This document shows positions 1 through 64,000 of a DNA stretch of 64,000 bases, one piece after another. The translations under genes were made by a program, and so were the position numbers. The stretch comes from Schizochytrium sp. TIO01. Lineage: Eukaryota; Protista; Bigyra: Labyrinthulomycetes. Location: the NCBI GenBank assembly GCA_004764695.1, contig SMSO01000032.1:4620483-4684482 (forward strand), written 5' to 3'. The stretch's first letter is position 1; every line of letters begins with the position of its first letter. Below the pieces are notes generated by a model. It had not been told where the DNA came from. It did not search any database and was given only the letters and a program-made list of their open reading frames with translations.

Positions 1-2411
1 ACACGGCGTTGAGCACGTATCATATACCAGAACCTCTGAATGTGTTCAGCAGAGTAGTTTGCTAGAATTCGCCACTCCTCTGCGCGGCGTCTCCCAATCC
101 AACCCCTAATAAATCGTTGTAACGTCAAAATATGGTGCTCAGCACGAAACGCTGCTCGCAGAATTTTGGGATGGTGCTTTGCTCGGTAAATTCTTTGCAG
201 CGTGATTGCAACAGCTTTCATTTTTTGTCGATGGGACCACATAGAAACTTGGATTGGTTCGTTTTGGTTTCCGGCAGGATTGTATCGTAATGCGCCTCGG
301 CGGTTATTTGAGTCTGCGTCATATCCAGGGTTTTGCGGAGTGCCCTTTCTTCTGTCACGCACTGCCTTTTGTTCTGCTTGAAACGCAGTCTTGCGTGCTA
401 ACTCTTTTGCTTCAGAACTTAACCCTTTGAAAAAATGTCGAAATCGCTTACGCGGCAATTTGCGATCCTCATTCCTTGCATCCCGATCCTCTTCTTCATC
501 ACTTTCTTCCACAAGCTTTCGCATTTCTTTAATTGTTGCGGGCTTCTTTTGCTTTTCAACTTTCGACTGGTCTCTTCCTACCCTTTTACGCATTTGTTCT
601 GGCAGCTGCTGAGGCCCAGACGCTGTGCGGGGAAGACCGTCTCGAGCACAGATGCTCACGGAAACAGGGAGAGAGGTAAGAAGGGGTAGCTGGCGTACGT
701 GTTGACCCATGTATGAGACTTTCGCCATTTGGCTTATTGGTTCGTGGATTTGAAAAGGCAATAGAGACGTGCAGTGGTATCGCAGAATATTCCAAATATA
801 GGCGTACTTGCGTAAGAAATCGGACCCTTCCAAGTTGTTCGATTCAACGCTGATATCCAGATGTGTAACGAGTAAATTGGAATTTAACACAGATTCCATG
901 GTCGCACAGAGCTCAGGATGTGGCCGAGGTGGAATTCCGACTAATCCAAGGTCTCGTCGTCGCATTGCTGACTGAACAGCCTGCTCTGCAAGCTTTTGAG
1001 ATTTGAATGTTCCAACAAACGATTTAGTCCAACCGAGCCTTTTCTCAGATCCAGGAGGTGCATGGTCCAGCTTCATGATTCGAACTTCAAAAGCGCTACT
1101 CATTTTGCTTTTTTCGATTGAGTTCCATGCTGCTCGCCTTGCGCCCATGTAGAAACGTGTAGCAGCTCGAATACTGAGATTACGCACTGCCACTGTTGCA
1201 TGCGTTGCAGGTGGAAACCATGACAAGCCTTGGCCAGGCCACCAAACAGATATAGTCTGCGTTTTGATAATGTCTAAAAGCTCTTGCTCAATTGCACGTT
1301 CGAGTAGCTGCGAGGGTGTAAGGTCTTCCTCTTGGGAAGAAGAAAGCTTCATTGACCTTTTTGAGCCTCCTTTTGAACGAAGTTTAGCCCGAGACGAAAG
1401 TCTCTTCACCAGCTTAGGCTTCGACGATATTTGAGACAAACTAGTTTTATCTTCATCAACGCGATACGAGTTATGGTCTTCATCGCTGAGCTCAATATCA
1501 ACAGCCTCGTCGCTATTGTCATCTTCGCACATATTGTCATCACAGCTGTCAGCATCAGTATGATCACCAACGTTGCTGGTATCATTATTGTCACTAATGT
1601 TTTCATCTTCGTGGTTGGTCCTTTCTCCTACAAGGTTCTGATTTCCATCACTCTTATCTTCGAAGAGGTCTGAATTTAATGAGTCATCGATTTCATTGAT
1701 TTTTTCTTGACCAAAGATTGACTCATGATCCATCTGGCTTAATGATTTCTGTGACACTTCCTCCTCGGGCTTTTCTGTTTTTGAATGCTGTTGGTTCCCT
1801 GACAGAGCACTATTTGCTTCGGTTTGCAATGTTCTATTGTGCAAAGTATTGGTTTGAGACGCTGGGTTATCCACAAGGCAAGTTAACTCCGAGGCTTGCA
1901 TTTCAGGAAGAGTATCTGGCTGGTAAGGGCTAGACAGCTCGGTATACTTGTCTTGAAGCTTAGTATCAAGTTTCACAAAACGCAGAAGCGGAGTTTGCGG
2001 AAGGTCTGAGTGTGTTACACTGCTCAAAGCGCGCAAAGTTGCCGAGTGAGAGAAGCCTTGGACTGATTGGTTACCAATGGCTACTAGGACCGACCCAGGG
2101 TTCAAGTAGCCCATTGTGTCATCAGAACCATCATCTGGCTCCTTGTTCTCAGATCCCATCATTCGTTCTTGTCTTCTCGGTACTTTTGATACTACAAGAG
2201 CCCGTTCTTGCTGGTCCCAGACCATGTGCAGGCCTACGTGATCCCCGATTGGCTCAACATCGATGTGGGTCCCGTCAGAGGCAACAATGCGAAGGTAGCT
2301 TTCTGACTTTTCGTCATTTTCTGTAGTGTCCTTGTAATCCTGTGCTCGGCTTTGTCGCCGTCGCCTTCGAGGTCTTCGCCGCCGCTTGACCTCCCCTCCT
2401 CCTTCGTCCAT
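1..2411 (-). CDS. IQ-motif (calmodulin-binding) protein with a PDZ-like N-terminus; C-terminus runs off the left edge
   Basis: Hand translation from ATG 2411 (MDEGGGEVKRRRR...) stays open to base 1 (>800 codons). IQ motifs: TLQRIYRAK, TLQRFIRGWIGRR, HIQRFWYMIR. PDZ-like segment: LVVSKV...LNPGSVLVAIGNQSVQGFSHSATLRAL. Confidence 0.85.
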   Translation of the reverse strand, partial: MDEGGGEVKRRRRPRRRRRQSRAQDYKDTTENDEKSESYLRIVASDGTHIDVEPIGDHVGLHMVWDQQERALVVSKVPRRQERMMGSENKEPDDGSDDTMGYLNPGSVLVAIGNQSVQGFSHSATLRALSSVTHSDLPQTPLLRFVKLDTKLQDKYTELSSPYQPDTLPEMQASELTCLVDNPASQTNTLHNRTLQTEANSALSGNQQHSKTEKPEEEVSQKSLSQMDHESIFGQEKINEIDDSLNSDLFEDKSDGNQNLVGERTNHEDENISDNNDTSNVGDHTDADSCDDNMCEDDNSDEAVDIELSDEDHNSYRVDEDKTSLSQISSKPKLVKRLSSRAKLRSKGGSKRSMKLSSSQEEDLTPSQLLERAIEQELLDIIKTQTISVWWPGQGLSWFPPATHATVAVRNLSIRAATRFYMGARRAAWNSIEKSKMSSAFEVRIMKLDHAPPGSEKRLGWTKSFVGTFKSQKLAEQAVQSAMRRRDLGLVGIPPRPHPELCATMESVLNSNLLVTHLDISVESNNLEGSDFLRKYAYIWNILRYHCTSLLPFQIHEPISQMAKVSYMGQHVRQLPLLTSLPVSVSICARDGLPRTASGPQQLPEQMRKRVGRDQSKVEKQKKPATIKEMRKLVEESDEEEDRDARNEDRKLPRKRFRHFFKGLSSEAKELARKTAFQAEQKAVRDRRKGTPQNPGYDADSNNRRGALRYNPAGNQNEPIQVSMWSHRQKMKAVAITLQRIYRAKHHPKILRAAFRAEHHILTLQRFIRGWIGRRRAEEWRILANYSAEHIQRFWYMIRAQRR

Positions 2412-3503
2412 GGCTCTTCTGATCGAAGGCCAACACAACTGTGTCTTGATTTTACGCTCATATGCTCACTCGCTCCCCATTCCTGTCCCGCTTCTATCAC
2501 TACATGCGCCAATCGACCCATTCCTACTTATTAAAAGATGCGTTGAATAACGTGCACTCACATTCCATAAGGCTCGTTCGAACGCGCATTCTTTTCTCTT
2601 TTCATTTTCTTTTCATCTTTTTTAAAAAATTAAAAATAAATTAAAAAAACTCTTAATCTCATCTCTAGAGGTAGGCATTCTCATCATTAACTACTATGAC
2701 TAAATACTATTTTCTCGCTGCGGTAAAATAAAGCAATCATTAATGTAAAGTATATCCCAAAAGGGATTGCTTTGGCTTTGATCTGGGTTTTACTCAGCCA
2801 AAAGTTGATCAAAAGTAACAATTGTCCAATGGTAAAAGTGGGGCACACGCCCGAATATTCATTTTAAGGAATGAACTTGAATGAGCCTGAATAATTTGGG
2901 ATGCACCTCTCTGTGCAGGTTTTCGAACACTCGTCCGTGCAAATCGATGCATGGATGTGGCGACGCCTGCACTGAGTGTCAAGAGCTATGCGTCGCTGGC
3001 AGGATGATGGCCGGTCTCGAAAACTTCTTTTCCATGAGTTTCTCGTCTCTCGAGATTCGGGCCACGGCGATATGCCGCGCGATTCTCAAAGCCCACAATT
3101 CGTGCAGCTAGAGAAGTACATCAAACCATGCGAATTCGAGGACGTCGAAATTGAGCCCCAAATGTACCTGCGAGTGGAAAGACATTACTGCATCATCTCC
3201 TCATGCTCGCCATCCATACCAGACAGGCTAATTTTCCCAAAGACTTAAAGAGCTCCATCGCTCCCAGGTGAGCAAGCATGCATGCATGCATGTAAGCAAG
3301 CAAGCAAGCAAGCTAGCAATGGGTAAACGCGCCAGTGAATCGATGAAAGCCATGCCCAAGCATCTAAGATAGAAAGATACCTAGTACCTACCTCAGCCAG
3401 TAAAACGAACAGGAAGAGCTCCGAAGAAGTATCGTGATGACAGTTTGGGAAATAAGCGCACACAGTTATGCACGTGCACACCCCATATCTATCTACCCAT
3501 CTA

Positions 3504-3545
3504 TCTGTTAGTCTGTTAGTCTGTTAGTCTGTTAGTCTGTTAGTC
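3504..3545. repeat. (TCTGTTAG)n tandem repeat
   Basis: About five copies visible directly. Confidence 0.9.
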
Positions 3546-4085
3546 ACTACAGGTGTACTACTCCCATGGGTGCACACAGACTGACTTCGACTCCTGCGTT
3601 GAGCAGCACAGCACAGCATCCATCCATCCATCTATGATCGATCTCACTGCATTGATTTGATCGACTGAGTGAGTGAGTGAGTGAGGGAGGGAGGACTAGC
3701 AGGGCATAGCCGGGTGCTAGTAAGTAGCAGTGCCTAGGCCGACGGCTAGGAGGGCCAAGTGCTCTCTTCAGAGAAGGAGAACCGAAGAACTCGAATGCGT
3801 TCACTTCCGTTGTGCTCATTGAGGCGGCGAAGGAGGAGGCGGCGAGACTGGGAGCTGACGGGACCTGGGCTCTCTAGCTAGGCAGAATTGGGGCACTTGT
3901 TTCGGGCTTTCTTTGCGCGTTTGGGAAGGGGGGTGAGTATGGAGACTGCCGATGGAGGTTCGGTTATTGCGATGTTCAATCAACAGCTTTGGGCGGGCGA
4001 GTTCTGTGGTTGAGCGAGGCCAAAACGAGCGCAGAGAGGACTGACTCTTCAGATTGTCTACAGACCTGCTCGCTTGCTCGCTTGC

Positions 4086-4763
4086 CTAGCTCGTCCAGTT
4101 GTCGGCTGGCTCGCTGGCTGGCTGGCGCCCATGATCACAGGCAGCCGAAGCTCCAGAAAGCCGACGACCTCGACCTAAGCAAAGGAACCCATCCCCGCCA
4201 TCATCCTCGTTGTCGTCGTCCTCGTGGTGGTGGTGGTGGTGGTGGTGCCAGTTCTTGCATGACATGCAAGAAGAGCTGCTTGCTTGTCCATCAATCTGCG
4301 GACCGTGCCCGACACCAAGGTACCCCCGCGTGCTTTCTTGGACTGCCTTCGGGAGAGTGGCCGAGCTTAACTTTGCGCGCAAGGCGACCAGCATCTGCGC
4401 CTGGGTTGCCTCGTCTTCGCTGGCCCGCTTGGCGTACGCAGCGGCAATTGCGCTTTCCACTTTGTGCATTGGTCCGCGCTGCGATCGCTCTCGCGGCCTC
4501 GGTCGACTGACTTCCCCAAGCTCGATACGCTCGTGGCGGTGGCATTGGACTCTGCTGCAGCGCAATGGTGCCGAAGCAAAGCACTGCTGGACCTGGCCAG
4601 GATCATGTGCAGTGAGTGCAATTGCGAGATTACCCGAACGATGGCCAAACGATGGCCAAATGTCGTGCCTCAGGTGCACGTGGTTAGTTTGCCTCTCAGA
4701 GGGCCTCGTGTTCCTCTGTAGAGAGTGAGACAAAATGCCGCTTTTGATGAGGTACTCACTCAC
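4086..4763 (-). CDS. Possible hypothetical protein or exon with a His8-acidic tract
   Basis: 225-codon ORF in a GC-rich island. The C-terminal half looks protein-like but no family motif is recognisable. Confidence 0.2.
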   Translation of the reverse strand: MSEYLIKSGILSHSLQRNTRPSERQTNHVHLRHDIWPSFGHRSGNLAIALTAHDPGQVQQCFASAPLRCSRVQCHRHERIELGEVSRPRPRERSQRGPMHKVESAIAAAYAKRASEDEATQAQMLVALRAKLSSATLPKAVQESTRGYLGVGHGPQIDGQASSSSCMSCKNWHHHHHHHHEDDDNEDDGGDGFLCLGRGRRLSGASAACDHGRQPASEPADNWTS

Positions 4764-4979
4764 TACCTGGCACTACTTTACAATTTATGTGTTACTGACT
4801 GTGGACAAGTGTTTCAGTATTCGTGCAGGGCCAGCCAGGTTAAAGGTATCTATCTATCTATCTTTATGTGAATTTGTAATTGGGATTGGTTGTGTATTCA
4901 CATTAGCGCTTCTGCGGAAGGCAAGGTACGCGCTGTCCGCGTCCCCCCCGCTCGAATTGACTCGATCCATCACCGATGT

Positions 4980-5385
4980 GTTTATTCATTTATTCATAAA
5001 TGATTTATTTATTAATGTATTTATAAATAAATGATTTATTTATGAATAAATAAATGATTCATTCATTCATCCATTCATTTATTCATTTATTCATTTATTA
5101 ATTTATAACTCATGTATTTATTTATTCAGCCATCTACTTATTCATTTATTCATTTATTCATTTATTCATTTATTCATTTATAACTCATGTATTTATTTAT
5201 TCAGCCATCTACTTATTCATTCATTCATTCATTCATTCATTCATTCATTTATCCAGTTACTTATCCATTTACTTGTTCATTCATTCATTCGATTTTAATT
5301 TGATTCATTCATTCATTCATTCATTCATTTATCTATTTGTTTGTTTGTGTGTGTTTGTGTGTTTGTGTGTTTGTTTGTTTGTTTA
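4980..5385. repeat. (ATTC)/(ATTT)/(GTTT) microsatellite block with a ~45-bp internal duplication
   Basis: ATTTATAACTCATGTATTTATTTATTCAGCCATCTACTTATTCATT occurs at ~5101 and ~5176. Confidence 0.9.
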
Positions 5386-5715
5386 ATTATCCCGAACCTT
5401 AATCTCACGCAGAGCCTGTTCCTGTTGGGCCTACTCCACCCCCACTCATTCTTTCATTACCTGCTAAGTGATACAGGCGAATAAGCAATTTTATAATCAT
5501 GGAAGATTTTTGTAATTCTAATCGATTAAAAACTAAAGCAGCGAAGTAAGCAGGTTCCTACTTACATAAACTAGCAATCTGAAGTCGCTCTTCGCCTACT
5601 GCTCTTGTTTTCTTCTTTTGGCCCTTCCAAGTCTCTTCTATCGCCTTCGAGCGAAAGAATTGTTTCAGGTTATTTGTTTATTTATTTGTTTATCTACCTC
5701 ATCTATTGCTTTTTG

Positions 5716-5755
5716 TTTCTTCTTCTTCTTCTTCTTCTTCTTCTTCTTCTTCTTC
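5716..5755. repeat. (TTC)n microsatellite
   Basis: Seen directly. Confidence 0.95.
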
Positions 5756-5936
5756 TCTCAGAAGCTCCTCTCGTTTTGTTGTTTAAAATGTTGGGAAAGA
5801 AAGATGATAAAAAATTGCAATGCAAAAAGTTAGTGGAGGGGGGGCACAACCTTAGGCAAGGCCAGACCTCGAACTGGAGCAGCTCGCTGCTCAACCAGCA
5901 GGCCTTCATCGCAGCAACATCCTGTGAATTGGCACC

Positions 5937-8900
5937 ATGTGTCGCCTCACTGCCTACACGGGGCCGTCGATGTGCATCGCAGACCTCGTTACCCGTCCCG
6001 AGCGCTCGGTCATTCGCCAGTCTTTCGACGCCCGCGAGCGTCTTGGCGGCAGTGGTGGAGAGGTCTACGATATCGGCGCCCTTAATGCCGACGGATTTGG
6101 ACTTGGCTGGTACTCCTCCTCGTCATCATCATCCGCTTCACCCTCGCCCTGCGTCTTCACCGACGTTGGTCCTGCCTGGAATAATCGCAATCTCGTTAAT
6201 CTCGCTAGCAAGACCTCAAGTTCACTAGTCTTCGCACACGTACGAGCTGCTGGCCCGGGCATGGGCATTTGCACCTGTAGCTGTCACCCTTTTGAATTCG
6301 GCCGCTTCCTGTTCATGCATAATGGCCAGGTCTCCAACTTTGGCGGAAACGTGCGTCGGTCTTTGTTGGCTGGGCTGCGGTTGGAGGCCTTCAATTTTGC
6401 GCTGCGCAACAGCTGCTCAGACTCAGCACTGGCTTTCGCAGTCTTCATTGATCAGCTAGAGGACGGACTGCAAGAGGTGTCTCCAGCGCAGCTGCAAAAC
6501 CTGTTGCAGGAGACTATCAGGAGGGTTTGCGCTGCATGTGATCGGGAGCCCGAGGGAGGTGTCTCGCTCCTCAACTTCGTCGTCAGCGACGGCAAGTCCA
6601 TGGCAGCTACAAGGTACGTGCACGTACACCCGAGCAATCCAAAAGAAGTTCACGATTCTGCAAGGGCAGCTTCGCTTTACTTTGGAGCGGGATCCAGGTT
6701 TGAGCCTGAGGAAGAGACCAGAAGACAGCCCTCAAACTCATTAACTATGGAGTCAGATGGTTGCAATGCAGCAAGCTGCGGGTCAGACTGCAGCAAAGCT
6801 GCCATTCGGAGGTATCGCATGGCAAGGACAGATGTACGTGATGAACTGGTTATCATCACATCAGAACCGCTTACGGAACGTCGGGCGGATTGGATCTCAA
6901 TTCCACAGAACCACTTGGTGCTCGTAAGCCCATCAAAGAATGTCCTCTTGTCACCTATTGTGCAGGATAAGGAGCGGTGCTCTCCCGCAAGGAGGGAAAA
7001 CGCAGCACAGTTCGAACGTGTATTAGAGCGCATGGCACTTGCAGGCAAGGCTCGTCCTTCGCTTCTTACCGCATCGCAGACCAGACAAGCATCCATGCGG
7101 AATGTTGATTGCAATGTTGTGACGACAACATCGCCCTCTAGCGCTATTCTTCTGAGTCAGGATTCACCATTAAACATACCTAGAGGCATGGGCTCTGGTC
7201 GCGGTTCTGCGTTTAACCTCTTTCTCACAGATCAAGATGTGTCGCCTTTGGCCCTGGCTTCTCTTGAAGACGAGCAAAACTCCATGTCTCCTTTCCCAGA
7301 ACACACAATGTCAGGGTCCCATGAATCTGCGCTGCTTACAATGGCCACGTACAAGCATTACCTATTCTCTGCAGACAGTGCAAGCCCAGGATACTTATGC
7401 GTGTGGGATCTATCCGTCTGGAAGCGGCTCGCCAAAGTCTCCATTGAGAACTCTGGCACATTTGCCACTTGCGTGGACTCTAACCTTATGCGCCTCTATG
7501 CGTCATGCAGTGACAACTCAGTCATCGTTTGGCAAATTGTAGAAACGGACAACTCAATAAGCCTCGAAGAGAAGTTCAAGATCTTCTTTCCTCCCATCGG
7601 ACACATTATCTCGCTTGCGCTCGATGAGAAACGCCAGATTCTCTTTACCGGTTCACAAGATGCATGCATGCGAGCGGTGAATCTCAGCATCGAGAATGAG
7701 GCACCGACGGGATCTACTTTTATGGTACAGGCCGAAAAACAGCATAACTGCGGCGTTGGTATGTGGAGGCACGTCCTTGTGGAAGGTAGACCCGAGGCAG
7801 GGTGGCGAGCTAGTGATATCTTTGTCACCTCACATCTGTCCTACATTCATCGCATTATTGTTTGCGAGAACTTTGTAGCTAGTGGTAGCAGTGACGGCGT
7901 AGTCAAAATTTGGGACCGTGAGTCTCTGAACCTTATCACTTCACTCGTGGGTCATCGTAGTCGGGTCATGTCACTTACAGCGGACGAAGATTCCAAGTCG
8001 CTTTTCTCAGGTGGGCTCGACGGAACGATTCGCGTCTGGGACATGGAGACTTTTGTGTGCCGCAGGGTTCTCATGTGTGGTAGCCCTGTTCTTTGCGTCA
8101 TGGTGGCGCGGGACACTCGCTCAATTCTGATTTCAAGTCACACTGATGAGTCTATCTCCGTCTGGGATCTCCAAACCATGCAGATAACGGACTCTTTCAG
8201 AAACAGATCGGGTCTGGTCTTCAATATGGGTTTGCCTGTTGTTAGTCCTGAAGATGAATCTTCTGTAAACTTGAGTAGACGCGTGAAATCACTTGTTGCC
8301 TGTGCTACATCAACAGGTGCTGTGGTCTCGTTTAACTTACATAAGATGCAGAAAACTGCGGTGCGACGCGGGTCCGGCTCATGGCGTCAGGGATCTGCTG
8401 CGTCCTCTATGGAACAACGTTTCTTGTCAGCTGAGAAAATCTTCAGCGAAGCATTGGCCCCGGATGAGCGTGGGGAAATCGACTTGGATGACGCGCTCTT
8501 GCAGTCTTTGCATGAGATTATTCGCATTCGTACAATTTCAGCCCACCCTGATTACCACGAGGAGTGTTTTTTCGGAGCCAAGGTTATTGCCAGACTTTGC
8601 GAAAAGGTTGGGTGTGCTGATGTAAAACTCTGTTATGATGAGGTAGAACGTACCGACGAAACTATCCCAATTCTCCCGGTGGTTCTAGCTACGCTAGAGG
8701 CCAATGCTGGTGTGGAAGATCCATCTACCCTCATTATTTATGGCCACTATGATGTTGTTGGAGCTGTTCGTGCAACCTGGAATACCGACCCTTGGGAAAT
8801 GATTGGTAAAGACGGATATTTATATGGTCGAGGTGTAACAGATGATAAGGGCCCATTGCTGGCCTGTTTATTTGCTGCCAAAGCAGTGCATGCAGCCGGG

Positions 8901-9872
8901 AACTTGCGCTGCAACGTCACCTTCATTATTGAAGGTCAGGAGGAAAGCGGATTGGGTCTGATTCAACGTGGTTTTGCTAATGTCATTCAGGCCAATTCCG
9001 AGTTTTTCCACAAACCTTGCGGTATTGTTATTTCTAATAACTACTGGCTTGATGACAAGCGTCCGTGCTTGACATACGGTATGCGTGGTGTGATTGATTT
9101 GGATGTTGAAGTCCAAGGCTCAGACAAGGATCTTCATGCAGGTGTGCATGGTGGGCCAATTTATGAGCCAGCGGACGACTTGATGGCGCTCATGTCCACC
9201 TTTTCTTCCTCCCCCAAATCCCTATCAGCAATTGAAGGCCTCGGAGATGATATCCGTGGTCTCGATCCTGCAGAAATTGAGAACTTTGAGCGCATTAATC
9301 TCAGTGTTAAACACTACACCAAAGAGGTTGGCGTCCCGAAGCTCCGCGTAGAAAACCCTACCTGTATTTTGGCTGCCCGATGGTGCGAACCTTCACTCTC
9401 CATCAGTAGCTTGACAACCTCCAATGCTGGTCAACATTTCCGTCGTATCCCTAAATCTTGTTCTGCTCGCCTAAGTCTGCACTTTGTGCCTGACCAAGTA
9501 CCTGAGAAATTGGTGGATGCACTTCGTAGGCACTTGGAGAATACTTTCCAGGAACGTGGGTCTGTCAACAACCTACAGATCACCGTGCGACAGGTTAGTG
9601 ATTGGTGGCTTGGTGACACTACGAGTCAGCTCTTTAAGGTTGCAGAAGCAGCGATTCAATCTACATGGGGTGTGCGGCCTCTCCTTGTTCGTGAGGGCGG
9701 TTCTTACGGTGGTATATCAGCATTTCTTGAGAGTGCCTTGTCTGCGCCGGTCTTGCACTTGCCCATGGGTCAAGCTACGGATAGTGCTCATTTGCCGAAT
9801 GAGCGAATTAGTGTAGAGAATTTGCTTCAAGGTAAGCGTGTTGTGGAAGCACTTTTGTCGCGCCTTGAATAA
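5937..9872 (+). CDS. Fusion of a Dug3/EgtC-type class II glutamine amidotransferase, WD40 repeats and a Dug2-like M20A peptidase domain (putative glutathione-degradation protein)
   Basis: GATase motifs: MCRL (Ntn Cys2), NADGFGLGWY, PAWNNRNL, LVFAHVRAA, CHPF..FMHNG, LLNFVVSDG, ITSEPLT. WD40 motifs: SGSSDGVVKIWD, GH...SGGLDGTIRVWD. M20 motifs: YGHYDVV, GRGVTDDKGP, EGQEESG, DLHAGVHGG, REGGS, DSAHLPNE. Confidence 0.93.
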   Translation: MCRLTAYTGPSMCIADLVTRPERSVIRQSFDARERLGGSGGEVYDIGALNADGFGLGWYSSSSSSSASPSPCVFTDVGPAWNNRNLVNLASKTSSSLVFAHVRAAGPGMGICTCSCHPFEFGRFLFMHNGQVSNFGGNVRRSLLAGLRLEAFNFALRNSCSDSALAFAVFIDQLEDGLQEVSPAQLQNLLQETIRRVCAACDREPEGGVSLLNFVVSDGKSMAATRYVHVHPSNPKEVHDSARAASLYFGAGSRFEPEEETRRQPSNSLTMESDGCNAASCGSDCSKAAIRRYRMARTDVRDELVIITSEPLTERRADWISIPQNHLVLVSPSKNVLLSPIVQDKERCSPARRENAAQFERVLERMALAGKARPSLLTASQTRQASMRNVDCNVVTTTSPSSAILLSQDSPLNIPRGMGSGRGSAFNLFLTDQDVSPLALASLEDEQNSMSPFPEHTMSGSHESALLTMATYKHYLFSADSASPGYLCVWDLSVWKRLAKVSIENSGTFATCVDSNLMRLYASCSDNSVIVWQIVETDNSISLEEKFKIFFPPIGHIISLALDEKRQILFTGSQDACMRAVNLSIENEAPTGSTFMVQAEKQHNCGVGMWRHVLVEGRPEAGWRASDIFVTSHLSYIHRIIVCENFVASGSSDGVVKIWDRESLNLITSLVGHRSRVMSLTADEDSKSLFSGGLDGTIRVWDMETFVCRRVLMCGSPVLCVMVARDTRSILISSHTDESISVWDLQTMQITDSFRNRSGLVFNMGLPVVSPEDESSVNLSRRVKSLVACATSTGAVVSFNLHKMQKTAVRRGSGSWRQGSAASSMEQRFLSAEKIFSEALAPDERGEIDLDDALLQSLHEIIRIRTISAHPDYHEECFFGAKVIARLCEKVGCADVKLCYDEVERTDETIPILPVVLATLEANAGVEDPSTLIIYGHYDVVGAVRATWNTDPWEMIGKDGYLYGRGVTDDKGPLLACLFAAKAVHAAGNLRCNVTFIIEGQEESGLGLIQRGFANVIQANSEFFHKPCGIVISNNYWLDDKRPCLTYGMRGVIDLDVEVQGSDKDLHAGVHGGPIYEPADDLMALMSTFSSSPKSLSAIEGLGDDIRGLDPAEIENFERINLSVKHYTKEVGVPKLRVENPTCILAARWCEPSLSISSLTTSNAGQHFRRIPKSCSARLSLHFVPDQVPEKLVDALRRHLENTFQERGSVNNLQITVRQVSDWWLGDTTSQLFKVAEAAIQSTWGVRPLLVREGGSYGGISAFLESALSAPVLHLPMGQATDSAHLPNERISVENLLQGKRVVEALLSRLE

Positions 9873-12194
9873 TACTGCTATGCTACTAGCCTGAATCCCC
9901 GGGGTGCGCTTTGCCTGGTAATTTTTTTTTGCAGTACTGTACAAATTTAGTGATGTTCAGTGAATGCTGCTGTACACAAACTTATTCTTCAGTTTAACCT
10001 GTTAGTCAAGTAAGACCTGTAATGGTTTTGTTCTTTTTCTTATTATTTACTAGCTTGATTCCTTCGTTGGGCAGACTCTTATCTCTCTTCTATTTGAGTG
10101 TTTAAAACCTTCATATGACAGACTTTCGACAGCTCGCACAAGATTGAGGTAGGCAGTTTTAAAATCTCTGCTATGTAGAGAAGGTGAACAAACAATCCTT
10201 AGTGGGTAGCATCATGCAATAGTAGAGAAAAGACAATAAGACCTAGCAGCGTCCGATGTGTCATTAATGAATTATTTATATGACACTACTTCCTAATCTA
10301 CTCATCTGCGAGTGTAGATAAACGTAGGAAAGGGGAGGCCGCTCGTTAGGTACAGCACGTTGCCCCCGCTTTGACAAAAAACCGCTTCTCTGAAGCTCTC
10401 AGCTTTCAGATTTATTCAGATGTACCCCTAGCGCGTTTGTTTAGTCATTAAAAAAAATAAAACCCAGTCATTGTGATTTCGGTATGAATTAAGCGACATT
10501 CTTGAACTTATATTTTACTCAACAAAATGAAGGCCAATGTACCAGCCTATTGAACGCAACACGGAGCTTCTCTTTTCTGCTCAAAACAAAAACTACAATG
10601 CGAGCGATGTGCAGGTCGTCATTTCCTTCGTTTTTCCTCTTCTGACAACGATCGCATTTCCATACCCAATGTTCAGCCTCGTGTTTTGCTCTTCCAGGCA
10701 TTATTTTGACTTGAATCTTTGCCCGAGTAAAAGGATTGAGAGCGGTTGTAATACTCCTTGTCACTAACTACGTTATGGTAGGCACTTACGTTGAAATGCA
10801 TATCCGCTTGTAGAATGTAATTTACCAAGCACCATCAACCAAGAAAAGCTCGGCCCTCCCTCTGCATCAATCAATGGCCACTCTCTACTGCATCAATGCG
10901 CCCCACTCCAACATGAAGACAGCAGCCTCTTCTCAATGCACCATCTCCAATTGCTCAAATTGCGCAACGGCCGCTAGTGCTATCGGTAGTGAAGCGTTAG
11001 TCCCTTCTAATTATCGAGTGAGTGGTTACCTCGCTCTCGAGAAGGATCGCATTACAGCTGACCTTTAATATAGGCACCACTGCCGCTCAGTTCGTAGTAT
11101 AACTAGCTGCGCTAATAAAAGATACGAACCACATAGCTATGTTTCTTTGTTGGACTTATCTTGTTCCCTTATTGATCGCACACTATCCTTGGGTATGGCG
11201 TCTACTATATGAAGAAATAAACAATCATTTCACTGATTGATTGTGAGCTTCCCTTGTTTCCTTCCTTGAACTTGATGTGACTACCAGATGAGGCTCGATG
11301 CGGATCTATTTTGTGTGGTACAGGAATGCCATATTTTCATAAGTTTGCGTTCGTGGGCTCTTGAGGACCTCCTGCATTTCGACTTTGTACCCAATGAATG
11401 AGCGAATGAAAGAAATCACATAAGGTAAAACCAAAAGAAATAAAAACAGAAGGAGTGCGAAGGTCTCACTATTACCTATTCATAGGTAACTATTACCAGT
11501 AGTTAGAAGCGTGAGGATAGAGGCAAGTAGCTATCCATGGTAAATTACGCCACTTCGTTTGTTTCACTTGTGTTTCATTTGTTGTACTTTGTACCTCAAA
11601 AATAGTCTATTTACGCTTGGTCAAATTTCTATTTATAGACGGAGGTAGCAAGCAGTAGTAGTGTCTTCAATCGCCCGTTCACTCATTCTCGTTCGTTTGT
11701 TGGATGAAAACAATTGATCGATTGATCGCTTTTTTCGCTGTTGTTGGTGGCGCAGATCGCCATCCCCTCCGCATCCATATTGGACGCGCCCGCGGAGGAG
11801 GAGGAGGAGGAGGAGGACCTCACTCAACAAGGGACTGGGCTGTCTGCCCGAAGAGGCTGTGCCCACGCAGCGCTCATCCGTATCCATTGGAGCCCACCCA
11901 CGTCGCCTTCCTTTGCGGCCTTGGTCAAGAGCATCGACAACTTGGACACAAAGTTGTGACTGTCACGACCATCACAACAGAACCATATCGAAAAGACTTT
12001 CGCCTTCGTTTGAGATTGTGAAAATCTACATTGACATTGAAGACGCTGTTGAGTTTAACTACCGCATCCGCACGTCTGTTTAGACCTGGTAGGAAAACAA
12101 CGCAAGGAGCTGCGTTAGCAAAATCGGCACCGGTGCTGGCACATCTAGAGAGCTAACGTTATCTTCTTCACCTTTGCGAAAATCTTTCGAGACA

Positions 12195-15100
12195 ATGTTG
12201 TCTTCTGCAGCATCGAACTCGATGGTATCGAGTGGCGCAAACGGCAGCAACGGCGGCGGTACTAGCGGCAACAACAATAGCGGCACCGAGCGCGACGACT
12301 TCGCGAGTCTGCAGAACACTTCTGCTGCCCTGGGAAAGTTTGCTTCAGATGCGAAGCAGAACGGCCAGGAGCAGTTGGAGCTCACGAGTCTACTCAAGAA
12401 TGCAGGCGGCAGTTCCGACACGCAGTACTACTACCTAGACAAATTTAGCAAATATCGTGTGCCCGGTGTGGGCTCCACGGTCAAGTGGCTTCCGGCCGTA
12501 GAGGCTGTCGACTGCTGTCCTATCCCTCGCGCCATCCGAACTCTCTACTCCCAGATTGAGTGCGAGATGTTTATGGGCATCTTTCATGAGATTAACCGTG
12601 CGTGGATCACTATTGACAACAAACTCTTCCTGTGGAACTACTACAAGGAGGACGACTTCTACGTCTATGAAGGAGTAGACCAGTTAATTGTCTCTGTGGG
12701 TCTTGCTCGTCCTCGTCCAGGTATCTTCGATGCTGATGTGCAGTATCTTATTGTCATCTCTACTCCCGTCGAGGTGCTGCTCTTGCAGCTCAAGATCATT
12801 GGCCACCCCGTTTATGGCGATATTGTTTTGGAGCCTACCGAGTATAACATGGCCACCGACAACGTTCCCATGCGCTCCATCGCCGGCACTAAGGATGGTC
12901 GTATCTTCATGGCAGGCCACGATGGCTCCCTCTACGAATTCGTATACGAAGCTCCCAGTGTGCTCCACTCCCTCGGTCTCAAGCGCCAGTGTAGGAAGGT
13001 GGAACTCTCCAGCGCAAGCTCTTGGCCCATCCCTGGATTCATTCGCAGTCTCGCAGGGTCCCCGGACCCTCTTGTACAGGTCCTCATTGATCACGAGCGC
13101 GGCTTGCTCTACACGCTTTCCGACCGCTCGGCTCTCTCGATGTATCGCCTCCAGTCTTCCTCGGGCGATGGCAAGAGTGGCAGCAGTGGCAATGGAGTGA
13201 CGGCTGTGGTGGGTTCGAAGGACCTGACTCCTTTGGTTCGCAGCTTTGTAAACAATCCGCGGCATCAAATCGGCCGCAGTGGCGTGCGCAAGACGGACGT
13301 GAGCGAGCCTCTGCGCATCGTTTCTCTAAACGTCGTGCGCAAACAGGAGAGTGAGTCCATTCACCTCGTCGCAGTCACTCATCTTGGCGTGCGTATCTTT
13401 ATTGCTACGCGCAAGGGAGACAAGGACGGAAGTGATTTCCTCGTGGAGCATGTCAGAGGGCCGCCCAACAAGGAAGAAACAGCTGTGGCGCAAAACGGGG
13501 CGAGCTTCGGCAGCGGCAGTGCAAACATCAGTGGTAGTGGAGCCGGGAATTCCCTGAGCACGAGTCTTCTTGCGCAGAGGGGTGTCAACGGGATGGCGAG
13601 GAGCCCTATGGAGCGTCTCACTGATGGTATTGGACCGGGATCAGAGACCTCGAGCGTTGTAGGAGCTGCTATGTACGCAGGCGGAGTGACGCTACTTGCG
13701 AAGATTGGTGAGAACCAAAGCCTCCCGGATCTCGTAAGCGCAGGAGCTGGGGGCAAAGACGGGTCATTGGGCGGAAGTGGAGGACAAGGGGGAAACCGCA
13801 ACGCGGAGTATACCCTCACGGCATTCTCCACGGACCTCGGCATGCGGCAAGCAGCAACATCTTCAGCAGCGGGACCGCAAGGAGGCTTGAACCAGAACAA
13901 TTACCATGGAATTCAAAACCAGCAGTTTCAACAACAACAGCACCCTAACTTTGGCGCGACCGCCCGCCAGAACGTTGGGCACAGTCCGATGCCAGCAGCG
14001 TTCCCGCCGTTGAGATGGAAACAGGAGACTTACCACGAAGTCGTTGACCTCGATGTTCTTGAACAGGGACCAGAACTGAGACCCTCAATGTCAGACCGCA
14101 CGGCTAGACGTCCGACTAGGTCATCGCCTGTGGGCCGCGTCTGGGCCATGTGTGAAGCAACTTTCGACCCGACCATGAGTGAGGATGAGGAGACTGTCTA
14201 TAACCACATGATGTGCGCTCCTGATCCGGTACCTGTGCGCAAGGCTGATGCTAGCGACAAGAATGGAGCTGGGGTCTCCAAGTCGTCGTCTCGTAGCACA
14301 GGTCCGGCTAGCATTGCTGGCAATAAACGCAAAACGCCAGATTCCTCGGTCACATCTAGTGGATGGGCTTCATCTTCTTCTTCGCGGCAGCAACGAAATG
14401 GAGTTCTTTCGCTCACAGAGCTGGCCAAGCAGCATATCATGCCGCGACGCTATTTTCTCGTGCTCACCTCACACGGGCTGTGGGTCCTAGTCAAGAATCA
14501 TCCTATCAACCAGCTGTATGCTCTCCTGCGCGGCCCAGACCCCGGCTCCAACGCCGACATCGAGGAGTTTTTTAAGCAATATGGTCTCGATGAGAGCTGT
14601 GCTATGTGCCTCGCAATTGCTTGCAAAACTGGATTTGCTGATAATAAGGACCAGAATGCTAAATCTGGCGCAGCTAATGACGACCCGAGCCCATTCGCAG
14701 ACAGTGGCGCATCTGACGATGCAACGCAAAACCAATGGATCTTTAGACGTGCAGCCCTCTGGTTTAGCCGCATTGGCTATGGAATTGCCAATCTTTCACC
14801 GGATGCCTCGTTCCCATCTCACCACCAGTCGCTGCCGTGCTTCATAAATGGCCCTGGTATGCCGCAAGGAGTACCTTCCGGTATGAATATGGGCCCTGGT
14901 GGTCCTCCTGGCGCCAATTCGTTTGCATTGGTGTCTCCTACCGTACGCCCCATGGATGCCGCAGGAAGCCTTCAGCATTCTGGTTGCTATATGGGAATTT
15001 GCCTGCATGCGACTCGTTTGTTGCGACCAATCTGGGAGTGGACAGTCACCGTTGGCGCAGAACAGATGTATAATGCATCTTCTGAAGAGCCGATTGTGCG

Positions 15101-17468
15101 CAGCCGCTTCTCACCTGAGCAAATTGCTATGCTTGTGCGCCCCTTGGCTCGCCTGAAACAGTTCCTTCTCAACCAACCACCATTTTCTGACGCCATTCGG
15201 GAGTACCAACATGCTCAAAACTCTGGAGGTATCCCTGTCAAGTTTGAGCAACAAGTCTCTGCCTGGGTTGCATCGGGTCGCATTGGCATGCCACGTGGAC
15301 CCAGCCCGCAATCTCTGGAAAACATTGAGATTGCACAGGTGTACTTGCTGGTGGATCGCACGATCCAAGCTCTGCTACTTCTCGACATTCTCCAGACTCT
15401 GCCCAGCATGCGTTTTGCGCGTCTGGTGCTTTACTTAGATAGTGAGTTGCGCTCGGAATTAGCTAGCATGACATGGAGCGAACTTGTTACATCAAAGCAA
15501 GGTAAGATTGTGGCCTGTGCTTTGGTGAAAACCTTTGTTGAGCACAGCTCACGGGCTGCTGCCCGTGAGCTAGTTGCTCGTCTGGAGCGCTTTTGCCCTG
15601 CATTCTTCTCAGAGGGAGATGCTTTACAGATCTCTGCATTTGAGAAGATTGTTGCCGCAGAACAAGCAAACTCCAATCAGGAGCGCAACGAGCACATTGA
15701 GGAGTCGGTCGAACGCCTACGCCGTGGCTTTCAAAAGATCGCACCATCAGAAGCTAACATCGAGGTCACCCAAGCAACGCTTCGTGATGCCTGCGCTAAA
15801 TTTGAGACCTTGGATCGACCGGATGCTGCAGTAGACCTCGCACTCTTTTGCGCAGAGTGCTTCGCGGGTCAGGGTATTGATGTCCTGCCCATGCCTGATT
15901 CTACACCTAGTTCTGGCATTCGCGAGTACTGCTACGACCGTGCAGTTCAAGTTCTCTCTCGCTACTTCTCAAAGGATGCCAAGTTTGTGTCACGTGCGGC
16001 GTCTCAGAATGGGTCCTCGCAAGCAAATGCAGAGCACATAGAAATGGCAATGCAAATTGCACTTGACTCTAAGGATGCTCTGTGGCACTTCACGCTTTAC
16101 GACTGGTTTCTGAGCAAGGGTTTCAAACAACTTCTGTTAGATGTGCGCTCGCCGTTCATTGTACAGTTTCTTGGCGATGCAGTTGCTAACAACCCGCGCA
16201 AAGCTGGGTCAGGCATTTATGAGAAACCGTTTCATCGTGACATGCACCTGCTCCTGCAGGTCGAATGGTTTGCTCGTCATCAAGAGTTTACCCGTGCTTC
16301 TGAGGTTGTGCAGGGTCTGGCGAAGTTGGACGTTCGCCAGCACCTCACGGACAGTAGCGGTGCTTCATCCAGCGAGATCCAGCACGCGCAGCGGGATACA
16401 ATGCAGATAAGCACTAAGGACAGTGGCAACACAGATTCTGTAATGCAACCGCCTAATTTGGATCAGCGCATCAAATACTTCAACATGGCTCTGACTTACG
16501 GTAAGGCTGCCCAAGGTGTTGCGCATACCGGTCGGGGGCTCGATGTGTCCTATCTTAAGGACCAGCTTGATGTTGTGGAGCTCCAGCGTGTTGTGTTTTT
16601 CCAGCTGGAAGAGAGCACACATATTTTGGAGCAACAAAAATTCGGTGAGACGAAAAGCGACGAAAGAAGAGCTTGGGCTCAGGAAATACAAGCCCGTCGC
16701 CAAGCTCTTGAAACTTTAACTTGGACTCTCGTCGACTCAAGTGACCTCTACAATGAGTACGCGTTTCGCTTTGAATTATGGGAATCCTGCATTCGCATTA
16801 TGCAAGTGTGCGACTACCGCGATATCGAGGAGTTGCAGACTGTGTATAAGAACATTATCCGCGCATGTATTGCTAACGCTCGATTCAATTCTTCCAAGAT
16901 CCCTCCTATGCACGATCTCGTCCCTTCGTTGAGATCTTGCATCTTGGACCTTGGCCGTAAATTCTATATTGACGGAGCCCCCTCCTCGTTTGCCTTTCCT
17001 CATGAATACTTGATTCAGGGTCTGGAAGATTTGACTACCTTTCACGAAGCTGGAGAATTGTCTAGTATTTACAAAGGGGGTGAATGGGACCCTTGGGTAG
17101 TGAAGGTAATGTTGGAGGTTGGAGTTTCCTCTTCTGAACTTCTTGAAGCTTACGCAAACTACAACAAGAAGATCAATAATCCTAACGCACACCCTATTGG
17201 ATTGTCATTCCTTCCCGGTGAGGAAGATGATCAAGGCTGGTACTCAGACCGCTCAAAGTTGCACGTCTCAAGCGCCATTGTAGCACTTATTTCACACTTT
17301 TGTAGCCAGCCAGAGGCAAGGATACTCTCAGATCCTCGCGTTCGTGATCTTTTAGAAAATCTCCGTGCCATTGTTGGTGGTCTCCATGCTGATGATATTC
17401 AGCCCGAGACTCGTTCAAGGGTCAACCAGCAAATTTCCCAACTTATCAGCGAAATTCATAACAACTAA
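12195..17468 (+). CDS. NUP155: Nucleoporin Nup155/Nup170
   Basis: MGIFHEINRAWITIDNKLFLWNY, VGLARPRPGIF, TKDGRIFMAGHDGSLYEFVY, RLLRPIWE, CPAFFS, LYNEYA..FELWE. The first ATG is at 12195 (the track start 12174 is TTG). Confidence 0.95.
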   Translation: MLSSAASNSMVSSGANGSNGGGTSGNNNSGTERDDFASLQNTSAALGKFASDAKQNGQEQLELTSLLKNAGGSSDTQYYYLDKFSKYRVPGVGSTVKWLPAVEAVDCCPIPRAIRTLYSQIECEMFMGIFHEINRAWITIDNKLFLWNYYKEDDFYVYEGVDQLIVSVGLARPRPGIFDADVQYLIVISTPVEVLLLQLKIIGHPVYGDIVLEPTEYNMATDNVPMRSIAGTKDGRIFMAGHDGSLYEFVYEAPSVLHSLGLKRQCRKVELSSASSWPIPGFIRSLAGSPDPLVQVLIDHERGLLYTLSDRSALSMYRLQSSSGDGKSGSSGNGVTAVVGSKDLTPLVRSFVNNPRHQIGRSGVRKTDVSEPLRIVSLNVVRKQESESIHLVAVTHLGVRIFIATRKGDKDGSDFLVEHVRGPPNKEETAVAQNGASFGSGSANISGSGAGNSLSTSLLAQRGVNGMARSPMERLTDGIGPGSETSSVVGAAMYAGGVTLLAKIGENQSLPDLVSAGAGGKDGSLGGSGGQGGNRNAEYTLTAFSTDLGMRQAATSSAAGPQGGLNQNNYHGIQNQQFQQQQHPNFGATARQNVGHSPMPAAFPPLRWKQETYHEVVDLDVLEQGPELRPSMSDRTARRPTRSSPVGRVWAMCEATFDPTMSEDEETVYNHMMCAPDPVPVRKADASDKNGAGVSKSSSRSTGPASIAGNKRKTPDSSVTSSGWASSSSSRQQRNGVLSLTELAKQHIMPRRYFLVLTSHGLWVLVKNHPINQLYALLRGPDPGSNADIEEFFKQYGLDESCAMCLAIACKTGFADNKDQNAKSGAANDDPSPFADSGASDDATQNQWIFRRAALWFSRIGYGIANLSPDASFPSHHQSLPCFINGPGMPQGVPSGMNMGPGGPPGANSFALVSPTVRPMDAAGSLQHSGCYMGICLHATRLLRPIWEWTVTVGAEQMYNASSEEPIVRSRFSPEQIAMLVRPLARLKQFLLNQPPFSDAIREYQHAQNSGGIPVKFEQQVSAWVASGRIGMPRGPSPQSLENIEIAQVYLLVDRTIQALLLLDILQTLPSMRFARLVLYLDSELRSELASMTWSELVTSKQGKIVACALVKTFVEHSSRAAARELVARLERFCPAFFSEGDALQISAFEKIVAAEQANSNQERNEHIEESVERLRRGFQKIAPSEANIEVTQATLRDACAKFETLDRPDAAVDLALFCAECFAGQGIDVLPMPDSTPSSGIREYCYDRAVQVLSRYFSKDAKFVSRAASQNGSSQANAEHIEMAMQIALDSKDALWHFTLYDWFLSKGFKQLLLDVRSPFIVQFLGDAVANNPRKAGSGIYEKPFHRDMHLLLQVEWFARHQEFTRASEVVQGLAKLDVRQHLTDSSGASSSEIQHAQRDTMQISTKDSGNTDSVMQPPNLDQRIKYFNMALTYGKAAQGVAHTGRGLDVSYLKDQLDVVELQRVVFFQLEESTHILEQQKFGETKSDERRAWAQEIQARRQALETLTWTLVDSSDLYNEYAFRFELWESCIRIMQVCDYRDIEELQTVYKNIIRACIANARFNSSKIPPMHDLVPSLRSCILDLGRKFYIDGAPSSFAFPHEYLIQGLEDLTTFHEAGELSSIYKGGEWDPWVVKVMLEVGVSSSELLEAYANYNKKINNPNAHPIGLSFLPGEEDDQGWYSDRSKLHVSSAIVALISHFCSQPEARILSDPRVRDLLENLRAIVGGLHADDIQPETRSRVNQQISQLISEIHNN

Positions 17469-17857
17469 TTTAGTCTTTACTGCTTTGAAAAATAAAGTTT
17501 CATACTTTGTTCACCATCCTCTATACCCTTTGATAAAGAGAACATTAAAAAAACAATGTAAGCACTTTGACCCAAAGAGTACTGCATAAAAATAACTTGG
17601 AACTTCGCCCATTGCAGAATAACGACTTCTATGGTATATTTACTATCTAGATTAACGAATCTTCGTGGTATATTATAGTTTTGGAATGCCTCTTCGTCGC
17701 ATTTAAGGACATCTGAAAATAGTTGAGGTGAAGTTTACACATCGTAATTGTGAGGATTCTTCTTTTTATTATTATTTAAATATCTACACGTACCTGCGGT
17801 CTTGACGGATACGGGAAAATGTCACTCCATTGGACAGTGGGGGGGGGGTGTTGTTGT

Positions 17858-18604
17858 TTACATGCGCGGAGGTACAACATGAATGGGAAGGACTGGCGGC
17901 GGCATGCCGCTAAAATTGGGAAAAGGTTTGGTATGTTTCTTTTTCAGCACGACTTGAGCATTTGACTCGATACCAGTGAGGGTGATAGTGATGCCAGCAC
18001 GAAGCGTTGTTGCATCATCAAATTCGTCGAGTTTCTGCTCAGAAACTTCAGCTTGAACGTAAGACCCTGTCGTGATATCTGTAGTCTTAGCATTATCATC
18101 CTGGATGATGAAGATGACTTCAGTTTGGGAGATTTGTTGCTGCTCTTGAACAGGTTTTAACGTCAAAATGTCTTGAGGCTGAACCTTGGGCTGCACTACC
18201 TCATTCTTTTCCGTGCCAGAACCGAGACATAGGTTTCGCTTAGTTACCGAGTTGCGATGGGTAGTCGGACATGTCTTATGGACAAAGGACTCTGTGGCAC
18301 GAGCCCAGATGGGTACCCTCCTGTTGTTGTCACGGGTTTCACGGCGCTGCTTCAGTTTAGCAGATTGAAGATTCTGGCGCTTTTCCACCAATGTTTCGAG
18401 CGGACACCCATAAAATCTCTTGAGATTGAGGGGACCTCCAGAAGGTTGATGGTTTGCGCTACCCCGCTTGTCTGCTCGAGCCTTAACGCGAATACCACCG
18501 TTGCTGAATTCCGGAACTAAGTCGCGGACAGGCATACGCGGGTCGATAGACATCAAGCTAAGCTTGCGAACAGTCGTGCGTCTTTCGATGGAGCGTTCAC
18601 CCAT
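17858..18604 (-). CDS. Hypothetical protein (~248 aa)
   Basis: Long ORF with first ATG at 18604 and a TATA box upstream. No recognisable domain. Confidence 0.55.
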   Translation of the reverse strand: MGERSIERRTTVRKLSLMSIDPRMPVRDLVPEFSNGGIRVKARADKRGSANHQPSGGPLNLKRFYGCPLETLVEKRQNLQSAKLKQRRETRDNNRRVPIWARATESFVHKTCPTTHRNSVTKRNLCLGSGTEKNEVVQPKVQPQDILTLKPVQEQQQISQTEVIFIIQDDNAKTTDITTGSYVQAEVSEQKLDEFDDATTLRAGITITLTGIESNAQVVLKKKHTKPFPNFSGMPPPVLPIHVVPPRM

Positions 18605-18883
18605 GATGGATATTGTTGCGAAATGAAAAAAAGTGGAAAGGAGAGTGTAGAGTATCGAGACTTTACACGAGGTCAAGGATAACTCGATAGCTGTTTAGAT
18701 TTGGCTTTGCTGCTTTGCTGCTTTGCTAAGTGCAGGGATGATTTCGAATGCTTGCTTGGAGGTTGCTTGAATCCTAAGTATGGAACTCTGGTTTTGCTGA
18801 CGTTTTGGTTTTGCTGGAATTCGAATTTGCGTGTTTGAGGCTTGGCCTTTGACTTTCCAAAGACTCTAAACGAACTTAACATG

Positions 18884-18892
18884 TTTTATATA
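18884..18892 (-). promoter_or_regulatory. Putative TATA box (TATATAAAA)
   Basis: Lies ~280 nt upstream of ATG 18604. Confidence 0.4.
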
Positions 18893-21885
18893 CCCTTGGA
18901 TTGAAATGGATTTTGTTGTTTTCTGTGCTAACTATGTTGCAGCTTGTAGTATACAATAGGAAAGACTTACGCAAGACCATGGCGTTACAATGACTTTTAG
19001 TTTCTCGAGGGGAAAAAATGTTCCTTTTCTTAAAGGGAAGCTGAGAAGTATCATAAGAGCTGGGGTTCTAAGAGCCACAAATACTCGCGAGCTTAAATGG
19101 AAGCATATGAGGATATGAATGTGTCTGATCATCTGTGATTAGAAGTTATGATACTGTAACGAAATCTATTTTTCTTGAGATTGGCTTGCAGTCATGCAAC
19201 CGCTCTAAACAAACACGTTACATAATCTATTTCAACAGATTTTCATGAACATTGCAATAAAATCGTATTGCTTCTCTTTTGACCCTTTATACACTATCCG
19301 ATTATATGTTATTCTATAAAATGAAAGAAGCTCTTTAGAATTAACTCTTTAATTAAAAGGTTCGGAAAAAATTGAAAGCTCATGGGACAGCAATAACTTA
19401 AGTATATATTTATCATCATAAATTCCACTTTTAAAACTCATCATAATCCAGAGTGAGGGCATTCAAATTATTAAACACCATTTGAATTGTGATTCTATTT
19501 TTCACATAACATTCAAAGCGTCAACCCAAGTTTATTTTGTTTTAATCAGAAGAGGTTAGCTCTTACTCCTAAATGCCACTATCTATGTATCATTTTTCCT
19601 TAAACCCTCCATGCAAACTACAGCGAAAAAGATCTACATCAATTTCACGTACATCTTGGACTCTCTATTTTTAAATTAGAGAAAATAAGAATTCTGATTA
19701 TATGCAGATATATGGAAGCAACTAACTTTAACGCTTTTTTCGTAATATGTTGAATCAAATTGGCGAATAGGAGGAATCAAAGGACATAGACAAATGTTAA
19801 TAAGGTTAAAGTCGAATTTATTATGACGAATATCGTAACATGAAACAGTTAAATCAAGATCTATTTCATTGCAACAACTCTTTTTCTCAAAGTTGATTTT
19901 TGCAGAGCTGCCCCTTTTACATGTTTACTTTTTTGTATTATTTTAATGTTGTCTCCCCTGAGATCCCAGACGTTTTTCTTGTTTAACTGATAAGCAAGTT
20001 TGCGAGAGCCAAACTTGTTTCCTCCCTGGGACTAGAAGAATGCCTTCAGGTTCATTAATAGTGGAAATAAGTCATTGTCGGTTTTTACCTGTTACTTTTA
20101 CTTGTCACTTGATAGTCGTTACTCGTTACTTGTTACTTGTTACTTGTTACTTGCTATGCATCATCGACGAACAATATCTGTATGATACTTTAACAACCGA
20201 ACTACTCACAAATTGACGTGCGGGCGAGAGAGTTTTCGGTAACAACTTGGGTCACAGCCACTATACTATAGCCAGGTGATTTGGAAAGGAACTGAACATG
20301 CCATATTATTCTTCAAAGCTAAGACTAGCAAAAGCGAAACAGTTCGTATCGATCGGGAAAATAAATTTTAATTTTTGGTTATTAGGTTGCAACGCAGTTT
20401 TCCTTTTTTGCTTCTATTGCGTTCAAAAGGAAGAGAACTTATCTCCGTAGTTTGTATAATACTTATATACTATAATTGACAAACTCTGGGATGTATTTCT
20501 CTGGTAGCAATTCAGGTCATGTGTAAATTGCAGCTTCATTAAAAATTCTGGCACTTAATCTCGTTGCCTAAACAAGTTCAATATCTTCACCACGCTGTCA
20601 ATTTTTTCACCTGCTCGTGGAGTACGTTAAGAAGAAGTGCTCGTCCCATGCGAGCAGATTATTCCTGGAGACTTATTAAAAAAAAGTAGTAGCTTGAGCA
20701 GCTGAATCGCTGGACCATAATTTGTATTTGACACGCTGGTCTTGTCCAGCAAAAATATTTTGTCTTCTAATTTTAATTTTCCGTTTGCTTTAAAGTTAAA
20801 TAGAAGAGTAAGACCCTCCTCAGGAAGGTGACTCGTACCACCATGGTAACAAAGGTGAAATCTCTACACCCTCTTCCGGTTCGGCATTCTTTTCTTATCA
20901 GTGAGAAAATTACTTATGAAACAAGCCTCAACTACACTTAATTGTGAAGAAATTCTATGGCTAGCAGATGCCCCTGAAAGTACATCATAAGAAGGGAAGT
21001 TTGTGCACTGTTCAAGAAGGTGCCAACCAATAGACCATTAAAGAAGCATGAAGTTATGAAGTTGGCGAATGACAGAATAATTTGGATAGCGTCCTCACGT
21101 GTATCCACAGTTCTTGCTACCATTATTATAATATTACTCAGCGAAATAAAGCATGATTAAACAAAGGATGTTCGAGCTTGCCAATGAGTAACATTCGTAG
21201 GAACCGAGTCCTTTCTAATCAGAAATGTCAAAGGCTACTTTGTCATGCACAACATGATATGAATAAATGTCAACCTTTTCAGGTGCATCTGTGCGGTTGC
21301 TTCCCTCATAATTCTTGTAGGATACTCATGACTTCTACAAATGTCAGGATGACCGAAAGTCCATTACATAAACGCCGACAGCAACTACTTAATTCCAATA
21401 CTTTTCGCTGAGAAAGAAAGCAGTATCCCTTTTCAGTACTTTTTGCAATCTGAGAAACACATGTTTCCAATATAATATTGTCGGTTTTGGAGTATAGAGA
21501 TAAAGGTTTGTGGTTATTTACGGGTCGAAGTTGAAACTAAATTTAGAATTTACCCGCTTGTTCTCTCATCGTGCGAACACCTCAACCATAAATACCGCCA
21601 ATGAGTATTCGAGGTTCCAGATTTATTCTGGACATAAGTTCTAACGAAAAAACGCATCAACTTAAAAAATCATTATTCTAAAATTACGTAATTCATGTAA
21701 AAAAGATATTTCGATTTTCTTATCAGCAGATTTTGAGAATAGCTAGACCTTCCTTGAAATATGAGGCTGTAGAAAGCTTAGAGATTATAAACAAAAACAA
21801 AGAACCAAAAAGATGAAAGTTATGATATTCATTTGAATATTGTATATATCCGTTTGAGGTAACTCCAAACTCAACAAGTTAAAAT

Positions 21886-21959
21886 GTCTCCGTGGCCAAG
21901 TTGGATAAGGTGCCTGACTACGAATCAGGAGATCGTGGGTTCAAGTCCCGCCGGAGATT
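21886..21959 (+). tRNA. tRNA-Arg(ACG)
   Basis: Acceptor stem GTCTCCG/CGGAGAT; anticodon arm CCTGA-CT ACG AA-TCAGG; T arm GTGGG-TTCAAGT-CCCGC; A20 present; T5 run just downstream. Confidence 0.97.
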
Positions 21960-22254
21960 AAATTTTTCAATGCAAATAGAAAGTTGAGAAACTTTCACCA
22001 TGTTTTTTTTTGTTGTTGTTGTTACAAAAAATATCTATACTTGTTACTTTTTTATCTGTTTATATAACTACGCATAAATAGGTCCTAAACATTTTTTAAT
22101 TTTTAATTTTTTTTTTTAAAATTAATATCTTAATGAAAGAAAGAAAAAAAAAAACTAATTTCAAAATAGACTCCAAACCAAACACTCAAATGATTTCAAT
22201 CTTTTAGATTGGACCCAAACTATCGAAAACTTGGGGACTAACCTATAAAACTTG

Positions 22255-22713
22255 AAAAATTTTCAATTCCTATGGCGAGAGAGTGGAGCTAAGACTCAAT
22301 TCCGGGTTAGAAGACTGACCCGCGACTCGAAGACAGTTCTTAAATCATGGATAGATTGGTACGCCTCTGGCAACACGGATGACAGGAGCGACTACGTGTT
22401 TGTTTGCATTTTTGAAGAACCTTGGAGGTTCTGAGTCTGTCGTGGACGGGGTACCATTCATTGCAATTCTCTCGGCAAATAACCAGTTTTTACACCACTG
22501 GCGGTGGAAAGTTCGGCTTTGTGAATGAGCGCTTGGCGGAAGCCAACGAGCGACTCATCATCCGAGTTGTCTCAGGTTTAAGGTCACTTGCTGAGACGCC
22601 TAACTTCCAGTCGAAGTTCTTTGATAGTTTGAATTGAAGACTTGTTTCACTTGTAGTCTTTGGAGCTTGGTGGTTCCTTGGCCATTCCATTTTCTTACCT
22701 AATCTCCACTCCT
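22255..22713 (-). ncRNA. Candidate structured ncRNA of unknown family (strand tentative)
   Basis: 8-bp closing helix (22281-88/22704-11), about ten internal helices and an H-type pseudoknot. TATAAA lies ~25 nt upstream on minus, with a T5 run at the end and no internal T4. Confidence 0.5.
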
Positions 22714-23028
22714 AGCGAAGACCTGAGAAGGTATCGTTTATACGGAACAGTCAGGAAAGTAGTGCATAGTACACAAACATTTTTTAAAATGTACAAAAAT
22801 TATGTTTATTAGTTGTGATTTTATTATTATTTATTTTTAAATTTATTTTTAAATAGATATATTATGTAAAGATAATTCATTCTTTATTTATATTAACTAT
22901 TAATTTTAAAATCAAAATTAATTAATATATTATACTATATTTATAATAAAAAAAGGTTAACAAAACAAAAGTAAAGAATATCGGATGGGTAAAAAACTTA
23001 TGCATTTTTGTTTTAAAAAACAAAAGTT

Positions 23029-23102
23029 AATCTCCGGCGGGACTTGAACCCACGATCTCCTGATTCGTAGTCAGGCACCTTATCCAACTTGGCCACGGAG
23101 AC
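23029..23102 (-). tRNA. tRNA-Arg(ACG), identical second copy
   Basis: Exact reverse complement of 21886-21959, followed by TTTT and TTTTTT on minus. Confidence 0.97.
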
Positions 23103-24792
23103 ATTTCTTGTTGTTTGCTAGGGTCCAGATGGTATATATAAAGATAGGAATACCAAAGTGAGTGAGGTACTGGAGCTCTGGGCTTGATACCTTCCTTTTA
23201 GATGACCCGGGCTTGAGTTCCTTCGCGAACCGCCTCGCGAGCCTAGAGATGATTTTTGGGACGGACTACAAGGTACTTTGCACGCACAGGCATATGGTGT
23301 TCATGTTCATGACTTGCCTGAGTAGCTCCTTTCGAAAAAAAGTTACCCTCCCATTGCTTCTTGATATTCAAAGCCAGGATTAACTCCTCGAGTGATGCGC
23401 CGGGGTGAGTCATGAAGGCCACTACTCACGAAAGAAGAGCGGAGAATTGATGATCCCGTGGAGTTAATGAGTACCAGTAGAATAGTTGCAGGTTTCGCGA
23501 TTCACTCCCTTTGGAATATGACACCCTTGGGCACTTATTCGTTGATGTGGAATCCTGTCTTGTTTTGTTTGGCTTTAATCTCGTACGCATGGCTAATTCC
23601 ACTTGCTATGAAAGATTGCCATGCCATGACTGATTCAAGCAATTATGTTTGCAGCAGGACATTATGATTGCCCAGCTCGCACTTTCTTACAGGTTCGTTC
23701 ACGGCACCCATAACGCACCTAGTAGGTAGGAAACTCTAGGTAGCTTCGAGCAAAGTAGACCCAATGTGCTGTGTTTTTCTAATTATAAAAGTTGCCATCA
23801 TGACGATGTACCTCGTTTGTTCCTTCAGCAGAATACAAAATCTGATATCTGGTCACCAACTTGCTTGAACTATCGACTTGAGTTATCGAAACCTAATTCA
23901 GGTCTGCTTTTTAACTCGAACGAGTTTATGCGGTCTCATGGAAAGAACGCATTCGTTGCAGCTTCAAGTTCCCTTCAGGTGCTGCAAAAGTCCTGCCAGC
24001 ACGTGTGAAGAACGATCCGGCAAGGTGAGATACGAGGCTTTCATTGTGAACTTTTATCGCTTGCTGCTGTCGCCGCAGATGGTCTGCTCCTCCTACCCAC
24101 CTCAATTCCACACAACGCTTCGTGACACGAGGAGTGGTGCCCAGGCAGAAGGTTAGTTAGTTAGTATCCAAACCACCGCCCGTCTCCAGGCCCGCACAAG
24201 CAACTTGTCTGCTGCGCTGCCATTCCATCCACACCCATTCTCGTTCTCACTCGTGCGTGTTCCGCGATCGATTTCGGGAGTCTCCGTACTGTAAACCAGG
24301 GAGACATCCGGATTACAAGTAAGCCACTGCTACCGTTGTGCCTAGCCGCACGCCTACTGCTCTTGCCTGCGTAAGGATTCCAGGAATGGCGCCCTGCGCA
24401 TGCATGCATTCATTATGCGCTCACTCTGCAAAGGCACCAGAGGCAGCCAAGGCCCATCCGCGTGCTCTCCGTACCTCTTCATGCGCTGCGTATCTTCAGA
24501 CGGAGGCGCCGAATCGCCGCGAAGGCTGTCTTGACGGCTCAAATGCAGAGCATCGTCGCCGCCGTTTTCACGGCACCAAAGAGCCTTTCTTTGTTTCTGG
24601 GTCAGCAGAGTGCTAGTGAAAGTGATAGCTGCGCCGCTAGCTCTGCTGCTGCTACCACTCGCAGCCATCGAAATCCCTAGCAGTGGGACATGTGCCTCCC
24701 TTCCCTTCGCACTTCCCTTCGAACCACAGAAACAGTATGTATGAATGAGGCAATCAATCAATCAATCCAACAGCAGCAGAAGCAAGCAACGT

Positions 24793-24822
24793 TGCATTGC
24801 ATTGCATTGCATTGCATTGCAT
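24793..24822. repeat. (TTGCA)n repeat
   Basis: Seen directly. Confidence 0.9.
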
Positions 24823-25798
24823 GAGTGAAGACCGGCAGCGTAGTACACGTGCGGCCTCGTCGAGCCAGAAAGTGGAGGTGGGATCGTTCTGGGAGGCGAA
24901 GCTGCCTGTCGATGCCGTGTCGTGACGGCCTGGAGGCAGAAGACCTCGCGGCGAATGCGATTCCATTCATTTCATCAATTCTTCAGGAACTCTGTCGCAC
25001 TAGCACATACATACTAAAAAACTAAATTAATAAGTTATAAATTAAATTAAAATGTAGTGTTAAAAAAAATATATATATATATAATAAAATAACAACAATT
25101 GAAAGCAAAAAGAAGGAAAGGAAAGATATCTTTCAAGCTTGAGATTGTTCGAGCCGAGGCAAGCGCCCTAAGTAAGCACTTTCAGCGGCGTGGAAGGAGT
25201 CCTCGCTTGGGTAGGACCTGCCAGAGGTGCCTATGCTTCGTCACGAGACCTTTCTTCTCGTCCGTATTTGTGTTCTCAACTACTTAATCGTATAATCAAA
25301 AAGTCAAACCCCAAACAGGCGCTTAAAGTCTTTCTTTTCCCTGTTTCATAAGTAGGTAAGTCAGGTAAGTCTACCTATTTGCCTATGTACTATATATAAT
25401 GTATCTTCTGAACATCGCAGTACTTTTGTTACATTGGGCGTGTATTAAGAAGCAGCAGCAGCAGTTTCTATGCATGACGACGACTTCTCTGACTCCAGGG
25501 CATGCATGGGAAACTCAGCGTTATGGCAAAGCTTGCTTGCCAGGTGCCGCCGCAGAGGACCGATCTCTGTCTTGCCAAGGGATATGCCGGTCGGTCGGGT
25601 CTTCCTCCGCAGAGACTGCGCCTCGCTGGCTTGTTCTGCACAGCTTTGGACGTCTGCGTTGCGTTGCTTTGCTTTGCTTTGCTTTGCTCTCCAATTCTTT
25701 AGCTCGAAGCAGCGTCTCTATCTGCCTAGGCAGTCCTAAGCTGGTTCTACTGATTAATTGATTAGTTGAATAAACAAATTAATAAATAAATAAATAAT

Positions 25799-25799
25799 T

Positions 25800-25873
<74 letters not shown>

Positions 25874-25902
25874 CTGTGCTCTCTCTCTCTCTCTCTCTCT
25901 CT
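25799..25902. repeat. (ATCA)n followed by (CT)n microsatellites
   Basis: Seen directly. Confidence 0.95.
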
Positions 25903-26842
25903 ACTAATCTCAAAGATCTACTTTCATTCAATTATTTAACTAAATTCTATTCTCAAAATTAAAGACAAATAAATTAAAAAACAAGAAAAGGAGGAGAAAA
26001 AACCAAAAAAAAGAAAAGAAGATAAACCATAACAGCGAAATAATTGATCACAGCAAACAAAGCACAGAACAACCAGAACATACAGAACAACCAGAACAGA
26101 AACCTGCACTCCTACTAGCCACTAGCGCACTCCTACCATCGCCTAGCAGAGAATGAGCGGCTCGAGAGCTAGCTAGCTAGCTAGCTCTCTCTCTCTCTCT
26201 CTCTTCGCGGCGCCCTCTCCGGCAGGCGGCCGACGCGCTCGGCGTCGCGGGCGCCTGAGAGGCCTCCCTCCGGCCTCCCTGCCTCCCTCCCGGCCGGCCG
26301 GCCGCCTGCCCGGAGCAGCGCCGAGCGAGGGCGCCGCGGCCCCGTTTCTGCGGCAGCGCATTGGCGGCGGCACTGTTCCGCGACTGGGCCAAGGGCAGGC
26401 CAGTAGGCGCGATTAATCACGGTTACCTGGCGCAGTAAGCGTGATTAATTGCGGCTAGCGGGAGCCGCACGCTGAGACGGCTCCGGGAGGGAGAGAGCCG
26501 CCAAGTGGAGAATGGGGCGCGCACACAGTGGAGAATGGGGCGCGCACAGTGGAGTATTCTGGATAGCGCAGTTGCGGCGGCGCGTATAGTTGACTTGCGG
26601 CTGCAGCGGAGAGAAGAGAAAAGATCGAGGATTGATTTCTTCTTGTTTGGCTGCGCTGCCTTCTGCTTCTTCTTCTTTGGAGCCATCTTCTGCGCCTGCG
26701 AGTTTGCGGCTGATTTCTTGGCCTTCGTGGCCTTCTGGCTCCAGGCGGGCCCCTCCTGAGCAGAGGTGAGAGGCCTCGGCGGCGCGTAGGGGCTTGCGAA
26801 GGGTTGGCGCGGCGGCGAGAGAGAGATCGAGTGATTTTCACT

Positions 26843-26930
26843 CAGATTTTACTCTGATTTTTTACTTACTTACTCTGATTTTTACTTACTCTGATTTGCT
26901 CTGATTTGCTCTGATTTGCTCTGATTTAGT
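26843..26930. repeat. CTCTGATTT-based tandem repeats
   Basis: Repeated (CTCTGATTTG) and (CTCTGATTTTTACTTA) units. Confidence 0.85.
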
Positions 26931-27256
26931 TTGATTTATTATTATTTTTCTTTTAGCTGAGGCAAGGGACTAAGGGGCGGTAGGGAGGCTTAGGCGGCGA
27001 AGAGGAGATGTTGAGAGGGAATGAGAGGAAAAGAAAGAAAGTAAAGTAAATTTAGGAACAATTAGGGCGCAATAGGGAGGGCGAAATGAGGAGTGAGGAA
27101 GAGGGCAGTGGCGCAGAGAAGAGGAGGTAGTCCCGGATCGAGGTCGTGCGGCAACAGCAGATTGCGGCGGCTTGACGGAGAGCGAGCGTCGTCGAGGTTG
27201 TCCTTGGACTAGTTTGTTGAGGCAGCAGCTTCTGTTTCTAGTTGGGAAGAAGAAAA

Positions 27257-29047
27257 ATGTGCGGCATCCTGGCCCTCCTCGATGTGCCGGCGCTCACCTT
27301 GAGCGAGGCTCGCAAGCTCGTGCTTGAGCACAGCAAGCTCATTCGCCACCGCGGCCCGGATTGGTCCGGTGTCTTCGAGTTTGAGGACACTGAGTCCGAC
27401 AAGAAGGCAGTCATCGCCCACGAGCGCCTTGCCATCGTGGACCCTGAGAGTGGCGCCCAGCCCCTCTACAACGAGGACAAGACTGTCGTCTGCGCTGTCA
27501 ACGGTGAGCTCTACAACCACCTTGCCGTTCGCAAGGACTTCCCTGACTACAAATTCCAGACCCACTCCGACTGCGAGATCATCATCCCCCTCTACGAGAA
27601 GTACGGCGTTGATATGGTCCCCTACATCGACGGTATGTTCGCCTTCGTCATCTTCGACTCCCGCACCAAGACCTACTTTGCCGCTCGCGACCACATGGGT
27701 ATCGTGCCGCTCTACATTGGCTACCGCGCTGACGGTGGTGTTGTCTTCTGCTCCGAGCTCAAGGGTCTTATCGGCGTCTGCGAGCGCTTCGAGCTCTTCA
27801 AGCCTGGCCACTACTACTCCTCCGAGCTCGGCGAGATGCGTCCCTGGTACACCCCTAAGTGGTACGACCTCAAGTTCAAGCCCACCGAAGAGCTTATTCT
27901 CACCCAGCTCCGCAACCGCTTCGAGAAGGCTGTCGTCAAGCGTCTCATGTCTGACACCCCTTGGGGTGTTCTCCTCAGTGGTGGTCTCGACTCCTCGCTC
28001 GTGAGCAGTGTGGCCGCTCGCCACGCCAAGGAGAACGAGGCCAGCGGATGGCCACGTCTCCACTCTTTCAGCATCGGTCTTGAGGGATCCCCCGATCTTG
28101 CCGCTGCCAAGAAGGTTGCCGAGTTCCTCGGCACCAAGCACCACGGCTTCACCTTCACCGTCCAGGAGGGTCTCGATGCCATTGATGACGTGATCTACCA
28201 CTTGGAGACCTACGACATCACCACCATCCGTGCCGCCACCCCCATGATGCTCATGGCCCGTAAGATTAAGGCTATGGGTGTCAAGATGGTCCTCTCTGGT
28301 GAGGGTGCTGATGAGTGCCTCGGAGGCTACCTGTACTTCCACAAGGCCCCCAACGCCGAGGAGTTCCACAAGGAGACCGTGAATAAGCTCAAGAACCTTC
28401 ACTACTTCGACTGCCTCCGTGCCAACAAGGCCATGAGCGCCTACGGTGTGGAGCCCCGCGTGCCTTTCTTGGACCGCGACTTCCTCGACTACGTCATGAC
28501 CCTCGACACCGAGTGGAAGATGTGCAAGGTCCGCGAGGGCGACGAGAAGCGCGGCAGCATTGAGAAGTACATCATGCGCAAGGCCTTTGACACCCCCGAG
28601 AACCCGTACCTCCCGGAGGACGTTCTCTGGCGCCAGAAGGAGCAGTTCTCCGACGGTGTTGGATACTCATGGATCGACATGCTCCGCGACAAGGCTGACG
28701 AGGAGGTCTCTGACTTGCAGTTCAAGAACCGCAAGAACCTCTTCCCCTACAACACCCCGGCCACCAAGGAGGGATACCGCTACCGTGTTCTCTTCGAGCG
28801 CCACTTCCCTGGTGAGTCTGCTCGCTCCACCGTTCCCGGCGGACCCTCCATCGCCTGCTCCACCCCTGCTGCCATTGAGTGGGACGCCGAGTTCAAGCGC
28901 CTCGCCACCCAGGTTGGTGGTGACAACTCTGGCCGTGCCGTCGCTGGCGTGCACAACAGTGCCTACGATGACGTTGAGGCCACCGTCTCTGGCAAGAAGA
29001 ACGCCAACGGTGCCGTCGAGCCCCCTGCCAAGAAGCAGAAGCAGTAA
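27257..29047 (+). CDS. ASNS: Glutamine-dependent asparagine synthetase (AsnB type)
   Basis: MCGI start at 27257; RHRGPDWSG, HERLAIVD, VNGELYNH, LLSGGLDSS, SGEGADE, RVPFLD, WRQKEQFSDGVG. Confidence 0.98.
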   Translation: MCGILALLDVPALTLSEARKLVLEHSKLIRHRGPDWSGVFEFEDTESDKKAVIAHERLAIVDPESGAQPLYNEDKTVVCAVNGELYNHLAVRKDFPDYKFQTHSDCEIIIPLYEKYGVDMVPYIDGMFAFVIFDSRTKTYFAARDHMGIVPLYIGYRADGGVVFCSELKGLIGVCERFELFKPGHYYSSELGEMRPWYTPKWYDLKFKPTEELILTQLRNRFEKAVVKRLMSDTPWGVLLSGGLDSSLVSSVAARHAKENEASGWPRLHSFSIGLEGSPDLAAAKKVAEFLGTKHHGFTFTVQEGLDAIDDVIYHLETYDITTIRAATPMMLMARKIKAMGVKMVLSGEGADECLGGYLYFHKAPNAEEFHKETVNKLKNLHYFDCLRANKAMSAYGVEPRVPFLDRDFLDYVMTLDTEWKMCKVREGDEKRGSIEKYIMRKAFDTPENPYLPEDVLWRQKEQFSDGVGYSWIDMLRDKADEEVSDLQFKNRKNLFPYNTPATKEGYRYRVLFERHFPGESARSTVPGGPSIACSTPAAIEWDAEFKRLATQVGGDNSGRAVAGVHNSAYDDVEATVSGKKNANGAVEPPAKKQKQ

Positions 29048-30701
29048 AAAGAAAAGTTGCTTTGCTTTACGGAGCGTGCAAGATTTGCCGTGGCGATGAT
29101 CGAGGCTGGATACGTCATTCAGCTGCTACTTGGCTTCCCTTGATACCCACGTCGACTAAGCATTTGTCTCCAAAACATGTGTCTGCATTTGGGCGCATAG
29201 CGTCGTGACGTGTGGCTCGCTCATCGTCCGTTTCACTGCTGATATTCCTCGCAGAGGATGTCTCGTTTGTGCTGTTCATGTCAACGGGAATCATTCTGTG
29301 AGGAATTGTGAGCGAGATACCAAACTTTTTTTACCCCCTGTACGCTGTACGCAATTTGTCTCAGTCCCTTGAACAAATTTTTGCGTAGAGCCATATGCAA
29401 AACGCAAGATTTACCCCCTATCAGCCCGTTTTTTTTCTTTTCTTTTTTCTCCATTCTTCAGGGCGATACATCGAAACTGCTCTATCCAAACAATCTGATT
29501 TTCGCCCACATGGGTTCTTTTGATTTTCTCATTACTATACTTTTGCTTTTAGATGTCCTTTTCTGTATAAGTTTTGGATTTATATGGGTGCGGAATGTGA
29601 GATTGAGCTATGCGAATGTTTCACTTGGACATTGAAGCTACCATTGCGATACCCTCGATATTTCCCTACGGTAAGAAGAGGAAGACCAAGGTGTTCGACC
29701 TATCTAAAGAAAAAAATATCAAAAATGAAAAGTCTTTATTAGGTTATCGTACGGCCTTTGGTTCGATAGCTTGATCCCCTGGACTAACCTGCTACAAAAC
29801 TCCGTACAATTCGATGGAACTTTGTTTTATCCCTTGCCAGAGTGCATTTCAGATTCAAGAAGTATGCATGTGGTCCGCTGATTGTGCTGTCTTGAACGAG
29901 GCATGAAGTGCTCTCTGCGCCTCAATCGATCAAAGTTAAGAAGAGTATGTATGTCCCAAGTTCCTGCTACCTCCATTAGAACCTTATCGTACAGTTTTCG
30001 ACCCGCCTTATCGCTGGCGACCACTTCCTGTACGCTCGCACTGTTGTAAACACGCCTGTGTCTTTTCTCTAGGCCTTCATTGCACTCGTAGCAGATCATT
30101 CTCACAGAACGAACTGCACGCAAGAACGCTGAGGCTCTGAATTGCAGGAGGTGTCTCAACCTTCATCTTCCAGCCAGACACAGCTAAACTTCTGCTGCTT
30201 TTCCTGAAGCTTGCCCAAAGAGCTTACAGCAAGCCGAACAGACAGCCTTCGACGTGTATGCAAAGATCACCCCTCGCGAGGACCAACTGGGGAGCCTTGT
30301 TCTAGCTTCAGCGCGCAGACCGCAAGCTGTTCGAAATAAGTACCACCAAGAATTGAGAGAACCTGAACAAGAAAGATTGGATGAAAAAAATGAAAATGAA
30401 GTGGAAGAAGAGAAAAAGAAGATCTGATAAGGGGTAGTACCGTTTTGGGTAGGGAGCACGTTAAGACGTTTCTTTTGTTCTTTTGTTATTTCTGTTTTCT
30501 TTGTCGCTCTTTGTCACTGTTTCTCTTTGTTTCCGATGCTTTCTTTTTGTTTCCTTTGAGGATCAGACAAGAGACAATCCAAATCCAAATCTAAATCTAA
30601 CCCGGCGAGTAGGTGGGATCGCAAATAGTGCAGCACTTGCTTCGCGGTCTCTCGCACGTCAATTCTGTTTCTTTGGCTTGAGGACTTCAGGCCAAGTGAA
30701 G

Positions 30702-31385
30702 ATGTATTCAACCAACCATGACATCTTGCCGGCGAGTCGCGGAGATTTCGCCATGCAGCACCACCACCCCGAGCCTCATGGCACCTTGGAGGCCACGAGA
30801 ACCGTGACGTTAGCGATTCCTGTTGCAGCGAATGCCCTATGCGTGGCGGCTGCTGCTGGTGCCATCGTGGGTGGTTATGCTGCTGTATGGTGGATGCGGA
30901 GACAGCTCAAGGCGAAGCGGTCCCCACGTCGCATTGCGGGTATCTGCAAGCTTCGACCTGAAAAGGAGGACCAATATACCCAGCTTCACGACCACACATG
31001 GCAAGAGGTCATGGAGATCATGTACAAGAACAATATTCGCAACTTCTCCGTGTTCCTGCACAAGCCTTCTTCCCAGATGTTCTCGTACTTTGAGTACGTT
31101 GGTAAGCACTATGATCAGGATATGGCGAACATTGCAAAAGACCCAGTTGTCAAGTCGTGGTGGTCATTCTGCGAGCCTTGCCAAGAGCCTCTCAAGTGGG
31201 AGGGCCCTCCGCCCAGTGAGGGTGGCACCGGTGGCATGGGAGGTGAGTGGTGGGCGTCCATGACAAACATTAACCACTGCGGAGCGTGGCCGGTTTATTG
31301 GACAGACCGCATGCCAGATCCCGATTTCAAGCCTCAGAATCGACACGGCCTTAAGTCGACCAGGGAGACCCCTCCCCAGCTGTAA
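30702..31385 (+). CDS. rhaM: L-rhamnose mutarotase family protein with an N-terminal membrane anchor
   Basis: KLRPEKEDQYTQLHDHTW, IRNFSVFL, MFSYFEYVG..D.DM..IA.DP....WW...EPCQ. The start could be 30702 or 30753. Confidence 0.85.
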   Translation: MYSTNHDILPASRGDFAMQHHHPEPHGTLEATRTVTLAIPVAANALCVAAAAGAIVGGYAAVWWMRRQLKAKRSPRRIAGICKLRPEKEDQYTQLHDHTWQEVMEIMYKNNIRNFSVFLHKPSSQMFSYFEYVGKHYDQDMANIAKDPVVKSWWSFCEPCQEPLKWEGPPPSEGGTGGMGGEWWASMTNINHCGAWPVYWTDRMPDPDFKPQNRHGLKSTRETPPQL

Positions 31386-32787
31386 TATGGTCTAAGGATC
31401 TAGATTCAGACAACAAAGAAACCCTGCTGCATCCTCCTCCTGACTTGAGCGTTCCTTGCACAAACGAAGCAGGGTTTTCCAACTTTCTTTCTGATTAGAA
31501 AGAGACAATCAAAATTTAAAAACAGACATTTCGCCAATCAATTGATGCATAGATCAGTCATTGTGTCAGGCATTTCTTCCTATCTGAGATAGTAAAACAT
31601 TTCAACCAATAGCAATAAAGAGCATCTGAGTTTCATGAAACTTGAAGAGATCTGAGCGAATGCATCGTCAACATAAAACCCAGAGAAATAGAACGTAATG
31701 AAGACTTCCCACGGCCGAGATCCGATTAACATGTGCATAGAATACAAAATTACCTAGTGACCATACAGCCAGTTTAGCTACAGCAGAGTTCCGTTCTGTT
31801 TAAATCATCATGCTTCCTGTACTGTGTCACGATCGTTCATATTCAAAGTCTCATAATCTTTGTGGAAAGATATCACGACCGTGCGGCAAGTTGCCCATCC
31901 ATATATGGATCAATACGTCCGATCGTATCAAATGCTTGCCTCTACCTCCTTCATCGAGTATACCCTCATGTGTTTTTTCGTTTTCCTTTGAACTAATATT
32001 AGATTGCAAAGTTTCCTTCATATTTTTTTCTTACATTGTTTATTACATCGAAAGATCGCCAAATTCGGGTGGCACAGAAGTAGACAGATTTGTTTCACCT
32101 CAAAGAAATTACAATGGTTTCCTAAATAAGCTCAATTAAAAAGAAGTGGTATGTACTTAACATCCTTGAGGTTCTAGAACGAAAAAGTTTAATCTGTGTG
32201 TTCACACAAGAAAAACTCAGTACAGGTGCCCGCCCACCTTAACGTTTATGATATAATGAGACTAAAGAATACATTAGCAATTCCATTCTGATTTATTGAA
32301 AAGGTAGTTCTGCTGACACTGACGAAGGATAATTCGATTTTTCTGGAGGACTAAAACTATTAAAAAACCTTTTTTTAATGAAGAGACATTAAACGTTGAC
32401 CTGAGCAGAAAGAAGGATAGGTTCATTGTCTGAAACAATCTAAACAGGTTTTAAAGTAAGGGGGTTAAATCCGTAATGATTGTCTCCAGAGAGGCGCCTC
32501 GTCTCATCCTCCGGTAGCAGTTTTAACAATTGAAGGAAGCAGGAAAAGTTAGTGAACCTGCATAAAAATATTAGCCATCATTTCTCTGCTCAATAAAATG
32601 CTTACGCAGAATGAGTCAAATAGACAAGAGGCAACACATTACAAGCATAATGCTGCAAGCGACGGAGCAAGCAATGCAGCGAACAAGCCTAATCGAGAAT
32701 GTATAGGGAAATTGAAACGACAGCTAGCTAGGTACAGGCAAAATAATAGGCCAAAAAAATATCACTTTACCACTTTGATTTATGCAT

Positions 32788-33963
32788 TTATGCAGAAGAT
32801 GTCTTGGTCTCAGGGGCGCCATCAGTGTCTTTCTTGGCAGCAGCAGGTGTATCCTCAGCGGCAGGTACGCTGGGAAGAGGAATAGGGCCGGATCGACGGC
32901 GGGGGGATCCGCGTGACTCGGAGAGAGTAGGCAACAAAAGGTGTCTGGGCACAGTGCGGTGAGAAACGACGAGGTTGTTCTCCTCGCGGTCCATGGTAAT
33001 GACCTGGAGCCAAACAGCCTCTCCAACAATGTTTTGAGTGCGAGCGAGCCACTGCTTTGAAGAAGGTCCACGAAGGAATGGTGAGACGTGGCTGTTCGGC
33101 AAAAAGCCAACCACGGTGCCCACAGCCACGGCAAAGCCTCCGTTGATTGGGTTGAGAATACGTCCCTTGAAGGGCTTCTTGCGACGGTATGCCTGCTCTA
33201 GCATGGACCACGTCAGCGAGGTCGGGTCGTTACCCTTGACAGATCCAGACTCGCTGAAGTCCGGAAGGTACTGGCCTTCGTACAACATGAGATCAGACTT
33301 CTCCATGGGAACGGCCATGGAGCCCTCGAAGTGAACCCTGGAGCCACCTTCCTGAGGGGAGGCAGCAGCGGCGGCGCGAAGGTTGGCAGCATTGGTACCC
33401 TTGCCAGCACTGGTCTGGCCGTTGTGGATCGGGCGAGGAGTCACAAGGTCTCCAGAGCCAAAGTCGTAGTAAGCGCCACCGGTGTTGGTGGACACGTAAG
33501 TGGTCTTGACGCGCATGCCAGGGCGCATGAAGGTCAACGGGTCACTGCGCAAAGTCTGCACGTAGATCTCCTCAAAGGCCTTCTCGTCATCAAGGCTGAT
33601 CTCTGCATCGGGAGAGGCGAAGGCAGGCTCACGCTCCTCAGGGTCCAAACCGGCGACACCGCGCAGGTGGTCCACCTTGACGTCCTTGTAGCCATTGAAG
33701 CCCTCAAGGTCCGCAGGACCGGCCGAGAAGCAGACACCGTCGGAGCGAGACTCTTTGCGCCATGAGAGCGTGCCGTAGCGAGGCTTCAGCTGCTGCTGGG
33801 AGGAGGCGCGCGAAGCCTGAGCAGCGCCAGAGTTGCCTTGGCCATCATGGCGCCGCCGAGAGGAAGGGCCGCGCGAGGCAGAACCAGAGGCAGAAGAAGC
33901 GAAGCCGCGGGGGGCAACCCGGGCCGCGGTCAGGCGGTAGTGGACGCCACCGCGCGCGAGCAT
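32788..33963 (-). CDS. Nuclear-encoded mitochondrial ribosomal protein S1-like
   Basis: Arg/Ala/Ser-rich presequence (MLARGG...RGFASS); S1 domain KGRILNPINGGFAVAVGTVVGFLPNSH...VITMDREENNLVVS. Confidence 0.85.
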   Translation of the reverse strand: MLARGGVHYRLTAARVAPRGFASSASGSASRGPSSRRRHDGQGNSGAAQASRASSQQQLKPRYGTLSWRKESRSDGVCFSAGPADLEGFNGYKDVKVDHLRGVAGLDPEEREPAFASPDAEISLDDEKAFEEIYVQTLRSDPLTFMRPGMRVKTTYVSTNTGGAYYDFGSGDLVTPRPIHNGQTSAGKGTNAANLRAAAAASPQEGGSRVHFEGSMAVPMEKSDLMLYEGQYLPDFSESGSVKGNDPTSLTWSMLEQAYRRKKPFKGRILNPINGGFAVAVGTVVGFLPNSHVSPFLRGPSSKQWLARTQNIVGEAVWLQVITMDREENNLVVSHRTVPRHLLLPTLSESRGSPRRRSGPIPLPSVPAAEDTPAAAKKDTDGAPETKTSSA

Positions 33964-35892
33964 TGTGACAGAAACCGGCGGGACAGCGGGGGAAGGCTCC
34001 GAGTCGCGCGGAAGGCACTGCTGCACTCTTTCCTGTCTTTTGCTCCAATTGGTTGATTTTACAGAAAGTCATTCATTCATTGAGAAGAACGAATAACTCA
34101 CTTTCCGGAGGTTTACTTTATTATATAATAAATAGAGTAAACTCAGTGCAAGTGAGTTATACATTGTAATGGGCACCACCTTTGCAAGCTCACTAACAAA
34201 GCAGCTGTGCAGCAGCAAACATTTTCCATAGATGTGCGCATTCGTAGAATGAATGCTTGAGAGGTAATGCCGCGATTTTCAATGGGCTATGATAAGATCG
34301 ACGTATATTTCTGGGTGCTCTGTGCCGGGTTTTAGAATTTGCAGTGCGCTTCATTTATCGCTGCGTTTTGATCGCTTGTTCGTTTTAATTTCATTTAGTT
34401 CACTATGGTCTAGTATAGGCTGCTATTCACAGCTCAATACAAGTAGGGAATAGAAGTATACTCGACTTGCAGGGCTATAGCTGACTGTAGATTGCGCAGA
34501 GAAGCAGGGCCCTCTGGCCATTGGCGATGATGCTTGAGTGCGAAAACGAGTGACTTCATTTCCTGCTCTCTCGCTCTCGATGAGCGAACTGCTTCTAGTC
34601 ATAGGCTCATTCTCTCTGCTCGAAGCTTTCAAGGCTTGATCGAGCCTTCGCAGCTCTATGATAGTTGATCAATCTAGCTAACGATTGAAGCGCTATTTAG
34701 TTCCTAGGAGTGCTACCGCTGCCAATAATGTTAATGGCCAGTGAGCGGCTGCGGCTGCTGCTTAAGGACGCAAGTGAAGTATAGCAGGAGCACACAGTAC
34801 TGAATGGATCTACGCATAGTAGAGTATACGACTGTAAAGTAGCCTATAATGCCCGTGGAAAGTAGACTATAGGAAATGGAGCTGCAACAGCGCAACGAAC
34901 GACAGCCGCAGGCGTGTCGGAAAAATAAAAGCATCGGGAGAAGTTAGGGTAGGTAATTTTCCCCGGCTTGCGAAGATGGGGAATGTGGATGCTTTACGGG
35001 CAAGCAAAAATCTTGCGAAGGAGCGATGTGAACTTGTGCAAGGGCCTGCGTAATAGAGACAAATAGGATCAATGGTGGCGTGATGTAGGGTCTCGAGGGG
35101 TCAAGGGTATTTTAGTGATCGCGTTTGCAATCCGATCTCGAGGAGTAAATTATTTCCATAGTTCGTAGGAACAAACTGAACACAGAGAACCCTGATTCTA
35201 AAGCAACCAAGGAATTACAGGTCAATGAATCATAGAAAAGAAGAGAGACACGAGGAATGGAAGCCAAACAAATCAAAGGTTCAAATCGGTTAAAAGTAGG
35301 TTGGTTTTGGTTTAATTGTATGTGTGTGTTCCCGCAACAAAGCAAACATTAGGGGAGGAAGCGAATAGATTATAGCGTCGCTTGACCAGAATGCCTCCTC
35401 GCCCAACGCCTGACGGATTCAGTGGATACGCACGAGGCAGAAGGGAGGTCAAGGTTGACTCGCCATATGCACGATTTTCAAGAAAATCGAAGGCATACTT
35501 TCGGCCAGGCGTGCGCCAACGAAATGATTACCCGAAGATCATAGCATTTGCTGGTTGAGTATGGAATGCGGCGCGTTAGGCAATAACATATGGCCTAAAT
35601 TAGGCTCGCATTGCGTAAACAAATGGTGCGGTGGAGCAGAGCGTCGCTAAATAGCTAGCTCACAAAACTAGCATGGCACTCAGCCCGCTAACTCGTGGCA
35701 TGAAGTGTAGTATAGTTGAAGAAAGAGTGGAAGCAAGAAATAAGATCGTCTCGATCGCCAAGTAAGAGAACAACGCGCTCTCTAGAGATATGGATTCCTT
35801 TCTCGCGTGGCAACAGCAGTAGCAACAGCAATTGATATCGTGTAACTTACTGTTGTCACTGCTACTATTCGAGAAAGCGCATATGTGATTGC

Positions 35893-37251
35893 TTAAGCGC
35901 GGCCCTTGAATTGACGCGAAGTAGAGTTGAACAGTTCACGACGGATCTCGGGAGTAATGAGGTGGTGGAAGTGAAGCTTGAGGAGCGGCTTGAGAGCAAG
36001 CTTCTGCTCCTCAGTCATAACGGTCTTGTAGCGCTGCGCGAAGACCAGGAGACTCTGGTGCCAGAGAACGGGTAGGCGGCGCGTTTCGTTGCGGAAGGCC
36101 ATAAAGTGGGTCACGAGACCGTCGACAACCTTGTACGGGAGTGAGTACTTCTTGTCTAGAAGCACGCGCAAAAAGAGCGAGGTAGCACCCGAGTACGGCA
36201 TGGCAGCCATCTTAAGCATAGCTGCTGCAGAGTCGAGCATGGGGATAGAAACCTTAGCTAGCACACTGCCAATGATGGTGGCCTCACGCAATGTACAGTC
36301 ACCAGCCTCGCACAGCGGGAGCAGGATACCCTTAAAAAACGCCTTGGATCTGTACAAACTCTTCTTGAGCGACATGTAGAGGTGGTAGTTAAGCTTCTTG
36401 TTTGCCTGAATATCGTCGCGCACTGCCGGCAGCAACACGAGAGCGAAAAAACGCTGGGACATCTTGTCGTTCACATTTGACGCGAACAACCTTGTCGCGG
36501 CTAACATCGCCTGCGGCGACCACTCATCAGGGTCAGTGTAGTAGAGCACTTCCTCCCAGTTTCTGAGCGCAGGTACAATCTTGAATGCCTTGGGGATTTT
36601 ACCGGACCTGTATCTCGAAAGAAGCTTTCCGATGCTCTGGTATACCTCGATCACACGCTGGTTAAGGCCCGACGCTTTCTGCTCCTGTTTACGTTCCGCA
36701 GCGGCTTCAGCAGCTGCCTCCTTCTCACGAATCTTCTCCATGATAATATCACCAAGTGTTCTGCGGGCGGGCTTGTTCTTGTTCATGAACATCTCGAGAA
36801 CGCGCTCATCCTCGGCATCGACCTTGAGGTTTGCAAACTCATCGTCGTTAAGGTACTCGATCTCGTACTCCTCTTCCTCCTCCTCACCGTCGCGCATGCC
36901 GCCACTTTCATCGTCGGAGCCGCCGGCGCCAAAGGGAAGGTCCTCGTCGTCAGAGTCAGCACCGCGCTTGCCAGCACGCTGCTTCTCGCGCAGCTCCTTG
37001 GCGCGAGTCTCCTTCTCTTCCTCGAGCTGCTCGCGGGCAAAACTGAGGATCTTGCGGCTCATGTCGCCAGAGACAACGCCCTCAGCTGCAAGTTCGTCCT
37101 CCATTTCTCCCTCGCGATCACGCACGCGGCGCTTTCCCTGACGGTTGCGACGTTCCGGAGCCACAAGCTGTCGCGCTTGGTCCTCCGCAATCTGGGCGCC
37201 GAGCGGCGCATGGCGGCCTGCGCCACCGCGATCGCGCTTGACCTTGGGCAT
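35893..37251 (-). CDS. BYSL: Bystin/Enp1 (40S biogenesis factor)
   Basis: YRSGKIPKAFKIVP, ATRLFASN, KKLNYHLY, LLDKKYSLPY, LPVLWHQSLL, ITPEIRREL. Confidence 0.97.
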   Translation of the reverse strand: MPKVKRDRGGAGRHAPLGAQIAEDQARQLVAPERRNRQGKRRVRDREGEMEDELAAEGVVSGDMSRKILSFAREQLEEEKETRAKELREKQRAGKRGADSDDEDLPFGAGGSDDESGGMRDGEEEEEEYEIEYLNDDEFANLKVDAEDERVLEMFMNKNKPARRTLGDIIMEKIREKEAAAEAAAERKQEQKASGLNQRVIEVYQSIGKLLSRYRSGKIPKAFKIVPALRNWEEVLYYTDPDEWSPQAMLAATRLFASNVNDKMSQRFFALVLLPAVRDDIQANKKLNYHLYMSLKKSLYRSKAFFKGILLPLCEAGDCTLREATIIGSVLAKVSIPMLDSAAAMLKMAAMPYSGATSLFLRVLLDKKYSLPYKVVDGLVTHFMAFRNETRRLPVLWHQSLLVFAQRYKTVMTEEQKLALKPLLKLHFHHLITPEIRRELFNSTSRQFKGRA

Positions 37252-39041
37252 GTTTGCGTTTGAAGAAATCCACTCAAGGCGGCTACTGCCCCGATTTGCA
37301 CGCACTCACGCCTAGCGAGCACGCTTGCCAAACTGAGATAGCGAGAGCGGCCTCTGCTGGTCTGCTGCTCCTCCTGACGAATTGAATGAAGTGAGCGAAT
37401 TGAGCAAATTCAACTAAAGGAGTGGATGGAAGCAAGGAACTCCAATTAATAGTAGGGACCTCGGAATAGTCATACTACTATTACACAGTTCTTTAGCCAG
37501 TGCTTTGATGATGCATTTCTTGATTAATACCTTGTCACCTGAGATGTCACTCACGAGTTGAGAAACACGAACGAGCTCGTGAGCGATGAATTTTGTCGAA
37601 TCGAGAGCCCGAGCTGCATGGTCGATTAGCGCGAAGGCATGAACAGTCAAGAGGCGCAAGAAGAACTCCTGGCCACTCCTTATTTCTGCTTCTTATTTCT
37701 ACCATAGTTTTCCATTCCTTTTATTTCTCTTTCTTTCTTTATTGTTTTAAAAAATATTTTTAACTTCAAGGGTAGTAGGCACCTAATACCTAGTATAGAG
37801 ATAAAGAGGGAGAGTATTAAAACAAATAGAAATTATAAGTTGATTTCTTTTATTAAAAAATCATGTCTTCTCTTGTTGCAGGTTCTCTCCAGTCGAGGCA
37901 AAGGCTTGCTTATGACTTTGGGCTGTCAACCCAGTTCAGGCCGAAGCAGAATGCATGGGGATTCATCCATTCGAGCTCCCCTGCTTAGATCTCTTTTTTC
38001 AACATGCATGCTTGCACCAGTAACACACGGTTTAGTCGGGTTCTATGGACCAGTTCTTTGCTAGAACCACCCAATTCCGCTCGTTCCCCGTGTTACCCCG
38101 GCTGTCGGTCCAGTAATGAGTCTATTAAGAGCATAGTATGGCCAATTCGGGTTGGCTTATGAGATTCTACGTACATACACTTGAACTGAGATCACATAGA
38201 TTTGCAGAAAACTAAAACTGTTCACCGTAGCAAGAAATCCTCCCTAGTAAACACATCAATGAGAGATCATATCTAAGGTGTTCTGTGGAGATGACCTTGA
38301 ATTAAAGGATGATGATGTTTCCCAATAAGATATTAGCTGATGCGATCGATATTTGATGCAGAGAGGCATACTGAGATCATGTTTTCTTTATTTGTAATTT
38401 ACGGGCTAGAATGAAGAATTCGTGGGGAGAAGGAAAACGAGCGAGATTGCACTTCCCCAAGCGCGTGTATCTCAACACTCATAGAACAAGAACGTCCAAT
38501 GGCAAGGAATGAATCTGATAGTATTCAGGCTACGTACTTTCTTAAACTTACTGAGCAGAGCCTCTGAGGCATGAAAGTTCCATACGTTTCGACGAAGTTC
38601 ACAACCTATTGCTCTTCAAAGTCGTTTCCTGCAAAGCAAATGTCTCTTTCACAAAGTCTAAAAGAAATCTGCACAACATATTTTTGCGAATGAAAACCCA
38701 AGGCTTGGGTTCTTTGAAAGCACGGATCTCGAGATGATTTGTTTCGTAGGCCGTGTGCTACTCTGCATGTTCACACCTTACTTTCGCACTTAATTGTCCC
38801 CTCAATCTAGCTCGAGATCTTCTAAATGAATGGGTCCTAGGTAGCTGAGTAATACGAAGAGCTAAGAGTACACAATAAGACTGAAGAATTACTTCGACTA
38901 CTACTGTGAACGGTAATATCACTAGAACTAGGTACTATGTAAGACACGAGCAAGCTGCGTCTGACGAGAAGGACAAGAAGGCTAGCAAAGAATTCATATC
39001 ATACAAGAAGATAAACTGTAGCATCCGCCATACGCTCGAAG

Positions 39042-40196
39042 ATGGGAGCTTGTAGCGCCCCTAGAGCATGGCGCCTCAAGCCCGTGCTCTTGTTGGCAGC
39101 TTTGTGCATTTTCGCCCTAGGAACCATTACTGTAGCGCACGAACACGATGCGCTCGACGGAGAAGACAACCACGCTAGTATTCGCTGCAGAGCATGCGGA
39201 GCAGTTATTTCTGAGTTGTCTGATGTAGTAGACCTATCCTCAAAAGACTTGCAAGCTCATTTTGGTAAACATGAAAAGCTTCCTGCCAAAACCTTTGTTA
39301 ACCCAGAAGGGCTGGAATTTCAAGTTGTGACAGTGCGGGACGCAAGCGTGACGGCAGTCGGTCCGTGGAGCTCGACAATGAGCTTTTATGAAGACTATGA
39401 ATGGAAGGTCGTGCGCTGCGGGCGTTGTGGCATGCAAGTTGGATGGTGGTATCAGCCTGAACCGAATGGCAAATGTGCTGCGCATTTGGATCCTCTACAC
39501 CCTACAAGAACACATTCTCATGACCACGAGAAAAAACATGACGATCAAATCAAAACCATAGAAGATGATGAGGTAAACATTGAGTGGGTTCTGGAAAGTC
39601 TTGAAGGTGAGTGTCTGGAGAAAGATCTGGGTGATTATATTATAGAATGGTGCCATAGAAAGAACATCCTCGTCAGACGAAAGGCAACAAAAGAGGTCGT
39701 ACAGGTGTTGGGTCAGCATATGAGCCTTTATGAAGGGCAACTTAACAAAGCGCCCACCCATAATCTCGGAGGCAAGCCCCGATCATACTTTCCGATTTTC
39801 TTATACGATGGTAGCACATGCGAGGCCGACGATCAGCACACAAATTCAGCACAAGTTCATCTGATGTGTTGTGACTCCTTTCCTGCTACAAAACACAACG
39901 TAGACCGTCTTCAAGAAAGGCATCTCCGTATCGAGCAGACACGCTCCCGAAGGCCCTGCGAGTATGAATTAGTTGTTTGTATCCCTCGAATATGTTTGGT
40001 ACATCCCTTTGCTTTACTTCCACAACAAGTAGCAGTGAAATCAAGCGGGAATGCTCGCGTAACAGAAATTCCTCAAGTACAGGCAACGGCGCAAAGCTGC
40101 CCACTTCGAAACTTCTATGGACTGATTGAAAGTAGTATCATCGTTGACGGCTCACAGGAGTCGCTCTGGATGGAACGTGTTGGTGCCATTCTTTAG
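39042..40196 (+). CDS. Signal-peptide protein with a cereblon-like CULT domain and an MRH/PRKCSH-like domain
   Basis: Hydrophobic N-terminus. CULT: CRAC...FVNPEG..F...SFYEDYEW...CGRC...GW and FYGLI. MRH-like: LEGECL...Y..EWCH...DGSTC...CC...PCEY.L.V..P.IC. Confidence 0.85.
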   Translation: MGACSAPRAWRLKPVLLLAALCIFALGTITVAHEHDALDGEDNHASIRCRACGAVISELSDVVDLSSKDLQAHFGKHEKLPAKTFVNPEGLEFQVVTVRDASVTAVGPWSSTMSFYEDYEWKVVRCGRCGMQVGWWYQPEPNGKCAAHLDPLHPTRTHSHDHEKKHDDQIKTIEDDEVNIEWVLESLEGECLEKDLGDYIIEWCHRKNILVRRKATKEVVQVLGQHMSLYEGQLNKAPTHNLGGKPRSYFPIFLYDGSTCEADDQHTNSAQVHLMCCDSFPATKHNVDRLQERHLRIEQTRSRRPCEYELVVCIPRICLVHPFALLPQQVAVKSSGNARVTEIPQVQATAQSCPLRNFYGLIESSIIVDGSQESLWMERVGAIL

Positions 40197-40793
40197 AAAG
40201 TGACAGTCAAAACGCCTACGAGAGGAGAAAGGCATATTTAAGAATGATACGGACAGGATAGTTCAAATTCTGCTCAATTAGGTGCATAACAGGGCAGTCC
40301 GATATACTATTGTGTTCGTCTAAAATGGGAGCACAGTCAAAGTGAGCAGACGATACGAAAGGCTCGTGATTTCAAACCAAAAACAAAACCAAAAACTAGA
40401 TTTGGGCTTAATATAAGCAAGTACATACCAAGACGAAGAATTTCTTTCACTGTGAAGAAAGAAGAATGAGAGTAAGACCAGCAATAAGAAAGCAAAAATG
40501 GAAAAGGAGATAAAAACCAATATGATTTGCTCTCGTAAACTCAGATTTTATCCAGAAATCAAATGCTGTAAAGTAGGTTTCTCCCATCTAACTATACGGC
40601 CATCATATTTACTGCGTAAGGGACCTTTTCAAGCATATGATTTTAAAGATGTGTTGTTTTGTTGAATGCAACGGTGTACTCAAGACGAATTGCGGAAGTA
40701 GTAGCACTATAATGTAAGCTTAAGTATAATCCTCTACAACATATATTCTATACTAGCATAATCTGACAGCGGAATTACCAGCGTTATGCATGC

Positions 40794-41483
40794 TTATGCA
40801 TTGAAAATAGAGTACGCGGTAGCTTCATCAGCAAGGATGAGCTTAACAGATGCGTACACACCGATGCTGGGGAAGATGACCCAGATGATGTTCGGCACAA
40901 TGACCATGAGAAAGATCTGGAGGTTCGAAGAAGCGTGATCCTGCCAGCGCTTGTTGATCATGTATTGCATAAAGTACACAAGAGTACCATACAGCTGCTG
41001 GTAGAACATTGGCAGGCCAATTACACCGAGAACCCGAGCCGGCATGAGCTCCTCTTGCAAACACATGCCAACTGCAAAAATTACGGTAGGAATAAGCATA
41101 GAAAATCCATTGCCTACGTCAACGTTCCAGCCAAATGAGTGGATGTCTGCGTAGCAGCGGTCAGCTAGAGCATATGTGGACCAAACCTGAGTCCAGTACG
41201 AAGGGGAAAGCACCTCGCTGAGGCTAGCATTCTCAAACAGAAACACCCTGCCGACAGTACCAGGCTCGTACTTTTTCTTCTTGCCAGCGAACTCGTCTTG
41301 AATCTTGCCAATGTAAAAGAAGAGGATAATCTCCCAGATACAAATTAGAACATCGATGGCAAGAAAGAGTGCCAGAGAGGCGTGCAGAGGCTGCAACAAC
41401 ACTCCATTCTTGCTTTGATGGAGTGCAATCTGCCCAAAGAAAAGGCTACACACAAAGACTGTGACGTATACGAAAGACCACAT
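40794..41483 (-). CDS. EBP/EXPERA-family membrane protein (sterol isomerase-like)
   Basis: Several TM helices; W..YA.AD..Y, QLYGTLVYF, NIIWVIFP. Confidence 0.8.
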   Translation of the reverse strand: MWSFVYVTVFVCSLFFGQIALHQSKNGVLLQPLHASLALFLAIDVLICIWEIILFFYIGKIQDEFAGKKKKYEPGTVGRVFLFENASLSEVLSPSYWTQVWSTYALADRCYADIHSFGWNVDVGNGFSMLIPTVIFAVGMCLQEELMPARVLGVIGLPMFYQQLYGTLVYFMQYMINKRWQDHASSNLQIFLMVIVPNIIWVIFPSIGVYASVKLILADEATAYSIFNA

Positions 41484-44400
41484 GGTGTCTGGACGCTGCT
41501 ACTTCTCTAGGTCCCCAGACGAGGAACACCCTCGCGATCGACCTTTAGTATTATTGGGTTTGCTCGACGTGGGCTTGGTTGCCTTGAACCTATGCCCACA
41601 CAACGCAAATATTGCGTCGAACATGTCTTGGCGTCATTAAGCTGCTATTGATTAATCATGCCTTTTATCGGGAAAACGTGTGATCGCGCGATCTTCATAG
41701 AGAGAGAGTAAATAGGGGTAGCCTGCAAAACTACAGAGACCTCTTTGTATCATGGACAGCGCAATCTGCTACGGTCTGCAAGGTAAGACATCTATAGTGC
41801 CCCCGGCAGAGTGGAACATATCTCTATCGGATAAACTTGGATAGAATTGCGGGGATAATAATGATTGATATGCCGTTTGCCTTCACTATCCCCCATTCCT
41901 CATTTTTCGGAAGGTCGTTCGTTTTTCTTCAGCTGGGAAGGCTATTGGCGATAATAATGACGACGAAACGAGACGCAATGGCATGCAATCGTGCGAGAAG
42001 TGCAAATTCACGGAGCAGCATTGTCTCCTCCTCGATGTTAATTGCTAACTTTTCAGATTATTAAGTCGTCAGTTTTTGCTAACGTATGGTAACAACGCGG
42101 CCTGTTATCGTCATAATTACAACCATTGTGATGTAAACAATACAGAGTATCTATCTAGGTGGCGAGCGCTCAGACCAAACTCAGCTTCCATCTTACCTCG
42201 ACATTTAGAGTTATCTTGACGTTGCTATAATGCTTAGGCGAAAATAACATATGGTTGTAGACGGGTCTTCAATGACCTTGAAGCGCAGAACTGAGCATCT
42301 GTGTGTCAGTGCGGTAGAGGCATAGACACATTTGATTCAATGAATCAACATGGCTTGCTTGCCCGTGTCAATAGGGTCCTAGCCATATCGTTTGTCGGAT
42401 TAAGAAAAATGGCATGCCTCTTTGATCCTCACTCATATGAGTCAACTAACACTGTTCAATAAAGATGAGGCCTGACAATCTAGGCTTATAATCTACTAGA
42501 CGAAACATCTAAATACAATAGTAAGTACACAAGATTTTAAATGGTGAGGTGGTTCTGTCAAGTAACTGGAAGCACAGTTTCATCTGTAGTACCAGCTCTT
42601 CGATGCAAAAATACAATTCTTAGGTGCGCCCATAATGACTAAATAACTTTTGGTTTCAAAACCGGTGTAGAATCAATGTACAAGCTGCCAGATGAGTAGT
42701 AAGGTGTAATGTAGAAACCAACGTTAGAAGTACTCTGGTTTCGCAGATTTCGCATGACGTACTTAAAAAATTGAAGAACAATGGCTCTTATCGTACTGAG
42801 TAAGTGAAATCTAGAGACCATCGTCCTCTTAGGAATAACCAGCCCTTCAAGCTCTCTTTGTAGGATCTTTTACTTTTTACAAGTTTATTCATAAAGCAGT
42901 GGACAGGCTTGCTCTTGATTAATATACGCTTGAACTGTCGGCTCTACTTATACTTCCTCTCAGCTCGATGGTGGAGAGGTTAGTTAGGCACCTCTTATAC
43001 CAGCAAGCTAAGTATTGAGGTGACAAGCTCTTTAGCTATTATTTGTCTGGTACGCGCTCTCAGATAATACAGATATGAGCGCGTGACAATCTATCATTGG
43101 TCGTGGTCGCGTTTCAGCAAGGTGTTTCGTAGACGCATTAAAAAATGTTTCTACAATATCATCAGTTCTTTTGGACGTTCTCTCGCATACACTCGTGCGA
43201 AAGTTATTGTGTGTCCCAACATGGGCTAAAAGTTAAGCAAGCCAACTCTAGCTGGCTACTACCTACTTGCTCTTTGAATCAAGAGAAATTTCCTCCTTGT
43301 GCAAACTCAAGCCCAACAATAGTCATTGAAGCGAGCAGAATTATGGAAAGGATATCGTCATGATCTCTCGGGAGGTCTTAGGCAGGTAGATAGAGATATT
43401 ATCCCTTCCTACGTCTGCTGCCAATAGGAGGAAGCACGACGGCTCACTTTGCTCGAGGTAACAACTAGAGTCCGACCTGGAACATGGCGCTGAGTCAAGA
43501 GCTCCAGTGCCTTGCCTTTAGCTTATTTAGGTTTTCTGCCTCTAGAACGTGCTGCCATAAATCTTCATACTTCAGAATGAAGCGCTAGTTACTAATCGTC
43601 TCCGCCTGCTAAGAAGCGCCGATGTAGCATCATCCACTTGGCATGCATGCCACCTAATTGGCCCGCTCTTGAAAGGTAGCCTAGTTGGTACGAGCATTGC
43701 AATTTTCGTGGCTCAGCGCTGATATATCTGGTCTTCAAGTTCAAGTTCAAGCCACGAGCCGCTCAGCTCGCAGCCTCCCGGCGAGTTTGTGCCGGGGATT
43801 TCCAACGGCATCTGCGGATTCCGATGTGCGCCATCCGAGTCAACGGTATCGCGCGACTGAAGTTCGAGAGCGTCGAGGACCCGAGACACAAGACGGTCAT
43901 GATTTGTATCCCCACATTCTCCAGGTTCCAAACTTGGAGCTTGAGGAGACAAAGTTCGAAGGCAGTGAGTGGCGCCTCGCTCGCAGAACCACGACTCTGC
44001 TCGCCCCTCGCTGTAATCGTTTTGGACCGCGGCCAGCTTTTCTCGACTGCCTCTTGGCTTTCCTCGAGCGCTCCCGCTCCCGCCCGCCTGCTCCCGCGAG
44101 GAGGCGCGACACGTTGTCTGCGGCGCTGCCACACAGCCGACCGAGTCGCGCGCGCGGTCCTACCGATTTTGAATGTGCATCATCGCGAACTCCATCTCCA
44201 AAGATTTCCAAATTTCGAATTTCAAATTTTCAATCCGAAGTCTCCTCGTCAAAATTCGTATCCGCCGCTCACAATAGACCGTCAGACGGACCAGACCTCG
44301 ACCAAGTTTTCATTACTTTATTTATTTCTAAATAAATCTAAATAAATCTAAATAAGTACATATAACATCACCATTTTAAATTTAAAAAAATAAAATAAAT

Positions 44401-46074
44401 GCGGTATCGTCTCTCTTCTTATATTTATTTATTTAAAATAAATAGATAAATAACAATAAGAATACCATTTTTATCCTTCTGAAAATCAATTCATTCATTC
44501 ATTCATTTATTCATACCTACCTATGTGAGACACACCTAGCGAGTGACTGGCTGGCAATCTCGAGCTCCCTCTCGTCTTCTTCATTTTAAATTTAAAACTA
44601 AATTCAAACAAAAAAGAAAAGTAAAGAAAAGAAAAGAAAAGTAAAGGAGAGAAGAGAAGAGAAGATCGTAAATGAAAAGGTCAACTGCGCAAATCGAAGA
44701 TCTTCCTCATCGTCTGCGAACCTGGAGGGTTTTTGCAAGCGAAGAAAAGCGGAGAAAAGGCCAAAGGAACACCCACAATCAGGCCTCCGTCTGCTCTCCT
44801 GTACGCGAAGCTGGCTGCGTCTTGAGTTCTCCCCCGCTTTGACAGGGCCTCCTCCTTCTTCCCTGCGGCCTGTTTGATTGATCTGCTGCCTTTCTTTCTT
44901 TATTTATTCATTTATTTATTTATTTATTTGTTCACCTGTATTCATCTGCTTATTGCCTCCAGAAACATCGGCGCTGCAAACTTCAAAGGGCGAACTCGAG
45001 TTGGAATCTCCAAAGGACGGCCGCCGCCTCTCTGTCTGCTGTCTCCTCCTTCTTCGCCCCACCAAACCGACCAGCGCCACAGAAAAGCGTCAGTTTCCAT
45101 TGATCGATCGATCGATCGATCGATCGAGTGAATTCTTCGAAAGAAGGAACGAAAGAAAGGTCAAGAAGATCCAACTACCACGGACTGACTGACTGACTGA
45201 CTGGCGGACTGCTAGTGATGGGTGGGGTACTCGTAGAGGGTCCCAGCCACTCATGCTAGCTAGTTAGCCCGTTAGTTAGTTAGTCAAGATGCTATTGCGA
45301 TCTATCCGCAAAAAAGATTGATTTCACTTTCTTCTTCTTCGTTCCCTTAGTCTTACTATCATCCCAACTTTTAATGACTATTCTTTCACTCTTCTTCTAG
45401 AAAGTTTATATCAAAGGTTTTTTTTGGTGTTTTTTTTTTTTTAGTTGTCAAAAAATATGTATAGTAAGTGGAAGAGAAAAAGGTGTCTTTTCGGTACACC
45501 CGCATCGCCGTTGGACCCTCAGAAGAAGACTCCTGCAGCACACCCCAAGTTTCAAACTCTTCTCAATACCCGTCTACAGTAAACACTCATCTAGGGGGCT
45601 GCTGGGAACTTTCCATCGACGGAGTTCTAGAAGACCCTTGGCTCGGCAGCGGGCGTTCTATCCAGCCTTCTTGTCACTGACAGTAGTTCCAATCACGGGT
45701 AGAACGGCACCGCTGAAAAGTCGTTCCCCGTGTTACCCCTATTTGTGCGTGAGTGTATATGTATGTATGATGAATGGATGTATGTATGTTTTTGTATGTA
45801 TATGTATGCCACTGCCACGAAAGATAGATTTGCCAAAGGCGGGAAAAGCAACAGAGATCTCGAAACCTCTGCGCGAAGCCTCAAAGCCGCGGTGCCGCGA
45901 GCGGACCTGAAGCAGGAGGAGGGAGCCTGGGCATGGGCTTACTCGCCCACCGCCCCTCCTCCTTCGCGAACCTCGAGGCTCCCTTCCAGCCTGCGCGCCT
46001 CTCTCTTTCTCCGCTCTTGGTTGCTTTCCATTCTGTGACCCGTGAATAAAGGCAAACAAAGTAAACCAAACGGG

Positions 46075-46169
46075 TCATTCATTCATTCATTCATTCATTC
46101 ATTCATTCATATACACATACAGACCCACACATACTGTGTATCATATACACGCCTCGATATACCTGTATA

Positions 46170-46207
<38 letters not shown>

Positions 46208-46406
46208 CGTGCATTACACATTTGTAGAGATGAGTAAGTATGCATAATAAATCATAATTAATTAAAATATGATACAGATAGAATAGATACACAATGTGTA
46301 TATATGTATATATATGTGTATGTATGTATGTATGTATGTATGTATGTATGTATGTATGTATGTATGTATGTATGTATGTATGTATGTATGTATGTATGTA
46401 TGTATG
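46075..46406. repeat. (TCAT)n, (TA)n and (TATG)n microsatellites
   Basis: Seen directly. Confidence 0.95.
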
Positions 46407-47851
46407 TGAGATAGGTCCGTCTACGCTCGCGGGAATTGAGGTTGCGCCGACGGATTCCTGAGGTCTCGCGCCGCGTCGACGAGGAGAAGAGCGGAGAGAG
46501 AGCGGCGGAAGAGGGAGCCGCGGCGGTGACGGGGCGGCTGCGGCGGAGCCAGGAAGCGCCGGCGGCGGCTAAGGCAGGTGTTTCTGGTTGATTGATTGAT
46601 TGATTGATTGATTGATTCTGCGGGAAGAAGGAGAGAGCGAGAGAAAGGAAAGCAGGGAAGCTCTGAGGCGTTCCCCGCCGTTATTATTGTGACTTAGTTT
46701 GGCTTCTTTTCTTTTCTTTCTTTGTGGTCTTTTCTTTCCTGTTTTGTTCTGGTATCGTAAAAGCAGATATCGTACCATGGTTTGGTATTGAAGGTGCCGA
46801 TTCAAAGTGGACAGATGGAGCTAGCTAGCTCAGCATTAGGAGCGCGATAGCTTAGCGTATCCTCAGCTTTTGTTGGGATTGTTGTATCTCTTGCGTGAAT
46901 CTGCGTAGCTAGCTTTTCGTAGTTTTAAACTATGATATTGATATCACTATTTTTTATATATTTTTTAAAAAGTAAATTTTAAAATGTACGATTTTGTTTT
47001 TGTAATTATTTATTTAAATTTGAGTTGAAAGTAACAATTAATCGATCGATGATTAGATAGGAGATAATACTAACATGCGCTGCTTCTTCTCCGCAGGAGG
47101 TAGTAGTAGGAGGTATTAGGAAGGAGCAGTACTAAGCAGAGAGACGCCTAAGAAGTACTGAGATCTTTTCGAATTGAGTTTTCTCTTTAGAGAAAGGGAG
47201 AAGTAAAAAGAAATTCAAATCTATCTGTGTATCTATTTGTTGACAGTCAGTCAGTCACCAAACCCGAATCTCTGGACACTCGAGAAAGAAATACGTACGT
47301 GATCACGCCCGGCGTTGTGGCTTCGCTCGCTTTATCTTAGCACCATCCTGGTTGCTGCCTGCCTGTCTGCATGCATGCATGCATGCATGCATGCTTGCTC
47401 GTAGCAAACGAACCAGCCTTTCCTCCCTCCAGCGCTTTGTCTCGCAAAGGCTCTCACCTGATGTCGTTTGCTTGAATTGTCGTCATGAGACTGCGAGAAG
47501 CGAGAAGATATAGTTAAACTTCTTATGCCTTAACTACGTGCTCTCTCTTATGCATCTATGGTTGTAAACATGTATCTTCGTGGAGGAAAGGAAGGCACAA
47601 GCATTGCAGGTGCAAGGACCTTGGCAAATAAATGGTTCCTTTGGCGCCACACCACCAAACCTGAAGCGAACATGCTGAAGACTAACTTAACTCATTCATT
47701 CTCTGTCGAACGAATGGAAACATAAAATCTTGCTTGCTTGTTGTTTTTTTGTTCAAATATTGGAATCTGGCCTGCGGGAAACCTCAATAATTCATTCCCA
47801 TCCTGACTTTGCTGTCTGTCATCACAGTCATCGTCCCGTCAGTCAGTCAAA

Positions 47852-48910
47852 ATGCTCTCCACTGTCGCCCGTACCGCCCGCACCCGCGTGGCCGCCCAGG
47901 CCCGCGTCTCGCGCCGCTTCCTCAACGCTGAGGCCCCCAAGGCCCCTGCTGGTGAGCCCAAGAAGGGCGGCAACGGTGGTGTGATCGGCCTCCTCGCCGT
48001 CGCCGCCGCTGCCGGTGGTGCCTACTACTACTACAGTGGTGAGGCCGCTGCCCCCGCCGCTGCCCCCGCCGCCAAGTCTGTGGACTACAAGAAGATCTCT
48101 GAGGAGGTCGCCGACGCTCTTGAGAGCGAGACCCACGACGATGGCTCCTTCGGCCCCGTGCTCGTCCGCCTTGGCTGGCACAGCAGTGGTACCTTCGACA
48201 AGGAGAAGAACGACGGTGGCAGTGATGGTGCCGGTATGCGTTTCGCTCCCGAGTCCAAGTGGGGCGCCAACGCTGGTCTTGACAAGGCTCGCGCTGTCAT
48301 AGAGGCCATCAAGGCCAAGCACCCCGAGATCACCTACTCTGACTTGTGGATCCTTGCTGCCAACACCGCCATCGAAGAGATGGGTGGCCCCCACTGCGCT
48401 TTCCGCCCTGGTCGCTCTGACAAGGCCGAGGACTGCTCCCCTCTCCCCGACGGTCGTCTCCCTGACGCCGATGGCCGTGGCAAGAACCCCGCTGACCACC
48501 TCCGCGACATCTTCTACCGCCAGGGCTTCAACGACCAGGAGATCGTTGCCCTTGCCGGCGCCCACGCCATTGGCCGCTGCCACACTGAGAACAGTGGCTA
48601 CTGGGGCCCCTGGACCAACGCCCCCACCACCTTCAGTAACGAGTTCTTCCGCCTGCTCCTCGATGAGAAGTGGACCAAGAAGACCAAGCACGAGGGCAAG
48701 AAGTGGGAGGGCCCCGAGCAGTTCGAGAACCCTGCTGGCAACCTTATGATGCTCCCCACCGATCTTTCCCTTGTCGAGGACAAGGAGTTCCGCCCCTGGG
48801 TCGAGAAGTACGCCAAGGACGAGGAGCTCTTCTTCAAGGACTTCGCTGCCGCTTGGACCAAGCTTACCGAGAACGGATGCAAGAACCTTGCTGCCCAGCC
48901 TGCTCTCTAA
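47852..48910 (+). CDS. CCP1: Mitochondrial cytochrome c peroxidase
   Basis: Presequence plus TM segment ([11 protein letters not shown]); [10 protein letters not shown] (distal R/W/H), [13 protein letters not shown] (radical Trp), LMMLPTD. Confidence 0.95.
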
Positions 48911-49184
48911 ATTTTTTCGTCCCGTCGTCTTTAACTGGAAAGCAACATCCGTCACTCACTCACTACCTGAACACTGTTTTTGACGAATATCGCTCTTCAG
49001 TTGAATTGCAACTACAGAAACATTTAAAAAAACGCGATCCTACCTCGCGAACAAATTTCACACTTGCGACAGCAAGAGCAACAACAAGAACTACACATCC
49101 ACACACCCACCTCTTACTCTAATGTCCGTCTTTCATTACTTTTCTCATTTATGCACCTAAAATCTGCAAACAAAATTTATTAGG

Positions 49185-50934
49185 TCAAGTTTGACTTGCT
49201 GGAATATATGTCTTGCGGCGAATGGCCAATAACGGCGGGTGCCATCCTTGGGCCTCAGAGATAGCACTTGATAGCATACTCTGAAGTCGCGCAACTCGGT
49301 ATGATTTTGTCACTTTGACACCCTTCTTTTGCAGTGGTGTAACATTGCTTGCCGTGGGGAAACTATCTTCCGATTGGAATTCACCAAATCTTGAAGTGGC
49401 TCTATTCTTGTAAGACTTCTTTCGGTGATCATAAAGCGATTCCTCATTTGCCTTTCCGCCTATTCCACTTTCGCTGTGCTTTCTTAACAGCATTAAGTCA
49501 TCATCAGTATCATCAATCTTCCCTTCTGTTGATTCTCCTACATGTGAGTCCCCACTCACAGTATGCAGACCATTGCTATGACTCGATTCAAGCACTGAAG
49601 CCTGCCCTGATGCTATCCTTTCATCCTGGCAAATCTCAAAAGTATCGTCAAGATGTTCTTTACACAAACGTTCAGCTGCAGATTCCTCACTGTATGCTGT
49701 TCCCTGCACATGTTGCCATTGCTTCCTGCAGAGGATACTGCTCCTTTTCAGCAGTAATATGGAAGATATTCTCTTCAGTTGTTGTAGCACCTTTGGTCCC
49801 GGATTCGTACAAAGGTCCACCATTAATATCCCGACGTGGAAGCTCAAATCTTGTGTGTGACGAAATCTTTGACTTCGGTAAATGGTGCTGAGTCTTCGCG
49901 GGCTCAGGGTTAGGGCGTGAGGGCAAGTTCTGCAAACTCAGCAAATGACCAGGTGGAGGGTGCCTTGGAGGCGGTGGTACCTTTGAGTTTCGTCTGCTCT
50001 CAAATTCATCGAGCTCGGCTTGCGTAGGGCCTTCCCAGCTCGCAACTAGTTCCCGGACTACTTCACCTAATGGTATCCCTTGTACTGCATCATCTGGTAC
50101 ATCAAGAACTGTGTTTGGTGTTTTGTTTTCAGTGAATGCACCTTTCGAGTGCATATGGAGATCTTCGCTATGGCTTGCCTCCATTGGTACAAACTTCCTC
50201 TCGAGCTCTTTGGCAGATTGATTCACCTGCAAATACTTCACGGGTGTTTCCATGGATTGGACATACTTCGAGTCAAAGCTTTGGGAGCGAGCACTTTCAA
50301 AACAAGCACGGTTGCACGCCTCACAGCACCCTGGACGGACTGGGTGGCTTTCGTGCTCAGATCGGCTTCGCAGAAAGAATGGCCTCGCAAGATGATTTTG
50401 TTCTGCAAGATTGATGTCCCGAGCACTGCTTACAGCTACGAGGATGGACGACCGTGAAACACCAGGAATACAAAACATTTCGGTATCCGGAAGACCTTGT
50501 TCGGTATTTAATGTCAAATCCCACCAGGCGCGCGCTTCGTGAAGGTATCGATAAGCAGCGAAACATGTCTCACAAACGCTAACAGGCCGGTATAACCTCG
50601 AGCTTTGTGTACTGAGCGAACGAATATCTTCCATCACACCCTTATCTTGAGCCTTGGCAAAACCCGTGATCTGAAAGCGGGTGCCATCACGTTGTAGAGT
50701 AACTTTGTGTGTTGCAGCGCGTGCAATGGCCGCCAACAGAATTTGCTTCTGTAATTTTTGACCTCGATGCTGCCTCAAATTCGTAGAGACAGAGTCAGCC
50801 TCAGTTATACACGGATTAAGAGAACAATATTGCCCCCAGCAATCGTAGCCTCGACGAGGACCAGCAAGAACAGTCACAAGATCCCGCGGCGACATGGACT
50901 GATTCATATGCGGGTGTTGTTGCTGTTGTTGTTG

Positions 50935-50965
<31 letters not shown>

Positions 50966-52083
50966 TGGAAAATGGCTGTTGGCTCGTCAGGATCAACAAG
51001 GCCCGAGGCAATCGATGAATTTGATGATCGACCCGACGATGACGAACTTCCATCTTCAGCACGGCCACGGAGCGTCGCAAGAAACTCAATCTCGTTCATG
51101 GGTTGAAGCATCTCAAGATTCACAACGTGCGTCATGATAAGACCAATACCACGACAATCAACAAACTCTGCGCAAAGAGATTTTACCTGCCCCTTACCCC
51201 ATTGGCGCTCGAGACTGCGAGCAAAGTCATGCATGATCTGTTCAAGTGCATCGTTGACTACCTTGACCTTGTTGGGAATACGTATCTCATTTTCTTTGAG
51301 GTATACTTCACGATTTCGGTTCACTTGGTCACGAAACCGTTCGAGGGTAGCCTCATATGCTGCATGGCGTTCGCTTTTGACACCCATTACCCTTTTGTCA
51401 TCAGTCAAACGCCATACTGTTACTTTCCCAGCCAAGACTTGAAGTTCAGTCAAATATGTTGCAGCGCCACGTTGCGAATGCAAACCTGCACAAACTTGTA
51501 AGCTTATCAAAGATCGAAGTTGCTTGGGGTCCTGAAATAGATCCAGAAGTTGATGAGCCCGTAGAAATTCCACGCGCAGGTGAGCTCTCCCAGGTACGCT
51601 GGAGCGAGCCACGGCAATAAAGTGCTCAGCGTGCTTCCTTACTTGGTGAAGCCCGACATCGGGTGAGCCTGCAGCAGCAACTTTTTTGGCTTGACGGCCG
51701 AACTCGCGTAGAATGTCAGTCTCCTGAAGGCGGGAACTCTTTTTTGCAAGAATGGCGCCAGTCTTTTGAGATGTAAAGAGCCACTTGCATGGTTCCCCGT
51801 TCTGAAATAAGACAGTGTCAGGAATTCTAATACTCAAACCATGCAGAGCACGAAGTCTTGAGGACCATGAGAGGGAATAAGCTGTGGAAGGCGAAGAGCG
51901 CTCTGGTGACTTTGGCCCAAGCTCAGGGATCACCAGAGCAGCGCGCCTTGGGTTTATCTTCTTGCTGGAAAATATGACCTTTCTTCTTGTGGAGGAAAAG
52001 CTTGACGATAATAATGTCGGCCTCCCATCCAGCACAGAGGTTGCTGCCCTAGGGCTAAGTATAGGCGGAGGGCGATTTTCCAT
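49185..52083 (-). CDS. Hypothetical polyQ protein; probably one gene spanning two overlapping ORFs
   Basis: ORF 52083-49687 plus ORF 49847-49185 in another frame. A candidate GT-AG intron at 49810-49726 joins them in frame. Confidence 0.7.
50914..50967 (-). repeat. (CAG)n(CAA)n polyglutamine tract
   Basis: Encodes the Q run of the ORF. Confidence 0.95.
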
Positions 52084-53234
52084 TCTTGCTTTCGATGCTT
52101 GTTGGCATCGCGAGCACTGAGGCTGGTGAGCAACCGAATGGGGTTTGCTTTTTCGACTGCCCTGGGTTCTTTCCGTGGTGGTGAAATGTGACACCTAGGC
52201 TTCCCACTCTATCAGGCTCAAACTTTATTTACTTGCTGCAAGAGGTTCATCATTCAATCGTCTATATTGCAAAAATAGCCGTTAACTACATTACTACCAT
52301 TTATGTACAGAAAAAGACAAAAGAGCAGAAGGGGTAGGAAAAGGGATAGGGAGGCGCACGTGCTCGAGGAGGAAGGTGTTATTGGTCTCCCATCACGAGG
52401 GACCTTTGATGAATGATCGTGGAGCGAATGGAGCATACGAAGATTTGATGCTAGCAGTTAAAACATCTCTGCATATCAGCGTAGGATCGGTTCGGTTTTG
52501 ATTTAAAATTAAATTGATGTTGCCATTTTATTAAGGTGGGAAGGACGGGGGTATAGATTGGTGGTAAGATTAATTCTATTCAGCTTTGTCTCTGAAATAT
52601 TGCAAAAGTCTTTGCCTCCTAAGATTTGGATGGATCGAAGATGGCCCTGAGGAAGAGACAATTTCGCGTCAGAATTACCACACCATTTCGGAAAATGAGA
52701 TATTCTCAAATACTCTACCGTTGCAATCCTGTAAGTGAGCTTATAAACCTAGTATGGCGAGTGCAGGACCTCTTATTTGTTCCTTTATATGCACCCAAAT
52801 TTTGAGATTGATTGATAAGCAGACACAAGGAATACGGGATCGATTCTTTCGAGGGATATGCTTGAATGTATAATCTGTAGGGGACCGAAGTTATTTTTAT
52901 GTAAAGCGCTCCTTAGAGAGTGTGCGTATTGTAATACGTATCATACCAGTTCAACTACTTTAAAATCAAAATTAGACTTTGAATGATTATTTATATATAT
53001 AAATGAGTGCGCTGCTGGGGAGCGAGATATGGACAGATAAAGAAAAAGCAAATGGAAACAAATATGGAATGAATGTGTAGATGACGAAGAGGTGCGGGAA
53101 GAGCGCATGTATGCAGGCACGTGCCGGCGTCATTCCAGATAGAGTCTTGTTTTCGAGTGATGCGAAAAGAGTTGACTCGGTAGATATGTGCTTAGATGGA
53201 AGAACCGGCGGGTTGCAGAAGGTTAGAATGCAAC

Positions 53235-54119
53235 TTACAGGCCAGGGCTAGTGAAGGTTTTGAAAGGCTTATAGGTGTAATACTTGGGCTTGTCATCAAT
53301 GCGAAAATGCAAATAGTATACTCCCAAGCCTGATGTGCTAAGCCATGCAGGTCTAGTTTGATCCTGATGGAGGCGATCAGTCATGGCATCTGCAACCTTA
53401 CGCCAAATCGCCCTTGTCAGAACGGGCCGATCCTCAGCAGCCCTGATGAAAGGTCCCAAATGGCGAAAGCAATCTGCTGGAAGCGCAGCGTTAAGGCCAG
53501 GCACAACAAGCACTGCATCTCGACCAAGATTCGGGAAAGCCACGACACCATCTGCAGAAGCTGCAGCATCGGCGAGCTGCTCGCGAAACGTGTAAAGGTC
53601 AGCGTCAGAAATTTCCTCCAGGCCATCGCTTCTCACGAGCACAAACTCAAAGTCATCATGATGGGCAGTGCGGCCAGACGTAGGCTTCGTCTCAAAGAAA
53701 ATAGCCTCCCAAGGAGCCTCGCGAACGATCTGCGATAGATGATCCTGGAAAGCTGAGTCTGTACGCATCGCTCGTAAAGCAGCTGCCCAAGAAATAACAG
53801 CGCCTTCCGCACGAACTCTAACGCGGTCTTCGGACTCAAGGGTGCTATGGAGACGCAAATGATGTTCACCAAGAGCAGCAGCAGACTCAGCCTCAGCAGG
53901 AGAAAGTCCTGAGGTTGAAGATCTTGAGGATGGAGATGAAGATGATCGAATCATTGTAGCAGTAGCGGCCGAAACAGAAGACATGTTGCGAGACGAGAAG
54001 AGTCTAGGGGAGGGAATTGAGATGGCGAAGGAAAGGAGGCGAGAAGAGGCCAGCATGAGAGGACACAGCAGCAGCAAAAGGCGAACGAGAAGACTTTTGC
54101 TAGGGACGCTTGGGCGCAT
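53235..54119 (-). CDS. DUF6940-like protein with an N-terminal targeting extension
   Basis: AIFFETKP, FEFVLV, FPNLGRDAVLVVP, HLGPFIR, WLSTSGLGVYYLHFRIDDKPKYY. The start could be 54119 or 54056. Confidence 0.8.
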   Translation of the reverse strand: MRPSVPSKSLLVRLLLLLCPLMLASSRLLSFAISIPSPRLFSSRNMSSVSAATATMIRSSSSPSSRSSTSGLSPAEAESAAALGEHHLRLHSTLESEDRVRVRAEGAVISWAAALRAMRTDSAFQDHLSQIVREAPWEAIFFETKPTSGRTAHHDDFEFVLVRSDGLEEISDADLYTFREQLADAAASADGVVAFPNLGRDAVLVVPGLNAALPADCFRHLGPFIRAAEDRPVLTRAIWRKVADAMTDRLHQDQTRPAWLSTSGLGVYYLHFRIDDKPKYYTYKPFKTFTSPGL

Positions 54120-55155
54120 CCACGAAGAAGGATTTGTCCAAAGTGAGACGAATACAACGAGGAAAAGGTTTTCCAAGGATTGAAAACCCCGCGCACTTGG
54201 CCTCTACAAAGCCGACGAGACGAGCAGGCTAAAGACGTATCGTCGGATGCGGATTTGGCCTGCGTGAGTAAGCGCCTTGGATTTCCGGATCTATCTATAC
54301 ACAGAGAAGAATAGGCGGACGATCGTAGGACCCCACCGAGGGCTGACGGACCACGCGTGCGGATGAGAGGAGACAGAGCACTCACCAGGTGCTACCCGAC
54401 GGCATCTGCTACCTGCCAAGAGCGATTTGGTACTATCTCGAGCGACCACAGAGGAATGAAATGGAAAGCATTGCTAGAAATAGCAGTAATACAAACTAAT
54501 AGGAACAATATGAGCGACGCAGATTTCGTTTTCGGGTGTCCCTAAAGAAAGAGCAGTGCAAATCGAAGTCGATCTTGTTGTCTTCATCGCCTCTCGCTGC
54601 TTTCAGCTCTTCCCCTGCTCTCCGCCATCAATCCTCGCCTCGTCCCCACCCTCCTCGCAGCGAGGCCGTGCTCAGGCCCGCTGTGGTCTTCCCTAAAGCC
54701 TTTGGCTTTGGTCGAATCTTCACGCCTATTTCGCTGTTGTGCAATTCATTCCATCTCTGTCCTTTCGTTACGGTATCTTCATAAAAGAGCCTCCGGTTCT
54801 TACGCAGACGCCCATCTTAACAATGCCAATAAAATACGCAGTGGGCGTCTTAAACTGGTATTTTAAGACCGATCTTTCCCCGTCGGCGTCGGTAGGAGTT
54901 ACACAGGTTCAGCTAGGAGTGCGCCGTTTTTTCCCGTCGAGGCCCATTTCGTGTTTTCATGGAGAAGCTGCTGCTTCGATCAAATCCATCGCGAAGATGA
55001 TATCGATTGCGTGGGGCGATGGGGCCCGCTCGAGGATAGCTGAGGCGTCGTGCGGGTTGGCTGGAGGCAGCCTCTCTGCAGGTGTCTCGGCACAGCGCAT
55101 GCGCAGAGCGGAGTTGAAGGGGCTGTGCGATGAAGATGAATTGCAGGTTTAGGTT

Positions 55156-55357
55156 GTTCTAAGTCTGTTCTGATTGGCGCCTGTTCTCCTCTTCACGGCA
55201 TTAAGTAAGAAGAAGCAGAAGAGAGAGAACGTTCAGTCAGTCCTTTGTCTCTCCTGAGCATTAGCAAGTTAGAACAGTGCGTTCTAAGTCTGTTCTCTTC
55301 TTCACGGGCATTATTAAGGAGAAGAGGGAGGTCTCTCCTCACTAAGTTGGAACAGTG
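55156..55357. repeat. Degenerate tandem duplication
   Basis: GTTCTAAGTCTGTTCT occurs at 55156 and 55281; GTCTCTCCT...AAGTT(A/G)GAACAGTG occurs twice. Confidence 0.7.
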
Positions 55358-57159
55358 ATAGAAAACCCTCAAAAGGAAAAGAACTCGAAGAGGAAGAATT
55401 TCAAACGTTTTGTTTTAGATTTAGTTAATAAATCAACTGTAATATATTAAAATAAAACAAACATAAAACAAACATAAAATGAAATAAAATGAAATAAAAT
55501 GAAATGAAATAAAATAGAATGAAATGAAATGAAATAAAAATAAAATAATTGCCACCAGTACTGCAATTTATATACTAAGAAGAAGCAGGATGCAGCACGC
55601 CTTCGATTTGGACCATTCCATGGTGAAATCCGACAGAAAAGCCATCGAGCTCTTGGCTAACAGGATGCAGACCAAGGGACCATGCTCTCGCTCCTTCGAG
55701 CGGCCCTTCGTCGAGCCGGCATTGAATTCCAGCGACTGCCACGCACCGCATCAGTGGTTCTTGCCTCGTCATTTGCAGAATTTTGACGGGTAGAGCGGTC
55801 CTACACCTTGCCTAAGAGTCGCTTAGGAGTCCTGTGTGTTTAATTGTTTGTTTGTTTGTTTGTTTGTTTTGTTTGTTTATATATATGAATATTATGCTGT
55901 CATGTTTTTCCCAATGCAGGTATCGCTGTACTACTTCTCCCGAGGCGGTCGGGGCAAGGTCGCGGGCAGGCCGGCAGGCACGCAGACAGGCCGGCGAGGT
56001 TTCGGGAGAACGTGCTCGCTCGAAGCGGCGGGGGCGAATGCCCTGCGAGAAGAGCAAGAACAGCTTTGCAGAAAAAGCGAGAATGGGCGATTGTGAGTAA
56101 ATTCTGTGCGCCTCTCTGTGTTTTTTGTCCTCTTTCTTTCTTTGCCGTTGGGGCAGTCGCCGGCGCCTCGCCATCGCAGCGTGGCTGAGGTCCAGGCGGG
56201 CGAGGCCACGCCAGCATCGCCAGAGGCGCCCTCGCCGGCGCCACAGTGCCTGCCCGTCGCGCTGCAGCAGCGACCTCGCTGCTGCAGCGCGCTGGAGCAA
56301 CAACAATGTTTGCTTTTTTAATTTCTTCTTCTTTTCATTCTGTGCTCATTTGTTTTTTTTATTTATTTGTTTATTTATTTAATTTGTTTTTAAATTTGTT
56401 TATGTATGTTTTGACCTGACCATCCTATCGTTCCTTTTGTTCTTTTCGTTCTCTGTCACTGCTAGCAACCAATCTAGCTGGTGCTAGGCCCCCCGGAGAG
56501 CGAGAGATCAAAACAGTTCTCTTGCTGTTCTGTTCTTCCTTCGACTGTTGGAGCCCAGATAGCCTAAACAGTAGGCCGTGCGTAGGAGTGCCGCAGGAGG
56601 AGGCGGATTTTCCCTCTCAGTCTCTTTGTCTATATTCATGAATTAAACTAGAACAACGTATATTGATTGTTATGAGGGATTGAAAAAGAAAGAAAAAAGA
56701 TTGAAAAGTAAGAACGTTATTTCTGCTTTGAAGGACCTCCTTTTAGCAGTCAGTTAGTCAGTCAGTTAGTTAGTTAGTTGATTCGTTCTTCTTTCGCTAT
56801 AGATCGATTCGCCGCCTCTGCTCTGCGTCATTCGTGCTGATGAAAGCTGCACTCTGTCCGCAGAGCAGGCGCCACGCTCCGCTGCCATGTGTGTATGCAT
56901 GCATGCATCTTGCGAAGTCGAATGTGCTGATTGATTGATTGATTGATTGATTTTGATTGATTGATTGATCCCATTGACGGTGATTCCTTCATTTCTGCTG
57001 CTGGAAAGCCAACGAGAACAAATCACTTTCGTTAAAAACCAAAGAAAGAAAGAAAGAACTCGGCAGCGAGTGCTAGCGTGCGCTAGAGACTGCTACCCAT
57101 AGTGGTAGCGAGGCAACGCTAGCGGCGCATAGCCGAGTTCTACTCGAGGGCAGAAGGCA

Positions 57160-57265
57160 ATGAATGAATGAATGAATAAATAAATGAATGAATGAATGAA
57201 TGAATGAATGAATGAGTAAATGAATGAATGAGTAAATGAATGAATGAGTAAATGAATGAATGAAT
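57160..57265. repeat. (TGAA)n microsatellite
   Basis: Seen directly. Confidence 0.95.
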
Positions 57266-57585
57266 CCCTTGTGCTCCTTTTTCTGACTTTCCACTGTTTT
57301 CTTCCCTCAGATTCTCTCTTTCGGGTCTGAGCGAAGTAAAAGCTAAGTGATTGTGGTTATTGTGTGCTCAAGTTGATTGAACGAAGTGCCATTGTGGAGA
57401 TGAAGAAAGTCCACCATAAACAAAGTGAACTACCCTGAGAGGGAGGAGGGGGAGGAGAAATTCTTAGCTGGCTAGTGGGTGGTAGGGGTTTGCGGTAGGA
57501 GGGCTTGAAAGGCGAATGAAAGAAAGTACGTCGTACCGTTCCTCGTAGCAGCGGCGGTAGGCAGGCGTGGAAAAAGAAAGAGTGG

Positions 57586-57589
<4 letters not shown>

Positions 57590-57633
<44 letters not shown>
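57590..57633. repeat. (GA)n microsatellite
   Basis: Seen directly. Confidence 0.95.
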
Positions 57634-57635
<2 letters not shown>

Positions 57636-57697
57636 GGGAGAAATGAGAGAAATGAGAGACAAACTTTGAATTCGAATCATCTTTGAGAGGAGACGGA

Positions 57698-57705
57698 TAT
57701 ATAAA
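57698..57705 (+). promoter_or_regulatory. Putative TATA box (TATATAAA)
   Basis: Lies ~90 nt upstream of ATG 57792. Confidence 0.45.
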
Positions 57706-57791
57706 GACTAAACATCTAAACAGATATAGACAGCTTTCGCCAGCGGCTGAGCAGCAGGAGCCGCTCGGGAGGCCGCTTCGCCGGCGCCATC

Positions 57792-60700
57792 ATGCCGCGG
57801 AAGAAGTCGTACGCGCTGCCGGGACGCACGCAGCCGCGGAGGCAGGCGCGCGCAGCAGCCGCCGCCGCGACGGCGGCGCTTGCGGAGGCTGCTCGCGGGC
57901 CCCGGCGGGGCGCTGCCACCTTGGACGACGGCAACAGCGACGGCAACAGCGACGGCAAGAACGATGCCAAGAGCGGCAATGAGGATGTTCAAAGCGATGC
58001 TCAGAGCGACGGCAACAGCGAAAGCAACGAGGGTAAAAGTGGCAGGCAGAGGGCCGCGAAAAAGACCAGCAGCAGCAGGGCCACAAGAAGCAGGAGCAGC
58101 AGGAGCAGGAGCAGCAGGAGCAGGAGCAGGAGCGGAGCGGCCTCGAGCGCAGCCGGTGCACGCGCCGGGAGGTCAGGATCGTCACACAAGGCGCGAGAAG
58201 GGAAACCGGACGGGGCCCCAAGCGTCCAGCAGGCGGTGGCAGCAGCACTTGCGGAGGTAAGCGCAGACCCGAGGGACGAGGTTGGCGCGGGAGAAGCAGC
58301 GCTGCTGGGACTCCGTTCCAACGTTGCGAGGCAAGAAGAGATCACAGAGGAGGAGCTTGCCGAGGAGGAGGAGCTTATGGAAAGAGACAAAGCTGGGGAG
58401 AGAGTGCACACACTTGACAACTTTGCGGTCTACGATGAAGACGGACATCTGGTGGACCTCAGGGATGTCTGGCTCATGCCGGGACTTATGGAGGACCTCA
58501 CCGTGTATGGCACTGTAGTGGCGCCTTTAAGGTTTAAGGGAACTCAGCTGGTTAGGACACCAAGGCCTGCTCCAACGAAGAACTCGTGTCACGAACAGGT
58601 AATCGAAATGTTGGACTCTAAGCTCATGCGTATTGCAGCCTCTGGAAAAAAACTGGCTGGGTACAACAGTGGTAGCCATGGGACCAGGTCTGGAACGCAC
58701 AACTCCTCTTCATCTTCAGCAGCAGCAACATCGTCTGCAGGAGGGTCAAACTCGGGGTCTAAGTCAGCGATTAAAGTTCCACATTTTGACCCTTCGCTGT
58801 CGAGGGATGCTGCGTTCGAACAAGCGAGGAAACTCACTCAGGCCACAACTGTACCATTCACGGTAGGAGGCATCACCGTGCTGGATTTAGGAGAAATTCA
58901 CCTCGACCGCAAGTACTACTCCTCGAAACATCTCTTCCCTGTAGGGTACAGGTCACAAAGACAGTACACATGCGCCGTGTCGCCCACAGAAAAGGCTGTT
59001 TACACGAGCGAGATCCTTGAGGGCGTAGAGGGACCTCGCTTCCGCGTAACGCATGAGAACGGAGATCTTTCATGGGAAGAAGCTTCTTCATCTGCGGTCT
59101 GGCTCCAGGTTCTCAGACACGTCAACGACTGCAAGGTTCGCAATGGACTTCCAGCAAAAGGCACTGCCATTTCGGGACCCGAAATGTTTGGTTTTGCTAA
59201 TGCAAAGATTGCTAGTGTTCTCGAGGGACTCGATGGCGTGCCCAACTGCACCAATTACACCTTTCGAGCAACCCGGGGTGGTGGATATGGTGGCATGCAC
59301 ACTCGTAACCGGCGCCTTGATGAGTTAGACGGCAGTGGGCAGGGAGAGGCATACTATGAGGATGCTAGTGTTGCTGGTGATGATAACGCCAGCACTGTAG
59401 ACGCGGGTAACAGACGTAAGAGTCGCAGTCGTGCATCTATTGCTAGTATTACGCGCAAGCCCAAGACCATGACGGTCAAGGATACACAGTACATCACGCG
59501 TGCTGGTGCACAACTCCAGGATCTTCAAGAAAAGGAAGTTAAGGGGCTCCGTGTTCTCCTTAAGAAACTTGCCACGTGCAATGTCAACGCCGACCTTCTT
59601 CATGACACTGGTGCCGCAAAGGTTCTTAAGCGCCTCCGCAAACACCCAGACAAGAAGATTGCACATGTTGCAAAGGAAATTGTTCGTGCTTGGAAGTCCA
59701 AGGGTGACAAGGAAACTACGAAAAAGGACATCGCCATTGTCACAGATTGCTGTGCCAAGATCATTACCTTTATTGGCCTCGGACCCGATGAGAAGATGCA
59801 AGACGCTGTAGCAGAAAAGTATGTGAAAAATGCACGCGGCGCGCAGCGCAAGAAGATCTTTGAATTTCTTGTTCGCCTTGACCGCATCAAGTTTGTTGAT
59901 ACAGAAACCCTGATATCTACAAACATGGGCAAAACTATTGGACGCCTTCGCAAACACCTTGATCCAGATATTTGCGCGCTCGCTCTTAACATCAAGGAGC
60001 GCTGGCAGCGTCAGCTTAAGGACCCCGATGGCGAGCAGTACGTACCCTCGCCGGCGCAACTTATGACCTTTAAGGACTTCGGCGCAGGTAACGGTTTGTC
60101 TTCATCTCAGGACGCGGAGGGGTCCGCGGCCAACCACGATGACGACGATAATGACATTCATGACGATGACGATGACAATGACAACCATGCAACAAGTAAC
60201 TCTAGTAAAGATGCCAAAACTCATAGCAAGCGGAGCCGCAGCAGACGCGCCAACGGTAACCACAACTACAATGAAGATGACAATGAGAATGATTTTGATG
60301 ACCACGGTGACGAAGAGGATGACTCCAAGTCACAAGCCATGGATATCGACACTCCAGCTGCGAACAGTAAGAGTTCTAAGAAACGCAAGCGTGGAAGCAA
60401 TGCTGCCAGCACTCCGGTTGAGGTCGACCCAGAAACGAAGGAGGAGGACAACTTGCGCGCACGCAAGCGTGCACGCCGTTCAAAGAACCCTGGCAAAGAC
60501 TCTCTATTGAAGAAGGTATCCAACTTCGACTCTGAGGAAATGACCAAGGCCATCCTTGCACGTGACCGCCAACGTGTGAAAATTACAAGGGTTACCCGGG
60601 TTAGCATGACACTCTCCTATGGCGACCCCACCCTCTGGCTTGAAACCGAGAATGCCCGGTACCGACTTGCAGGCTCTAACGTCCCTGTCACACCTGCCGT

Positions 60701-63700
60701 TCACTATGCTGACACCTTTGCTCATGTTTGGAAGATCTTCGAGGCTTGCCATCGCTTTCTCCACATCATTGACATGTGTGAACGTACCAGAGATCTAAAC
60801 TCAATTCTCCTTGAAGCTACACAAGATATCACTCGCGAAATGCCTCGTCGCAAAGCCTTCAAGGATGGCGATGAAAGTGCGGAATCCGAGTTTGAGGAGA
60901 ATTCGGTTCAACTCACAGAGGCTGATATCCTGGAGTGCACTTATTATATTGTGGAGGAACTTCACCGCATGCTTGCTAATGAACCGGAGCGAATTCCCAA
61001 GGTTCTCCAGATGAAAGCTATGAATGACTTCATTACACGTGGTCTTCACGATATGGACCGGTCTACACGCAATTACATCAAACGCGAACGCCTTCGCATC
61101 CTAGAAGAGGCTAAGGAGGCTAGCAAAACAGAGAAGCAGCGTGAGCGTGATGCGCAGCGCCGCGAGCTTGAGCAACGTCGCATGATAGAAAATGGCGTTG
61201 GTCTCCCTGATGATCTTGAGGTTGTTGAGGAGGATCTTGAACGCGAGGCTTCTGGCGAGAAGATTGCCTCAGCCTATGTCGCTGCCCTTGCTGAAAAGGA
61301 GGCTCAGACGATTCGTCCGGTGCCCCGTTTTATGCCCTGCGACCCAGCCTTTGTAGAATTTGACCACCTGCTTCAATATGAATTTATCTCAGCAGACTCT
61401 GAGGGCAACTTCAAGCACTCGGATCTAGGATGTTGGGCTGGCGCTAAACCTGGCACTTTTAATGTGGAGGGCATGCGCTTCGCCATGATGCTTCAGCTCT
61501 GGAGCACTATGCGTACAATCTTGTACAATATGGATAATACTTTCATTGACCGCGATGCTTTCGCGCAGGAAAGCTTTGCTATCTTCCGCGAGAGGTTTGC
61601 CAAGTCCGGTGCGGATGATATTTGTATGGCTCTTGTGAAATACCTTTGCGACCAGGGCGGCAGCGAGGATGACCCTAGTTCTCGTGCTGGCAACCGCATT
61701 GTATATGGTGTTGAAGACACTGCCGGCATCTCCACGCGCCGAGGACGTAGCCATCGCAAACAGATTCAGCTTGCTGGTCATGACGCCGCTGTACCTTCGT
61801 ATCCGTACAACAGTGACGAACTTTGGCCTGCTCCTTCAAGCATGATCAATGAGATTGCGTGGCCAGAAATTGCACGGCGAATGCTATTACACCAGCTCCG
61901 TACGGATGAAGATCTTTACCTTGCTTGGCAGTTCAATCCTGACAACCAGCACCCGGGACAGCCACCGCGCAAGCACCGCGAACTCACTCATGCCTGTCTA
62001 GACTTTGAGCCTGACCTTCTCAGCACCTGTGACGAATTGCTCATGGAAATTATGGATGACCAGTCTAGCCCACCATTTTGTGTTCCTGTGGACCCTAAAA
62101 TTCATGATGCCCCGAATTATTTTGAAATCATCAAGAGGCCTATGGATCTGGACACCATCCGTAAGCGAATGCACAATGGCCACTACGACCCAGAGAACGC
62201 GCCTGAAGGCAATCGTTATCAGGAGGTTGTTGATTGGCGTCGTGGTACCACTTCAACTGATGACGATGAAGAGGATGGTGCTAGCCAACGCATAGGTGCT
62301 GCTACACCCGCTCCTGAAGAGGATGTTGACCCTGAAGACGTAGAAGTGGATGTTGATGGAGAAGACGACAAGCCCATTGTTGAAGATCTGACTACCATGG
62401 ACGCTCGTCTCTACGAATTCGACTGTCTTGGCGGTGGCCACGAAGGTGTTGCCGCAGATGTACGTCAGGTTTTTCGTAACTGCCGACGCTTCAATAAATC
62501 GCACACAAAACTGTACAACGACGCACGTAAACTTGATGGTATGTTTGCAAGGGTATACGAAGACCGTGTGATTCGCCGTGATCCTAAGTACCGCCCTCCA
62601 CCTATTGTTGTGCTACCACCTGCAGACGCTGATGGTGCAAACGGAGATGGGAACGCAGAAGTCACCTCTCCTATGGCGGCTCTCAAGCTGCGTCGAGGTA
62701 ATAAGTTTGTTGATGTCGACAAGGCCGAAAACACCAAAGAATACGCAGGTCCTTTCCAAAAGGGTATTCCTATCCTTCAGGAGGCTCTCCTCTCTTTGAA
62801 TCAGTATGGAGACTACAGTCTTCTTTCCGTTGATGAAAAGTTGCGAATTGCAACTGCTCTGACCGATATGGCGATGGACACAAGGGCTATGCGGAGCTCA
62901 ATCCAGCTTCGCATCGAAGAGTTGCACCGTCTTAGCCGCGAACAGCAGCAGGTACAGCGTGATGTACAGCGCGCTGAAAAGGACTTGACAGATGCTTCTG
63001 ACCAGACGCATTCTCGTAAGGAGGAGCTTGAGGCTACTCGTATTGAGCTCGAGCGCCAAATTAGGGAACGTGCCATTCGCCTCGAGCCCGTGGGATTTGA
63101 TCGCCATTTTAACCGATACTGGGCCTTTGATGCCTTAGCTTTACCTGTTGTCTTTGTAGAAATTGCACGTACTGGTGCCTGGGGTGTGCTTTGGTCTGCT
63201 GATGAGGTGAAACAGCTGCTGGCATCTCTGGATATTCGTGGTGCGCGAGAAAATGCTCTGCACCGTGCACTTTCTGATCTCTGGGCCTCATACCTGCGCG
63301 ACCAAGCAGAGGCGCAGCAGGAATACTCTGAAGGCCGTATTTCCGAGTACATTAAGGGTAAAGTAGAGTCTAATGATGGCGTCTCGCGCGTAGTGAAGCT
63401 TGCTCAAATTCAGCTTGAAGAGGCTGAAAAGCGACTGGAGGAGGCTGCTGAGGCGGCTAAAATTTGGCGCAAGGTCGAGACTGAAGATGGGCGAGCATAC
63501 TATTACCATGTGGATACTCGTGAGACTACTTGGGATGTCCCGGAACTTCATAAAGCAGAAGACGAAGAAAAACTGAAGGTCGAAGAATGCCGTGCCAACG
63601 TCGAAAAAGCAAAGGAGGATCCTGAAGAGGCTTTGGAGGCCCTGACTCAAGATCTGATGAATGACAACCTGCTCATCCATGCATTGGCTACAGATGCTCC

Positions 63701-64000
63701 TGAAATTGGTGGTGGCGTGGCTCTTACAGCAGATGACCTTCATCAGGAAGAAGTTACCTTTCTCAACAAGGCCCGTGTTAATGGATTTATTCAGCGTGTT
63801 CTTCATCTTGTTGCTGGACTCCTAGCTCTGGAGTCCCTGACGGTCGGCCATGGCGCAAACCCCAATCTCTCTTGCAGAAAGGACGAATGGCTGGGCCGAG
63901 ATCAACAGACTATTTGGTTCAACAAGACCAAAGATATCATCAAAATCTTGGAAGGCATCGAGAATGACCCCAACCCCGCTTGGGTGCAAATTCGCAGTAT
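57792..64000 (+). CDS. Large BAZ/MBD9-like chromatin protein (RFTS-like, FYRN/FYRC, two TFIIS-N, DDT-like, bromodomain, WHIM1, WSD, WW); runs off the right edge
   Basis: Hand translation from ATG 57792 (MPRKKSY) is open to the window end. FYR: LFPVGYRSQRQY...ISGPEMFGF. Bromodomain: PFCVPVDP...NYFEIIKRPMDLDTI...FRNCRRFN. WSD: RLEPVGFDRHFNRYW...LDIRGARENAL. WW: WRKVETEDGRAYYYHVDTRETTWDVP. Confidence 0.92.
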   Translation, partial: MPRKKSYALPGRTQPRRQARAAAAAATAALAEAARGPRRGAATLDDGNSDGNSDGKNDAKSGNEDVQSDAQSDGNSESNEGKSGRQRAAKKTSSSRATRSRSSRSRSSRSRSRSGAASSAAGARAGRSGSSHKAREGKPDGAPSVQQAVAAALAEVSADPRDEVGAGEAALLGLRSNVARQEEITEEELAEEEELMERDKAGERVHTLDNFAVYDEDGHLVDLRDVWLMPGLMEDLTVYGTVVAPLRFKGTQLVRTPRPAPTKNSCHEQVIEMLDSKLMRIAASGKKLAGYNSGSHGTRSGTHNSSSSSAAATSSAGGSNSGSKSAIKVPHFDPSLSRDAAFEQARKLTQATTVPFTVGGITVLDLGEIHLDRKYYSSKHLFPVGYRSQRQYTCAVSPTEKAVYTSEILEGVEGPRFRVTHENGDLSWEEASSSAVWLQVLRHVNDCKVRNGLPAKGTAISGPEMFGFANAKIASVLEGLDGVPNCTNYTFRATRGGGYGGMHTRNRRLDELDGSGQGEAYYEDASVAGDDNASTVDAGNRRKSRSRASIASITRKPKTMTVKDTQYITRAGAQLQDLQEKEVKGLRVLLKKLATCNVNADLLHDTGAAKVLKRLRKHPDKKIAHVAKEIVRAWKSKGDKETTKKDIAIVTDCCAKIITFIGLGPDEKMQDAVAEKYVKNARGAQRKKIFEFLVRLDRIKFVDTETLISTNMGKTIGRLRKHLDPDICALALNIKERWQRQLKDPDGEQYVPSPAQLMTFKDFGAGNGLSSSQDAEGSAANHDDDDNDIHDDDDDNDNHATSNSSKDAKTHSKRSRSRRANGNHNYNEDDNENDFDDHGDEEDDSKSQAMDIDTPAANSKSSKKRKRGSNAASTPVEVDPETKEEDNLRARKRARRSKNPGKDSLLKKVSNFDSEEMTKAILARDRQRVKITRVTRVSMTLSYGDPTLWLETENARYRLAGSNVPVTPAVHYADTFAHVWKIFEACHRFLHIIDMCERTRDLNSILLEATQDITREMPRRKAFKDGDESAESEFEENSVQLTEADILECTYYIVEELHRMLANEPERIPKVLQMKAMNDFITRGLHDMDRSTRNYIKRERLRILEEAKEASKTEKQRERDAQRRELEQRRMIENGVGLPDDLEVVEEDLEREASGEKIASAYVAALAEKEAQTIRPVPRFMPCDPAFVEFDHLLQYEFISADSEGNFKHSDLGCWAGAKPGTFNVEGMRFAMMLQLWSTMRTILYNMDNTFIDRDAFAQESFAIFRERFAKSGADDICMALVKYLCDQGGSEDDPSSRAGNRIVYGVEDTAGISTRRGRSHRKQIQLAGHDAAVPSYPYNSDELWPAPSSMINEIAWPEIARRMLLHQLRTDEDLYLAWQFNPDNQHPGQPPRKHRELTHACLDFEPDLLSTCDELLMEIMDDQSSPPFCVPVDPKIHDAPNYFEIIKRPMDLDTIRKRMHNGHYDPENAPEGNRYQEVVDWRRGTTSTDDDEEDGASQRIGAATPAPEEDVDPEDVEVDVDGEDDKPIVEDLTTMDARLYEFDCLGGGHEGVAADVRQVFRNCRRFNKSHTKLYNDARKLDGMFARVYEDRVIRRDPKYRPPPIVVLPPADADGANGDGNAEVTSPMAALKLRRGNKFVDVDKAENTKEYAGPFQKGIPILQEALLSLNQYGDYSLLSVDEKLRIATALTDMAMDTRAMRSSIQLRIEELHRLSREQQQVQRDVQRAEKDLTDASDQTHSRKEELEATRIELERQIRERAIRLEPVGFDRHFNRYWAFDALALPVVFVEIARTGAWGVLWSADEVKQLLASLDIRGARENALHRALSDLWASYLRDQAEAQQEYSEGRISEYIKGKVESNDGVSRVVKLAQIQLEEAEKRLEEAAEAAKIWRKVETEDGRAYYYHVDTRETTWDVPELHKAEDEEKLKVEECRANVEKAKEDPEEALEALTQDLMNDNLLIHALATDAPEIGGGVALTADDLHQEEVTFLNKARVNGFIQRVLHLVAGLLALESLTVGHGANPNLSCRKDEWLGRDQQTIWFNKTKDIIKILEGIENDPNPAWVQIRS

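Follow-up and report, generated by a model that had tools for sequence, protein, structure and literature searches.

The window analysed here, a 64,000-nucleotide stretch of the Schizochytrium genome, carries a gene whose product is probably cytosolic and corresponds, in a single chain, to the glutathione-degrading amidase (Dug2p-Dug3p) of yeast, with glutathione as the substrate we infer. It represents a known enzyme in fused form. A sequence-only reading of this DNA had described one uninterrupted ORF comprising an Ntn amidotransferase with Cys2, WD40 repeats and an M20A domain; all of these are seen, and its domain coordinates lie within some tens of bases of the borders taken from the AlphaFold model. 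The features of the gene are as follows.

5835..5936, forward strand: probable 5' untranslated leader, from contig starts and the in-frame stop (runs presumed to be RNA)
5937..9872, forward strand: complete, intron-free CDS of 1311 codons plus stop, from the ORF and contigs without joints
5937..6965, forward strand: Dug3-type amidase of the Ntn (class-II) glutamine amidotransferase fold, aa 1-343, from PF13230 and conserved catalytic residues
5940..5942, forward strand: codon of Cys2, predicted to act as the nucleophile at the N-terminus after removal of Met1, from the translation
6966..7268, forward strand: linker, aa 344-444, one helix followed by a disordered Ser/Arg/Ala-rich part, from the AlphaFold model and composition
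7269..8372, forward strand: WD40 propeller of seven blades, aa 445-812, on which the amidase is predicted to dock, from Pfam, AlphaFold and Foldseek
8481..9869, forward strand: M20A domain of Dug2 type, aa 849-1311, probably a pseudo-peptidase that forms dimers, from PF01546, bit scores and the tree
9036..9038, forward strand: codon of Asn1034, in place of the metal-binding Asp195 of CNDP2, from the alignment to 2zof and 4g1p
9873..10528, forward strand: probable 3' untranslated region, from contig ends (runs presumed to be RNA)

The gene and its reading frame are real. The ORF listing of the window gives a single unbroken frame of 1311 aa with an ATG start, preceded by an in-frame stop four codons upstream. 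Its translation begins MCRLTAY, which places Cys directly behind the initiator Met. Contigs from four public runs of different studies, whose RNA nature is only presumed, span the gene without joints from about 5835/5855 to 10456/10528; therefore, the reading frame is intact in independent samples. Three of these runs have contig starts at 5835, 5855, and 5835, and in runs X9 and X2 the contigs, taken whole, stop at 10456 and 10528; the AT-rich stretch at 4988-5834 is covered by no contig of the assembled public runs. Nine of the 12 strain differences within the CDS are synonymous, and the Logan collection holds an identical 1300-aa product (P0001).

The N-terminal piece, scanned by itself against Pfam, matches GATase_4 (PF13230) with 38.7 bits, the cutoff being 23. 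We aligned the amidase with 37 fused, 8 fungal Dug3, 10 oomycete-type, and 14 bacterial relatives. Cys2, Asn50, Asp52, Arg103, His128-Asn129-Gly130, Arg141, and Asp162 are invariant or differ in no more than two sequences, truncated N-termini aside, and Arg103, Asn129-Gly130, and Asp162 are invariant in all 69. The window amidase thus has the complete catalytic set, namely, the Arg, the Asn-Gly oxyanion hole, and the Asp. The Met-Cys start occurs in 48 of 75 fused relatives; the remaining sequences mostly appear to be gene models that were cut short or extended. The closest prokaryotic relatives are a bacterial 285-aa family (3mdn; often auto-annotated as EgtC) with the identical catalytic set; its members are 38-40% identical to the window amidase and 44-48% identical to fungal Dug3, yet they stand alone, with no WD40 or M20 partner and no link to EgtD. 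Since fungal Dug3 (36% identity for the Dug3-type protein P0233 of Lipomyces) is no closer to the window amidase than these stand-alone proteins, the substrate assignment rests on the Dug2-type partner. In a quick LG+G4 tree whose deep order is weak, the fused amidases form one clade (SH-aLRT 99) that adjoins the bacterial family and fungal Dug3 (87), the latter including proteins named “glutamine amidotransferase subunit” from Umbelopsis and Savitreella and sequences from Lipomyces and Puccinia. By sequence, the window amidase stands much nearer to these two groups than to mycobacterial EgtC, the single genuine EgtC at hand, for which the comparison was by PDB score and not in a tree.

The remainder of the protein aligns from end to end with fungal Dug2. 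Residues 430-1311 are collinear with residues 1-869 of Kluyveromyces marxianus Dug2 (E 6e-81) and also align to residues 3-868 of K. lactis “Dug2” and 21-804 of Neolecta “DUG2,” although identity to the fungal Dug2 proteins is only 26-28%. These alignments support a C-terminal part of Dug2 type, with the WD40 region first and the M20A domain behind it. Pfam places Peptidase_M20 (PF01546) at aa 933-1308 (E 2.8e-23; 2.7e-24 in a further scan). The M20 domain scores 250-283 bits against fungal Dug2 M20 domains versus 219-222 against Dug1/CNDP2; among solved structures, it matches CNDP2 (2zof) with 237 bits and Dug1 (4g1p) with 208. In the M20 tree, 18 CNDP2/Dug1 sequences form one clade (SH-aLRT 99) with the window sequence outside, grouped with three full-length fused relatives (99). 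Thus, neither domain bears out the alternatives against which the earlier reading had to be weighed: the trees place the M20 domain outside the CNDP2/Dug1 clade, and the PDB score sets the amidase far from mycobacterial EgtC.

The M20 domain carries a mark of its lineage in the metal site. The window protein has the M20A fold of Dug1p and CNDP2, is 31-34% identical to them, and retains most residues of catalysis and dimer contact, including four of the five CNDP2 metal ligands (His101, Asp132, Glu167, Asp195, and His445). The exception is the equivalent of Asp195, which is Asn1034; alignment to 2zof and 4g1p shows ISNNYW in the window and ISDNYW in those proteins. In this column, Asn occurs in 51 of the 54 fused proteins and throughout the 26 WD40-M20 (fungal Dug2) proteins, versus Asp in 18 of 18 rows of the CNDP2/Dug1 clade. 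Asn at this position is a Dug2-lineage signature derived in the present analysis rather than taken from a published definition. The position of CNDP2 Arg343, which we take to be a substrate-binding residue, is His in the window. Identity as a Dug1/CNDP2 dipeptidase was rejected on the replaced ligand and the position outside the 18-sequence clade; placement behind a WD40 propeller also sets the window domain apart from Dug1p and CNDP2. The general base Glu is absent (Gly, Gln, Ala, or others) in 30 of 54 fused proteins; hence, peptidase activity is not conserved across the fused family. The window protein and its three closest relatives do keep the CNDP2-like “TDDKG” motif and His937, Asp939, Asp969, Glu1002, Glu1003, His1067, Glu1253, and His1285. 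Judged from the metal site, the window M20 domain is probably inactive as a peptidase, although the general base Glu1002 and all other catalytic residues are kept.

The yeast complex consists of two polypeptides, whereas the window protein joins its domains in one chain through a disordered tether of about 100 residues. Domain borders were taken from the AlphaFold model, in which pLDDT is below 50 over aa 373-444; across the fused family, the gap between amidase and WD40 has a median of 131 residues. Pfam matches to WD40 and many other beta-propeller families fall at about aa 630-810, the model shows 28 strands in seven blades, and the best Foldseek matches are WD40 propellers. Yeast Dug2p reportedly binds Dug3p via its WD40 part and dimerises via M20. 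Complex prediction likewise seats the window amidase on the propeller axis, with an interface involving aa 250-340 and an ipSAE of 0.85 (best control, 0.04); of 78 solved complexes, 51 attained that mark, as did 2 of 108 mismatched pairs. The prediction runs share at least 91% of contacts, pLDDT of the partner is at least 80, and the two-domain AlphaFold model has a pTM of 0.84. Interface residues 299-301 (Asp-Arg/Lys-Arg) and Leu337 are kept in eukaryotic proteins having a WD40 partner and vary in stand-alone bacterial proteins; position 300 of the window is Val instead of the family's usual Arg. Prediction thus suggests that amidase and propeller associate as their yeast counterparts do.

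This arrangement is not confined to the window. We retrieved 75 further proteins whose domains follow the identical order; they come from choanoflagellates, Creolimax, green and red algae, Spirogloea, Vitrella, and diplonemids, among them Diplonema japonicum and Hemistasia, and their database names are automatic (e.g., “Nucleophile aminohydrolase” or K14262/DUG2). All 76 three-domain proteins have the order GATase-WD40-M20, with the amidase always first, as had been proposed for the Dug3 domain. The alignments, the Asn signature, and the trees likewise uphold the claim of a Dug3-type amidase fused upstream of Dug2-type WD40 and M20 domains in a nonfungal host, a stramenopile. The rarity implied by that reading finds no support, as public databases contain the same architecture in dozens of lineages across eukaryotic supergroups; the fusion is common to many algae and protists, and the gene is therefore an ordinary member of a widespread family rather than a one-off. 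The amidase tree and the M20 tree both set the fused proteins and the split fungal ones apart, each in its own clade. The sequence-only reading knew of no description of the fusion. We found no description of a GATase-WD40-M20 fusion in the searchable literature; however, a Euglena gracilis contig, GDJR01091960.1, up-regulated in hypoxia, has been reported as an orthologue of “GSH degradosome proteins” (Sci Rep 2019, PMC6351624). This nonfungal DUG homologue is reported as a single contig, but the text of that paper gives neither a fusion nor a domain order; related diplonemid proteins among our 75 are fused. Recent papers still term the DUG pathway fungus specific (e.g., PMC9012958). The window gene and its 75 relatives across supergroups change the presumed distribution and origin of the pathway.

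In yeast, (DUG2-DUG3)2 splits glutathione into Glu and Cys-Gly (PMC9804317), and we presume the same reaction for the window protein, which shares with that complex the Ntn GATase II with its N-terminal Cys, the WD40 region, and the M20A domain with the same Asp-to-Asn change. Methionine aminopeptidase would take off Met1, freeing Cys2 as the N-terminal nucleophile, and the amidase would then hydrolyse the gamma-glutamyl amide bond of glutathione to release glutamate and Cys-Gly; other gamma-glutamyl peptides are probably substrates too. Asn129-Gly130 would form the oxyanion hole, and Arg103 and Asp162 would hold the glutamyl head group. The C-terminal sheet of the amidase (aa 250-252, 294-302, 315-324, and 333-340) is predicted to dock at the propeller axis and on its top face, where the flexible tether would keep it. 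The M20A domain, one metal ligand short like that of every Dug2, would serve mainly as a dimerisation scaffold, and the active particle may be a homodimer equivalent to (Dug2p-Dug3p)2. Another peptidase would finish Cys-Gly. The sequence-only reading had left this step to Dug1p, which does not transfer as it stands: a search of this genome with the named DUG1 P0514 found no separate Dug1/CNDP2, its best match being the M20 domain of the fused gene itself (34% identity, 220 bits) and the next scoring 72 bits. Candidates in the genome are two M17 aminopeptidases and a distant PRK07907-like M20.

The missing Dug1 partner, which sets this genome apart from the yeast DUG system, could suggest that the M20 domain of the same chain cleaves Cys-Gly itself, using one metal only or a site with Asn as a ligand. 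That DUG1 finds no better match than this domain, and that the catalytic residues and “TDDKG” are kept in the window protein and its three closest relatives, speaks for such a complete degradosome. Yet the ligand replacement in nearly all fused and all Dug2-type proteins, the frequent loss of the general base, and His at the Arg343 position argue against it; the M17 and PRK07907-like enzymes are on hand for Cys-Gly, and yeast Dug2p is said to have no peptidase activity. We consider this reading unlikely. Similarly doubtful is the joint proposal that the thraustochytrid fusion is a full degradosome, taking glutathione to three amino acids, and that the fused form is the ancestral eukaryotic state of DUG.

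A different substrate for the same chemistry, such as glutathione conjugates, gamma-glutamyl dipeptides, or another gamma-glutamyl thiol in place of bulk glutathione, is, in our estimate, improbable. The yeast Dug2p/Dug3p complex also cuts gamma-Glu-Met (PMC7617739), the genome already encodes gamma-glutamyl transpeptidase and ChaC for glutathione, and the genes next to those of the bacterial relatives are varied, coding for an esterase, a glutamate symporter, and a Cys/Met PLP enzyme. However, yeast itself has gamma-glutamyl transpeptidase and ChaC-type enzymes beside DUG (PMC7617739), so such redundancy is normal, and no sequence feature of the window protein indicates another substrate. Far less credible still is an ergothioneine role, the removal of glutamate from gamma-glutamyl-hercynylcysteine sulfoxide. 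Mycobacterial EgtC (4zfj) shares the GATase_4 Ntn fold, the Cys2 nucleophile, and the chemistry of gamma-glutamyl amide hydrolysis, although it stands alone and is about 235 aa long. TIGR03442 (E 5e-49) is the sole NCBIfam model matching the N-terminal domain, and automatic naming at JGI labels several bacterial relatives EgtC; still, the score of 166.8 lies below the curated cutoff of 218.65, and the PDB search gave 42 bits for the solved mycobacterial EgtC versus 85 for 3mdn. The 64-Mb genome contains no match to the EgtD-type methyltransferase PF10017. EgtD is absent from three of five genomes of the closest bacterial relatives, and in the other two, it is not beside the amidase gene (on another contig, or about 365 kb away if the contig is the same). 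The partner domains, moreover, are Dug2-type. Identity as EgtC is thus largely refuted by the score below the cutoff, the weak PDB match, and the absence of EgtD.

Homologues of Dug2 and Dug3 occur in holozoans, green and red algae, alveolates, stramenopiles, and euglenozoans; in these nonfungal groups, they mostly form one chain. As a natural fusion, the protein constitutes Rosetta-stone evidence for contact between Dug3 and WD40. Sequence searches of the PDB with the whole protein, the N-terminal domain, and the M20 domain returned no Dug2 or Dug3 entry, and the fused protein offers a 1:1 single-chain construct for structural work. The change of Asp195 to Asn provides a simple annotation mark separating the pseudo-peptidase domains of Dug2 type from Dug1/CNDP2. 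For thraustochytrids in industrial use, the fused gene is a candidate route for recycling glutathione and sulfur.

The gene under study is read in one frame, and its product comprises an amidase domain, a propeller and an M20 domain; the borders of the first two and of the linker between them come from an AlphaFold model.

Parts of the fused gene and its product
5937-9872, + strand: coding sequence, single open reading frame with an ATG start, 1311 codons
residues 1-343, + strand: amidase domain
residues 373-444, + strand: disordered part of the linker between amidase and propeller
residues 445-812, + strand: propeller of 28 strands, that is, seven blades

The sequence-only reading had described an uninterrupted reading frame with an intact Cys2, and this holds: the translation begins MCRLTAY, and the gene is spanned whole, without joints, by contigs assembled from four public runs of different studies. 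An in-frame stop lies four codons 5' of the ATG; therefore, a longer N-terminus is impossible in that frame. Strains differ at 12 points within the coding sequence, 9 of them synonymous, and one retrieved relative, P0001, is an identical 1300-residue product on a 4164-nt Logan contig. The genome and the contigs of all four runs, which are independent, show the same unbroken frame, ruling out an artefact of gene modeling or assembly. In three of the runs the contigs start at 5835, 5855, and 5835, and two whole contigs stop at 10456 and 10528. If the runs are RNA, which is a guess, this pattern would fit an unspliced mRNA with a leader of about 100 nt and a trailer of about 600 nt; a repeat flagged upstream might also break a DNA assembly. 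That upstream segment (4988-5834) is AT-rich, with about 35% GC and repeats flagged at 4988-5393 and 5667-5764, and is covered by no contig in any of the four runs. About 2.3 kb 3' of the fused gene lies an unbroken reading frame of 1764 codons (12174-17468, + strand).

Scanned alone against Pfam, the N-terminal third of the protein matched GATase_4 (PF13230) at 38.7 bits, with a cutoff of 23; the middle part matched WD40 and propeller families, and the C-terminal part matched Peptidase_M20 (PF01546) and, weakly, M20_dimer. The AlphaFold model covers residues 1-840, had 49 fused homologues in its input, and reached a mean pLDDT of 81 and a pTM of 0.84. Together, the Pfam domains and model borders leave the domain coordinates first proposed essentially unchanged. 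Foldseek searches with the two-domain model returned generic WD40 propellers only, and PDB sequence searches with the whole protein, the N-terminal domain, and the M20 domain returned no structure of Dug2 or Dug3.

Residues 430-1311 are collinear over their whole length with fungal proteins named Dug2.

Fungal proteins matched by the Dug2-like part
K. marxianus Dug2: residues 1-869, 26% identity, E 6e-81
K. lactis "Dug2": residues 3-868
Neolecta "putative di- and tripeptidase DUG2": residues 21-804

The M20 domain is strongly similar to CNDP2 (2zof, 237 bits) and Dug1 (4g1p, 208 bits), yet in a residue alignment the CNDP2 metal ligand Asp195 (ISDNYW) corresponds to Asn1034 (ISNNYW), while the equivalents of His101, Asp132, Glu167, and His445 are retained. 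We counted this column in 157 full-length M20 domains: Asn occupies it in 51 of the 54 fused proteins and in all 26 WD40-M20 proteins (fungal Dug2 and similar), and the 18 rows of the CNDP2/Dug1 clade all have Asp. The general base (CNDP2 Glu166; residue 1002, window 8940-8942) is present in our protein and in 24/26 WD40-M20 proteins; 30/54 fused proteins, including that of Hemistasia, have Gly, Gln, Ala, or another residue there, and it is also replaced in Saprolegnia. Judged by these residues, the M20 domain of the fused family bears the mark of a pseudo-enzyme, and in several lineages its peptidase function appears to be eroding.

An M20 tree of 88 domains (quick LG+G4, with SH-aLRT as the only support) recovered CNDP2/Dug1 and fungal Dug2 each as one clade (99 for both) and placed our protein with the full-length fused proteins P0002-P0004 (99), to which it is 47 to 51% identical over its whole length. 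Its position in this tree and the Asn at the Asp195 position rule out a CNDP2/Dug1 identity for the M20 domain. The Spirogloea copies carry Ser at both the Asp195 and the His445 positions.

In the amidase domain, Cys2, Asn50, Asp52, Arg103, His128-Asn129-Gly130, Arg141, and Asp162 are kept in every group compared.

Comparisons with the amidase domain
bacterial 285-residue family: 38-40% identity
Lipomyces Dug3-type protein P0233: 36% identity
PDB 3mdn: 85 bits
mycobacterial EgtC, 4zfj: 42 bits
NCBIfam EgtC model: 166.8 bits, cutoff 218.65

The amidase tree is likewise a quick LG+G4 tree with SH-aLRT only; EgtC was compared by PDB and NCBIfam scores. The clade that we term fungal Dug3 consists of Lipomyces, Umbelopsis, Savitreella, Microbotryum, Sympodiomycopsis, and Puccinia proteins, of which the Umbelopsis and Savitreella members carry the name "glutamine amidotransferase subunit". 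Fused proteins form one clade (99), including 13 short or "partial" gene models, and a third clade beside it holds stand-alone proteins of oomycetes, Rhizaria, and others. Both phylogenies fit the proposed identity, the M20 domain lying apart from the CNDP2/Dug1 clade and the fused amidase clade adjoining a group of fungal Dug3 and the bacterial family (87).

That bacterial family of about 285 residues (3mdn type, often automatically named EgtC) is 44 to 48% identical to fungal Dug3 (loci L012-L019). EgtD is absent from three of five host genomes and is not adjacent to the amidase gene in the other two; the EgtC label is probably wrong. Around the closest prokaryotic relatives, we looked for a consistent operon and found varied neighbors, none recurring throughout, among them an esterase in two cases, a Na/glutamate symporter, and a Cys/Met PLP enzyme. 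In P0266, a relative of 1502 residues, the Dug3-type domain lies at residues 1052-1337, away from the N-terminus, so that use as an Ntn enzyme would need proteolytic processing; either gene models were merged here or the protein is a precursor that is processed.

In work attributed to Kaur et al. in 2012, yeast Dug3p reportedly binds the WD40 domain of Dug2p. We predicted the complex of residues 1-343 with residues 445-812 alongside three controls. The docking score (ipSAE) was 0.85 (runs 0.87, 0.85, and 0.84), and the highest control gave 0.04; of 78 solved complexes, 51 come up to the score mark, and of 108 mismatched pairs, 2 do. The runs share at least 91% of contacts, and the partner has a pLDDT of at least 80. 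The model supports, without demonstrating it, binding of the amidase to the propeller. On the amidase side, the predicted interface comprises residues 250-252, 294-302, 315-324, and 333-340. Residue 300 contacts 467, 558, 638, 678, 719, and 762, several of them on inner strands of successive blades, which would place it on the propeller axis. Most of the fused, fungal Dug3, and oomycete-type proteins have Asp-(Arg/Lys)-Arg at positions 299-301 (ours has Asp-Val-Arg) and Leu at position 337; all four positions are variable in stand-alone bacterial proteins. This conservation fits a docking mode that may be common to fused and split eukaryotic forms.

The source assembly (64 Mb, 37 contigs) encodes one gamma-glutamyl transpeptidase, one ChaC, and two M17 aminopeptidases, and gave no match to an EgtD-type methyltransferase. 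The top match of a named DUG1 query was the fused gene's own M20 domain (220 bits), followed by a PRK07907-like M20 protein (72 bits). As nothing scored above the fused domain, the organism is without Dug1/CNDP2. It also has no second Dug2; separate Dug1, Dug2, and Dug3 were not found elsewhere in this genome, where the remaining candidates are a distant GATase_4 paralogue, the PRK07907-like protein, and an aminoacylase-1-like M20 protein. The paralogue, the only other GATase_4 gene (PF13230, 46 bits), lies on contig C30 at about 8282792-8284003 (locus L005, 1303-2514, + strand) and has a hydrophobic leader ending in VPIQG, immediately ahead of CRWAIL. If the leader is a signal peptide, the nucleophile Cys would be freed by its cleavage and not by loss of Met, which would point to an Ntn amidase that is secreted or organellar.

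Architecture, collinearity with fungal Dug2, the lineage-specific Asn signature, two domain trees, genome content, and the controlled docking prediction support the initial identification: the protein is probably a single-chain Dug3-Dug2 with predicted gamma-glutamyl (glutathione) amidase activity. Met1 would be removed, and Cys2 would attack glutathione, or a related gamma-glutamyl peptide, at its gamma-glutamyl amide; the propeller would hold the amidase domain, the M20 domain, whose metal site is degenerate, would dimerize the particle, and Cys-Gly would be left to other peptidases. The main rival scenario has the M20 domain active and standing in for the missing Dug1; the general base at residue 1002 is consistent with this, the Asn at the metal site argues against it, and we consider it unlikely. 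That the substrate is a different gamma-glutamyl compound is likewise improbable. For the yeast Dug complex, the reaction on glutathione is established (PMC9804317), as is activity on gamma-Glu-Met (PMC7617739). An EgtC role, which the automatic names of the bacterial relatives might recommend, is scarcely credible and was rejected, given the score below the NCBIfam cutoff, the low match to 4zfj, the genome without EgtD, and the relatives whose EgtD is absent or not adjacent.

The idea that the fusion is exceptional is weakened by our results. The proteins retrieved include 75 others in which GATase, WD40, and M20 follow one another in this order, and no three-domain protein has a different one. 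A Met-Cys start is present in 48 of the 75; the rest mostly resemble truncated or extended gene calls.

Lineages with the fusion
choanoflagellates: Mylnosiga fluctuans, Salpingoeca kvevrii, Salpingoeca helianthica, Hartaetosiga balthica
ichthyosporean: Creolimax fragrantissima
streptophyte alga: Spirogloea muscicola, three copies
diplonemids: Diplonema japonicum; a Hemistasia-type entry labelled K14262/DUG2
green algae: Pedinophyceae sp., Volvox africanus
red alga: Gracilaria domingensis, labelled "Nucleophile aminohydrolase"
alveolate: Vitrella brassicaformis

An exhaustive HMMER search with the amidase domain gave 2469 relatives (E<=1e-3), and 38 of the best 150 cluster representatives have at least 1000 residues. 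Our gene is one unremarkable representative of a fused family that is both large and widely spread. The split arrangement also occurs outside fungi, as a 350-residue amidase in Aphanomyces (P0189, P0214) and a WD40-M20 protein in Saprolegnia (P0450), both placed outside the fused clades in the domain trees. Stramenopiles thus have both arrangements, oomycetes having the stand-alone amidase and a separate WD40-M20 protein. In Nannochloropsis gaditana, an amidase (P0133, labelled "wd repeat-containing protein, partial") and a WD40-M20 protein (P0404, labelled "Zn-dependent exopeptidase") each adjoin a fused protein in the trees and may be one gene split by annotation.

In the literature searched, papers naming Dug3 are fungal, save plant and Francisella papers citing the yeast work and one on Euglena. 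The latter (PMC6351624) reports a single transcript contig, up-regulated in hypoxia, as the orthologue of "GSH degradosome proteins", and its searchable text does not mention a fusion. In the searchable literature, we found no description of a Dug3-Dug2 fusion among papers naming Dug3 and no paper joining WD40, M20, glutamine amidotransferase, and glutathione; in databases the fusion is present under automatic names. The DUG pathway is still labelled fungus-specific (PMC9012958). The interest of the finding lies at the level of the family: that label is wrong, the fused form predominates outside fungi, its M20 domain carries an apparent pseudo-enzyme mark, and it occurs here in a genome without Dug1.

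Follow-up and report, generated by a model that had tools for sequence, protein, structure and literature searches.

To our knowledge, large structured RNAs of eukaryotes other than rRNA, RNase P/MRP RNA, SRP RNA, snRNAs and telomerase RNA are rare, and multicopy families of them are rarer. The GC-rich RUF6 RNAs of Plasmodium and the Class I RNAs of Dictyostelium are 60-135 nt long and present in a few tens of copies or fewer, and RUF6 is an RNA polymerase III (Pol III) product with A and B boxes. Fanzor RNA, according to the available part of one report, has a conserved scaffold that runs to a sharp right end and is followed by a copy-specific guide of 14-15 nt (PMC13565253). LORE-TEARS of Aurantiochytrium are described, in the available part of that work, as units of 366-529 bp arranged head-to-tail beside the rDNA at chromosome ends (10.1101/2023.06.15.545109). 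The ncRNAs given in the accessible text of a published Aurantiochytrium annotation are only tRNAs, rRNAs and 9 snRNAs, with SINEs at 0.01%, and a family of the size reported here therefore seems to have been missed (PMC12258536). Searches of the literature on thraustochytrids, Aurantiochytrium, Schizochytrium and Labyrinthulomycetes yielded no description of such a family; supplementary ncRNA tables and repeat libraries may list it under an automatic name.

The window, a 64-kb stretch of Schizochytrium sp. TIO01, is gene-dense eukaryotic DNA with Nup155-like, asparagine synthase, bystin and peroxidase frames; the best named match of the peroxidase frame is from Hondaea fermentalgiana (79%). 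The initial annotation had proposed a highly structured and novel or very divergent ncRNA in a Pol III cluster, between two tRNA genes. The position was correct, and the neighbors are identical, convergent tRNA-Arg(ACG) genes at 21886..21959 (plus strand) and 23029..23102 (minus strand), for which membership in the unit is not established. All 16 of the helix arms proposed were present in the sequence, as were TATAAAA on the plus strand (22244-50) and TATAAA on the minus strand (22742-37). The GC-richer island was likewise confirmed, with 47% GC at 22271-22720 compared to 23% on the left and 34% and then 13% on the right, and it is the sole such island in the window. As had been described, the minus strand of this copy has no internal T4 and has a T5 at 22259-55, and the plus strand has two internal T5 runs, at 22409 and 22487. 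The plus strand also carries a T4 at 22690 that was absent from that description.

The element lies nearly exactly midway between the tRNA-Arg genes: position 22281 is 322 bp away from the 3' end of one gene, and the distance between 22711 and the other gene is 318 bp. This placement may be due to chance, nucleosome spacing or tRNA-guided placement. The tRNA-Arg pair forms a 94-nt inverted repeat (95%), and both genes have a TATATA stretch approximately 30-45 nt on the 5' side (21836-21885 and 23103-23152) and a CAACAAG motif directly before the gene. The surrounding 8.5 kb (18700-27200) has no frame of 150 codons or more, the rest of the window being gene-dense, and the left part of this stretch has 32-38% GC. 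The nearest coding-like frame to the left is a 278-codon frame on the minus strand (17858-18694) that has no Pfam match. Farther left, in a single frame of 1,314 codons (5928-9872), a WD40 propeller and an M20 peptidase are joined to a glutamine amidotransferase-like N-terminus; the frame presumably resembles the fungal Dug2/Dug3 glutathione-degradation proteins, here in a single chain.

Folding of the window copy alone was compared to dinucleotide shuffles, a test that the initial annotation had asked for. For the whole copy, z was -1.96 on the minus strand, a value equaled by 1 of 100 shuffles, and -1.36 on the plus strand, equaled by 9 of 100. When trimmed to 22274-22716, z was -2.53 on minus and -1.73 on plus (80 shuffles each), and the best sub-domain, 22508-22600, reached -2.85 on plus and -2.60 on minus. 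This copy alone folds modestly better than its shuffles (z -1.4 to -2.5), and its excess over chance is weak. The window copy by itself folds slightly better on minus than on plus, and a 10-bp helix between two conserved blocks (22475-84/22582-91) contains two G.U pairs on the minus strand only. An 8-bp hairpin at 22303..22322 with a U.G pair has 8 pairs on plus compared to 5 on minus, with a pair probability of 0.99 on plus. The strain or assembly of the window copy is missing 15 bases after 22461 relative to orthologues in 3 sequencing runs (X1, X5 and X18, described below), and these extra bases form a hairpin that is absent from the window copy. The site of this 15-base insertion is flanked by a short direct repeat.

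An Rfam search returned no family at the gathering score, in agreement with the region having been called unannotated; at E values up to 10, there were 7 sub-threshold matches of chance level, the best with an E of 0.22. A protein relic, which had been named as an outcome that would speak against an RNA, was not supported, since none of 15 nearby frames reached the Pfam cut-off, including the 4 frames over the element, and the one frame searched for protein homologues had none.

A second copy of the element was not found within the 64-kb window by blastn or nhmmer. Public runs containing part of the region numbered 21, from 8 studies, and none is on record as RNA, which carries no information on expression. 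Four of the 21 were aligned to 21500-22810 at 80% likeness, and all four consist of contigs; X1, X5 and X6 were guessed to be RNA, and X18 was DNA-like. The contigs aligned numbered 59 for X1, 12 for X5, 41 for X6 and 244 for X18. Single-copy depth in X18 is about 105-119, and long X18 contigs with a copy were at this level (94-119). The summed X18 depth was about 2,800 at 22512, 11,900 at 22658 and 30,600 at 22672, corresponding to roughly 26, 108 and 278 copy-equivalents, values that are inflated by contig overlaps. By region, copy-equivalents were 2-6 in the left blocks, about 19-30 in the middle and about 100-280 at 22660-22700. At least 51 separate X18 contigs share the 22660-22700 block with the majority letter at 22658, and at least 41, among the rows listed, exit into separate right flanks. 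Single-copy depth of the long contigs and separate right flanks indicate that the copies are dispersed and not tandem; no tandem joint was present among the 15 joints listed of 28. The element is thus one diverged member of a dispersed multicopy family in a thraustochytrid, rather than a single RNA gene within a local group of Pol III genes.

Relatives were also sought in other collections. Exact-pattern scans returned 21 loci in metagenomes, 17 in prokaryotes and 0, 7, 0 and 4 in viral contigs; all 49 were chance matches, with a longest alignment of 28 nt. The plasmid and phage collections had no match to the element, and no syntenic contigs were found among viral contigs by means of the neighboring genes.

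Copies were 80-90% alike in blocks at 22239-74, 22318-49, 22389-413, 22460-89, 22495-560, 22580-612 and 22647-710, and the spacers between the blocks could not be aligned among copies. Break points between copies recurred, with 22580 in 5 of the 15 joints listed. The upstream block, 22239..22274 on the plus strand, is common to other copies and contains TATAAAA, likely a core promoter, whereas its T-runs could alternatively be a minus-strand terminator. Matches to it come from two additional X18 contigs and a single X1 contig. The bin depths predicted for copies covering exactly 22239-22274 (41.1, 112.5, 158.4 and 237.3) agreed with those observed (41, 112.5, 158.4 and 237.3), which indicates that the TATA block travels with the unit. 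The left block at 22318..22349 (plus) is present in about 5-6 other X18 copies, as judged from the depth at 22349 and from bin depths. The U-rich block at 22389..22413 (plus), which ends in T5, is matched by another copy in X1, X6 and X18, in which 22413 is joined to 22506; it is close to an Sm site but is preceded by C, and the Sm pattern is not satisfied. The highest depth in all four runs was at the best-conserved block, 22660..22711. To the right of the element, an A-rich tail contains non-A letters common to copies and is therefore templated.

Orthologous contigs cover the element in X1, X5 and X18. Over 413 nt of the element, the X18 orthologue differed by no more than 4 changes, with the three unlisted changes entered as inside it, compared to 15 changes in 499 nt of flank (p = 0.036, a contrast confounded by AT content).

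The letters of the family distinguish between the strands. At nine sites most X18 copies differ from the window copy, and these majority letters were placed into 22455-22716. The nine letters changed the ensemble energy by -10.2 kcal/mol on the plus strand, an effect that random sets with identical kinds of base change equaled in 0 of 60 and in 3 of 200 cases. On the minus strand the change was +1.1 kcal/mol, and 21 of 60 random sets were as good. Likewise, z shifted from -0.37 to -2.43 on plus and stayed near -1.2 on minus. These data favor a plus-strand fold and do not stabilize the minus strand that the initial annotation had preferred, and from them we infer that the family is read on the plus strand.

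With the majority letters, a six-helix junction, its helices abutting, is predicted on the plus strand at 22459..22658; it is not the best fold of the window copy. Its closing helix is 22459-66/22651-58, followed by 22467-74/22502-09 and 22510-16/22562-68 as the second and third helices, 22569-75/22591-97 and 22598-600/22609-11 as the fourth and fifth, and 22612-18/22643-49 as the sixth, which carries a distal stem, 22619-25/22633-39. Helix probabilities were 0.85-0.99, and that of the distal stem was 0.59. A long predicted arm at 22521..22561 is capped by a GGAA (GNRA) tetraloop. Seven of the nine majority sites lie in stems, all seven becoming Watson-Crick pairs, and the other two lie in a bulge; the letters in favor of this model are also those from which it was built. 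Four minor variants outside model building (22618G, 22633, 22654 and 22672) still pair on plus. Among 23 listed variants that were scored, with 26 more variant rows beyond this listing, 6 are unpaired and 17 lie in stems. If the partner stays the same, 11 of the 17 retain or regain a plus-strand pair and 6 break one, with a compensating partner visible for 2 of these 6. By eye, two double-sided changes were seen, C-G to U-A at 22473/22503 in X5 record 19 and A-U to C-G at 22624/22634 in a 7-contig X18 consensus of low agreement (0.56). Counting against the plus-strand fold, forcing the window copy into it costs approximately 17-24 kcal/mol.

Three helices proposed earlier (22296/22631, 22602/22613 and 22637/22655) are absent from the family-letter fold, and the majority letter at 22658 breaks the last of them. 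It had also been proposed that a match to a dispersed repeat would speak against an RNA. The element does match one, being one of many dispersed copies; however, this repeat keeps base pairs across copies, and the match therefore does not argue against a structured RNA.

The most conserved block, 22660..22711 (plus), forms a weak hairpin with a 5x5 pyrimidine-rich internal loop, the last stem of which competes with the closing helix proposed by the initial annotation. Since 22660-22700 is hardly structured (z -0.47), it appears to be kept for its letters. Within it, CUUACCU (22694-700) matches the splice-site-pairing end of U1 snRNA, a likeness that may be due to chance.

The predicted RNA body, 22275..22712 on the plus strand, is about 440 nt long (15 nt longer in the orthologues of three runs), its limits being taken from the GC island and orthologous contigs and its strand from the family fold. 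The orthologous contigs had depths of 5.4 in X1 and 3.6 in X5, with none in X6, contig depth being a poor measure of level; another copy had a depth of about 880 in both X1 and X6. Contig ends were compared among the longest 32 of 394 rows. There, 17 contigs from the guessed RNA runs reach the 3' block; 5 of them finish with the match itself, whereas 12 extend past it, and 9 of these 12 stop within 69 nt (median about 45). Of the 6 such X18 contigs in the same listing, 1 finishes with the match and the remaining 5 extend for another 220 to 11,141 nt. These ends give a weak hint of a transcript end directly right of the element. Cover was absent at the tRNA gene and left flank (21500-22160) in the three guessed RNA runs and in the right flank up to 22810 in all four runs, gaps in contigs that prove nothing. 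On the left, the orthologous contigs of the guessed RNA runs extend as far as 22172 in X1 and 22238 in X5 and span the TATA box, and a transcript starting on plus behind this box leaves them unexplained.

TATA-like boxes are present on both strands of the locus, and A-box and B-box consensus patterns were found on neither. The two T5 runs inside the plus strand equal in length the T-run that comes first after the plus-strand tRNA gene and are kept in other copies, which makes Pol III unlikely; a full-length plus-strand RNA would be a product of Pol II. On the minus strand, an internal T4 occurs in many other copies (22507 G>A makes up 44% of X18 depth) and in one orthologue. The Pol III origin in the initial annotation was thus not supported on either strand. 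What remains of its novel or divergent ncRNA is a structured, non-coding sequence that belongs to no Rfam family and is present in contigs guessed to be RNA, but not a lone, minus-strand, Pol III gene.

These observations bear on a Pol III RNA of many copies that would start near 22712 on the minus strand and end in the T-run at 22259-55, the conserved block serving as its internal promoter. The window copy suits it, having TATAAA 25-30 nt upstream, a T5 at the end with no T4 before it, and the better fold on minus; A5 is kept there in other matching copies, and on minus 8 bases of the conserved block are identical to those at the start of the A box in the neighboring tRNA-Arg. The family speaks against it: its letters fail to stabilize this strand, T4 interrupts it in those other copies and the orthologue, the full A- and B-box patterns fail, and contigs guessed to be RNA extend 17-170 nt past the supposed start. 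We regard this explanation as very improbable. The minus strand also has a box C with no downstream box D. A spliceosomal intron on minus (donor GTAAG at 22698, CTAAC at 22309-05 and acceptor at 22289) was set aside because the supposed intron is best covered in the guessed RNA runs and no GT..AG was present in the 15 joints listed of 28; GTAAG occurs 87 times in the window. The splice-like motifs at 22289-22698 sit at the inner ends of the closing helix proposed earlier, and would leave an intron of about 410 nt between complementary mini-exons.

The contigs also raise the scenario that the structured region is a cis-acting 3' element, either of one mRNA family whose members are short and variable or of unrelated host mRNAs, with a role in stability, localization or translation control, and that the window copy is a remnant whose frame has been lost. 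Each of the two shared left blocks finishes with an ATG (22272-74 and 22346-48), beyond which the copies differ, and contigs of other copies in the guessed RNA runs extend left by between several hundred nt and 6 kb, with right ends shortly past the 3' block. However, the frames behind these ATGs have 6 and 11 codons in the window copy, the 4 frames over the element have no Pfam match and the one searched has no homologue. By eye, the variant sites also included indels of 1-2 nt and followed no codon rhythm, and sharing of several distinct left blocks indicates that a whole unit is repeated. An mRNA element is therefore unlikely.

Several of the same data could instead be produced by a non-autonomous mobile element, in which the structured plus-strand 3' domain would be recognized in trans by the protein of an autonomous partner. 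Variants include the 3' end of a non-LTR element, a solo LTR, and an IS607/Fanzor omega-RNA end left after internal deletion. Dozens to hundreds of dispersed copies and a steep climb in conservation toward one end are expected of such an element. Copy lengths differ, with contigs of about 0.6-1.2 kb, some copies that end contigs of 4-6 kb, and a spacer that measures 48 nt in the window copy but 372 nt in X6 record 25. These lengths and contig ends, and the uncompensated pair breaks of the window copy, are also compatible with a mobile element or with the 3' part of an mRNA. Neither a target-site duplication nor a terminal repeat nor a poly(A) tail was found in the window copy. The longest direct flank match was 7 nt, within the 6-12 of shuffled flanks (22120-22285 versus 22700-22812), and the longest inverted flank match was 6 nt and consisted of A/T runs only; target-site marks can vanish from old insertions. 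IS607 elements, in the available part of their description, have neither terminal repeats nor target duplications and insert behind G-rich DNA (PMC13565253), and the 278-nt left flank has a single run of three or more Gs, a G4 (22233-36) lying two bases before the shared left edge. Stand-alone copies of Fanzor RNA exist in Chlamydomonas, as far as the accessible text goes (PMC10530073). However, homology between copies continues for 20-30 nt to the right of the conserved block, where a copy-specific guide of 14-15 nt would be expected unless the element ends farther right, no GG occurs in the 30 nt listed behind other copies, and the matches of those copies stop short of the G4. In addition, 7 of the 8 left loose ends listed are still element-like by eye, so that the rightward rise reflects conservation more than 5' truncation. 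The block-wise conservation is unlike neutral decay from one master, and a Pfam domain was found in none of the 15 nearby frames. Taken together, a mobile element is a possible but doubtful source of the family.

The explanation that we prefer, with a probability of roughly 0.45, is that the element is a weakly represented, drifted member of an undescribed multicopy family of structured plus-strand RNAs, probably transcribed by Pol II. Each copy would be a self-contained gene for a non-coding RNA, with transcription starting about 25-30 nt behind the shared TATAAAA and the RNA ending some 20-70 nt past 22710, in the A-rich stretch. The six-helix junction would be held by selection on base pairs and may serve as a protein-binding scaffold, and the near-invariant, weakly folded 22660-22700 could be the working face, read through its sequence by a protein or a partner RNA. 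Because the promoter block travels with the unit, the family would grow by duplication at the DNA level, with birth and death of members. The window copy, having lost pairs at several sites and the 15-nt hairpin, is probably a weak or dying member. A bolder version is a long shot: thraustochytrids would abundantly transcribe 50 to several hundred such RNAs as a new class of eukaryotic RNP, either six-helix scaffolds on which CUUACCU pairs with 5' splice sites in the manner of U1, or stand-alone Fanzor guide scaffolds.

The feature is real and larger than was flagged: thraustochytrids carry a seemingly undescribed family of structured sequences whose members are likely RNAs. The host is of an industrially used and genetically tractable kind of protist, and many diverged copies per genome are ready covariation data, from which the fold could be settled using existing assemblies. 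Should the family prove to be mobile, it would be an unclassified element with an unusually elaborate RNA end.

The copies likely yield a non-coding, folded RNA that lies outside the catalogued RNA families. The initial annotation had seen no match to RNase P/MRP RNA, SRP RNA, U3 or spliceosomal snRNA, and this agrees with the lack of Rfam matches and of the family motifs. RNase P/MRP RNA is comparable in size, in a possible closing helix and in a CR-I-like GGAAAGUUC at 22506; here, however, this motif is mid-molecule and altered by a majority letter, and the element is multicopy. It was rejected, with no CR-V partner or MRP motifs and no Rfam match at E values up to 10. SRP RNA, U3, spliceosomal snRNA, C/D snoRNA and hammerhead retrozymes were also rejected, with no Rfam match and with helix-8, Sm and hammerhead patterns absent, and an ENE-type triple helix, H/ACA pocket, group I/II intron cores and an HDV-like ribozyme did not fit when consensus features were compared by eye. 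Telomerase RNA of Diaphoretickes, in the available part of its description, resembles the element in size range and in a TATA-type external promoter (PMC8287931). The Aurantiochytrium telomere is given as TTAGG in the available part of another report (10.1101/2023.06.15.545109); the element has no 8-nt template for TTAGG or TTAGGG on either strand and is multicopy, and telomerase RNA was rejected.

Among repeats, LORE-TEARS are set apart by the available description, the element being single in gene-rich 64 kb with its other copies dispersed. A solo LTR or MITE was rejected, with no TG...CA or longer terminal inverted repeats and no target duplication at the predicted ends. SINEs and non-LTR 3' ends are similarly dispersed, with a structured 3' region, an A-rich tail and uncompensated decay of single copies; unlike them, the element carries an upstream TATA block and a templated tail and has no sign of 5' truncation. 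A SINE was rejected, with no tRNA, 5S or 7SL head, no A or B boxes, no target-site duplication and a tail that is templated. Fanzor/TnpB omega-RNAs are closer, being structured over about 200-250 nt, multicopy, conserved toward one end and at times without a nuclease gene, in the accessible parts of two reports (PMC13565253, PMC10530073). In contrast to these, the element has no apparent sharp right end with a guide, no GG in the 30 nt listed behind other copies, no nuclease remnant beside the window copy and no Rfam match. Compared to the RUF6 and Class I RNAs, the element is longer (about 450 nt or more), has a multi-helix junction and matches neither A and B boxes nor an Rfam family. Nevertheless, it shares with them dispersed paralogues, conserved motifs separated by variable spacers, structure and restriction to one lineage.
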